Assembly (NCBI GenBank): GCA_951406725.2
Contig: OX597822.1
Span: 68,014,001-68,078,000, forward strand
DNA from: Octopus vulgaris
Taxonomy: Eukaryota
Length of the DNA stretch: 64,000 nucleotides
Reading direction: 5' to 3'
Made by a program: the position numbers and the translations under genes. This document shows, piece by piece, positions 1 to 64,000 of this stretch (the stretch's first letter is position 1; every line of letters starts with the position of its first letter). Below the pieces are notes generated by a model, which was not told where the DNA came from, ran no database searches, and saw only the letters and a program-made list of their open reading frames with translations.

Positions 1-441
1 TCCACAACTTTTAGCCCAAATTCCATTCTTATATCCGCGCTAAAGCAATGTTCTGTCTACATCAGTGAATTCAGCTACGTTTCATCTTTTCCATACAGTT
101 TCAGGTCGCCGATAAAAAGAAAATGATTGATCTTAACTTTTCTTTTCTTGAACTCATACCCAGCTTTCGTGTTTCCCAATATCAAAACCAGCGGTATCAC
201 ACACACACACACACATTACAAAACGCAACGATGACAAGTTATCTCCTTGGAAGATTTCACGTTTGACATTTTCAAAGTCCTAAGCTTTGCCTCTCCGATA
301 TCAGTTCAGCAGTTCATCCATTCATATTTCTGGTCAATAAGTCCACCATTTTTGTGTGTAATTCCAAATATCTTCAAGCAATCCATAATCCACGAATGAG
401 GAACCATTTAGTATGCGTTCCAGTAATCTATTCATCATGAC

Positions 442-492
<51 letters not shown>

Positions 493-501
493 CATCATCA
501 C

Positions 502-540
<39 letters not shown>

Positions 541-544
541 TATT

Positions 545-1762
545 ATTCAGTAGTCGTATTTTTATCACGTGCTTTCACTGCACTACCGAGCGCGGTTCTA
601 TGTAACTTGGATATGTGTAGTGATTCGTTGTTATGGTCTTATTTTCCCTGCATTGAAATTGTTTTACGTAGGATGTGTGCGGTGCCTAATAGTGCATATT
701 TTCTGTATGTTTTATATACTTGTTGGTCATGGTGTTTTTGTTATGTATTCGTCTGAATGTTTTTTTATCATACCTAACACACCTACTATGATAGAAATTG
801 TTTCTGTTTTTAAGCTCGACATTGGATTTATCTCTATTTTGAGACCTTTGTATTTTGAAAGTTTCTCTGTTTCTTTTAAAGAAACATTGTCATCTGTTGG
901 TATTGATACATCGATCAGAAAGCATTATTTTTCTTGGTGATCTCTGACAACTATGTCCGGTTTAATTTCTCTATCTGTGTGTATTGCCATATGCCAGAGT
1001 ATTGTTGCTTTTTCACTCTCTGTGAACTTTTCTAGCATGTGCTTATACCATCTTTTTTCCGTTGCTATTCCATAGTGTTGGCATAGTTTCCAGTGTATAT
1101 AGGTCCCAACTCTGTTGTGTCTCTGAATATATTCCTTCTTAGCCAGGACTGGACAGCCAGAGACAATGTGATTTATTGTTTCTTCTCCATCGCCACATAT
1201 TTTGCAGTTACTTGCATTTCTTTTCATTATATGTCTTTGGTGATTTCTGATGGGAAGGCTTCGATCTTGAGTTGCAATTAAAAATCCTTCAGTCTCTGCT
1301 TTAAGTCCTGAGCTACTCAGCATTTGTTGGGCTTTTGCTTTGTCTATTTCTTTTCTGTTTTGTTGCTATCGTTTTATCATCATCCGTTGCAGTTCCAGTT
1401 TTAGTTTGGATTTCAGTTGTTTCACAGCTTTTGTTGTTTTTCTTTTATCATCATAATTGTTAGGTACGATGACTTCTTTTTTGTGTTTGTTAGCTTCCTT
1501 AAAGACTGGAAACAGTTTTTTGTTTTGTTCGTGTTTTATGATTATTAGTTTTCCTTGCTTCTGAAGTAGGCATTTATGTAGTCCTATGGTAGTTACTATG
1601 TAATAGTTTTCTAGCTGTATAAGGCCTCTACCACCTTCGATACGTTGTATATATCGCCGTTCTATGTCAGATTTTGGGTGGTGCGTCCTAAGTCCTAAAT
1701 CCTATTATTCTTGTTTTCCAGTCTATTTTGATTAGTTCATTTAGAGTCCAGTTATTAATATT
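545..1762 (-). mobile_element. 5'-truncated, frameshifted R4/Dong-clade (RLE-type) non-LTR retrotransposon
   Basis: Minus-strand peptides: NWTLNELIKIDWKTR...HHPKSDIERRYIQRIEGGRGLIQLE (RT C-terminus), GLKAETEGFLIATQD, CKICGDGEETINHIVSGC (CCHC knuckle), RHNRV, PDIVV (restriction-like endonuclease). Both ends abut (TAA/TGA)n microsatellite. Confidence 0.9.
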
Positions 1763-1773
1763 ATCATCATCAC

Positions 1774-1833
<60 letters not shown>

Positions 1834-1844
1834 CATCATCATCA

Positions 1845-1890
<46 letters not shown>

Positions 1891-2030
1891 GGCGGCAAGC
1901 TGGCAGAATCGTTACACGCTGGGCGAAATACTTAGCAGTATTTCGCTCATCGGTACGTTCTGTGTTCAAATTCCGCCGAGGTCGACTTTGCCTTTCATTC
2001 TTTCTGGGTCGATAAATTAAGTACTAGTTG
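1891..2030 (+). mobile_element. SINE-B (GGCGGCGAGCTGGCAGAA head, GTCGACTTTGCCTTTCATCCTTTCGGGGTCGATAAA central domain), 3'-truncated
   Basis: Matches more than 10 other copies in the window; directly follows (TTA)n. Confidence 0.85.
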
Positions 2031-2039
2031 TGTACATGT

Positions 2040-2185
2040 GCCTGATACACCAGACACATGTATCACAACCATATGTGCGCGACATGATGACCTCATACCA
2101 AGATAAAGAGTGCATGAACTTGCAGGTAGAACACCCAATTAGAATTTTCTTCAGGTTGAGCAGCCCATGCCGCTCAAAAGGTCAT
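2040..2185 (-). repeat. Fragment of the unclassified repeat at 48530-49084, in opposite orientation
   Basis: acacatgtatcacaaccatatgtgcgcgacatg...gctcaaaaggtc is the diverged reverse complement of about 48857-48995. Confidence 0.75.
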
Positions 2186-2304
2186 TTTCCCACTGATGAT
2201 TTATTGAAATCCCGCAATATTGCTGTTGTTGTTGTTGTTGTTGTTGTGTTTGTTGTTGTTGTGTTTGTTGTTGTTGTTGTTGTTGTTGTTGTCGTTGTTG
2301 TTAA

Positions 2305-2698
2305 GGCGGCGAGCTGGCTGAATCGTTAGCACGCCGGGCGAAATGCTTAGCGGTATTTCGTCTGCCGTTGCGTTCTGAGTTCTAGTTCTGCCGAGGTCGA
2401 CTTTGCCTTTCGTCCTTTCGGGGGTCGATTAAATAAGTACCAGTTACGCACTGGGGTCAATGTAATCGAGTTAATCCGTTTGTCTGTCCTTGTTTGTCCC
2501 CTCTGTGTTTAGCTCCTTGAGGGTAGTAAAGAAATAAGTATTTCACCCGACGCTACGTTCTGCATTCAAATTCCGCTTTACCTTACCTTTCATCATTTCG
2601 GTGTCGATAAAATAAGTACGAGTTGAACACTGAGATCAATGTAATCGATACATCTTCTCCACCAAAATGGCTGCCTTTGTAGCAAAATTTGAAACCAT
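2305..2698 (+). mobile_element. SINE-B dimer
   Basis: Full monomer ending gggtagtaaagaaata, followed by a second partial unit ending aaaatttgaaaccat; preceded by (TTG)n. Confidence 0.9.
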
Positions 2699-2699
2699 A

Positions 2700-3604
2700 G
2701 TGGATAAGTAGCGAGGAAGTTTCGGGGGAACTCTGGGTGTCGACGAGTACGAACCGGCTAGTTCTCCGGAGGTCTTTCCGGTCGAGAAATATCATGGGTA
2801 ATTTCCAGATGTCCTTGGCCTGGCAGTGTTATCGGGGGGGGGGGCGCTACTGGTTCGAGATAAAATCTACAGGCATGAATATGCTGTCAGACGGACTTGT
2901 CAGAGTTGCACGCAGAGTAACGAAACCGTTCTGCCCGCCCTCGTTCAGTGTCCGAGCATTGCTGACTTGTGGGGTTATGTTGAACAGCTGCTGTCACGTA
3001 TGGGATGGATCCGTCTGTCGACCGAGCCCACAGTGATTGCACCGCCGCCCTCCTTCAATCGAGCAGGCAAGGCAGTTTTCCTTTACCTGGTGGCTGTGGC
3101 GAAAGAGGTTGTTTGGTAAGCAAAGCTGAAAGGCATGAGGACATACATTCGTCTTTGGTAGAGCTCACACTGACTTCTTCACGTTTCGCTTGAAAAGGAA
3201 ATTGAGAGTGGAGAGGGAAGCGCTGTCCTCGAATGAGTTTACTGAAAGGTGGGTGAAAGTTGCGAAAATGGCAAGAGTGGATTGTACCTCACTAAGTGTA
3301 GATATGTGAGTCGGAGAGAAGAAATTGGAGAGGGCGCTTGCCCCTGGTGATTTCAGGAAAGTCTCGGACAGTGGGGTTCTTCGATTATCCCTAGAGGCTT
3401 TCCTGTACCAGGAGGGCCACATCTCTATCATCTTCCCCCTTTTTTCTAAACTTTTGTATGCTATGCTTATGTCCCTTCTTTTTCAGTGTATACTGTGAAT
3501 ACTTACTCTTCACCTTTTCATTATTATATGTAAACCCCCACACGTTATGTCTGTCTCTGTATTGTGCCCCTCATTCTTCGCCCTTGTGGCAAATATATGA
3601 GATC

Positions 3605-3667
<63 letters not shown>
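2700..3667 (+). mobile_element. 3' end of a Tx1/L1-clade LINE (zf-RVT region, 3' UTR, (TTA)n tail), degenerate
   Basis: SLAWQCYRG...VRDKIYRH...TCQSCTQSNETVLPALVQCPSIADLW...AVAKEVVW...LKRKLRVEREALSSNEFTERW is typical of the L1/Tx1 ORF2 C-terminal zinc finger region; contains a frameshift and a stop. Confidence 0.8.
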
Positions 3668-3669
3668 GA

Positions 3670-4005
3670 GGCAGCGAGCTGGCAGAAATATTAGCATGCC
3701 AGGCAAAATGCTTAGCGGTATTTCGTCTGCCGCTATGTTCTGAGTTCAAATTCCGCCGAGGTCGACTTTGCCTTTCATCCTTTCGGGGTCGTTTAATTAG
3801 TACCAGTTACGCACTGAGGTCGATATAATCGACTTAATCCCTTTGTCTGTCCTTGTTTGTCCTCTCTGTATTTAACCCCTTGTGGGTAGTAAAGAAATAG
3901 GTATTTCGTCTGCCGCTACGTTCTGAGTTCAAATTCCGCCGAGATCGACTGTACATTTCATCCCTTCGGGATCGATAAAATTTGTACCAGTCAAGTACTG
4001 GAGTC
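3670..4005 (+). mobile_element. SINE-B dimer
   Basis: Full monomer, then a restart at ggtatttcgtctgccg; follows the (TTA)n tail of the LINE. Confidence 0.9.
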
Positions 4006-4050
4006 AAAAATTTGGTGGCTGTGGTGGTGGTGGTGGTGGTGGTTGTTGCT

Positions 4051-4101
<51 letters not shown>

Positions 4102-5393
4102 TACGGAACTCCTTTCATGCTGCACTTCATTAGTACTCATAAAGAACGGGTTTACAAAATAATAACGGCAATCTTTATTTATTTATTTATTTATTTATAC
4201 ATATATTTATATACTTATTTATTTAATTATTTATTATAACCACTTTCAAGTTTTTGATCATCAGTTTTATATAACAAACACGTTTATCATGTAAAGCAAT
4301 CCTACATGTTGCAATAGACAATAGCAGTAAGTTGTAAGTAAAGTTTATAACCCCGACAGCAATAAGAAATAACAATGCCGTCGTGTGCGAAGACGAACCG
4401 AAATCCTAAGAAATGACATCAAATGATGCTATTGAATTAAAAACCATTATTGAAAGTGTGAAATGTGTGCATCAATTGATTTTCAATCGGTACAACTGTA
4501 ATATATATATATATATATATATGCAAGCATATTTGTAAAGGCATTGATTTCCAATACCGTTCGTGTAGACACGTTTCAGAAATCTAAGTGATAGCAACGT
4601 GGTTACAGAATTGTCATGGTTCATTTAAACTTGAACGCGTGTATTTGAAGATTTCTCTTAGTCCCATTGTTTCTCGTGCAAACTAGCATGGATGGCTCTG
4701 TCGTTAAGAAGAATTCGCTTCGCAACCGCATCGTTTCCCTATCGATCCCAATTTGGAGCGTAACTTTCAATTGGCCAGTGTCTTATGGACGAATTTAGCT
4801 AAAGCCCAACACACACACAGATACAGACACATACTCAAACAAACAACACACACATACATATATACATACAGGTATACACACAGCCACATTTAGACACACA
4901 CACACACAGACATATATATATATATATATATAGCCGCAGGCTTGGGTGTGGTACCCTGGGCAAGTGTCTTCTGAAAGAAGCTCGTCGTGGATCTAGTAAA
5001 TCATCTTGCGGTATTTACGGTCGTGCAGTTAGTGACCGAGGTGCTAGAACACCGAACAAAATGCATTATGATATATCAGATATGATACTTAGTAATAGAA
5101 ACGCTTAAGTACCGAGTCAAATAGTTTGTCGCATTGAGTTACGTGCATCTTTGTTCTGAATTTTAGTCAAATGGAGTCCATAAAATATTCACCCATGAAA
5201 TTAATTGCAATGAGTTTCTTTTACTTGTTAGCTTTTATTTAATCGACTCAGTACTTATTTATTTAAAGTCTGGCACATTCTATCGGTTGATTTTGCCGTA
5301 GCGCTAAGTTACGGTGACGTAAACAAACCAACATGTATTGTCAAGCAGTGGGCGGGTAAGCACAAACCTGAAGACGCACGCATACTATATATA

Positions 5394-5449
<56 letters not shown>

Positions 5450-5666
5450 TGAAGGGATGCTGAGAAGTTCCTAGCTTTGGGTAAAAGAAAATACAGGAGG
5501 ATCAGTTAATTATGATTTTATTCAATATATTCCCCTCTCAGATTCACGCACTTATTGCAGCAGTCCTTCAGTTTTTGCAAGCCCTGTAAACGAACTCGGA
5601 CGGTTGGGCCTCCAACTAACCCTTTAACAATAACCTTAAAGTCATGAACGTTTCATCACCCCCTCG
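5450..5666. mobile_element. Mariner-type MITE, copy 1
   Basis: Imperfect TIRs tgaagggatgctgagaagttcctagcttt / aaagtcatgaacgtttcatcaccccctcg, TA on the left; homologous to 7608-7822. Confidence 0.75.
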
Positions 5667-6106
5667 TGTATTTTAAATCATAATATATTTGCGTGTAAAC
5701 CTTACAGGATGTTCTCTTAATAGAAGTAGGTGAAATGGAGAGAAAGAGTGAAGTACTTGTTTAAAAAGCCGCATGAAGAGACACAGTCTGCACCTGTAAT
5801 GCTAAACAATTGATTGTACAGCATCTCACCTGTGAGGTACAGATGTGGGATGAGTCTAAATAATTGTAGTGGATTTGAATAAAGTATCTCGTGAATTCCA
5901 TTTTCTGTATTTCATCTATACATATATAAGATGGGCTTCCATGTAGTTTCCGTCTGCCATATTCACTCACATGGCACAGGTTGGTCCAGTGAGAGGGATT
6001 GAACTCAAAACCAATCTGTTGCAGAGCAAGTCTCTTCACTACATAGCTATAGACAAATATCACAAAACCTGTGGTTAGGCGTCATGCCAGAAAATATTTT
6101 CACCGA

Positions 6107-6321
6107 GGCAGCGAACTGGCAGAATTGTTAGCACTCCTGACAAAATACTTAATGGCATTTCATGCGTTTCTACGTTCTGAGTTCAAATCCCGCCGGGTTC
6201 GACTTTGACTTTTATTCTTTCGGGGTCAATAAAACAAGTACCAATTGAACAGTGGTGTCACTCTAATCGACTTATCCCCTCCCCCGAAGTTTCTAGCCTT
6301 GTGCCAAAATTTGAAATCATT
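6107..6321 (+). mobile_element. SINE-B monomer, older, tail variant ...gccttgtgccaaaatttgaaa
   Basis: Head and central domain match the family. Confidence 0.85.
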
Positions 6322-7016
6322 ATCTTTATTAAAATGGAGATTGTGAAGTGGACGATATTTTCCATTAATCAGTTTCTTTTCTCAAGGTTTTGAGGTCAAA
6401 TCCCGCTGGAATTAACATACGTTCAGGTGTTTACAATCATGATTAAGCATCAAACATGTATCTGAATTGATTCAACGAATATATTACACTTACTTCTGTA
6501 TGAGTATCTGTAAGTTTGTGTGAATATATTTCACTTCTTGTTTGTGGGCACAACGCCAAACAATCATTTTTAGTGAATCATTGCACTAACGTTTTACTTA
6601 CATATTTCATCAACCCTCGAGGAATGAAACGAAAGTCATCTCGGACAGATTTGAACTAGGAATCTTAAGAGAAGGAAAATAATTATTGCGAGACTTCGGA
6701 TTTCTGGCAAGTAGCCATTTTGGTTCTACTTTCTAAATGTTATAGACTAAAAAGCAATTTGGAATATCCTTCTCGGTGAAATTTTCTTGAAGAAAATCAT
6801 GAACGCTAGCCAATTTTATTTCCTTTTTGAATAGCTCTGAAACTGGTTGTAAAAGATTGTTTGGAGTTGGAAGGAAAAGAAGAGCATCGTGGCATCGATA
6901 CAGGAATTTGAAAGCCAATCCCTACTGAAAGTCTCGAATCAGCTTCTCTCTAGCGAATGGCTCAGAAGGAGGAAGACATTTTGGAAATATCCTCGATAAG
7001 AAGGTAACGCTGATAT

Positions 7017-7233
7017 ACTCTTTACTCTTTTACTTGTTTCAGTCATTTGACTGTAGCCTTGCTGGAGCACCACTTTTAGTCGATCGAGCAAATCGACCCC
7101 AGGACTTATTCTTTGTAAGCCTTTTTGCCGAACCGCTAAGTTACGGGAACGTAAACATACCAGCATCGGTTTTTTATCGATTATGGGGGGAGACAAACAG
7201 ATACATACATACATATACACACATACATACATA

Positions 7234-7310
<77 letters not shown>

Positions 7311-7470
7311 GACGAGCTTCTTTCAGTTTCCGTCTACCAAATCCACTCACAACGTTTTGGTTGACCCGAGGCTATAGTAGAAGACACTTGCCCAAGGTAC
7401 CACGCAGTAGGACTGAACCTGGAGCTATGTGGTTGGTAAGCAAGCTACTTACCACACAGCCACCCCTACA
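7017..7470 (-). mobile_element. SINE-A full length (tRNA-like head, CORE-like CCTTGGGCAAGTGTCTTC, internal (TA)n, GTAAAAGA tail)
   Basis: Reverse complement of the GGCGCAGGAGTGGCTGTGTGGTAAG...CAGTCAAATGACTGAAACAAGTAAAAGA family, present in more than 15 copies. Confidence 0.9.
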
Positions 7471-7607
7471 CCAATATACATAAATACATACATATCACAC
7501 ACACACATGCATACACAAACACACACAAGCACACACACAAATACACAGACACACACACCCACACACACACACAAACACACACACATATATACCCACTCTC
7601 AGAGATA

Positions 7608-7822
7608 TGAAGGTTGCTGAAAAATTCCTGGCTTGGGGTAAAAGAAAATACAGTTAATCTGTTAATTATGATTTTATTGAGCATAAAATCTCTCAGATTC
7701 ACACACTTATAACAACAGTCCTTCAGTATTTCTAAGCCCCTGTAAAAAAATCTCAGGAGGTTAGGCCACCAACCAGGCCTTTCGCGATACGCTTAAAGAC
7801 AGGAACTTTTCAGCACCCCTCG
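7608..7822. mobile_element. Mariner-type MITE, copy 2
   Basis: TA-tgaaggttgctgaaaaattcctggctt ... aaagacaggaacttttcagcacccctcg-TA. Confidence 0.8.
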
Positions 7823-8273
7823 TAGGGGAGTTGTTCGTATTATTTAACTTGTGTTATTTCATATACATTCTTTAAAACAAGCCTGTTATTACTCGTACGT
7901 AAAGCCAAACCCCAGAAACAGCTGTAAAGGATTACTCGTATACACTAATTTCTTATTTGCGAGGTTCGAGTATGAACTCGCCGGATTTTTATCACCTATC
8001 CAGAATGAACCATTACGAATGACTAGTTAGATTCTCCTCTCATTTATCTATGAAATTAGAGTAAGGACTTCTTGGATATCAGCCTATCAATAAACAAAAT
8101 AAACAATTACTATGAACTCCCACCATCCTAATTTTCGTGCATTTTCAGTTTGATTTATATATTTTCAAATTCACTCATGATTTAATGCCAGTTACCACCA
8201 CCCTTCATCTTTTATTATATTACGCTCTATACTTAGCTATGTGTCTATGTTTCTAACTTTATATCTACATATA

Positions 8274-8610
8274 GGTCCAGATATGGCTGCGTGTAAGAAG
8301 TTTGTTTCCCAACTACATGGTTCCTGGTTCAGTTCCACTGCGTAGCACCTTCAGCAAATGTTTTCTACTGTAACCTCGGGCCGACCAAAGCCTTGTAAGT
8401 GGATTTAGGAGACAGAAACTGAATGAAGCCCATCGTGTCTTACAATACTCAAAGTTACGATAACGGTATTATCGTAGTTATGATAATTATATTACTATAA
8501 TCAATGACACTGAAAATATCAAAAATGAGGCTGGTCTTTCATTTTTTTCATTAAAAAAAATGAGCATTGTATGTTTTTTTCATAACTGTATATCTACTTT
8601 TGCACAAACA

Positions 8611-8684
<74 letters not shown>

Positions 8685-8878
8685 CCCACCACTTGACAAC
8701 CGGTGTTAGTGTGTTTTCGTCGAAATCTTTTATCAATTCAGTAAAAAGTGAACAGATAAAATAAGTACCAGATTTGAAAAAAGTACGAAATATGAGTGAC
8801 GATTCGTTCAACTAAAAAATTCTTCAAGAGAGTGCCCCAGCATGCCTGCAGTCTAATGAATGAAACAAGTAAAAGATA
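8274..8878 (+). mobile_element. SINE-A, diverged and interrupted between its 5' (to about 8436) and 3' (from about 8680) halves
   Basis: Both halves align to the family. Confidence 0.75.
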
Positions 8879-9469
8879 ACAGACAGAAGATAAACATTCT
8901 ATAAATTTCCTCATTTCAAATGCTGCATATCTGGATTTTACCTTTCATCAACCCATGAAGAAAGATTTGATAAAATAAATATGCGTAATGTATTTGATTT
9001 CTTGTGATCGCTTGCACTTGTTTCCTTCGGCAAATTGGCTTGTGATGTTTGGTCAAAAAGATATTAGAAGATTGAATCAAAGATGTTAAAGCCAGACTTC
9101 GCTCTGTCCATAACTCTGTACTAATTTTCTCTCTGTAAGATTCTCTTCATCTTGAAATTTCAAGCAGTAGACAAGGATCTTCTGTTCAAACTGGCCGTGC
9201 ATTTGTTTACGCAAGAAGACAGCATCAATATCGTTAATCAAAAAGCAATCGCCTTTTGATTAACAAACAAACAAACAAACAAGCAAACAAACACACACAC
9301 ATTTCTTATGTTGGCTTATTATATCAAACGAATGAAATAAAAGTGCTCAATACATCTTGTGCAGAATGTGATTTTTATCGAAGCGGGAAGTTTGTCTGGT
9401 TGGTTCGAGTTTTACGTCATTGTGATCCCGCCGGCGTGAAACTCGGTTTGCAAGTCAAACTCGAGCCGA

Positions 9470-9623
<154 letters not shown>

Positions 9624-10349
9624 CTCTCCTTCTGTAGTTTGTTTCTTTGAATGAGAGCGCTGGATGGTGTTACTCCAGCTTATATTTATTGCCGTTATAT
9701 GTTCGAAACGACGTTGTAATGCTGCAGAGATTACATACAAGGCAGCTTCTCTTTTAAGAGAAACCTGGAAACTGTAGTCAGTGTCAGCAAGACATTTACT
9801 TCTAAAAACGTTTTCCGGTATTTCGTTCCATTACATTTCAATGTGAAGTAGAAGAGTTACATCAGTAATATTTAGCATCTGCTCTGCTTCCTGTTTTATG
9901 AATTGCATATATTTTGCGTTCTTTCAACTTCGTTGGGTGGGAGTTTATCACTTGTTAGGAAACTGTTAAATTTTTTGAAGTGATTTCGATTAAGCCTATT
10001 TGCATGGTTTAAAGGCAATTGCTTGGAATCCACGAAAGCGTGTTGCTGAATTTAAGCTTGCTTCATCTATGGCTAATTGTACATCTCCCTTCCTTTTTAT
10101 CGATGTGATCCATGGTTGCCACTTCCGTTTGTAGAGATGTAGTGTTCAAAATTTATCGAAGGACGTGAAGACATTTGTGAATTTTACATTCAGTATTTCC
10201 GTATCTTTTGATGGTTTTCTGTTTGTAAGCGATTTCCTTAAAATAATGGCCCTATTTTCCAGATTTATAGAAAGCTTTACAATTCGTTTTTATATTTTCT
10301 GCATCCCTAGTTCCTCTTTCTTCTTTCTCTTTTTTGTTGCATTATTTTA

Positions 10350-10545
10350 TTCTTTTATCTTTTATTTCTTTCAATCGCTATACTGCGACGATGCTGGGGC
10401 ACCACCTTCAAAGGTCTTTGACGAACAAAAGATTCCTGTACTTATTTTTAAGACTGGTACTTATTCTATCGACCACTAAGTTACGCATATATAAACCAAC
10501 CAACAGCCGTTGTCAAGCGGTGGGGAGACATACACAGCCTCAAAG
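10350..10545 (-). mobile_element. SINE-A 3' half, diverged
   Basis: gatgctggggcaccacc...cgttgtcaagcggtggggagaca matches the reverse of the SINE-A 3' half. Confidence 0.7.
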
Positions 10546-10564
10546 ACAACCCATTCCCATACAT

Positions 10565-10625
<61 letters not shown>

Positions 10626-10898
10626 GGCGCAGGAGTGGATGTGTGGTAAGTAGCTTGCTTACCAACCACATAGTTCTGGGTTCATTCCCACTGAGTGGCA
10701 CGTTGGGCAAGTGTCTTCTACTATAGCCTCAGGCCGACCAAAGCCTTGTGAGTGGATTTGGTAAATGGAAACTGAAAAAAGCTCGTCGTATATATGCGTG
10801 CGTATGTATGTATGTATGTATGTATGTATGTATGTATGTATGTATGTATGTATGTATGTATGAGTGCATATGTTTGTGTGTCTGTGTTTGTCCCCCAA
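10626..10898 (+). mobile_element. SINE-A, 3'-truncated
   Basis: ggcgcaggagtggatgtgtggtaagtagcttgc head, inserted in (TA)n. Confidence 0.9.
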
Positions 10899-11073
10899 CC
10901 ATTGGTCGGCTCGGCCTCAAATTAGTTTCAGTGAGACTGAACCTGAAAAGAGGTGGTTGCGAAACGAGCTTCTTAACCACACCACTACACCTACACCTAT
11001 CATTATATGAATTCAGTTTCAATTCCTAGTGTACGCTATTATTTTCTATGCGAAAAACATTTTAGCCGTAACG

Positions 11074-11323
11074 AAGTGGTTCCCAACAGTGGTTCCATAC
11101 CTTTTGGTATTAATGGTAGCAACTGTCTTCAAAGACTCATATTATCGTTCAATGCTCGAAATGAGGAGTAGAAAGACAGCCGACAACTAACGAAGGGTTT
11201 TTCCTTCTGTTACTTGTTCTGTTTTCTATTTGTTTCCTCTCGTTGTTTGCCTATTGAACTCATTTGTTTCCGCATTTCATATTGTTTACCGTTGATGACG
11301 TCCTGTACCCATATATGCACATG

Positions 11324-11365
<42 letters not shown>

Positions 11366-11375
11366 CCTTTTTCAA

Positions 11376-11411
<36 letters not shown>

Positions 11412-11676
11412 TTGAAAAAGGATTAGAGAGCTATACGAATCACATATTTATATGTAAATGATGGAGGTGGAAATAGCACGGAAGTATGGCTAAGATACTT
11501 CAATTTAAGAAGAAATTTAATAAACATGATTTTAAAAAATTATTTGGAAAATTATATAAAGAAGATATTACCGGTTTCTATGAATCTCATCTTATTAAAT
11601 CTCAGTAAAAATTTATAAAACTTTGAAATAAAAACAGTTTATCTTCTGTCTCGGACATGCTATTTCCATTTGCATC

Positions 11677-11721
<45 letters not shown>

Positions 11722-11955
11722 GGGAGTAAATCCAAACTTACAGGGAAAAATTAGATTTAGGATTAAATCTAATTTTACAGTATAAATATAAATTAAATTA
11801 GAATTTTAAATTTTTAACTTTAAATTTAAATAATTTAAATTTCGAATTTTGTATTTTATATATTTTGTATATTATATTAATTAATTTTATTTCTATGTTT
11901 TGGTTTATGTTTTTCACTGTTCGATTTGCCTAATAGTGGTTTAATCTCTAATTTA

Positions 11956-12045
<90 letters not shown>

Positions 12046-12134
12046 ATATGAACTTTTGAATTTAGTTCACAGAGCCCCCAGTACTACCTTTGCGGGCCAC
12101 CAGGAGTCCGTGGACCCCAGGTTGGGAACCACTA
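11074..12134. mobile_element. hAT-like non-autonomous element with nested AT-rich/Penelope-like insertions
   Basis: TIRs aagtggttcccaac / gttgggaaccacta; flanking 8-mers ccgtaacg and gagtaaag match only partly. Confidence 0.55.
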
Positions 12135-12667
12135 GAGTAAAGCATGCCTTGCAAAAGAAATTCATAACATCTTTCTCGGTGTTTCTTTCAACTTCTGCTG
12201 GAAGATCTCACGTACGCTGATCTATCCAATGGAAGCTCAAACTTACTTAACACTACACAAGAGCTAACCAGGAAAAAATATATATACATAAAAATACCTA
12301 AAGAATCTGAAGAAATTTCACAGTAAAACAGTCACTATTCATTAATTATTAACGATATTAGTAGCGGCCTGATGCGATGTTGAAACTATTTCCCATCGGT
12401 CACACTTCGTAATTGATTTTTTTTTAACCTCTTCATTTCTTTACACGATTTATGGTAGCGGCTAAATCCCATTTAGTTTATTGGGTTCGCGCCAAAATAA
12501 TATATAGATGCTGAATAGCTTAGCCTCAATTAATTAAATCACAAGGGGAATGAAGTCTGTATATAACATTATTATAATTGCTTTAATCTGTTCAACGGCA
12601 AGGCTGGAGTATTTTCTCTATTACGTGCGTGTGTGTTTATGACCGTACGTGTTTCGGACTCATTGTT

Positions 12668-12821
<154 letters not shown>

Positions 12822-13184
12822 CTTCTTTCTGTGTGCGTTTGTGTGTTGGGGGGATATTCGAGTATGTGAATGTAATGTATAGATCTAAACGAGTGGAAAG
12901 AAAAGAGTTTGATTAGGTTAATGCAATGTTTTCTTTTCCTTAAACACTGTGAAACAACAGCAAGGCAAAAATAATAACGATTCCGAGGATTTCCTTTTTA
13001 CCATTTTTTACAGGAATGGCTCAGACTGTAGGGTTTTTCGTATTTTTTTTTTTTTTGTTGGTTATTTCTTTGCCTTTTTTATAGTGGAGGTAGAATGAAG
13101 TACTGTGAAGTTCTATCAAAAATCATTGTCTCTCCCCAATAATATTAGCGGCGTAAGCAATGGTAAACGGTTTCCAACCAAGAA

Positions 13185-13415
13185 GGCGGCGAGCTGGCAG
13201 AATCGTTAGCACGCCGGGCGAAATGCTTAGCGGTATTTCGTCTGTCGCTACGTTGTGAGTTCAAATTCCGCCGAGGTCGACTTTGCCTTTCATCCTTTCG
13301 GGGTCGATAAATTAAGTACCAGTTACGCACTGGGGTCGATGTAATCGACTTAATACCTATGTCTGTCCTTGTTTGTCCCCTCTGTGTCTAGCCCCTTGTG
13401 GGTAATAAAGAAATA
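13185..13415 (+). mobile_element. SINE-B, young full-length monomer with perfect 16-bp TSD
   Basis: ggtttccaaccaagaa at 13169-13184 and 13416-13431. Confidence 0.95.
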
Positions 13416-14334
13416 GGTTTCCAACCAAGAATTGAAACCAAATCGTAATCTGGTCTCGTAATCACGTTACGTTCATGTATTTTTACGCTGTACATCAATG
13501 AAAATTTACTGAGCCTTGCACCCCATGCACAACAGAAATTTAAAAATTTAATGAGTGATACTGGGTATCTAGAAAATGTCTGAGACTCCTTCAAATGAAC
13601 AGAATGCATGCTGACGTATGCATTCACAGGTTTTAACTGTACCAATTGGTTCAAAGTTACCTTTAAGTGATATCAGCTCTTTTTTTTTTTTTCAACTTAC
13701 TTTCGTCTGTTTTTCATCTTTTACTTGTTTCAGTCACTGAACTGTGACAAGTTGAGCTGAACGCGAAACCCTGTATCTTTTTTTTTTATTGCCAAGCAAA
13801 ATTATTAACCATACAGCTATGCCATCGCCTATGCCACTGAGCTAAGGACACATCCCTCAATTTCTTTAATATGCTATTTCGTATTCTTTTATCTCTTACT
13901 CTTGATAAAACCGCGTGTCCAGGGTTGTTTACGGAAATTCCAACACTGATTGGAGAGAGATATATCTTGAGTTCAGAAACCTGGCCCTAATGCGTGCAAC
14001 TTAGTGGACTTTGCTAAAGACACCCAACGTGATCGCTGTGGTATTTAACCAGGTGCAGCTTAAGTCTGTCGTAAATTCTAAACGTCATTTATATTTACTT
14101 TTTCTACCTACGCCACAGCAAGGACCGGCCCCAGACACGGATCTACGGTTTAAATTAGATTTGCTACTTATATATGTACAGTATCCTACCAAGACTCGTT
14201 GTCTCCAATGCTGCTTAACTCACTGTGAATTCTGTTGTTGTACCTGGCCATGTCTGGCGCCTTACGTGTTAATGTGCCTAGGGTCAAATAAATCCATATA
14301 ACTAAATTATATATATATATATTGTTTGTTACTT

Positions 14335-14572
14335 CTCGAGCCACGCCTGGCTCATAAGGGCCGGTTTCCCGGTTTCCTTGGCGTATAAGTTCCCCACCTG
14401 CACGGGACGCCGTGGCGAAAGAGTCAGCAGAAGTTTGCCATTACCTTCTGCGGGAGCCGCCTGGAGCTTAGGTGATTCGCTCATAAACAAACATATCGCC
14501 AGGTCTGAGATTCGAACCCGCGATCCCTCGACCGCGAGTCCGCTGCTCTAACCTCTAGGCCATGTGCCTCCC
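14335..14572 (-). mobile_element. SINE-C (tRNA-Arg-like head), tail X, internally deleted
   Basis: Minus strand gaggcacatggcctagaggttagagcagcggactcgcggtcgagggatcgcgggttcgaatc (A and B boxes); tail shared with 36657-36960. Confidence 0.85.
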
Positions 14573-14573
14573 C

Positions 14574-14613
<40 letters not shown>

Positions 14614-15282
14614 TTACACACACACGCACACATACACTCACACACTCACATATATAAATATATCTACATGCATGCGAGTACATATTTACTCGACAATACA
14701 CTATACACAGATAGGTACATAGATGCTATATAATTCCTATATATGCATATATATGCATGTAAACATATGTGTGTGTGTGTGTGTATACGAATATAGCTTA
14801 TAATACCGTTATAGGCAGGATCAACAAAACCGACACATACTCTTATGCATATATAGACAAGTGTAAAGTGTACATATATGTATCTATGTCCTATGCACGT
14901 ATGTATGTATGTATGTATGTATGCATACATGCATGTATGTGCGGCTCGATGACACTTCCAACGCAATATTCACCCAATTGTCAATTGAATATACCTCCAA
15001 GACTATATAATTCAGTTAAACTAAAATTCCCGTTAAATTTGGCGACTGGCCCATAATGAACCCCTCCTTTTTCTCTTTTCCTTTCTCCCTCTCTCTCTCT
15101 CTCTCCTTCTCTCTCTCTGTCGTGCTTTCTTTCTCACTTAACCCCGCTTCATCCTGGCCCTATATCTCCCTATCACTAATAAGGTTCTAAATCACTATAA
15201 GGCTAATAAGGCTTCCAATAGCAAGCATCACGCCCACCTGTGGAAAGTTATACGCACACTTTTATATATATATATATACATG

Positions 15283-15330
<48 letters not shown>

Positions 15331-15494
15331 CACATACATATATGCATATGTATGTATATATACATACATGTATATATATATATGCATATATATGCATGTA
15401 TTTATGTGTGTATATATATATATATACATGCATATATATATATGCATATATATATATGCATATATATATATATATATATACATACATGTATGAT

Positions 15495-15529
<35 letters not shown>

Positions 15530-15951
15530 TAGATAGATAGATAGATAGATACATACATACATACATATACACATATATATATACGTATATACACATTCAT
15601 ATATACGAGCACAGATATATATACGTATATATCTGTGTTTGTATACACACATCCGTATAAATGCAGGTATATAATATCTATGAATATGTGTTATATGAGA
15701 GTATGTATATGTATATATGTGTGTGCTTATACCCACATATTAATACACACACACACACTCACATATATGTACATATATACCCACGCGCATACACATAGAT
15801 ATATACATGTATATTCATATATACGTATTTTAATAGTCGCACTTTCACATACACACACGTATACCTGAGGCAGAGAGAACTATGCTAATTCCTAAGAGAA
15901 ATTAGTCATGCATCCTTCAGTGAAAGCTGCCAATACCTATAATTATCACGG

Positions 15952-15984
15952 CAGGTGTAACCATGGCAATAGTAGCATAGCAAC
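15952..15984. promoter_or_regulatory. Candidate tandem RFX X-box-like motifs with an overlapping E-box
   Basis: caggtg (15952-15957), gtaaccatggcaat (15957-15970) and gtagcatagcaac (15972-15984) in a unique-sequence island. Motif match only. Confidence 0.35.
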
Positions 15985-16180
15985 AGATAGTTGAAATGCA
16001 CTGCATTGCATTCGTTGCTCTGCGACTTGCATGTGAGCATCCGGCAGAATGTGTGAGAGACAGATGTGGTTCACGTATGTATTTGACAGTGTGAGAGAAT
16101 TTACTTTTGCGCGCGTTGCTGTGGGAGTTAGCGTGTGTATGTGTGTGCACGACAGATGGAGAGAGAGAGAGAGAGAATGT

Positions 16181-16243
<63 letters not shown>

Positions 16244-16495
16244 ATGTGTGTTTCTGTATTGGGGCGGGGTTGTGTTGTCCGTATGTTGTTCCGCCGTGCT
16301 GAGGTGCCGAAAATAAACATGACCTTTAAAAACCCAAGACCGATCGATACATGTGCGTGTGTACGTGTTTCGATTTGTGGATGTGCGTTTATATATCTGT
16401 GTATATATGCATATAGACATGTGCGTATATATATATATAAATATATATACATACATACATACATACATACATACATACATACATACATACATACA

Positions 16496-16531
<36 letters not shown>

Positions 16532-16798
16532 TGTATATAATATACATATATACAGTCACACATACACTTATATGAATATACATGCAGGAGCCTTATGTAT
16601 GCCCGTTGACACACGGAAATGTCTGCGTGTTTTAGCGTATGCATTTGTATGTATAACAGTATATGTAACCATATGTGACCACATGTGACCACATGTGCAT
16701 ACCCTCAGACACACACTGACACATACTCACTCATACATATGCACGTGCATACATACTCTAACATATGCATGCATACACTAGTAATACGCGATAACTTG

Positions 16799-16861
<63 letters not shown>

Positions 16862-16995
16862 GTATGTATGTATGTATGTATGTATGTAGATAGGTATGTA
16901 GGTAGGTAGGTAGGTAGGTAGGTAGGTAGGTAGGTAGGTAGGTAGGTAGGTAGGTAGGTAGATAGATAGACAGACAGACTGACAGACAGACAGTC

Positions 16996-17068
<73 letters not shown>

Positions 17069-17113
17069 CATTCATGCATACATACATACATAGCCTGCTG
17101 GTTGAGATTGACA

Positions 17114-17197
<84 letters not shown>

Positions 17198-17779
17198 GTG
17201 ATGCTGACGATGATGATGATGATGATGATAAAGTATGTACAGGAAACTGAAAAAGCCAATAAAAGGTGAGGGAACATGAATGATGGAGCGAGGTGCAGCT
17301 AAAAGGGGACAGACGCGGAAACAGACAGAAGAAAGAAGAAAATGAGAGATCTTGCCTGCAGCCCTAATATCAGGCGCCAGTGGTCCTTTCGCTGAAGGTA
17401 CGGCCTATCTCCACCTCATTAGTAGGGGCCGACTAGCACTCAATCATTATAAAAACCCTACTATTTTCGTAGCCCCTTTCGATCGATTTCTGGTGTTTCA
17501 TCTTAACTTCGACGCCATGTTGCACGCCTGTTAGGTTGCGCCTGTATATGTGTGCGTGCGTGCGTGCGTATGTGTGCATGCATGTATGTATGTGTGTGTG
17601 TTTGTACCTGTGTGTTTCTGTGTATGTGTGTATTTGTGTGTGTGCTTGTGCATGTGAGAGGTTATGTGCTTATATATAAGCATGTATATGGATCTATAAG
17701 CATGATAATCCGGTCTTCTGGACACTGTGTAAGTAATAATAATGATAGAGACAATAAAATAACAATAGTAATAATGATG

Positions 17780-17828
<49 letters not shown>

Positions 17829-18167
17829 TAATAATAATAATAATAATAAAAATAATAATAATAATATTAATAATAATAATAAATGTGTATGTATGCATGT
17901 ATGCATGCATGTATATATGTATGTATATATGTATGTATGTGCGCATATTTTCTGTCTATGCATACGTCTGTGTGAGTTTACTTTTTTCGGTATATGTGCG
18001 TATGTATTAAAACATGTATGCCCATATATAGGATGCCGTTCACGGTCATGCAGACACTAGTATGCGTTAGCGTATACATTTAAGTTTCTATGTATATGTA
18101 ACTGCATGGTACACACGATATCCTATTAAACCTTGTACATGGAGATATATCAATGTGCTTGCGCATG

Positions 18168-18214
<47 letters not shown>

Positions 18215-18216
<2 letters not shown>

Positions 18217-18576
18217 ACCCTCTATCGGTTACGACGACGAGGGTTCCAGTTGATCCGATCAACGACAGAACAGCCTACTCGAGAAATTAACGTGCAAGTG
18301 GCTGAGCATTCCACAGACACGTGTACACTTAATGTAGTTCTCGGGAAGATTCAGTTGACACAGAGTATGACAAGGCTGGACCTTTGAAATACAAGTACAA
18401 CAAAAACAAGAAGAGTGAGAGAAAGTTGTGGTGAAAGAGTATATCAGGGTTCGCCACCAACACCTGCTGGAGGCTCGTTGAATTTTAATTGTTTTTGCTC
18501 AATAAACACTCACAATCCCCGGTCTGGGAATCGAAACCGCGATCCTACGATCACGAGTCCGCTGCCGTAACCACTG
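18215..18576 (-). mobile_element. SINE-C head with tail Y
   Basis: Head cagtggttacggcagcggactcgtgatcgtaggatcgcggtttcgattcccagacc as at 36657; 3' part homologous to 60878-61050. Confidence 0.85.
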
Positions 18577-18701
18577 TTTCTGTATGAATGTATGTATGTA
18601 CGCATGTTTCTAACCTCATCATTGTACCTACAGTGAGTAGTTTGAATCTATGTCTTATTTTATGCTATATAAACGATGACATATAAATATAAATATATCT
18701 G

Positions 18702-18807
<106 letters not shown>

Positions 18808-18889
18808 CATACATACATACATAGATATATATATATGTGTGTGTTTGTATGTATGTATGCATGTATGTATGTATGCATGTATGTGTGTG

Positions 18890-18921
<32 letters not shown>

Positions 18922-18970
18922 CTTATAATGTATACTTACATATACTTATAAATAAATATATATATATAGT

Positions 18971-19041
<71 letters not shown>

Positions 19042-19556
19042 ATCTATATATATATTCCATCAAAAAGTGAATTGCAAGACAGTTGCAGCTTTAGTCGTTA
19101 AGAAATTAGTTCTCTATTCAACTTAACAAGACGCAAGATTTGCTGATTCGATAACTTAATGCAACAATCAATATCTCCCACGTCATATCGCGCAGACACA
19201 CGCAAAATAAAATTATATATATATATACATATGATTCGAAGTCTTGTAATGCAACAAAGAAAATGTATGATTGACAAAAATAAATTGCTAAATGAATATA
19301 GCATTATGAGTTATCCAAGATATCCACTGCAATCAAACAATCTTTCTTCATGTAATGTCGTTGTATAATTTTGTTTTTAACTCATGTTTATTACTGGAGC
19401 ATAATACTACACATACATTGACGTGGTGTGTGTGTATACATACATATATACATACATACACACAGATACATACCTGCATACATACATATAGGCATACATA
19501 CACACACACCAGCAAAAATAGTACTCCTTCCACTGAGCGATAAATATCATTAAACA

Positions 19557-19589
<33 letters not shown>

Positions 19590-19695
19590 TGTATGTATGT
19601 ATGTATGTATGTATGTGTGTGTGTGTATGTATGTATGTATGTATGTATGTATGTATGTATGTATGTATGTATGTATGTATGTATGTATATATATA

Positions 19696-19762
<67 letters not shown>

Positions 19763-19887
19763 CGGTACATCGTCGGATCTATTTGAGGGCAGATTGCTTA
19801 TTTCGCATTTCTAACGATATTTTTTTCTGTTCTCTACTTTCTGAGATCAAATTCCACTAAAATTAACTTTGCTTTTCTCCCATTCGT

Positions 19888-19950
<63 letters not shown>

Positions 19951-19965
19951 ACTCTCTCTCTCTCT

Positions 19966-20371
19966 TTTCCGTGTCTCAGTCATTCGACTGTGGCCATGCT
20001 GGAGAACCGACTTTAGTCGATTCAGCAAATCAATCCCAGGACTTGATCTTTGTAAGCCTAGTACTTATTCTATCAGTCTCTTTTGCCGAACCGCTAAGTT
20101 ACGGGGACGTAAACACACCAGCATCGGTTGTCAGCCGATGCTGTGGGGACAAAGACAGACACACAAACATATACACACACATACATATATCTATATATAT
20201 ACACATATATACGATGGGCTTCTTTCAGTTTCCGTCTACCAAATCCACTCACAAGGCTATGGTTGGCCCGAGGCTATAGTAGAAGACACTTGCCCAAGGT
20301 ACCACGCAGTAGGACTGAACCCGGAACCATGTGGTTGGTAAGCAAGCTACTTTCCACACAGCCACTCCTAC
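19966..20371 (-). mobile_element. SINE-A full length
   Basis: Family match across both halves. Confidence 0.9.
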
Positions 20372-20830
20372 GTTGTTGATAAAGGAAGTACAAGTCTCTC
20401 TCATTCACTTTCTTCCTGTTTACCTTTCCCCCACTCTAGTCCACTCTCTCTCCATTTATCTGTATATCTCTCTCTCCTCCTCCTCCTCCTCTTTCTCTCC
20501 TCTCTCTCTCTCTCTCCCTTTCTCTCTCTCTCTCTCTCTTTGCCATTTACGATCAGACGTTTAGAGTTGGCTATGGACTAAAACAGGCAAAATGTGCCTG
20601 AGAACCCTTATATTAAATGGCCCAAGACAAAACAATATATACTTTTCTACATAAGGCACAAGGTCCTAAATTTGTATTTGTTGAGTAGCTGATTGTTTCT
20701 TTGGAGACTGTTAGAATGATGTAGACGTTCCTGATGAGAACCCAATAAGGTTCGAAAATCGAATGAGGTTGTTCATTTTTTTTTTTTTCAGTCTGCTTAA
20801 AATTTGCCCTGTTTTTAATTATACCATATA

Positions 20831-21167
20831 CTCTCTTTTACTCTTTTACTTGTTTCAGTCATTTGACTGCGGCCATGCTGGAGCACCGCCTTTAGTCGAG
20901 CAACTCGACCCCGGGACTTATTCTTTCGTAAGCCCAGTACTTATTCTATCGGTCTCTTTTTGCCGAACCGCTAAGTGACGGGGACGTAAACACACCAGCG
21001 TCGGTTGTCAAGCAATGCTAGGGGGACAAACACAGACACACAAACATATACACACACACTTATATATATATACATATATACGACAGGCTTCTTTCAGTTT
21101 CCGTCTACCAAATCCACTCACAAGGCATTGGTCGACCCGGGGCTATAGCAGAAGACACTTGCCCAAG
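20831..21167 (-). mobile_element. SINE-A, 5'-truncated, young
   Basis: Near-consensus 3' half with a repeated (GTAAAAGA) tail. Confidence 0.9.
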
Positions 21168-21325
21168 ATGTCACATTTGTTTATGTGCATAATTACATCT
21201 GTATCCGCTCAACTTGATCCCTCTTACAGCCATTCATTACCATGCAGAATCGATCCTCAGTAAAGACACGGGTGTCTAAATTTGAACCTTTTGATCAGTA
21301 CTATATATATATATATATATATATA

Positions 21326-21468
21326 GGAGCAGGAGTGGCTGTGTGGTAAGTAGCTTGCTTACCAACCACATGGTTCCGAGTTCAGTCCCACTGCGTGGCA
21401 CCTTGGGCAGGTGTCTTCTACTATAGTCTCGGGCCGACCAAAACCTTGAAAGAAGCCCGTCGTATATG

Positions 21469-21526
<58 letters not shown>

Positions 21527-21735
21527 CATATGTTTGGATGTCTGTGTTTGTCCCCCCAACATCGCTTGACAACCGATCATGGTGTGTTTGCGTCCCTGTT
21601 ACCTAGCTGTTCGGGAAGAGAGACCGATAGAATAAGTACTAGGCGTACAAAGAATAAGTCCTGGGGTCGATTTGCTCGACTAAATGCGGTGCTCCAGCAT
21701 GGCCACAGTCAAATAACTGAAATAAATAAAAAGAA
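21326..21735 (+). mobile_element. SINE-A full length
   Basis: ggagcaggagtggctgtgtggtaagtagc head to actgaaataaataaaaag tail, inserted in (TA)n. Confidence 0.9.
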
Positions 21736-21768
21736 TATATACATATATATATATATACATATATATAA

Positions 21769-21845
<77 letters not shown>

Positions 21846-21895
21846 TGCATATATATATATATACATATATATATATATGTGTCTTCTAGCTCGTC

Positions 21896-21943
<48 letters not shown>

Positions 21944-22717
21944 TATATATATACATATATACTCACATACATATATGCATACATACATATTTACATTTTA
22001 TATATATTTTTATATGTGTGTATGCGTGTGAGAGAGAGAGAGAGAAATTTCTTCATCGAAAGGTATTTGTTGGTATTTTTCCTGGAAATAATTTGATTTG
22101 TACAAGTGATATTTCGTTGTTTAATAAGACTGTGTGTTATTCGATATTCTGTTAGAGAGATAATAAATATCATTACGTTTATAATATATCACGTAATGTT
22201 CTGTTTTATTATGGATGATGTTTTGTTCTGATAAGTCAGAAACATTTTCCTACCTTGCAAAGCGTCTCAGCTTATCTAGATTAGTGTTTTCCGCAAGTCC
22301 AAGTCTACTGATTTCGTTGAATGTTTTATGACGCTGAAAATGGCGTGTAATGTGTAACGTGAGAACAAAACACGATGGCGAGACCTTGACGTTGTTTCAA
22401 AGTATCTTAAATCATTTTTCTTTTGTCTTTCACTTGTTTCAGTTATAGGAGTGCGGCCATGCTGGAACACCGTCTTAAAGATTTTAATTGAACAAGTCGT
22501 CCCCAGTATATATCTTATATTTATATTTTTCAACGAACTGATAAGTTAGTGGTACGTATAACAACTAGAACTATTTCTCACGCAGTGGCAATTGGATAAA
22601 TACAGAAACACACGCGCGCGCGCACACACATGCAAACACATTCACACAGACACACACATACGCCTCAAACCACACACACACTCATACACACATACACATA
22701 GACACTCTCACCCACCC

Positions 22718-22763
<46 letters not shown>

Positions 22764-22973
22764 CCAAATAGACATCCAAATAGTTTCCGTCAACCAAATA
22801 GGCCTAAGGTTATAGCAGAAGATACCCAGTGTACCGCGCAGTGGGACTGAACCCGTAATCACCTTAATATCCCCACACTTCTCACCAACCAACATTATGA
22901 TATTTTACCTCCGACAAAGGAAATAATTTAGAAGATGGCGGAGGGTTGGCCAAACAGGAACGAAGACAGATAA

Positions 22974-25010
22974 CACTGGCCAACAAAATTTTTCTTGCAT
23001 TAATACAAACAATTGGTATTATCTAATTTGAATATACTGAATTCAGATATGAAGTTAGTTTTTCTCTGTAAGCTCTACATTCTTTGCAATTAAGGTTTTT
23101 TTTTCTATATTTTCCAAATTTCGAATATTTCTGAAGATATGATATAATCTATCTGATAATTTTCTAGTTATATTATCTTCAGACTAGGCGGAAAAAATGA
23201 ATATCTATGCATTGAGATTCTAACTTTATTCATATATATGATATATACGATAAGAATTAGGCTAGAAAATTAATATTCTTTATTCCGATACTGAGTAAAA
23301 TAATTGTTATTATGTGCTAGTGTTTTCACCATTTGCTTTCAGTTGAAAATATGTATTATATACAAATGATATAATTAATGATATAATTAAGAAACTAATT
23401 AAGATAGAAAATAAAACACAAATAGAACTTATTCAGGCAAGAATTTGCGGTTGGAGCTCTTGTGCTTGTAGACTTCCTCAGGAAAATCTCGTTTAATGCT
23501 TCTGCAGCAATCTGCGCCATATTTTTGTCGATGGTACTGAGATCTTGGTGGAAGCACACTTCTTGTTCATCACATACGTCTTCAAGATTTTCAGAGAATT
23601 GATCGAGATGACTCTGCAGGAAACGGAGTTTATCGCTCACGTTACACCCAAGATTATGGGAAGCCGACAGCATATTATTTACAAAAATTTCATATTCATC
23701 TTCTTTTCTTTTCCAAGAAAATTTTTTATGACTACTACGAAGGACAGCCATGTTGCTCTTTCCTTGTCATTCATCTTACCGAGAAATTCCTTATCACGTA
23801 GAAAGGACACGAGTCTGAGGTCCGTCAGACACACCTGCTTTGATCTTCTCGAATGCCAAACCAAGAAATGCAGAGACTGCATGTTAGAAACATTCACCAT
23901 AAGTATTCAATATCTTAGGCAATTGCTTCATCAAGCCCAGCTTTGTACAAACCACTTTTTTCTGAATCCAGTGTTTCTCTTCAGTTCGGCTGTCCCACAT
24001 GAAAAGATAGAAAGTATAGTTTATGAAACCTTTCTGTTGGCCGTAGAGGAAATTTACCATTTTCAAATCTACACAAATGGTCCAGTTGTGCTCACGATAT
24101 TTTAGTTTGTCAATAACCATTTTTATGTCATTGTATTATTGCAAGCGCGCTGAGTGACCTGCTGAGGCAGCTCCATAAGCATTACCACTTTGTAAGAAAA
24201 CACATTTTAGGCTGCGCTTCGAACTATCTAGAAATAATCACCAGTCAGTTGAACTGTACAAGGGGATTCCTAATTCATGGAAAAGATTGGATCTATCGTG
24301 ACGGTAAATAAAGCGTTTATCTTCTGAAAGAGATGGCACAAAAATCTGGTCTTGTTTTCGAAAATAAGAAACTTTGATTAAGTAGATGCTTTTCTTGCTG
24401 CCTGGACGCTAGAACTTCATCTGCAGTCTTGGAGAGTCCCAAATCACGCACTAAATCATTCAATTCTGTTTGACTAAACCGGTGAGGAGTTGATTTTTCG
24501 GTACCAAGTCTTGGAATTCTGAAGTAATTTCATGATCTTCGTTATCATCCTCGTACTCATTTTCACTGGCTTTATCTTCGGAAGAGGTGAACCCAAAGGA
24601 AAGCTGGAATCGGAACTGTCTCAGAGTGCATAATAGGGCTAATTGCTGAAGAAATACTAGGTTAAGATATTTTACACCTATTTTTCTTGCTGATACCTTT
24701 TGTGTTGACCATACAAAATTAACAGTGATTTGTGTGGTCCCTGGCCTCTCGCCAAACTGTTGAAGCTTCAGACAGCAGACCCTTTCGATTTCCTTTTGTC
24801 TAGTCACGAAGCATTATCTCACAGTTATTAAATACAACATGAGGGACCCATTTTTTTTGTCTTAGTCGGCAAAGAGAATTCCAAAATAGGCTTTATAAGA
24901 CCGTCTCACAATGCGATATTTCACCTTTGACGAATAAGTGTGAAAGAGCCACAGACATAACAGGAGCCATCAGGATTATTCACATATCTATGTCTACTTA
25001 AAGAAGCTAT
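22974..25010 (-). mobile_element. Decayed Chapaev3-type (CMC superfamily) DNA transposon; transposase pseudogene about 23430-25010
   Basis: Fragments in order: NNPDGSCYVCG...YKAYFG...KWVPHVV, VWRE, LKYREHNWTICVDLKMVNFLYGQQKGF...WDSR, KLGLMKQ, KIKAGVSDGPQ, WLSFVVVIKNFLG, LGCNVSDKLRFLQSHLDQFSENLEDVCDEQEVCFHQDL. Terminus TAA|CACTGGCCAACAAAATTTTT at 22974; other terminus not found. Many stops and frameshifts. Confidence 0.8.
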
Positions 25011-25658
25011 GATCAGTTCTGAAAAACCAACTGTCAATCGTATGTAAGTAAGATCTCAATATATCAAATTCTGTGTAAGTATCTCAATATGCCAAAGTAA
25101 TTATAAATATATAAAAAGTTAATCACAAGAAAACTACAGCATGGAGAGCAAAACCGATTAGTTTTAAACTCTCCCAAAACATTTCTGGTATACTTTCTTG
25201 TTTTGTTGGGGTCGTTGATGTCCACGGTTTTCAAGAACATTTCTTGCGGACATTCAGAATAGTTCCATCTGTAATTCAATCTTATTTCTAATGCTAGAAA
25301 TGGTCAGTCACGCAGATGGAACTGCCTTAAATCCCCTCCGAAACTGTCATTGCACTTCATCTGCGTTTCCAAACTCCCACTAGCACCTAAGCCTTAATTC
25401 CATTTGATCAAAGCTTAGTATGGCGCCCTTCGTTATTTCTAATAGGTTCAATATCTTCTAAAAGGGAATGAAAACTGAGTCATCACTTATTAAAATGTAA
25501 GTGTATATATATATATAATAGGATATATACACTGCACAAACGTAAAGGTAAAGAGAGAAATAGGCACAGACAGACTGATAGAAGATCAAAGATTCCAATT
25601 ATTAAGTTAAAATTCTCACAATATATTTTTTATTATAACATATGTTTTTCAATAATTT

Positions 25659-25694
<36 letters not shown>

Positions 25695-25776
25695 TACATA
25701 AACATACATACATACATACATACATACATACATACATACATACATACATACATACATACATACATACATACATACA

Positions 25777-25807
<31 letters not shown>

Positions 25808-26043
25808 GTTAATTTGTAACGACTTGCCAAGAAAAGAAAAGTATATCTAATGAATATAATGGAGTTTATTCGTGTCTCTTTGAAAAAACAGGTAACTCAG
25901 AATAGCGACGAAGCAAAGCCTCGACTTCAAACAAATAAAAGTGTGACTGTATACGTGTACAACTGTGTATGCGTGAGTGTGTGTGTATATATATGTGTGA
26001 GTAATACTCAAACACATTGATATATATATATATATATATATAT

Positions 26044-26210
26044 GGAAGCGCAGGTGAGGATGTGTGGTAAGAAGATTGCTTCCCAACCACATGGTTCCGG
26101 GTTCAGTCCCACTGCGTGGCACCTTGGGCAACTGTCTTTTACTATAGCCTCGGGCCGACCAAAGTCCTGTGAGTGGATTTAGTACACGGAAACTGAAAGA
26201 AACTCGTCGT
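26044..26210 (+). mobile_element. SINE-A 5' half
   Basis: Family match. Confidence 0.85.
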
Positions 26211-26217
26211 GTGTGTG

Positions 26218-26268
<51 letters not shown>

Positions 26269-26409
26269 GGATATGTAAGGATATTGAATTTGTAGATCCA
26301 GTTTTAGGCAAAATGGTATACTTGTAAGATTCCAATACTTTTTAAGTAAAATTCCAATAGTATTTAAAATTGGTCATTCCCAATATCGAGTCTATACACA
26401 GTGTGTGTA

Positions 26410-26557
26410 TATATAGTTGGCATTTACAAATAAAGAACGAAGGGCGAAGACAGGTGTGTAAACAATAAACAGGTGTATTAGTTTAACGCTCAGGAAGGTG
26501 CGAAACTTTTTTACGTTCCAAGCCTACGCTCTTCAGCAGAAAGGAACAGAAGAAAAT

Positions 26558-26560
<3 letters not shown>
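26410..26560 (-). repeat. Penelope-like short repeat with hammerhead-like motif (family also at 28555-28695, 37030-37240, 52600-52785)
   Basis: Shared acaaataaag..gaagacaggtg..gtattagt..gctcaggaa..ttacgtttcgagcctacgctcttc..cagaaag. Confidence 0.65.
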
Positions 26561-26592
<32 letters not shown>

Positions 26593-27306
26593 GAGAGAGA
26601 GTGAGAGAGAGAGAGTGGGGAGGGTGAGAGAGAGACAGACATACAGAATGAGAGAGAGAAATAGATTTTTATCCAAACGACGAAATGAATTTAAAAATGC
26701 GCAGCGAATATATTAGAATTAATTAGCATTTAATTATATTTGAAAATATAGGAATACACTTCAACGGTTTCACATTAGATTTTCAAATGTGTATGGCGTA
26801 TATCTATGTATGTACATTATGTGATATGAGTTCATATACGCACGAGAGAATGCAGTATTCAACTATAATGTTCTCGCATAATTTAAGAATTATAACTTTT
26901 CTGTTTTTATAGCTATACATGCTAGAATTCATTTGTAAAGTATATTTACATGATTGGTGTATCTATTCTAAGGTTTGTGTCAAAAATATTATTATAATTT
27001 ATCAACTTTAAAAAATTACAACAACCTCATCATTATCTGATGGGAACATATGAAGAGCGCTGTTTATTCAACTAACTTTGTACTGTTATATACATGAGTT
27101 ACATAAATGTAAGAAAATCAGACTATGAACGTATCACTAGGATTTCAGGTCCTCATAAATCAATGAATAAATAAATAAATAAATAAGTAAATACATAGTT
27201 TCTTTACATAACAAGGTAGCGGTAGAAATTTTGAAAATATATTTTATAATGTCATAATTTCTGTCACATATTCTTTCAACAGATCAATTCAGTTTTTTTA
27301 ATTGAT

Positions 27307-27631
27307 GTGGCTCAGTGGTTAGAGCGTCGAGCTTACGATCGTGAGGTTGTGAGCTCGAATCCCGACCGGGCTGAGTGTTGTGTTCTTGAGCAAGACACTT
27401 TATTTCACGTTGCTCCAGTTCACTTAGCTGTAGAAATGAGTTGCGACGTCACAGGTGCCAAGCTGTATCGGCCCTTGCCTTTCCCTTGGACAACATCGGT
27501 GACGTGGAGAGGGGAGGCCGGTATGCATGGGCAACTGCTGGTCGTCCATAAAAGCAACCTTCCCAGACTTGTGCTTCAGAGGGTAACTCTCTAGGTGCAA
27601 ACCCATGGTCAGTGTCTGACCGAAGGGGGTC

Positions 27632-27632
<1 letters not shown>
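27307..27632 (+). mobile_element. SINE-D (tRNA-like head gtggctcagtggttagagcg, CORE/V-like gtgttcttgagcaagacactt), tail Z
   Basis: A and B boxes; inverted homologue at 33285-33608. Confidence 0.88.
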
Positions 27633-27718
<86 letters not shown>

Positions 27719-27958
27719 TGTATGTATGTATGTATGTATGTATGTATGTATGTATGTATGTATGTATGTATGTATAAAATTCTATAATCATAAACATAAT
27801 TATAATCAGAGTTTAGCCAAATTACTTCATTACATACCGAAATTTAGAAATAGCTGTTAAATACTAATCTACTACCATAAGATATCTCCCAGACAGCAAT
27901 AATCTCGACTTACACAGGCAAGGAGAAAAAAAATAACGAATCCACCCGGTTTTGATTA

Positions 27959-28027
27959 ACAATATACGCGTTTCTGGATTAAAGATATGTAAAATTAAGC
28001 ATACCTTATTTACGTCATCAGTATAGT
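27959..28027 (-). ncRNA. Penelope-type minimal hammerhead ribozyme motif within an AT-rich repeat (about 27780-28150)
   Basis: Minus strand actata-CTGATGA-(stem II aaggtatg/catatctt)-GAAAC-GC-GTA-tattgt; palindromic ACGCGT stem III; base of stem II is mismatched. Confidence 0.6.
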
Positions 28028-28185
28028 ATTATTTCAATTATAAATTTAAGACCACTAGTAATTAAGATATCTATTAGACCAAGCGCTACGAACAAGATTA
28101 ATACCCAAAAACCAGTACTTCCGAATTTATACAGACGAGTTAGGGCTTGATTATATATGCATACATACATGTATGTAATTTTTAG

Positions 28186-28286
<101 letters not shown>

Positions 28287-28394
28287 TTCGGCAGAAGAAA
28301 AGATGTACAGATAATCGTGTATTTTTAGCTCTATTTCCCGGTTTGCATCAACAAAACTATATATTTACAAGATGAGATTATATATATTTTCACG

Positions 28395-28429
28395 ATTCCA
28401 CGTTTCGAGCGAAGCTCTTCGTCAGAAAT
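28395..28429 (-). ncRNA. Minimal hammerhead motif, probably inactive (GUG at the cleavage triplet)
   Basis: Minus strand attt-CTGACGA-A-GAGC-ttc-GCTC-GAAAC-GTG-gaat. Confidence 0.5.
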
Positions 28430-28488
28430 ATAGAAAAAGTCCAAAGAAGGGAAGACGGAGAAAGAAAATCGCCAACGATAAACACGCG

Positions 28489-28557
<69 letters not shown>

Positions 28558-29974
28558 TAGTTCAAATTTACAGAAGACAAATGACGAAGACAGGTGAAGG
28601 AAGAAGTAGGTGTAATAGTTTGACACTCGAGAGGAATGGAAATGTTTTTGACGTCTCCAGCCTACACTCTTCGGCAGAAAGGAATGAGAGGAAATATATA
28701 TTTATATATATATGGTGCATCAGCATGGCCGCAGCTCTGAGCTGAAACTAGAAAGAAAAAAAATATATATATATATATATATTTATTATATAGGATACTT
28801 ATATAGTGTATTATACACGCATTCACGCACGCACACAAACGCGTGCCTGCGTATGCACATATGCATGAACATAAATGCGTGCGGTGTCTTATATATACTT
28901 GTAGATACGTGCATGCATCTGCATATATGTTTGTAGGTATAACCGAATGTAAAGTGAGCAAAAGAAAGCGTGTTTGTGTGAGGGAGAGAGAGGGAGGGAG
29001 AGAGAGAGCGCGATGGAGAATATAAGGACGGGTGTACTAGTTCATTAAGAAAGGAAAATAAGTTGGAAAAATGGGGGAACAAGCAGCAAGATTAATTGGA
29101 GGACTTAAGGAACAGGAAGCTAGCCTCGGAATATGTAGCTATGACTATGAAGAAGCTATTGAAGAATTATGTGACGGAGCAAATAACGATAAATAATATT
29201 CTTCTTCTTTTTTCTCCTCCTCCTCCTCCTCCCTTCTTCTTCTTCTTCTTCTTCTTCTTCTTCTTCTTCTTCTTCTTCTTCTACATTTTCTTTATTTTTG
29301 TTTTTGTCTTTTCATCTTTTTTCCTTCTAGGTTTATGTTTGTTTTTTGTTATGACTTTTTATCCATGAATAACAACAAAATACAGTAAAATCCAATTTAT
29401 GAAACTATAAACCATTTATCAGTCCCACTTTGTTTATTTGTTTGTTTGTTTGCTTTATATTCAGGGCCTATGAGTCATTCCTAAAAATGTTTTGCATCGT
29501 TAGTATATTCCATAAAGTGTAGCTCAGTAAATATGGCTAACTCTAGCCATTGCGTTCTATAATATAGTTATCTTTAAGTATGATTGTGCGCTTATGTAAT
29601 TCGGATGTTATTTTTCTTGCCGAAATGACCGAAAATGATCATATATATTGTTGAATAAATTGGCAAAAATGGCCGGATACCTTCGAGCAACAGGCAAAAT
29701 GTTTTCACTTTTTATTTGACTATATACAGGTATGATTGGACATTGCAGGATGAGAAATGAGAATAAACAATTAGAGTGCAAAGATGGCTTAATCTTCCAC
29801 ACTGCTTCTCTTAATGAATTCAACATTTTTGAACGGTTCTCTCTTCTTTCATAGTGCATAATCTGGCCAAATATGCAAGCGTAATTTTTATATTTGGTGT
29901 TGGATTAGGAACAACCACAAAAATTATTACCCGTGTAGTGCGAGTGTATAAAGATATATATATATATATATATA

Positions 29975-30149
29975 TGCAGACGTGGCTGGCTGTGTGGTAA
30001 GAAGCTTGCTTCCCAACCACATGTTTTGGGGTTCACTCCCACTGCGTAGAACATTGCCAAGTGTCTTCTACTATAGCTTCGAGCCGACCAAAGCCTTCTT
30101 TAAGGATTTGGTAGACGGAAACTGAAATAAGCGCGTGTCGTGTATATAT

Positions 30150-30218
<69 letters not shown>

Positions 30219-30675
30219 ATTAGAGACAAAACCACTATTAAGCAAATCAAACAATGAAAGACTTAAGCCAATACATATGATTAATTTATATTATTTAAAT
30301 ATATAACAAACTTATTAAAAAAAATATAATTAATATCACACTACGATCGTTTCATGCCTGCTAACATCTTCAAATTTTTGAGTCGCAGTCATTCATCAGG
30401 TGGTTTAAATATTTTTCTTGGCGAGGTTTAAACATATATATGTATGTATTATGTATTAGGTATGTATGCATGTATATGTTTGTGTGTCTGTGTTCGTTCC
30501 CCCACCATCGCTTGACAACCGATGATGGTGTGTTTATGTCCCCGTAATTTAGCGGTTCGGAAAAGAGAACGATAGAATAAGTACTAGGCTTACCAAAATA
30601 TGTCCTGGAGTCGATTTGTTCGACTAAAGCAGTACTCCAGCATGGGCCGCACTCAAATGACTGAAACAAGTAAAA

Positions 30676-30678
<3 letters not shown>
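29975..30678 (+). mobile_element. SINE-A interrupted by an AT-rich Penelope-like insertion (about 30210-30440)
   Basis: 5' half to about 30142, 3' half 30470-30678. The insert's start is an inverted homologue of about 11900-11960 and it carries a minus-strand TTGAAGA...GAAACGATCGTA motif. Confidence 0.8.
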
Positions 30679-30736
<58 letters not shown>

Positions 30737-30962
30737 CATACATACATATATGTATGCGTGTGTACCTACCTATAATATATATACATATATATATGCATAC
30801 GTATATGTATATGCGTATATACATATAATACACACACACACACACACATATATATATATGTATATATATATATACATATATATATATACATATATATATT
30901 TATATATATTTATATATTTATATATATACATATATATATATATACATATATATGTATTTATT

Positions 30963-31003
<41 letters not shown>

Positions 31004-31319
31004 ATGTATAACACATATATGCCTGATTAATAACCATCACCTTCCAAATGAAAATAGGAAATACCTTAAATATCAACAAGTAAGCTAACTGAGAAGCTAA
31101 AACATACCACTTGCTTACATTTTGTTTTAGAATACCTTAAGATTTCATAATGAAAAAGTTGACGCAGCCAGTCATTAAGGTTTTAAATACTCGACCTTGT
31201 ACCTTTGATCTTTAATCCATAGTCAAAATAATGGATTAAATCCAATAAAACCAAAAATAACTAAACTACTAACCTTCCGAACGTAAAGACGTGTAATGAC
31301 AAATCTATTAGTCTACCAA

Positions 31320-31795
31320 TTGACATCCATCAAGCTCAGCATCAACCAGTTAGTTGAGCAACATCCATACGATTCGCCATCGTCTCCGTTCACCACCACA
31401 TCATCCACCAGTCTGACATCCACCAACACAACACAGCCCGTCACCCTTCCTATCAGCGAGCACGTCGTCCCCAGACTCTCACCGTCCGCAACCCTTACCT
31501 TCCACCATCTTACCATCAACCACTTTTATCCCGCACTCCTTTCCATTTCCACCCTCCACATCCCCCACCACCCACAACCTTCAATATCCACCATTCAACA
31601 TCATACATGTAGAACCCTCGTTATGCATAATGTCACCATGCGGGAATCCTCACCGTAATACAGCTTTCATCTTCCACTCTCTCTCCACCGCCATCACCTT
31701 CACACACTCCATTCCACAACTTTATCCTTCACCTCCCTCACCACCATCACCTCATCAACCACTACGCCCTTCCCCCTTACCCGACCACCACCCGT
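31320..31795. repeat. C/A-rich low-complexity tract (degenerate CAC/CCA/CAT)
   Basis: Strong C-over-G skew; yields Thr/Ser/Pro/His-rich ORFs with no recognisable domain. Confidence 0.7.
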
Positions 31796-32020
31796 ATAAT
31801 GGAAAGATTTTTATTCAGAATTTGATGGGAGATTTTAAGTTGTTGCGAATGATAAATAGCAACTGGCGGAATTCCAGTTGTGGTAACTTGTCAAAGAATG
31901 AAAAAAGAAGGTCAAGAGAAGAAGAAGAAAAAGACAATAATGCTGGTGATGGTAACGATGACGATGATGATAATGTAGAACACATATATACAGAAACATA
32001 CACATACTTACATATATATG

Positions 32021-32088
<68 letters not shown>

Positions 32089-32372
32089 TACATATATATA
32101 TACATATATACGTATACATATATATACATCTACATATATACATATATATATGTGTGTGTGTATATTTGTGCACACACAAATACACACAGACGCAGACATA
32201 TATAGAGACAGGGGAGAGGGAGGGAGAGGATGAGAGAGAAGGAGGAGAGAGGAGGGAGAGGGAAGGAGAGAGAGAGTCCGTATTTGTATGTGTTTGTGTG
32301 TATGTGCATGTCTCTGTATGTGACTCTGTGTGTGTGCGTGTGTGTGTGTGTTTGTGTGTGTGCATGTTTGTA

Positions 32373-32429
<57 letters not shown>

Positions 32430-33284
32430 AAGAGAGAGCGTAATACAGAATATCATCATTGAAACAAGAAATTATTTTATGCGTAAAAGGATTTTTACAG
32501 AACTGAAAATGAACTGACAAAAAAAAAAAAAAAAAGGAACGTTAACTGCGTCTGTATATTACTGATATTTTGAATATATTTCGTACGTAGATCTAGTTAA
32601 CGGGGAAAAATAATACTTTAACTACATATCGAAAAAAATATATATAAACTTACATTAAACTATCACCCCTGACGTACATGTATGTTTCAGGTCCCCATAT
32701 TAATTATTAATATTAATATTAATCTACACGTGTTACCTTCATCACTGATAGATTTTATAAGTGGCTGTGGACGAAGAAAATATTTAAAATAATGCAGGAA
32801 TTAGTAAAATAAAGTGAAACTCCATTTCATTTTGTTTACATTATTGGACGGATGTGTGTCCGCATTTTGTTTGTTGTTACAACAGCGTTTCGGCTGTTGT
32901 AACAACATACTGGGGTCGATCTAATCGACTAACCCCTCCCGCAAAATTTCGGGCCTTCTGCCTAGAGTAGAAGAGCATATACAGTGAGTTACATAGTTCC
33001 CGAAAGTCTCTATCAGCAGCCGTTCTTATCCTTCAACTGTTCATGAAGAAAGACGTATTCCAAATCAGATGCCAACCACCTCAGAAATGTCCTCATCAGT
33101 AGTAAATACATGATACATTTATAGTTCGTCACTTTCCCTTTTTTTTATCTTGGTTTATGTTTTTCTTTTGTTATACAAACGTATGAAACTTTCAAACTAG
33201 AGGCTTTTGACTCCGTCTGAATCAGACGATTTCCAATTTCGTATTTTTTTTTATTTCTGTTTATTCCAGTATTTAAAGGGTAAA

Positions 33285-33608
33285 GACCCCCTTCGGTCAT
33301 GAATGACCATGGGATTGCACCTAGAAAGTTACCCTCCTAGACACAAGTCCGGGCAAGGTTGTTTATGGAAGGCCAGCAGTCGCCCATGCATACCAGCCTC
33401 CCCTCTCCACGCCACCAGTGTTATCCAAGGGAAAGACAAAGGTCGATACAGCTCGGCACCAGTGACGTCACAACTCATTTCTACAGCTGAGTAAACTGGA
33501 GCAACGTGAAATAAAGTGCCTTGCTCGAGAACACAACACGCAGCCCGGTCCGGGATTCGAGCTCACAACCTCACGATCGTAAGCTCGACGCTCTAACCAC
33601 TGAGCCAC
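33285..33608 (-). mobile_element. SINE-D, tail Z
   Basis: Reverse-complement homologue of 27307-27632. Confidence 0.88.
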
Positions 33609-34235
33609 TTATTGTAGTTTGATTTTTATTAGTCTCATCCTCAATCAATTTTTTATTTTTGCTGTGCATTTGTGGTCTTGCTTTGATGTATTATAAAATT
33701 TTTATCTACGACAGACTGTGGAGTTAAAAAAAATAACTCGCTTTGCAGAAATGAGTTCGGATCCATTGCGCGACAGCTTGGGCAAGTAACTTCTACAATA
33801 ACTACGGACCGATCAATATTTTATATGAGTGAATTTTGTAGACGGAATTTTGTAGACTGTGTTGAAGCTCGTCGTGTATGTGTGTGCGTGTGTCGTTGTG
33901 TCTGAATATTAAGCAGAATTCTTTCACTGATAGAACATAAATATTCCTTCCGCTGTTAATTAGCAAACGATATATTTTATTCAAACGTCTTTACACAGCG
34001 TTTATCTACCTATCTTTCTAGCTAGCTAGCGAGGTATCTACCTATTTCTATGCCTGTCTGCCTTCCTAACTATCTATCTCATAACTACACACACACACAC
34101 ACACACACACACGTACATGTATTGTGTATGTACATATATTTATATTACATTCATGCGTATGTATACACACACATATAAATATATTACATAAAAACACATA
34201 TCTAGCTACACACACCTGTGTCACTGCTTCTTTGA

Positions 34236-34280
<45 letters not shown>

Positions 34281-34772
34281 ATTATATTTTTCTTATCTCT
34301 CCAGAATGTATGTATGCGTCAGGTGTAATTGATATTTTCTTTGTAAAACACCAGAATTCCTTTTTCTCTTTTTCGTTTTTCTTTATAGTTGAAGAAAGCT
34401 GACTCAGCACATGTTTATTTGACCTTCACTCCCATTTTCCAATATCGCCCCTGTACTTTATTCTATTTCAGTTTTAATTGATCCCTAATATTTCCACGAC
34501 AAGCGGAGCTCCCCTATTCAGAATATAGGGACGTTATTTACTTGTCTATACATCACGTTAGCGTTTCCCTATATATAAAGGCATGTAAATACTGATTTGG
34601 AAATCCCTTTTGGATATAAAAGAAGTTGAAGGTAACTCGTGGAACGCAAAACCACATTTCTAACCACGTTTTTTTTATCCAAAGAGGTTTTTAACCCAAT
34701 ATTTATATACTATTTATTATCTATAGCTTTATGCGCTTCGAGACACACTGTTCTACAAAAAGAATCATACTT

Positions 34773-34852
<80 letters not shown>

Positions 34853-34941
34853 TGTGCGTATGTGTGTGTGTTTGTGTTTGTGCGTGTGTGTGTGTGGTTG
34901 ATGTTACAAGAATTTATAAACTTTTAACAGAAATTAAAATA

Positions 34942-35171
34942 ATTCTTTTTTGGAGCAGTGGATCTCGAAGCACATAAAGCCATATATAAAGGCATGTAAA
35001 TACTGGTTTGGAAAACCATTTTGGATTTTAAAAATGTTCAAGGCTGCTTGTGGTACACGAAACCACATCTCTAATAACTTTTTTCTCCAAAGAGGTGTTT
35101 TTAAACCCAATATTTGTATACTATTATCTATAGTTTTATGCACTTCGAGATACATTGTTCCACTAAAAGAA
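34942..35171. mobile_element. MITE with about 45-bp imperfect TIRs; partial copies at 34566-34775 and 36286-36362 (inverted)
   Basis: ttcttttttggagcagtggatctcgaagcacataaagccatata / tatagttttatgcacttcgagatacattgttccactaaaagaa; each right arm runs into (GATA)n. Confidence 0.65.
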
Positions 35172-35207
35172 GCATACAAGTAGAGAGACAGATTGACAGA
35201 TAGATAG

Positions 35208-35284
<77 letters not shown>

Positions 35285-36014
35285 CATACATACATACATG
35301 CATATAGTCGTATAATTACATACAGACGTGCCGTGGCTCACGTGCCAATCATGTATATCTTCATACCTATATGAACATAGAACCATTTCTCAATGGAACG
35401 GAATGGAGAGTAAAACACGTAACTATTTTCCTCGTAATTATTAATGGGACTCTTAAAGCACAGAATGCACTCTCCATCTAAACGAGACGAATAAAATACG
35501 TTACACTAAATTTTACGGTACTATAACAATCGAGTGTTGCCAAGCCACATATAGTCTACATTATGCTGGAGACATTTTGTTGCCTGCAGTTGAAGTATAT
35601 TGTTAAAAGCGGAAGTTACGGATGGAATAAGTTGGCATGATTCAGAAGAGAAAAAAATTATTTCAAAGGAGAGGCCAGACAAAAAGTTTATTCACCAATA
35701 ACAGGTTTCACTCTCTTCATTAAACTGGAATAATATATCAATGCTATTGAATTTTTATATAGGCATGTGTGTGTACGTACGTACGTACATGTATGTATGT
35801 ATGAATGTATGTATGTATGTATGTATGTATGTATGTATGTATGTATGTATGTATGTATGTATGTATGTATGTATGCATGTATGTACGTACGTACGGATGT
35901 ATGTATGTATGTATGTATGTATGTATGTATGTATGTATGTATGTATGTATGTATGTATGTATGTATGTATGTATGCATGTATATATATATCCATGCGTGT
36001 ATGTATGTACATGT

Positions 36015-36076
<62 letters not shown>

Positions 36077-36656
36077 CTTTCTCTCTGTCACTTTCTCTGT
36101 CTATCTATCTCTCTCTCGCTCACTTTCTCTTTCTCTCTGTCGCTTTCTCTGTCTGTCTATTTATCTATCTATCTATCTATCTGTCTGTCTGCCTGTCTGC
36201 CTCTCTGCTTGCCTGTCTGTTTGTCTATCTGTTTATCTATCTATATATCTATCTATCTATCTATCTATCTACCTGTCGATCTGTCTCTATAAGTATGATT
36301 CCTTTTGTGGAACAGTGTGTCTCGAAGCGCAGAAAGCTATAGATAACAAATAGTATACAAATATACATGCATGACTGTATGCATGATTGTATATGTATTT
36401 TTATATTATGTATGTATGTATGTATGTATGTATGTATGTATGTATGTATGTATGCATGTATGTATGTATGAATGAATGTATGTATCTATGTATGTGGTAT
36501 TTGTCTGTGCGTGCGTGTATATCAGTGTGCTTATGTGAGGTGTGTGTATATGTGTGAGCCTATACATGCACGCACGGATACATTCTTCAATGAATATACG
36601 TATATATGTCATGTATGTTCACAAATGTTTGTATGTATTTATATTATGTATATGTG

Positions 36657-36960
36657 GGGGCGCAATGGCCCAGTGGTTAGGGCAGCGGACTCGCGGACGG
36701 AGGATCGTGGTTTCGATTCCCAGACCGGGCGTTGTGTGTGTTTATTGAGTGAAAACACCTAGAAGCTCCACGAGCCTCCGGCAGGAGGGGCACCCCTGTT
36801 GTACTCTTTCGCCACCACTTTCTCTCACTCTCTCTTCCTGTTTCTTGAGTAACGCTGCGATGGACTGGCGTCCCTTCTAGCTGGGGGCAGGGGAACACAT
36901 ACGCCACAGTAAACCGGGAAACTTGGCCCATGAGCCTGGCTAGGCTTGAAAAGGGCGACG
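36657..36960 (+). mobile_element. SINE-C full length, tail X
   Basis: ggggcgcaatggcccagtggttagggcagcggactcgcggacggaggatcgtggtttcgattcc tRNA-like head followed by an unrelated body. Confidence 0.88.
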
Positions 36961-36978
36961 TTTATCGTTTTTATATTA

Positions 36979-37030
<52 letters not shown>

Positions 37031-37246
37031 CGGGAAGCTTTATGAAAATAAACAAAAGACGAAGGCAGGTGGAATACAAATAAACAATTGTATTAGTATG
37101 GCGCTCAGGAATATAAATAAAACAAGTCTTTTACGTTTCGAGCCTACGCCCTTCAACAGAAAGATACACAGAAAAGAAACACGGAGAGAAACAAGGAGAG
37201 AAAAAAATACGTGCAGAAGCTAGCGAATCGACATGGCGATAGTGTG

Positions 37247-37280
<34 letters not shown>

Positions 37281-37843
37281 AACGCGTATATATATGCATG
37301 CGTGTGTCATGTTTTAAGAATTTATATATGTATGTATTTATGTATATGTATATGGAGTATATTTTCCTTGTTACCTATCTCTAATTCGTTCACTCACATT
37401 GTGTGTGTATGTGTGTGTTTGGATGTGTATGTGTTTGTTCGTGTGTGTGTGTGTGTGTAGCATTCATTTACTCGTTACTTTCCAACAAGCCTAGCATGCA
37501 ATACTCCTGCACCTCTTATCTTAGCTCTCCCCATCTCTCTCTCTATCTATATTTATCAAAATTTATCAATCTCTGTCTATCTCTCTTTTACTTTCTCTAT
37601 ACAATATATAGCGTGATGAAGAAATGCTGCTAAGCATTTTGTCTGAAGTGCTAACAATTCTACCTGCACGCCGTTTTGAAGATACGAAAATATCAGAAGC
37701 AATTATGAACCATGGAGCTGGGGTGAACCGACAAGATATTAATGTAACCAGCAATTTTACAGAAGAATACAACATTTCAATTTAAAGCTGGTGAATTTCA
37801 AGCTCTTCGCTATCACTCTAAATAAATACTGTCTCAATGTAAA

Positions 37844-38263
37844 GGCGACGAGCTGGCAGAAACGTTAGCACACCGGACGAAATGCTTAGCGTTATTTTGT
37901 CTACCGTTACTTTCTGAGTTCAAATTCCGCCGAGGTCGACTTTGCCTTTCATCCTTTCGGGGTCGATAAATTAACTAATCGACTTAATCCCTTTGTCTGT
38001 CCTTGTTTGTCCCCTCTATATTTAGCCCCTTATGGGCAATAAAGAAATAAGAATCGTTAGCACACCGGACGAAATGCTTAGCTTTATTTCGTCTGGTGTT
38101 AGGTTCTGAGTTCAATTCCACCGAGGTCGACTTTGTCTTTCATCCTTTCGGGGTCGATTAAATAAGTACCAGTTATGCACTGGGGTCGATTTAATCAACT
38201 TAATCCCTTTGCCTGACCTTGTTTATCCCCTCTGTGTTTAGCCTCCTGTGTGCAATAAAGAAA
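37844..38263 (+). mobile_element. SINE-B dimer
   Basis: Second unit restarts at agaatcgttagcacaccggacg directly after aaagaaata. Confidence 0.9.
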
Positions 38264-38718
38264 AATATATTCAATGTAAGTAATGATGTGCCAAAACTCG
38301 CACATATTACTAAGATCGCAACGATGCGCAGAAGCCTGCTAAGCTGGATGCTAAAATTATTCTGTAAAAGAGAAAGCAAGGAACCATATAGGTTCTGTGA
38401 ATTTCTCCGCCGTCTAGACTATTGATCCCTACTATGGTATTCACATTGGGATAATCTAACGCTAGAAGTGAAAGCAATCCTATGTTACAAGACACAGAAA
38501 GAAAAAAAAACATGGTTTCAATCCAACAAGTGATTTACTGAAAATAGTTGAAAGGGCTGATACAATGGAGCACTGGAGCGAAGACAGGAAATATTTGAAG
38601 CAATTTCTATTCGGGCGATCCTAGAAGGGCTGGCATCAACCTCCGGTATTAAAAGCTATACTGATCAACGAAATTGTAAATGCATATATGTATGTATTTA
38701 TGAATATATAAATATTTT

Positions 38719-38772
<54 letters not shown>

Positions 38773-38971
38773 AGTGTGTTTGTATGTATGTGCGCGTGTG
38801 TGTATGTGAATGAGTGTGTACGTATGCCGGTATGTATGTATTATGTGTGTATATATTATATTATGTTTCTATATATAGGTACATACGTGCATGTTTATAT
38901 ATATATATATGTGTGTGTGTGTGTACATGTATATCTATATATAGAGAGAGAGACAGACAGACATAAATATA

Positions 38972-39066
<95 letters not shown>

Positions 39067-39194
39067 TATACCGATATGTATGTGCGTGAGACAGTTAATA
39101 TGCAATGCTATGTATTATGATACAAATGGAGGCAGCATGTTGCATATTTGATACAATCCAGATGTTTATGTATATCGATTCACAAATACTTAAA

Positions 39195-39239
<45 letters not shown>

Positions 39240-39558
39240 TCCTATGTATGTCTGCTTATTAATGCGCGCATACCTGTTTGCATATAATTGTGCTTGCATG
39301 CATTGATTTCTTGCATTCTTGAATTGCTTTGATGTAATAACAGGAATGGAATAGAAAAAGAAATACGTATTTTTAACATAGGTGGAAGCTCAACCGTTTC
39401 ATTCACTCCGCTTTTTGTGAATTTCCTTTTGAATATATTTGTGGGTGAGTAATTAAATATGTATGTGCCTCAGTCGGTCTATCTATCTATCCCTCCATCT
39501 ATCTGTCTATCTGTCTGTGTGTCGGTCTATATTTGTCTACCATTTTATTTAGCTATCA

Positions 39559-39621
<63 letters not shown>

Positions 39622-39694
39622 ACATACATATATACATACACACACATACATATATATAGACATATATATTCATATATATATATATGTATATATA

Positions 39695-39734
<40 letters not shown>

Positions 39735-39794
39735 TACACACATAAATACATAAATACATATATATATACGTATCTCTCATTCTCTCTTTTTCTA

Positions 39795-40049
<255 letters not shown>

Positions 40050-40061
40050 ATAAATGGGGGG

Positions 40062-40096
<35 letters not shown>

Positions 40097-40423
40097 CAGT
40101 AAGCACAAATATGTATGTATGTATGTAATGTTTGTATGTATGGTATGAAAGTAGAAAATGAAAATACACACCTAATATCAGATTCAAATGAATGTTTTCG
40201 TGATATATTTTTCTTCTCTCCATGGCGATATGCTGATAAGGATGAAGTCAAGAATCAAAGTTCTTCTATATACGTAATACATGAAGAGCCTTCATTCCTA
40301 GGTCATTCACCTTGATCATGCATACATACATACAAACGTACATACATTCTTACATCCACCCATCCATTCACACTTATATACTTCCATACGTATGCATGCA
40401 TAGATAGATAGATAGATACATAA

Positions 40424-40527
<104 letters not shown>

Positions 40528-40841
40528 ATAGAAAGAAAGAAACATACAGATATGCATACATCACGCGTTTGATATGTATATGCATACAGATATGCATATG
40601 CACGAGCTTGAATTCACAAACACACATTCCCGCACGCATATTTATGCATCTCACATATATGTATGTATATTTATGTAGGTTATATACGTACATGTATGTG
40701 TATATATGTTTATGTAGGTTACATATATATATGTATGTGTATGTTTATATATACACACACATGCATATATATACTCATGTGTATGCATGCATACATATAT
40801 ATATATAAAGATATATATGCATATACACATATATATATACT

Positions 40842-40877
<36 letters not shown>

Positions 40878-43185
40878 CATATATATATGTGTGTGTATGT
40901 GGTGTATATATATATATATACATATATATATACACATATATATATCTGTGTCTGTGTATGTGTATATATATGTGTGAGTGTGTTTGTGAGGGGGAGACTG
41001 TGTGTATATATGTATGTACATATATATGTTGTATATAATACATACATACATTTATGAATGTTACAAAACATTGCATTCGTCAGCCAAATGCGTTCATAGT
41101 GTTTTAACTTAGAAATTCCTCCATATTTAACTTCCCTATCTAATACTTCTTGTAAGAACGGTTAACCTAGTAATCCGATTTGTTACGATTAAGGTTGGTT
41201 TAACAACCTGGAGAGCAGATTAACAACAATGTAAGGTGTGTATAAAAGAGATTGAAGGCAATATATGGAACATTGGTGCTAGAATTCCCGTTTCTTGAAC
41301 AAGTTCTGTGCTCGTTTGCTTTTATATATAGGGGTTCGTTCTATTCTGGCGTATCTGTATTTTGAATAATAATTTTGTTAGTTAGTCAGATGAGGTTAAG
41401 CAATACGAAGAATTGCGTAATAAGGCGTTTGGGCGCCGTTACTTAGGCGCTGAGTATTTGGCACAGCAGCTTGGACATTCAGCCTGTTTTGGTGACACAC
41501 ACACACACACATGAGAATATATACACACGATCAAAAATTATATACATAGAGATAGAAAGAGAGAGGCATTACAATTTATTCATTCAATTGAACATGACTG
41601 AAATAAACACTTTCACTCTCCTTATACACATAAAACGAAATATGCTCACACACATAAACAGAGAGTGAGGAATGAGGGAGGGCGAGAAAGGGAATGAGAG
41701 AAACTTTAAGACGTCTGATGTCAAATAAGTCAGCGTCGAATCAGTGACGCTATATAGGAGGCGCCTGAACGGCTATGCCAAAATGTCTCACCTCAAGAGT
41801 TATCAAATTGCTAGAGCTGTTTCTCATTTTGAACATTTTTATATCAGCGACTTTATGATGGCGAGTTCAAATATTCTAACCATTAGGCCACACAACTTTA
41901 CATTTTTAAAATAGGCAACTCTAGAGATGGAGTGGGCAACTGTTTCGTGTGGGATATGCTGGGATGGTAAAACACAATAAAAGAGATAGCTGGATCTGGT
42001 GTTCCTGCTTGGAGAGAGTATTAAGTTGGCTATTTAAAAAAAAAGTAAAGATGTGTAGCCACATGTTTAGAATATTTGAACTCACTATCGTAAAGCCGTG
42101 ATCCGCTTCCCAAACATAAGATCCAAAATCAAAAGAGCAGAAGCTGTTGTAATAGTGAAAGAATCGGGAAAATGAAGAAATCACTTCAAGTTACAGCATG
42201 TAAACTTTGATTTGAAGGTATTGACTTGCTATCGCTAGCAAGTCGAACAGCGAATTTGAACCTCTGATTATTAGCTCGCTGACGACATTGTTGTTTGCAG
42301 GACTGATTTCATTGTCCACCTTACTAAAATACACTGATTAGTTTCTCACATGAAGTGATTCCTGAAAGAATTAAACAACTTTTGTCATTTGGTAATTACG
42401 ATGATAATTACGATTGTCAATAGTAAAGAGATAAACATTTGTTACAGTTTAACCACAGAACTAATCAAGTAAGCCTGTGATGAAATTCATTCTAGTCGTG
42501 TAATTCTGGGGGCTTTTTTTAAAGTATTTACAGCAATTCCTTCCAAATCGTGTGCTGCTGTGTATTTGTATGCCCAAGATGTAGTTACGTGGCACAAAAT
42601 GTCACTAGACACACCGCGAGAATCATGTCAAACACAGGCATGAGGTTATATATTTGGATGGAATGAACGTCGACTATATTACTCCCAGCACAAGGCTAGT
42701 GATTTATTTAACGACCCCGAAAGGATAGAAAGGTAAAGTTGACCTCGGCAAAATTTGAACTTAGAACGTAAAGAATATGCCTGCCTTTATTTCCACACAC
42801 GCCAGCTTAATTTAATTCGTCCTTAGTCGAAAGACACCTGTTGTTATGTCCTGTTAATTGCATTTGTATTTGTGTAACATTTCTCTGTTTTTCTCCGTCC
42901 TTGTTTTCGTATACATTCGTAATTCGTATGCTTTCTTCCAAGGAATCTAATGCTCTTAGCTTAGTTTTTCCTTGGGGCTCTGCCATATTGGAGGCAATCT
43001 TGAGTATAACCAGCCGAAATTGGAAAGATAATCTGGAACTCGACTGAGGATAGAAAACTCCGAATGACCCGTCCTTGTTTCCTTGTATCGTCTGTCTAGA
43101 TGTTTTGTTGTCCCTTTTTTGTATCATCTAAGAGTCTGGATGCTTTGCGTTCTTGTCCCATTTTTGTATTTTATATATATATATA

Positions 43186-43660
<475 letters not shown>

Positions 43661-43804
43661 GTGTGGTTAATACTTTTTCAAATACATGCCGTTTTCTTTT
43701 TTATTTGTTTTTTAAGTCAAATATTTTCCTTTCCTTCATCTGCAAAGTGAATCAAATTATTTTTTATTTTCTTTAAATTGTGCTGCGAGCAAAATAAAAT
43801 TTTA

Positions 43805-44196
43805 TAAAAACTAGGAGGGTAATGACTTGTAAATGAGCATTATATAATGTTAATTTCCTTTTTTAAAGGAAATTAAGAGTCATTTTATAACGATTTCGCT
43901 ACTATCACTTGTAGACAAAGAGCTATGTAAAAGGTCCCCTTTGGGGGTCAAATAAAAATATTGGTCTGAGTGGGTATGCAAGGTTGATGTTTGTCTCGTA
44001 AAAAAACTAGGAAAGCAATGACTTGAAAATGAGCATTATGTAACGTTATTTTCCCTTTTTAAAGGAAGTTAAGGGTCATTTTATGACGATTTCGCTGCTA
44101 TCTCTGGTAGACAGGGGACCATGTAAAAGGCCCCCTTTTGGGACCAAATAAAAATATTGGTCTGAGTGGGTATGCAAGGTTGATGTTTGTCGCGTA
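43805..44196. repeat. Tandem duplication, period 196 bp, 2 units
   Basis: ctag at 43811 and 44007 with collinear units; both end ggtctgagtgggtatgcaaggttgatgtttgtc. Confidence 0.9.
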
Positions 44197-45507
44197 CCTA
44201 AATCAGCTTCGGTTGGGCAGTCATGTGATTTAATCGCAAACTACATATTGATCTTTGGTTCGATTTTTAGTTGTTTGGCTAATTTATATGTAATTAACCT
44301 TTGAAAAGACATGATCTTCAAAACTGCCCATCCCACACCATGTAAAATCGATAATACTGTTCTTCCTTTGAAGGATATTTATGATCACGAAAGATCAATA
44401 TCTGGACTACTTTATCATGTCAGCTGTGATCAAATCGGTTTTTCTTTTTAGTTCTTGATTTTCTAGGACAACAATGTCCAGAGTGAAACCTTCCGTCTCT
44501 TAAGACTTTATGGTGTTTCTTATTTTTTATTTACTTTTTCTTTTACTATGTGTAAGGTTCTCCTGGTTGTCGTAGGTATGTTAAATATTCAAGGTATATG
44601 GTACGGTATCGAGAGAGGAAGTAGATACTTAGACGAATCCTTACTCATAAATTCACTTCAAGGATACGCCGGTAACATACACCACTTCTGCAAATAAAAA
44701 TGTATCCAGCTAACGTGACAAACAGTACGTGGTGATTCGAACGGCTAGAAATAGCAGCCAAAATATCTTTCATATTTCACTCTACTTTCTTTAAGAAAGA
44801 TGGGGTACACTGAATAAGATGGTTCTTGAGAAATTATATCTAAAAAGAAGATTGGAGCGTATTGAATCATAGCCTCTGCTCGATTAACGCTGACTTAGAG
44901 TTAAACAACAACAGCAGCAACAACAACGACACGGACCACCAATACAAGCACAACTAACACAACACCCTAAGAGAGAGGGCGGTCTCTTCATAGTTCGCTC
45001 GAGTTTCTACCAGCGGTTTCTCACTTAAGTTCAAGGCCAGAAATTTTGAAAGGAGAATGTTTGACGATACCATCAAGTCCAGGACTTGAGAGGTACTTTA
45101 TAAAACAGAAATGATGAGATGCAAAGTTGGCTTCGGCGGGATTTGAACTCGGAACGTAAATAACTAGAACAACTGCCGAAAAGCTTTTCCTTTTTCCGAC
45201 AGTCTGCTTAACCCGCCAACTCACCCACCTTCAAACTGATATAAATAACAATCAAATTTTCATATTCAAACCGTATTAAACAAGCCGTATTAAACAGTTT
45301 AGTCATCAGACAGGATACTTGAGGAAATTAAAGAAAATACCGTTGAATCGCTTTTTACTATGAGGTCTTTCGATCAGGACTGACCAAGGGCTAAACAATA
45401 ATAACAAGGATATAAAAGCCCTAATTTTATTAGTAAAACAATAATCAAGAAGTTTGAATCTGAAATTAAGGAACAAGGAAATAGATGCATTGAACTCACA
45501 TATTTAA

Positions 45508-46420
45508 CCCTCAAAAATAAGGAAGTGACCGCAATGGTCCATTTTGTGTTGAAGCCATTTTTTAAATGTAAAATATTTAATTTAAATCAATGGGGCTATA
45601 CATTAATGCTATGTCTTGAACTTTTTTTCCTAAGTTTTTGAGTAAAATCTGTTTTTCATTTTGAGTTTTAAATGTTATAAGAGTTCCGTGAAAACACAGA
45701 CTGGACTGTTGTGATCTTGTGAATAGTATGTCTCATTGCAAGGCAGCGAGCTAGCAGAAACGTTAGCACGCCGGGTTTAACGGTCTTTGGTCTGTCTTTA
45801 CGTTCTGAGTTCAAATTCCGCCGAGGTCGACTTTACCTTTCATCCTTTCGGGGTCGATAAATAAAGTACCAGTTGCGTACTGGGGTCGATCTAATCGACT
45901 GGTCCGCTCCCCAAAAATGTTGGGCCTTGTGCCTAGAGTAGAAAAGAATAGTATGTCTTATTATGAAGATAAAAATAGTAAATTCGTATCAAGAAATATG
46001 TTCTCGAGTTTTCCTTAATGTTCACGAATTCCTGAATGTTCAAGAAATTCTATGACAACACTTGAACACTATTCGATGAAATGTGTCGCACGAAGATTGC
46101 CAGTGGAAGTGTTGTTTTTTTTCTTCTCCAACCTGATTGATACAACAGCGTATAATGCCTTTTCGTTATGTACGGAAAAGCGCCCACAGTTCAACCAGAG
46201 GAACAAACTCCAATCTAGACATGGATTTCTTAAAATGCTGGCTGAAGAACTCCTTGTTGATGAAGAATCGGAAGAAATAATTTCAGTATCATAGCAGAAA
46301 AAAAAATGGGCAACTCACGACGATTTTGCGGGATTTATCCGTCACAAAGGAAGAAAATAAGTAGAACTAGCTGTCAAAGGTGTCAGATTTTTGCATGTGA
46401 AAGCCACAGAGATGAAACTG
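45508..46420 (+). mobile_element. Internally deleted piggyBac-like transposon remnant
   Basis: TTAA|CCCT at 45504-45511; peptides YSMKCVARRLP...NLIDTTAYNAF...RHGFLKMLAEEL and RRFCGIYP...RTSCQRCQIFACESH (transposase C-terminus and Cys-rich domain). Right TIR not found. Confidence 0.75.
45742..45945 (+). mobile_element. SINE-B nested in the piggyBac remnant, with about 17-bp TSD
   Basis: gaatagtatgtctcatt (45721-45737) and gaatagtatgtcttatt (45946-45962). Confidence 0.9.
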
Positions 46421-47572
46421 CCTTCATATTTTTATCTCTTTTTATTTCATTCTCTTTTTTTTTTCAAGAAAAATTGTTTTTAAGCTGACCACGCAAGAAG
46501 TGAAAATTGAGAACATCGAATCGGAGATTAAAATTAAGTTTCTCAACGATTTTTATTAAACACAAACAAGTCTACAAACAAACACTCTTACCTCATCTCT
46601 CGTTTGAATTAATTATGTCGATGGCAAATCCTAAAATACTTTGAGAGGCTGGAAGACTATCAAAGCTTTCCTTTTCATGAATCAGTTCAAGGACAGATTC
46701 ATGAAAAGGACCTTTTCAAGGACTGATTCAAAGACCTTTTCATAAATCAGTTCTGACAGATCAATGCCAACTCTATGAAGGATTGAACTCAAAACTGCCG
46801 TCTAACGGATCGGTATATGATTTTATCACAACTATTAGTTGTCCATATCCTATTTTCAAATTACTTGTTTATATGTTTAGCCGTAGACGTAGAGAAATAA
46901 ATACTGGTGATGCAATACAAGCTCCGAATACTATATAAGATAATCAAACTTGGCCATCTGATATTCTTTCATAATAATTAAAAACACAATTATGTGTTTT
47001 TTCTTTGTTTAGTTTCTTTTTGTTATTCTTTTCTTTTATTCTTCAAATAAAGCCACATGACGGCGATGACAACAAAAGATTTGCATAAATAACACGTTTT
47101 GTTGAGGTGAGAAGTGTATTAGCTAAATAGATAACACTTTGCTTCGGCAACTGCTGAGAAATGCTATGGTGATAGATCTGTCGCATTTGAACAGTGATAT
47201 ATTCTTTACTTAATATAATAGTTTCATTTCGAGATAACAGCTGTGTACACGCATGTGTTAACGTGGATTTATATAAAGAATATTGGTGAGGATTTCTTTA
47301 CGTTATCAGTATAACCATGTACATATACGTGCATATGTGTGCATGAATGAGTGTATGAGTGTATGTTTGTAAGCTTTTGTGTCGAGTACTGCACAACAAA
47401 TATAAACAAGTTGGTTTCGATTTCAGATTGCGTCAGGCTGAATCATCTTACACCAAATTTAGAATCTATATACATTATTATAGATTTCAAACTCAACTAT
47501 TCAATGGCACTATCAAACCTATGGACTAATCTTCAGTAACAGAACAGTACTAACAATTATTTCTGATATAAG

Positions 47573-48204
47573 GGTGACGAACCGGCAGAATCGTTGCACG
47601 CTGGACAAAATGCTTAGCGATATTTTGTCTGTCGCTACGTTCTGAGTTCAAATTCCGCCGAGATCGACTTTGCCTTTCATCCTTTCGGGGTCGATTAAAT
47701 AAGTACCAGTTAGGCACTGGGGTCGATGTAATCGACTTAATCCCTTTGTCCTTGTTTGTCCTCTCTGTGTTTAGCCCCTTGTGAGCAATAAAGAAATAAG
47801 AATCATTGCACGCTAGACAAAATGCTTAGCGCTATTCCGTCTGCCGCCACGTTCTGAGTTCAAATTCGGCCGAGGTCGACTTTACCTTTCATCCTTTCGG
47901 GGTTGATTAAATAAGTACCAGTTACGCATGGGTTCAATATAATTGACTTAATCCGTTTGTCTGTCTTTGTTTGACCCCTCTGTGTGTAGCCCCTTGTAGG
48001 CAGTAAAGAAATAAGAATGGTTAGCAAACCGGACAAAATGTTAAGTAGCATTTCGTCTGTGTTTACATTCTGAGTTGAAATTCTGTTGAGGGTGACTTTG
48101 CTTCTCACTTTTCGGGTCGATACGATAAATATCAGTCAAGCACTGGGGTTGATGTAATCGACCTACACCCCACCCCCACGAACTTGGTGGCCTTGTACCA
48201 AAAC
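47573..48204 (+). mobile_element. SINE-B trimer
   Basis: Units restart at aaagaaata|agaatcattgcac and aaagaaata|agaatggttagc. Confidence 0.9.
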
Positions 48205-48385
48205 TTTAAAGCCAACATTTCTCATATAGATACAACTTCGAGATCTTGAGGGGGCGGGTTTGTCGATTAAATGTATCCAAGTATTTTATTGGTACTTTAT
48301 TTTGTCCCCATCCCCACGCCTTAAAAGAAAATTTACTGGGAGACAGCACTTCTTTCTCTACTTTCAGTTTCCTTTCCATGTGAAC

Positions 48386-48433
<48 letters not shown>

Positions 48434-48465
48434 CATCATAATCATCATCATAATCATCATCATCA

Positions 48466-48529
<64 letters not shown>

Positions 48530-49084
48530 GCTCTGATGCAGTAACAGACAGTGGCTCTCGTGGCTACTGATCTTAACTGATTGGAAGTGTCATCACGTAC
48601 ATTGTTTTGTTTTGGTATAAAAGATGGGCTACAGCAAATATTCTGCTTAATACCACAGGTTTGCTTGTCAGTTGTTTGACCATAACCAGCTGAGCATGTC
48701 CCTTAGTGGCTGACGACACATACACTTCTGATCACAAGCAGAAATAGTGGGGGAGCATCATAGCCATGTGTTGAGAGGTATTTTGTGGGGTTTGGATAAT
48801 TCACATTTGAAAACATAGGTGTTTCGTTCAACATCCTTAAATAACCCTTATTCAGGGACCTTTTGAGCAGGATGGGTTACTCTACCAGAAGAAAATTATA
48901 ACTGGACTCCATCTGCAAGGTCATGCGCTGTTTATCTTGATATGAGATCACCATGTTGCGCACATGTGGTTGTGATGCATATGCCTAGTGTACCCTTATC
49001 AGACGGGTAACCATGATGGGTATACTGGGCTTCGTATATTTTACCCCAGTGTCACCTTGATGGCATGCACAGCTCTCTCACTCA
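48530..49084 (+). mobile_element. Unclassified about 555-bp interspersed repeat with (TAA)n tail, embedded in trinucleotide microsatellite
   Basis: Sharp junctions with (TTA)n on the left and (TAA)n on the right; second partial copy at 2040-2185. Orientation inferred from the tail. Confidence 0.65.
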
Positions 49085-49129
<45 letters not shown>

Positions 49130-50235
49130 GTGATTTCTTTTATTTGCTACAGCGACATCAGATGAATGAGGCATTACGAAAACAGAAAATAGGGATAACA
49201 GGAAAGATGGGGGTTGCAATTCTCTTGATACAGGAGATCTTTCAACTAAGGCCAATTTAGGAAGCCCAGAAATCAGAAGGCACAAGCTTTTGCTCAACTG
49301 TTGTTTTTTCTGTCTATCGAAGTCTCCATAGGAGTCCGTTCACCCTAACTGTTTTGGCCAGAGTCATCCACCTTTTTTACAAATCCACTTAGAGAGAGAG
49401 AGAACACTTCCCTCTGTACCATCATAATAATAAAAGAATGACAATATAAAAAGGAATACAACATTGTTATGCAGCAAACATTAATTAATGACACATGTAG
49501 AATATAATAAATATTATCCGAAGATCTAAATGTAAATCACAACAAATCATAATTAATATAAGGAAATAAACTAAATAGTAATTCACGTTGAAAAACAATG
49601 CTTTTTATTTTTCAATTTTTAAGTTTGATTTTTTTTTTAACTTTTTTCTTTTTTTGTTAAATCGATCAGAAATCAGTATAAACCAAGGTTTATTTCGAGA
49701 GTGTATAAGAAAAATATTTTATCGAAATTATCTGAGAAAAAGAACAACAACAACAAATGCGAATAGTTGAAGAAGAAGAAGAAGAAGAAGAAGAAGAAGA
49801 AGAAGAAGAAGAAGAAGAAGAAGAAGAGAAGAAAGAAAGAAGTGGAAGGGTGCTGATGATGATCATGTTCACAATCATGATCATGAAGAATAGCCGAGAG
49901 TGCTCAGAATTGTGCTGAGTGATTTAATTACAAATGAGTAATTAAATTTGTATCTGGTTAATTATATTAAAGCAGAAAGAAATTTATTATAAACCGCTTC
50001 AAGTGTTGCTTGATTCTGATGCGGAGTTTAAGTTGCGAAGATGTGTGTGTGTGTATGTGTGTATGTGTGTATGTATGTGTGTGTGTGTGTGTGTGTGTGT
50101 ATTTGTGTCTGTGTGTGTATGTGTGTTATCTATAATTGTATATGCTTATGTGTAAGCGTGATGTTTATACGTGTTTGTAAAGGTGGTTGTGTAAGCGTAT
50201 ATGTGCAAGTGATTTTTGTGTGTTTGTATGGATGT

Positions 50236-50276
<41 letters not shown>

Positions 50277-50562
50277 ATCTATAAATGTATACGCTTATAT
50301 GTGTGATGTTCATACGTGTTTGAAAATATGGTTGTGCATGCGTGTATGTGCAAAATGTTTTTTTGGTATGTTTGTATGGATGTGTGGGAGCGTGTGTGTG
50401 TGTGTGTGTGTTCGAGCGTGTTCTTGTGTATGGTCTTATATGTGTGTCTATGAGTGATTTTGTATACGTATTTCAATGTTTCGCTTCATATGGGCATGTA
50501 TAGTCCTCCATATGCCTGTATGGAATCCTGAGTATGTATAGGAATGTATGTGTCATCAGCAT

Positions 50563-50880
50563 CCTTCTTCTTCTTCTTCTTCATTTTCTTTTCCTTCATT
50601 TTCTTTTTCTTTTTCTGCTTGTTGTTGTCCTTCTTCTTCTTCTCTTCTCCCAGTTCTTCTTCTTCTTCTTCTTCTTCTTCTTCTTCTTCTTCTTCCCCGT
50701 TCTTCTTCTTCTTCTTCTACTTCTTCTTCTTCAGCTTTTCTTCTTCTTCAGCTTTTCTTCTTCTTCTTCTTCTTCTTCTCTTCTTTTTCTTCTTCTTCTT
50801 CTACTTTTCTTCTTCTTCGTCTACATTTCTTCCTCTTCTTCTTCTACTTCTTCTGCTGCTGCTGCTGCTGCTGCCGCTTC
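50563..50880. repeat. (TTC)n-rich polypyrimidine tract ending in (CTG)n
   Basis: Direct reading; the complementary (GAA)n tract lies at 49769-49826. Confidence 0.9.
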
Positions 50881-50969
50881 TCCAACTACTTGTAGTTATT
50901 GCTAATGTTGTTCTCCCCCGTATGCATATGAAGTCGTGTGTGTGCGTGTGAGTGTATGTGCGTGCGTGT

Positions 50970-51014
<45 letters not shown>

Positions 51015-51333
51015 ATTACATATGCATATTTGTGATTGTGTATTTCTCTACTCGGATATCTGCACGTTTACCCGTTTTAATATATGCATGTATGCGGCCG
51101 TTCGTCTCTATGACATTTTAATGCGCTTGAACCGACGATGTATATGTGTTGTATGTTTGCAAAAGTGCCCCTCTGTGCATGTACATACATATGGTTTAGT
51201 GTGTATTTGTGTGTGTATGTGTGTGTGTAAGAGAGAGAGAGAGAGAGTTTCCTATATATGTGTGTGTGGTTTTGTATATGACTATTTGACTTTCTGGACG
51301 TGTTCAAGATTTTATTATTCTATGTATGTGTAA

Positions 51334-52008
51334 GGTAGCGAGCTGGCAGAAACGTTAGCACGCCGGGCGAAATGCTTAGCGGTATTTCGTCTGCCGCTAC
51401 GTTGTGAGTTCAAATTCCGCCGAGGTCGACTTTGCCTTTCATCCTTTCGGGGTCGATAAAATAAGTACCAGTTACGCAATGGTGTCGATATAATCGACTT
51501 AATCCTTTTGTCTGTCCTTGTTTGTCCCCTCTGTGTTTAACCCCTTGTAGGCAATTAAGAAATAAGAAACGTTAGCAAGCCGGGCACAAACGCTTTCTAG
51601 CGCCATTTCGTCCATCTTTACGTCCTGAGTTCAAATTCTGCCGAAGTCGATTTTGCCTTTCATCGACTCCAATAAGTCGATAAAATAAAGTACCAATCAA
51701 ATACTAGGATCGATGTAATGAACTATTCATCTCATACAAAATTTCAGGCCTTGTACCTTTCGTCGAAAGGTTTATTCTGCGTATGTGTAAGGTGGGGAGC
51801 TGGCAGACTCGTTAGCACACCGGGGAAAATGCTTGTTATCACGATTTCATCCGTGTTTACGCTCTGGGTTCAAATTCCACTGAGATCGACTTCATCTTTC
51901 ATCCTTTCGGAGTCGATAAAAATAAGTGTTAGTTGCGTACTGGGGTCGATATAATCGTTTAGCCCCTTTTGCAGAAATTGCTGGCATTGCGCCAAAATTT
52001 GAAATCAG
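51334..52008 (+). mobile_element. SINE-B array (dimer plus monomer) with three copies of the target site
   Basis: ttattctatgtatgtgtaa (51315-51333), ttattctgcgtatgtgtaa (51772-51790), tattttatgtatgtgtaa (52009-52026). Confidence 0.9.
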
Positions 52009-52280
52009 TATTTTATGTATGTGTAATCGTTTCACGCTTTGACTTTTTCGTGTGAAATTGCATATAAAATCAATCTACTATTAAAAATATATCTTTTAAC
52101 AGAGTACGTATTAACTTTCCAAGGCAAACGTTGACGGTGGCACTGACGTTTCGGCATACTCACCTTCATCAAACTGTCTCATGGGTGCAATTTCTGAGTT
52201 GTTGAGTACATTCAAATTTACTTTGCATAGTTCAGACAATATTTGATATATAATTCAAATCATTTCTTAGAATTTATAGA

Positions 52281-52558
52281 CATAGGTGCAGATGTGACTG
52301 TGTAGTAAGAAGCTGTATTCCCAACCACATTATTCTAGGTTCAGGCCCACTGCGTGGCATGTTTGAGTAGGTGTCTTCTACTATAGCCTCGAGTCGACCA
52401 TATCCTAGTGAGTGGATTTGGCAAACAGAAACTGAAAGTAGCCTGTTGTATATACATATAGGTGCAGGAGTGGCTGTGTGGTAAGAAGCTTGTTTCGCAA
52501 TCACATGATTCAGGGTTCAATCCCACTGCGTGGAACCATGGGAATGTGTCTTCTACTA
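52281..52558 (+). mobile_element. Two tandem SINE-A 5' fragments
   Basis: Heads cataggtgcag at about 52281 and 52458. Confidence 0.8.
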
Positions 52559-52780
52559 TATATATATATACATATATATATATATACATATATATATATA
52601 AAGGGAAAGTTTACGAAAATAAACAAAAGGCGAAGGCAGGTGGTGTACATAACAAACATATGTATTAGTATAGCGCTCAGGAATAGAAAAAGTCTTTTAC
52701 GTTTCGAACCTACGCTCTTCTACAGAAAGGTACACAGAAAAAACAAGGAGAGAAAAAATGTGTGTAGTGGCTAACGATCT

Positions 52781-52839
<59 letters not shown>

Positions 52840-52909
52840 CTGAGAATGTGTATCTGTTTGTGTGTATGTGTACATCACAAAAGCTTGAGAACTACTCAAC
52901 TACTCAATA

Positions 52910-53485
52910 CAGTGTACATTTAAACACATAAGAGGTATCCATCATAGAATTCATTTCACACTAGAAGGAACAGCTAAAGTATAAACCACTGTTAGGGATA
53001 AAAACTCGAAGGGAATGAAAAGAAAAACATTTGCCTGCATTTATATGAATAATATATAGTCTTTTGACTAATTTTTATGCACGCTAGGCTACAGGTAGTA
53101 AAAATTTCTAAAATTTTATTACTCTGATATTATTAATTATTGATAAATTTTTCTGGAAAATTGTTCGAAGAAATGCCGGTATTTTTGGGCTGCCGACAAA
53201 AAACTGCGCTTGCAGAATATAATGTATAAGCATGAGGCACATGCTGGATTTGCCTCGAACTTATATGTTTATTCTAGGCGTACCTGTTGATGAAGACTTC
53301 GTCTAGCAAATTATTTTATTTGCTAAAAAAGTCTGAAACCATGGTCCAGGATTTAGATGGTAAATGTTTTTATTTTTCATTCCCTTCGAGTTTTTATCCC
53401 TAATAGTGGTTTGGACTTTAGCTGATCCTTCTAGCGTGAAAGGAATCCTATGATAGATACCTCTTATGTGTTTAAATGTTCACTG
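52910..53485. mobile_element. Tc1-like MITE, 576 bp, about 126-bp TIRs, TA TSD
   Basis: TA|CAGTGTACATTTAAACACATAAGAGGTATC ... GATACCTCTTATGTGTTTAAATGTTCACTG|TA; arms 52910-53035 and 53359-53485. Confidence 0.9.
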
Positions 53486-53726
53486 TATTTATATATATTT
53501 ATATATATGTGTACAAGGCTGTATTTTTCAAAATGGAGGCGAACACCTTTTTCCATGTGATCGACTTGAAAAATTATTAAGACGCTAGGATATTTTCCTA
53601 CTTTATTAACCTGAAACTAGTGGTAGCCTCAATTCACAAATAAAGAAGTTATATCTACCAATGTAGTGTTGAGCACTCATTTTCATCCTTCGACACACAC
53701 ACACACGCACACACACACACACACAC

Positions 53727-53793
<67 letters not shown>

Positions 53794-54383
53794 GATTGAT
53801 TGATTGATTTATATTACATAGCCACATACATATTCATACATATATGCATATGTGCGCATGCCTGCATTAACACGAAAGAACTTGAAAAGAAAGACAGAAA
53901 AAAGAGTACTCAATACCAGCTGTAGAGTTATATTCATTGGTTGCAGAATATGATCGCTATATCATTACATTTTGCCAACACTGGGTCAATATATAAACGA
54001 GCAGGTTTAAGTTATATAATCTGCTTTACAAGAATAGAATTTGTAAATTTGTGATGAATTCTGCAAATATGATTGTGAAAAATACTCGTGGGATTAGACA
54101 AGAAAACTAATCGATATTATTTACATAGAGAAAATAGAAACATTCTGAAAATAAGTAAAAATGGAGTAGCATATTTAACATCATTCGCATCTTTGTGCAT
54201 ACACAAGCGCATGCGTAGAGATGCGGAGACTTATATACATATATACGCATGTGCATGTGAGTGTAAGACTTACGAATACTCGTGCCTTATGTGTGTGCAC
54301 GTGAGTGTGTGTTTGTGTGTGTGTGTGTATGCATACACACACATACATGCGGATGTAGAGAAGTAGACCTACATATGTATGCA

Positions 54384-54421
<38 letters not shown>

Positions 54422-54638
54422 CATATATACACACACACACAATTTTTATACATTTTTATATACATGGGCATATATTTAGATGTTCAGGTGAGAATAAATT
54501 CGAGAACAGGGATACATAACGCGTAGAAAATAAAGAAACATGCAGCATACATATACACACAAACATATATATATCCTTTTACTTTTTTCAGTTCACTGAC
54601 TGGAGCCATGCTGGAGCACCGCCTTAATGTAGGTTATT

Positions 54639-54678
<40 letters not shown>

Positions 54679-54914
54679 CAATTGAGGATAAAATCTTTAA
54701 AAGAAATTATCAGTAGTCAGCGTGAAAAACCTCGTAAGAGAAAAAATCCGTACATTCTTCCTCTTTGAAAATATTCTTTTATATTATATTGAGGGTACTA
54801 CTATTCATAGATACCAACACGCTAAGAGGGACCAATGCGGTCAAAACTACTAAAAATAAACAAAATTTTAGCGAATGCAAAACTTCAAAACACATCATTT
54901 TAAAAAAGAATTCA

Positions 54915-54978
54915 GTTACATATCACATGTGATTTCGCATTTAATGCAGAATATGTATTTCATGTTCGTCAGTGCAAC
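54915..54978 (-). ncRNA. Type I hammerhead ribozyme, copy 1
   Basis: Same fold as copy 2 with one extra mismatch in distal stem II; predicted cleavage between 54921 and 54920. Confidence 0.65.
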
Positions 54979-55409
54979 AAACTCAAGAAATATAAGAAAA
55001 AACATAACATTACAAACTCGATAGCCAACCGTAGAATTCGTCGTAGCATGTACGAATGTCTATCCTTACATATCTATGAAAATGGCGGGCTTTTTCGCAA
55101 TGCATTTGGTAAAAATTGCCTAGTCGGAATAAAAATTCAGTATTGAACTATTCCGGTGAAAAATATAAATTAACAATTGAGGATAAAATCTTTAAAAGAA
55201 ATTATCAGTAGTCAGCGTGAAAAACCTCGTAAGAGAAAAAATCCGTAAATTCTTCCTCTTTGAAAATATTCATTTATATTATATTGAGGGTACTACTATT
55301 CGTAGATACCAACACGCTAAGAGGGACCAATGCGGTCAAAACTACTAAAAATAAACAAAATTTTACCGAATGCAAAACTTCAAAACACATCTTTTTAAAA
55401 AAGAATTCA

Positions 55410-55473
55410 GTTACATATCACATGTGATTTCGCATTTAATGCAGAATATGCATTTCATGTTCGTCAGTGCAAC
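55410..55473 (-). ncRNA. Type I hammerhead ribozyme, copy 2
   Basis: Minus strand GTTGCA-CTGACGA-acatgaAATGCAtattcTGCATTaaatgc-GAA-ATCACATGTGAT-A^TGTAAC; predicted cleavage between 55416 and 55415. Confidence 0.7.
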
Positions 55474-55645
55474 AAACTCAAGAAATATAAGAAAAAACAT
55501 AACATTACAAATCGATAGCCAACCGTAGAATTCGTCGTAGCATGTACGAATGTTTATCCTTACATATCTATGAAAATGGCGGGCTTTTTCGCAATGCATT
55601 TCGGTAACAAAATGCCTAGTCGGAATAAAAATACCATCCCGAAAT

Positions 55646-55697
<52 letters not shown>

Positions 55698-56921
55698 GTA
55701 AATGACTTACATTTATTTATGTATATACATAAACAGATACATATTAATGCAAACACACATTTTTACATGTACATACACAACCACTTATACACACATACGA
55801 AGATGTCCACAATATATTCACAACATGCAGATACCACAGCATGTATATGTGTGTTACACAGATACCAACTCGTATCGATATACAATATATGCGTGTATAC
55901 GTGTGTTAAGCAAATAATGATAAGAACTCCTCAGAAACAGTTCATAAACTAGAAAATCTGATGCAACATTTCAGTGACGCTGTACTCTCATAAGTCATAT
56001 TATGTATATCAATTAGATACATAATTAGGCAAAAAGGTTTATCGTTCGGCATGAAGCTTTAAGTTTTGGTCATTCTATTTAATTCACTGAATTCTTTTTA
56101 AGATGTAAGCATTTTGTCAGTTAGACAAAATGATATGGTTAAGCGTGATCCAGAATGAATCAAGCTATACTACACGTGTGGACGGTTGTTCCTCGGTGAA
56201 GTTTAAAATGCTCTGATAAAGCAGTCGAAACGCTAACAAAGTAGTGCTAACAAACAAATGATTATGATGGTAGATTCACGTCTTAAAGTTATGGTCTGTT
56301 AGCTCAATATATAACTTCGAGGCACAAGAGTTGTTTAAATGCGCTATAGCATCGTAAACTAAGGTCTCCTAGTCTTCTGAATGCAGTTGCCATCTAAGAG
56401 AGAGTTATCAGGATTAGCAAAGTTACAGTTTGGTGCAGGATTTGAATTCGAGACAAGCATTGGAACATCTGATAGAAATTACGAAGTTTTTGTATGCTGT
56501 GTAGCTAACTTTTAGAACATCTACACTGAAGATACAGCTCTGGGAAATAGCAGGACATTAATCTGAAGAACTATTTTATTAATTTAGATTTGCAGTCAAT
56601 TTGAAGGCAGAATTATCGTAATTTTATCGCTATTTTTGTTTTGTTTTGTTCATTTCTTTTAGATTATTTTTTACCCAGGAGTCATTTTCAAGCAACAGAA
56701 GAGATTGTACTGATATCGGATTCGTTTGTTGTAATGTTAACGAAATCCAGAGCTTAGCAGTAAAGAGGTTAACAATGAACGATTTTCAAAAGTTAGCGAC
56801 ACCAAACTGAAAATACACAAAAATATTTGTCATCATAGCCACAAAACCATTCTAATACTTTTATTGTATTGTACCAAAACGGAGGAGGGACATCTCGTTT
56901 AACAATCTAGTAATGATTCTA

Positions 56922-57045
56922 AGGCGGCGAGCTAGCAGAAATGTTAGCACGCCGGGTGAAATGCTTAGCTGCACTTCTTTCAGTTTCCGTCCACCAAATC
57001 CACCCACAAGGGTTTGGTTGGCCCGAGACTATGGTAGGAGACACT
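56922..57045. mobile_element. SINE-B head (+) fused to an inverted SINE-A fragment (-)
   Basis: ggcggcgagctagcagaaatgttagcacgcc...cttagc directly followed by cttctttcagtttccgtccaccaaatcc. Confidence 0.7.
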
Positions 57046-57344
57046 TTTGGAGCTAGTCTGCAGCTTCGTACAAAGGAGCAACGTGAAACGATGATTTTTA
57101 TTCAACAACACAAAGCAACACCAGTTCCAGAAACAGAAGACACGTCATTATAAAGAAATGGCCGAGTAGTTCAGAAGTTCACTTTGCCACCATTTTTTTT
57201 TTTAACTTGCTCATAAGTCATAGCTCCGACTACCTCTTGAATTGTGGTGTACTCTCAGTGATTATATGTTAAAATGTATGAACTAAAACGTACTGCCTAC
57301 GTTAATATGAATCAATGCACTATATATACGTGTGTGTATGTATG

Positions 57345-57391
<47 letters not shown>

Positions 57392-57956
57392 CTAAATATA
57401 TATATGTATGTATATATGTATATATATATGTGTGTATATATATATGCATGTATATATATATATATATATGCATATATATATATATGACGCATATATACAA
57501 ATGTCTGTATATATATATTTTATACATTCACGTATCTTTCTAAACATTTTTCTCTCTCTCTCCCTCTCTAACTGTGTGTGTGTGTTTTCGTGTGTGTTTT
57601 CGTGTGTGTTCGTGTGTGTGTGTGTGTGTCCCTGCGGCTGTGGCTGCGTGTCTTGTGTATCGTACTTCGGAAAGACCCATCCTTATCGATAATTAGGTAC
57701 ACACAAACACACAGATTGTGATTATTATTTAATGATATGGTTATCAGTATCAAAGTCTCTCTTAACGCACCATCCTGACCTCCACTCTGATCTCTGTGCA
57801 TCTATAAAGATTTAACGTTTTATCTTTAGCAAAGACGGACAGCTCTGCCAAGAGACAACAATATCTGTTTCAACACACGATACCAGATGGAAACTGTTGC
57901 AAAAGACGCATATACGCATACAAGCTCACCGGCATGTATACGTACATACGTAGCGG

Positions 57957-58007
<51 letters not shown>

Positions 58008-58527
58008 GCATATATATATATACATATATATATATGTATGTATATATATATGTGTGTGTGTGTCTATATATATATATAAATTGCATACACACACATGCAT
58101 ATATGTACGCAAACACAAACACACAAATGCACACACATACATAAATATACGTGTATATATATGTGTGTGTGTGTGTGTACACACACATACACACACATAT
58201 ATATATGTGCATATTCATGTATAGTTATACATATATGTTGGAATATGTTTGAATATACATATATGCACATACATACACAAACAGATATGAGTGTGTGTGT
58301 GTGTGTATGTAGGTATACGTATATATACAAATATAGATAAATATATACATATACACTCACATATATGTGTTTATGTATACGTGTGAGTGTGAGTCGTGTT
58401 AGTGTGCATATATGAATAAGTTTGTGTATGTATGTGCATATATATATGTATGTTTGTATGTGTGTATACACGCATGTGCGTATGTATGTATATATATATG
58501 TATGTACGTATGTATGTATGTTTTTTA

Positions 58528-59015
58528 ATTATTATAAATCTTCCACTATTATAAATCTTCCAACACAGATATAAGACTCCATCTTTGGGATATAGTTAAC
58601 ACTGACAAAAATCACATTTGGAACTTGAGAAAAGTCTTGTATATTTTTACTGTTCCGTTTACAGATTGCACTTATAATGTACAAATTTGTCGGTCGATTT
58701 CTCTTTCTGAAAATCCTAGTTTATCCAGATTCTCCTTTAAGCATTTACTACCAAAACTTAGTGCTCCAATTATTATTACCATGAATATGAATTCATTGTC
58801 TAGATATAGATGCTGGAGGTTTCGAAGTAGTTGTCCATAGATAACCTCTTTTTCTTATATTTTCAAATCGATATTTATATCTGCAGGACAGCTGACCTCT
58901 ATGATGGTACACACTTTTGCTCCTCCAAATAACAATATCCGGTCTGTTATGCTCACATTTGACAGATGTTTTCATGGGAATAACCAGCCACACAGTAAGT
59001 ACCGAACTACGCAAG
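58528..59015 (-). mobile_element. 3' end of a second, distinct R4/Dong-type RLE LINE
   Basis: KCEHNRPDIVIW...IIEVSCPADINIDLKI*EKEVIYGQLLRNLQ...IIIGAL...GTVKIYKTFLKFQM* (PD..D..K endonuclease); ends with duplicated ggaagatttataata. Confidence 0.8.
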
Positions 59016-59794
59016 TATTCATTTCAAACCGGTGTTCCCCGATTGAATAAATTACCGTGCGATTATACTACGGCTCGTACTTGAAATTAGTACTTTATTT
59101 TATCGACCAAGAAAGGATAACAGGCAAAGTTGACATCGATGAAATTTGCCGCTAAGCATTTTGTTCGACGCGCAAATGGTTCTGTCGCTCTCCTTACCTG
59201 TCCATCTAAGAATTTAATATAGGATTTCTATCTCTACTCAGTCATTCCATTCAAAAGGCTTAGGCCGACGAAATACTATGGAAAAAGTAAATTTTTTTTA
59301 GGGTTCTTTTTTTTCACTCATGAAGATGTTTTTGGGGATGGAGTGGTATCAAACTCAGAATAACATGATTACAAAATTAACTTCTGAAGCACATAGCCAT
59401 ACTGAGTAATATTATTACTTTTTACTGGGACAGCTAGAGCCTTCATATCTATTGCCTTATTTTTGGCATTTGACGCGGTCTAAGGTGTTAATCTAATACA
59501 TCTGAAATACACCTTCATCGCCTTTTTGTTCATGCGTGTGTGCCCTACTGTACTTAGGTCATTAATTCCTGAGTATCTTCCGCGTCTCTGTTTCATCTCT
59601 ATTATCTTTGTTCCTTTATCTCAATATGTTTTCTTACCTCAAAGGTCACTTTCGCGCATTTTTTCTAAACCCAATTTCGTGCCAATTTCCCCGGTGAATT
59701 TTTATCATTTCCATTGTTAATAATTTAAAAGAAAAGAACGAATAGAGAAACACACACACATACACACTCACACACACACATATATATATGTGAC

Positions 59795-60132
59795 TTTTAC
59801 TTGTTTCAGTCATTGGACTACGGCCACACTGGGGCACCGCCTTATTCAGTCGAACTAAACGGCCCTGCACTTTTCTCTTTTAAGTTTGGTACTTACGTTG
59901 TGGCTTTCCTTTCCAGAAGCACTAAATTACAGGGACACTAACAGACCGACACCGGTTGTCAAGCAATGATGAGGAATATCGAAGGACACACACGCAGACA
60001 CACGCACATATACATACATATATATACATATACACACACACACGTATATATATACATATATATGCATATATATATATATATATATATACACAAATATATA
60101 TACATATATATATATGTACACACACACATACA

Positions 60133-60198
<66 letters not shown>

Positions 60199-60358
60199 TG
60201 ACGCTTTCAGTTCCTGTCTACCTAATCCAATCAAAAGCCCTTAATTGACCATGGGCTATAGTAGATGACACTTGCCCAAGGTGCTAGGAAATGGGATTGA
60301 ACCCAAGACTACGTGTTTGGGAAATAACCTTATTAACTACACAGCCACACCTACGCCT
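59795..60358 (-). mobile_element. SINE-A, diverged full length with expanded internal microsatellite
   Basis: Family match across both halves. Confidence 0.8.
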
Positions 60359-60451
60359 ATATATACCTGTGTGTGTGCGTGTGTGTAAGGATGTGCCCAA
60401 GCCTGGCCGCTGTCTAATGACTGACAGAAGCTAAATATGAAATATATATAT

Positions 60452-60607
60452 ATGGCTATGTGGTAAGAAGCTTGATTCCCAGCCACATGGTTCCGGGTTC
60501 AGTCCCACTGCGTGACACATTAAGCAAATGCTTTCTACTGAAGCTTTGGGCCGACCAAAGCCTTGTGAGTGGATTTGGTAGACGGAAACTTAAAGAAGCC
60601 TGTCGTG

Positions 60608-60671
<64 letters not shown>

Positions 60672-60806
60672 AATTTGTGTGTCTGTGTTTGTCCCCCACC
60701 CCAATAGCTTGACTAGCGATGCTGGTTTGTTTACGTCCCAGCGTCGAATTGTCCGACTAAAGGCGGTGCTCCAATACTGCCGCAGTCAAATGACTGAACC
60801 AAGTAA

Positions 60807-60808
<2 letters not shown>
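60452..60808 (+). mobile_element. SINE-A with internal deletion
   Basis: Family match. Confidence 0.85.
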
Positions 60809-60858
<50 letters not shown>

Positions 60859-60877
60859 ACACACACACAATATAAGG

Positions 60878-61192
60878 AGCACTCCGTCGATTACGACGAG
60901 GGTCCCAGCTGATACGATCAACGGAACAGCTTGCTCCTGAAATTAACGTGCAAGTGACTGAGCAATCCACAGACATGTATACCCTCAATGTAGTTCTCAG
61001 GGAGATTCAGCGTGACACACAGTGTGACAAGGTCGGCCCTTTGAAATTACGGGTACAAGTCATTTTTGCCAGCTGAGTGGACTGGAACAGCATGAAATAA
61101 AGTGTCTTGCTCAAGGACACAACGCGTCGCCGGGAATTGAACTCACGACCTTACAATCGTGAGCCGAACGCCCTAACAACTAAGCCACGCGC
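60878..61192 (-). mobile_element. SINE-D head with tail Y
   Basis: Minus head ggcgcgtggcttagttgttagggcgttcggctcacgattg...gtgtccttgagcaagacactt; tail homologous to 18215-18390. Confidence 0.85.
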
Positions 61193-61640
61193 CTTCACAC
61201 ACAATATATATATATATATTTTTTTTTCTAGTTTCAGCTCAGAGCTGCGGCCATGATGATGCACCGCCGTTTGCATATATATGCATATATATATACACAA
61301 TATATATGCATATATATATACACAATATATATGCGCGTGCACGCATAAAATGAATATATAGTACAGATGCGTTTATTGAAATTATTATTTATATAACCGT
61401 GTTTATATTATTCGTCAATATCTTAGCATGACATTAAGTAATCGCGTTTTTTAATTAAAGGTTTTTCATACTTTAATACTTTCTCTTGATGTTTCTCCAT
61501 TCGTTTCACTATTATCTGTGAACCTCTGCCTTGCTTTTATATTTGTCGGTTTTTCATGAAGAGAGAAGAACAATTTAGCCTTTCCTCTGTTTTGTTTTGT
61601 AGTCGAGCCAATGCGGTGAGATAATATAGAATCGTTAAAA

Positions 61641-62420
61641 GGCGGCGTACTGGCAGAATCGTTAGCACGCTGGGCGAAATGCTTTGCGGTATTTCGTCCG
61701 CCGTTACGTTCTGAGTTCAAATTCCGCCGAGGTCGACTTCGACTTTCATCCTTTCAGGGTCGATAAATTAAGTACCAGTTACCCACTGGGGTCGATGTAA
61801 TCGACTTAATCCGTTTGTCTGTCCTTGCTTGTACTCTCTGTATTTAACCCCTTGTGGGTAGTAAAGAAATAGGTATTTTAGTCTGTCTTTCGTTCTGGGT
61901 TCAAATTCCGCCGAGGTCGACTTTGCCTTTCATATTTTCGGGGTCGATAAATTTAGTACCAGTAATCGACTTAATCCCTTTATCTGTCCTTGTTTGTCCC
62001 CTCTACGTTTAGCCTAATGTGGGCAATAAAGAAAAAGGAACGAAAGCACGCAAGGCGAAATGCTTAGCGATATTTCGTCCGTCCTTACGTTCTGAGTTCA
62101 AATTCTGCCGTGATCGACCTTGCCTTTTATCCTTTCGGAGTCGATAAATTACGTACCAGTTGCGTACTGCGGTCGATCTAATCGACTGGTCCCCTTCCCC
62201 AAAATTTCGGGCCTTGCGCCTAGGGTAGAAAAGATTCTTAAAGGCGGCGAGCTGGTAGAAACGTTAGTACGCCTAGTGCAATGCTTAGCGGTATTTCGTC
62301 TGTCTTATGTTCTGAGCTCAAATTTCGCCGAGGTCGACTTTCACTTTCATCCTTTCCGGGTCGATAAATTAAGTACTAGTTGCTTAATTTCGGGCCTTGT
62401 GCCTAGAGAAAAAGAATATC
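61641..62420 (+). mobile_element. SINE-B array of four units flanked by an 11-bp TSD
   Basis: gaatcgttaaa at 61629-61639 and 62421-62431; degenerate third copy gattcttaaa at 62233-62242. Confidence 0.9.
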
Positions 62421-62514
62421 GAATCGTTAAAGCGTCAGACAACGTGTCAGCTGGTATTTAACATTCTAACTACAAATACAAATCTCACCAGGTTCAACTT
62501 TTTTTTATAGTTAT

Positions 62515-62775
62515 CTTTTACTTGTTGTATTCATTGGACTGCAGTCATGCTGGAGCACTGCCTGGAGGAATTTATAGTCGAATGAATCGACCCACCCCAC
62601 TCCCAGCACTTATCTTCTTTTTAAGTGAGGTACTTATTCTATTGGGGTCTTTTACTGGACCGCTATGTTACAGGGGCGTAAACACACCAAAGTCGGTTGT
62701 GAATCAGTGGTGCAAGATAAACATAGACCCAAGGACACACACACGGTTGGAAAGAACGCTTCTTACCACACAACC
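62515..62775 (-). mobile_element. SINE-A, diverged
   Basis: 3' half and a head remnant align to the family. Confidence 0.7.
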
Positions 62776-62894
62776 ATGTCTGGGTCAACTCTGTCTATGA
62801 AATAGTATCAACTAGGGATCAATATAATCGCCTAGTGCTCTTCACCAAAATTTAAAGCCCCTTCAGCCTATAGTAATAGGTGGCAATAGTAATA

Positions 62895-63114
62895 ATGGTT
62901 TCAAATTTTGCAACAAGGGCAGTAATTTGGCGGGGTGGAGGAGCATGAGTTGATTACATCGACTCCAGTGTTTAACTGGTACTTATTTTATCGACCCCTA
63001 AACGATAAAAGGGTAAAGTTGACCTCGGCGGAATTTGAACTCAGAACGTAACGGCTGACGAAATACTGCTAAGTATTTCGCCCGGCGTGCTAACGTTTCT
63101 ACCAGCTCGCCGCC
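62895..63114 (-). mobile_element. SINE-B monomer next to (TAG)n
   Basis: Reverse complement of a full SINE-B with the aaatttgaaaccat tail. Confidence 0.9.
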
Positions 63115-63124
63115 TTCAGTAGTT

Positions 63125-63168
<44 letters not shown>

Positions 63169-63749
63169 ATCACTAATAATCGTGTTACCCACCACGACTA
63201 TATGGGGTCTGCTTTGTTTTATTTTTTCTCTGTTGCCAGGGACGGACCAGGCAATATCATATATTGATTCCGCTCCATCCTTGCTCTCCACTGTCAGGCC
63301 ATGGACGGCAATAAAGGGGTATTTTTCTCATTACAGAAATGTGAAGACATTGCAAATGAGAGGTGTCAACCGTTTTAGAGTGTTTATTCAATATAAAAAA
63401 CACTGATGGAATAAATGACTGAATGAATGAGTGAGCGACTGAGTGAGTGGGTGAATGAGTGGCCACTAAAACTGTATAATATATCAGCGCTTTCTACATT
63501 AAACCTGCTAAAAGCAACAGAAATCCTTTCCGAGTAACCCTCACTTTCATTTCCCCTCTCTTTCTCTATGTCTGTCTGTCTCTGTCTCTCAGTTTCTCTC
63601 TTTCACTCTCTCACTCACACTATTCCCCTCCCTCTCTCACTCTCTATCCCTCCCTCGCTCTCGCTCTCTCACTCCCTCTCATTGTCTCCGCAAACGCAAA
63701 CATACACACATACACACACATACATGCACACACTTACATGCATACACAC

Positions 63750-63799
<50 letters not shown>

Positions 63800-63946
63800 A
63801 GAGACAGAGAAAGTGAGAGGAAGAGTGTGTGCGTGTGTATGGTGGAGTGAGAGAAGGAGAGCGAAAGAAAGATAATATACTGATAGAAAAATAGAGCGAT
63901 GTAAATTTTAAGATACATCTTCGTATGTACGTATGTAAATATATGC

Positions 63947-63982
<36 letters not shown>

Positions 63983-64000
63983 TACATACATGCATGCATA

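Follow-up and report, generated by a model that had tools for sequence, protein, structure and literature searches.

Retrozymes and Penelope-like elements

Which enzyme moves the retrozymes of animals? Penelope-like elements have been proposed as the helper (PMC7229834), on the grounds of co-occurrence and of kinship with their terminal repeats, and the retrozymes of Xenopus are related to the terminal repeats of Penelope, the pLTRs (10.64898/2026.07.22.740005). According to the available part of one review, no conserved motif points to the helper (PMC7761336). Insertions of Penelope-like elements are described as partly tandem, one arm being inverted and truncated, with a 30-40 bp tail at one end (10.1101/2021.04.23.441226, PMC3846280). 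The purified Penelope protein of the anole cuts and extends both strands of AT-rich DNA; two internal starts define the tail, and cleavage by the ribozyme is not needed (PMC11167929). In the literature searched, no cephalopod retrozyme was found, and the words 'ribozyme' and 'hammerhead' are absent from the available text of an octopus repeat annotation (PMC13282606); the family described here may already be catalogued.

The locus in question lies in a stretch of 64,000 nucleotides of Octopus vulgaris DNA (contig OX597822.1), referred to here as the window. With a probability of roughly 0.78, judged from sequence comparisons, it belongs to a real, young family of non-LTR retrozymes, whose RNA probably serves as a circular template for a Penelope-type enzyme that inserts the copies into (TA)n tracts. 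An earlier note on this DNA had proposed a candidate retrozyme, and that proposal has gained support: the element is multi-copy, tandem and non-coding, with a conserved and covarying hammerhead and a structured sense strand.

Layout of the locus

The features are as follows, with positions counted along the window and unit position 1 being the base directly 3' of the predicted cut.

54675..55632, minus strand: whole insertion of the putative retrozyme, about 958 bp, made of unit 280-495, then 1-495, then 1-246
54921..55415, minus strand: predicted cut-to-cut monomer of 495 nt, with 31% G+C, a longest sense ORF of 38 aa and a circular fold at z -3.55
55410..55473, minus strand: type I hammerhead, copy 1, predicted cut 55416/55415
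54915..54978, minus strand: type I hammerhead, copy 2, predicted cut 54921/54920
54675..54694, minus strand: 'long' 3' end motif TTTTATCCTCAATTGTT, the end of this insertion at (TA)n and putative start of reverse transcription
54776..54797, minus strand: 'short' 3' end motif CCCTCAATATAAT, lying about 100 nt 5' of the long one
54642..54675, no strand: (TA)17 target tract adjoining the long 3' end
55652..55696, no strand: (TA)22 target tract, parted from the retrozyme by 19 bases
55633..55651, plus strand: 19-nt short 3' end of another family, B2, head to head with the truncated 5' end of the retrozyme

Counted from the cut, the insert amounts to 1.94 laps of the unit, and the overlapping parts of its laps are identical in 452 of 464 columns and differ in 12. 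The earlier note had seen two near-identical 495-bp units between (TA)n tracts. The predicted cuts do fall 495 nt apart, at the positions listed, but the insert is not two whole units, and although (TA)17 adjoins its lower end, the upper tract is separated from it by the B2 piece. B2 is a different hammerhead-bearing, Penelope-like family whose end has 244 exact matches in the genome, and its junction with the retrozyme falls in an A-rich stretch common to both sides. The short motif occurs a second time in the insertion, at about 55271-55292, and serves as terminus in other copies of the family. Tandem Repeats Finder output for the window does not contain the 495-bp repeat. By its sequence, the locus is one ordinary, 5'-truncated copy among hundreds; with two predicted hammerheads it could act as a source.

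The predicted hammerhead

As the earlier note had described, each copy holds the parts of a full type I hammerhead on the minus strand: stem I GTTGCA/TGTAAC, the core CTGACGA, a stem II with a 2x2 internal loop, GAAA, ATCACATGTGAT and the triplet AUA. Position 10.1-11.1 is A·C in both. Copy 2 has an extra change at 54956, with one upper stem II pair broken; the copy 1 form is the commonest hammerhead among the loci examined (71 of 182 matches, overlapping loci being counted twice). A loose core pattern gives 13 matches in the window against 2.87 expected; a model search of the window is circular because its first hammerhead is in the model.

Do general tools recognise the motif? An Rfam search (release 15) of 53500-56800, the kind of check that the earlier note had suggested, gave 45 matches at E values of 5 or less, none of them a hammerhead. 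The motif resembles the Rfam hammerhead families in the conserved core CUGANGA...GAAA...UH and the three helices, and differs from them in its long interrupted stem II and the A·C closing position. For pieces of 76 nt the predicted fold does not surpass shuffles (z -0.11 and 0.03) and is not a hammerhead; that of a 111-nt piece is. In isolated 64-mers the hammerhead is not the minimum-energy fold (-9.6 vs -10.0 and -6.5 vs -8.4), nor is it part of the minimum-energy fold of the circle. Given the Rfam miss and short local folds that do not surpass shuffles, the case for the hammerhead rests on comparison. Elsewhere in the window, a third hammerhead core lies at 28388-28425 (minus strand); its stem II is short, it is of the minimal Penelope type, and it is unrelated to the 495-nt unit.

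What does the comparison say? Among the matches listed for a ribozyme 22-mer, 99 of 100 carry A at 10.1 (the pattern fixes the remaining 22-mer), so A·C is the state of the family and not decay at this locus. The earlier note was right that both copies have A·C, and its worry about reduced activity is partly answered by this norm. Sister subfamilies, 70-88% alike, give 262 matches, and about 83 of the 100 listed (by eye) have G at 10.1, the rest U or A; they combine G-C or U·U at 10.1-11.1 with compensatory changes in stem II. A U·U at the base of helix II is known from the weakly active axolotl motif HHR_Amex2 (PMC7229834), and measured activity for A·C at 10.1-11.1 was not found in the available texts of the literature searched. 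In a set of 22 hammerheads, chosen from 39 distinct forms in subfamilies 70-100% alike and so made of related rows, the core varies at N7 only, pairing holds in 90.9% of cells as against 15-43% in slid controls, and three stem II pairs are changed on both sides. Two of five covariation measures do not beat shuffles (492/500 and 500/500), which, together with the relatedness of the rows, makes covariation support and not proof. Conservation of the fold among genomic copies, on which the earlier note had let its proposal stand or fall, is seen both in the kept core and in the covarying stem II.

Four helix III pairs occur in all 22 rows, helix III being part of the pattern by which those rows were chosen. 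The loop varies between subfamilies, so the perfect palindrome marks the young subfamily only. On its own the palindrome is predicted to form a duplex (-15.8 kcal/mol) and no stable hairpin; a single molecule can form the four helix III pairs by itself. In these models, cleavage as a dimer is possible and not required, and the statement that a palindromic stem III favours dimer cleavage has to be softened. In the available texts, most invertebrate type I hammerheads cut as monomers (PMC7761336), and eight of nine Xenopus retrozyme dimers showed no cutting in vitro (10.64898/2026.07.22.740005).

Family size and properties of the monomer

The 20-mer at unit 118-137 has 798 exact matches in the genome and the 22-mer of the ribozyme 5' half has 146, with 0 for each reversed control; these are motif matches, not insertion counts, and the ribozyme 22-mer leaves out those members, half of the family, that have U at N7 (63 T against 63 C at that position). 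A search of the octopus genome with the monomer gave 1,726 candidates, and the 40 that were scored, on many contigs, are 96-100% identical. The hundreds of dispersed copies, with tandem laps at many other loci, bear out the copy number and tandem arrays that the earlier note had proposed to look for. Natural monomers, 29 of them distinct, measure 494-500 nt, and in all 29 the sense circle folds better than the antisense one (-101 to -123 vs -74 to -88 kcal/mol). For the circular monomer of the locus, predicted to be 63% paired, 0 of 60 shuffles fold as low. The longest antisense ORF of the unit is 49 aa, and an LTR-plus-core layout was not seen among 109 mapped places. By these features the family is young, dispersed, non-coding and bears a predicted hammerhead.

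Is the unit transcribed? Parts of it are listed in 24 sequencing runs, none recorded as RNA, which speaks neither for nor against expression; the four compared are contigs, from which ends, strand and level are not readable. One contig of 526 bases spans the whole unit and is self-closing, in a run that is only guessed to be RNA and with a joint that tandem DNA would equally give. Transcription of the whole unit by Polymerase III is unlikely, since runs of U are Polymerase III terminators and the unit has eight runs of five or six U. Parts of the unit also occur in runs under seven organism codes, with close copies in the two further ones compared, and the family may predate or cross species.

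Anatomy of the insertions

How do copies of this family enter the genome? The 109 distinct places mapped comprise best matches, ribozyme-pattern matches and 59 chosen for their positions on the first contigs; two of the places hold the same insertion, in a duplicated segment of a single contig. Two sites serve as 3' end, a short one at unit 141-144 and a long one at unit 246-253, about 100 nt from each other. Of 174 such ends 170 abut (TA)4; a target-site duplication is not readable, the ends lying inside (TA)n. Head-to-head inverted insertions with two arms make up 72 of the places and single arms 37. The inverted class pairs a long with a short end in 60 cases and two short ends in none, 11 having an odd or broken arm; the sole apparent long+long pair is two separate insertions. 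Arms longer than one full unit run on into the same unit, up to 1213 nt, and 50 of 99 position-sampled arms cross the cut site, so the template must have included that site.

Compared at 23 shared variable columns, the laps of one arm are discordant in 14 of 494 comparisons and opposite arms in 13 of 426, about 3%, as against 25.1% between loci at the same diagnostic columns. Each insertion therefore copied one haplotype, and by these sequences the source is one molecule or one source locus. Could the inverted arms come from fold-back copying? Symmetric junctions at 17 of 51 clean two-armed loci are compatible with it; at 16 of the 51 neither arm is contained in the other, so that two starts are needed, and fold-back fails there as sole origin. 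A mutation scar at the cut site was not seen in any of 136 arms, so the DNA does not prove cutting and religation of the template; the same laps would come from an uncut multimer. The 25 nt that follow the cut hold 15 of 65 arm stops, where the background is 9.6% (p 0.001); this excess, noticed post hoc in one bin of 20 that also contains short palindromes, is a weak hint of cut templates.

Mobilisation in trans, as proposed in the earlier note, is supported, and the insertion shapes narrow the type of helper to a Penelope-like enzyme. In the proposed mechanism, a minus-sense transcript of a tandem source copy would be cut at each predicted hammerhead to release 495-nt monomers, and a host ligase would close the monomer into a circle. 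A Penelope-type reverse transcriptase-endonuclease would nick both strands of a TA tract, and reverse transcription would start inside the RNA from two primers, the long site taking one and the short site the other. Extension would carry each cDNA backwards across the cut site, through as many as two laps or even more, until it stopped at a variable point; joining of the pair of cDNAs to each other, or of a single cDNA to the target, would follow. At the locus itself, the long-site arm would have run 1.94 laps before its far end met the 19-nt piece of B2.

Related lineages and candidate helpers

Which element of the octopus could supply the enzyme? The same genome holds several Penelope-type families and contains intact Penelope-type ORFs. 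One Penelope-type family has many open frames of 781 codons and a tail of about 40 nt, and looks recently active. Family B, a sister of B2, is abundant and Penelope-like (6,310 matches of its degenerate end 20-mer); it has reverse transcriptase and GIY-YIG frames, with domain matches below Pfam cut-offs, and a variant hammerhead, and its two ends lie about 58 nt apart. The tails of the inspected Penelope-type families are about 36-58 nt by eye, not 100. The GIY-YIG search scored 150 of 6,136 candidates, inspected 30 loci and extended 16 places; neither the 495-nt unit nor its end motifs are present in B, B2 or the inspected GIY-YIG loci. The 19-nt piece at the locus is, for now, not accepted as proof that B2 is the helper, this being the sole such direct join among the loci screened; B2 copies look older, and tiny B2 pieces also occur alone.

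The end motifs lead further. The long-end motif finds a hammerhead repeat of 545-560 nt in long tandem arrays (3,083 motif matches), which has U·U at 10.1-11.1, follows the same two-end rule and is more abundant than the 495-nt retrozyme; a variant hammerhead repeat measures about 563 nt. A lineage of 469 nt has G-C at 10.1-11.1 and 1,033 motif matches and is distantly like the 495-nt unit, and a further hammerhead repeat lineage has 957 matches. In all these lineages, aligned by eye, the short end follows CCC and the long end TTTTAYCCT, about 100 nt apart. The sequences thus indicate that three further hammerhead repeat lineages, four in all, share the end motifs; none was seen joined to an ORF. 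In the window, about 27790-27870 (minus strand) resembles by eye the short-end region of the 957-match lineage and lies beside simple repeats. The window also has two short frames at 925-1701 (minus strand), presumably the end of a LINE-type retrotransposon ORF.

Does one enzyme serve all these repeats? A tentative idea, which we hold to be doubtful, is that the same dimer of a Penelope-type enzyme starts copying twice on one retrozyme RNA circle, once at each of two fixed sites 100 nt apart, and that at least four divergent lineages parasitise the same helper through shared start motifs. If both parts held, the motifs would be a cis-signal for retrozyme mobilisation, which the available part of a review says is lacking (PMC7761336), and twin priming would explain how Penelope insertions come to have a tail on one side only.

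Alternative explanations

Could the same family and the same type of helper do without circles altogether? The template would then be an uncut multimeric transcript, the hammerhead slow, with its A·C at the base of stem II, or idle in copying, and circles rare or absent. Such a route has a precedent, as hammerhead mutants of the anole element left insertion unaffected and uncut RNA was the main substrate (PMC11167929, as available); the missing scar at the cut site agrees with it, and homogeneous tandem arrays would also yield one haplotype per insertion. On the other hand, subfamilies only about 70% identical still keep the core and stems of the hammerhead, and arms need templates of more than one unit, whereas two cut sites per arm were found in only 6 of 59 position-sampled places and three in none; the excess of stops after the cut, weak and post hoc, points the same way. 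We regard the uncut multimer as unlikely, while giving it real weight beside the circle, which is the reading preferred here.

It is improbable by a wide measure that the unit is instead the pLTR of an autonomous Penelope-like element, its tandem copies being the truncated ends of that element. Every feature of the insertions is Penelope-like, to be sure, and in Xenopus retrozymes are related to pLTRs (10.64898/2026.07.22.740005). However, arms that extend past one full unit continue into the same unit, and the 5' flanks of the 109 places, inspected by eye, are TA tracts, inverted arms or unshared sequence. Two Penelope-type ORFs match 16 of 255 loci, a comparison covering part of the family, and by coordinates none continues an arm; the hammerhead, moreover, is full-sized and not of the minimal pLTR type. 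As for a local tandem duplication or an assembly artefact with a chance hammerhead-like motif, which the Rfam miss and the unremarkable local folds might have suggested, its probability is negligible. The earlier note had named an artefact as fatal to its proposal; we judge this refuted by the hundreds of dispersed copies, the tandem laps at many other loci, the 12 columns at which the two laps here differ and the hammerhead covariation.

Comparison with known systems

The kind of element is already known; three things were not found in the available texts of the literature searched, namely the rule of paired ends, the single haplotype per insertion and the end motifs common to several lineages. 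A protein-free element with a Penelope insertion signature and two putative start sites bears on who moves animal retrozymes; with its 495-nt RNA, work in vitro could address helper identity, twin priming and whether the template is a circle or a multimer.

How does the family compare with the metazoan non-LTR retrozymes of coral, mussel and axolotl, as far as they are described in the available parts of PMC7229834, PMC7761336 and 10.64898/2026.07.22.740005? It shares with them tandem units that code for no protein and carry one type I hammerhead apiece, low G+C, a predicted self-paired circle, many copies and the presence of Penelope-like elements in the same genome, and a mismatch at the base of helix II is also known there (the U·U of HHR_Amex2; PMC7229834). 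Its unit of 495 nt is longer than the 150-450 bp first reported and within the 51-972 bp of the preprint (10.64898/2026.07.22.740005). The family here consists mostly of short dispersed copies; fixed paired 3' ends, inverted arms and TA targeting were not found described for these retrozymes in the same texts. Cleavage and circles have been demonstrated there, whereas here they are predicted.

Set beside the endonuclease-bearing Penelope-like elements (PMC11167929, 10.1101/2021.04.23.441226, PMC3846280, PMC4209133, each as available), the insertions have much in common: partial tandems, 5' truncation, a head-to-head inverted arm, a tail at one end, two internal starts of reverse transcription (here predicted) with a hammerhead upstream of them, and AT-rich or microsatellite targets. 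Unlike those elements, the family here is without a reverse transcriptase or GIY-YIG ORF. Its tail is about 100 nt as against 30-40, with putative starts about 143 and 246 nt after the cut, and its predicted hammerhead is full-sized, with a helix III of four to five pairs, where that of the Penelope-like elements is absent or very short.
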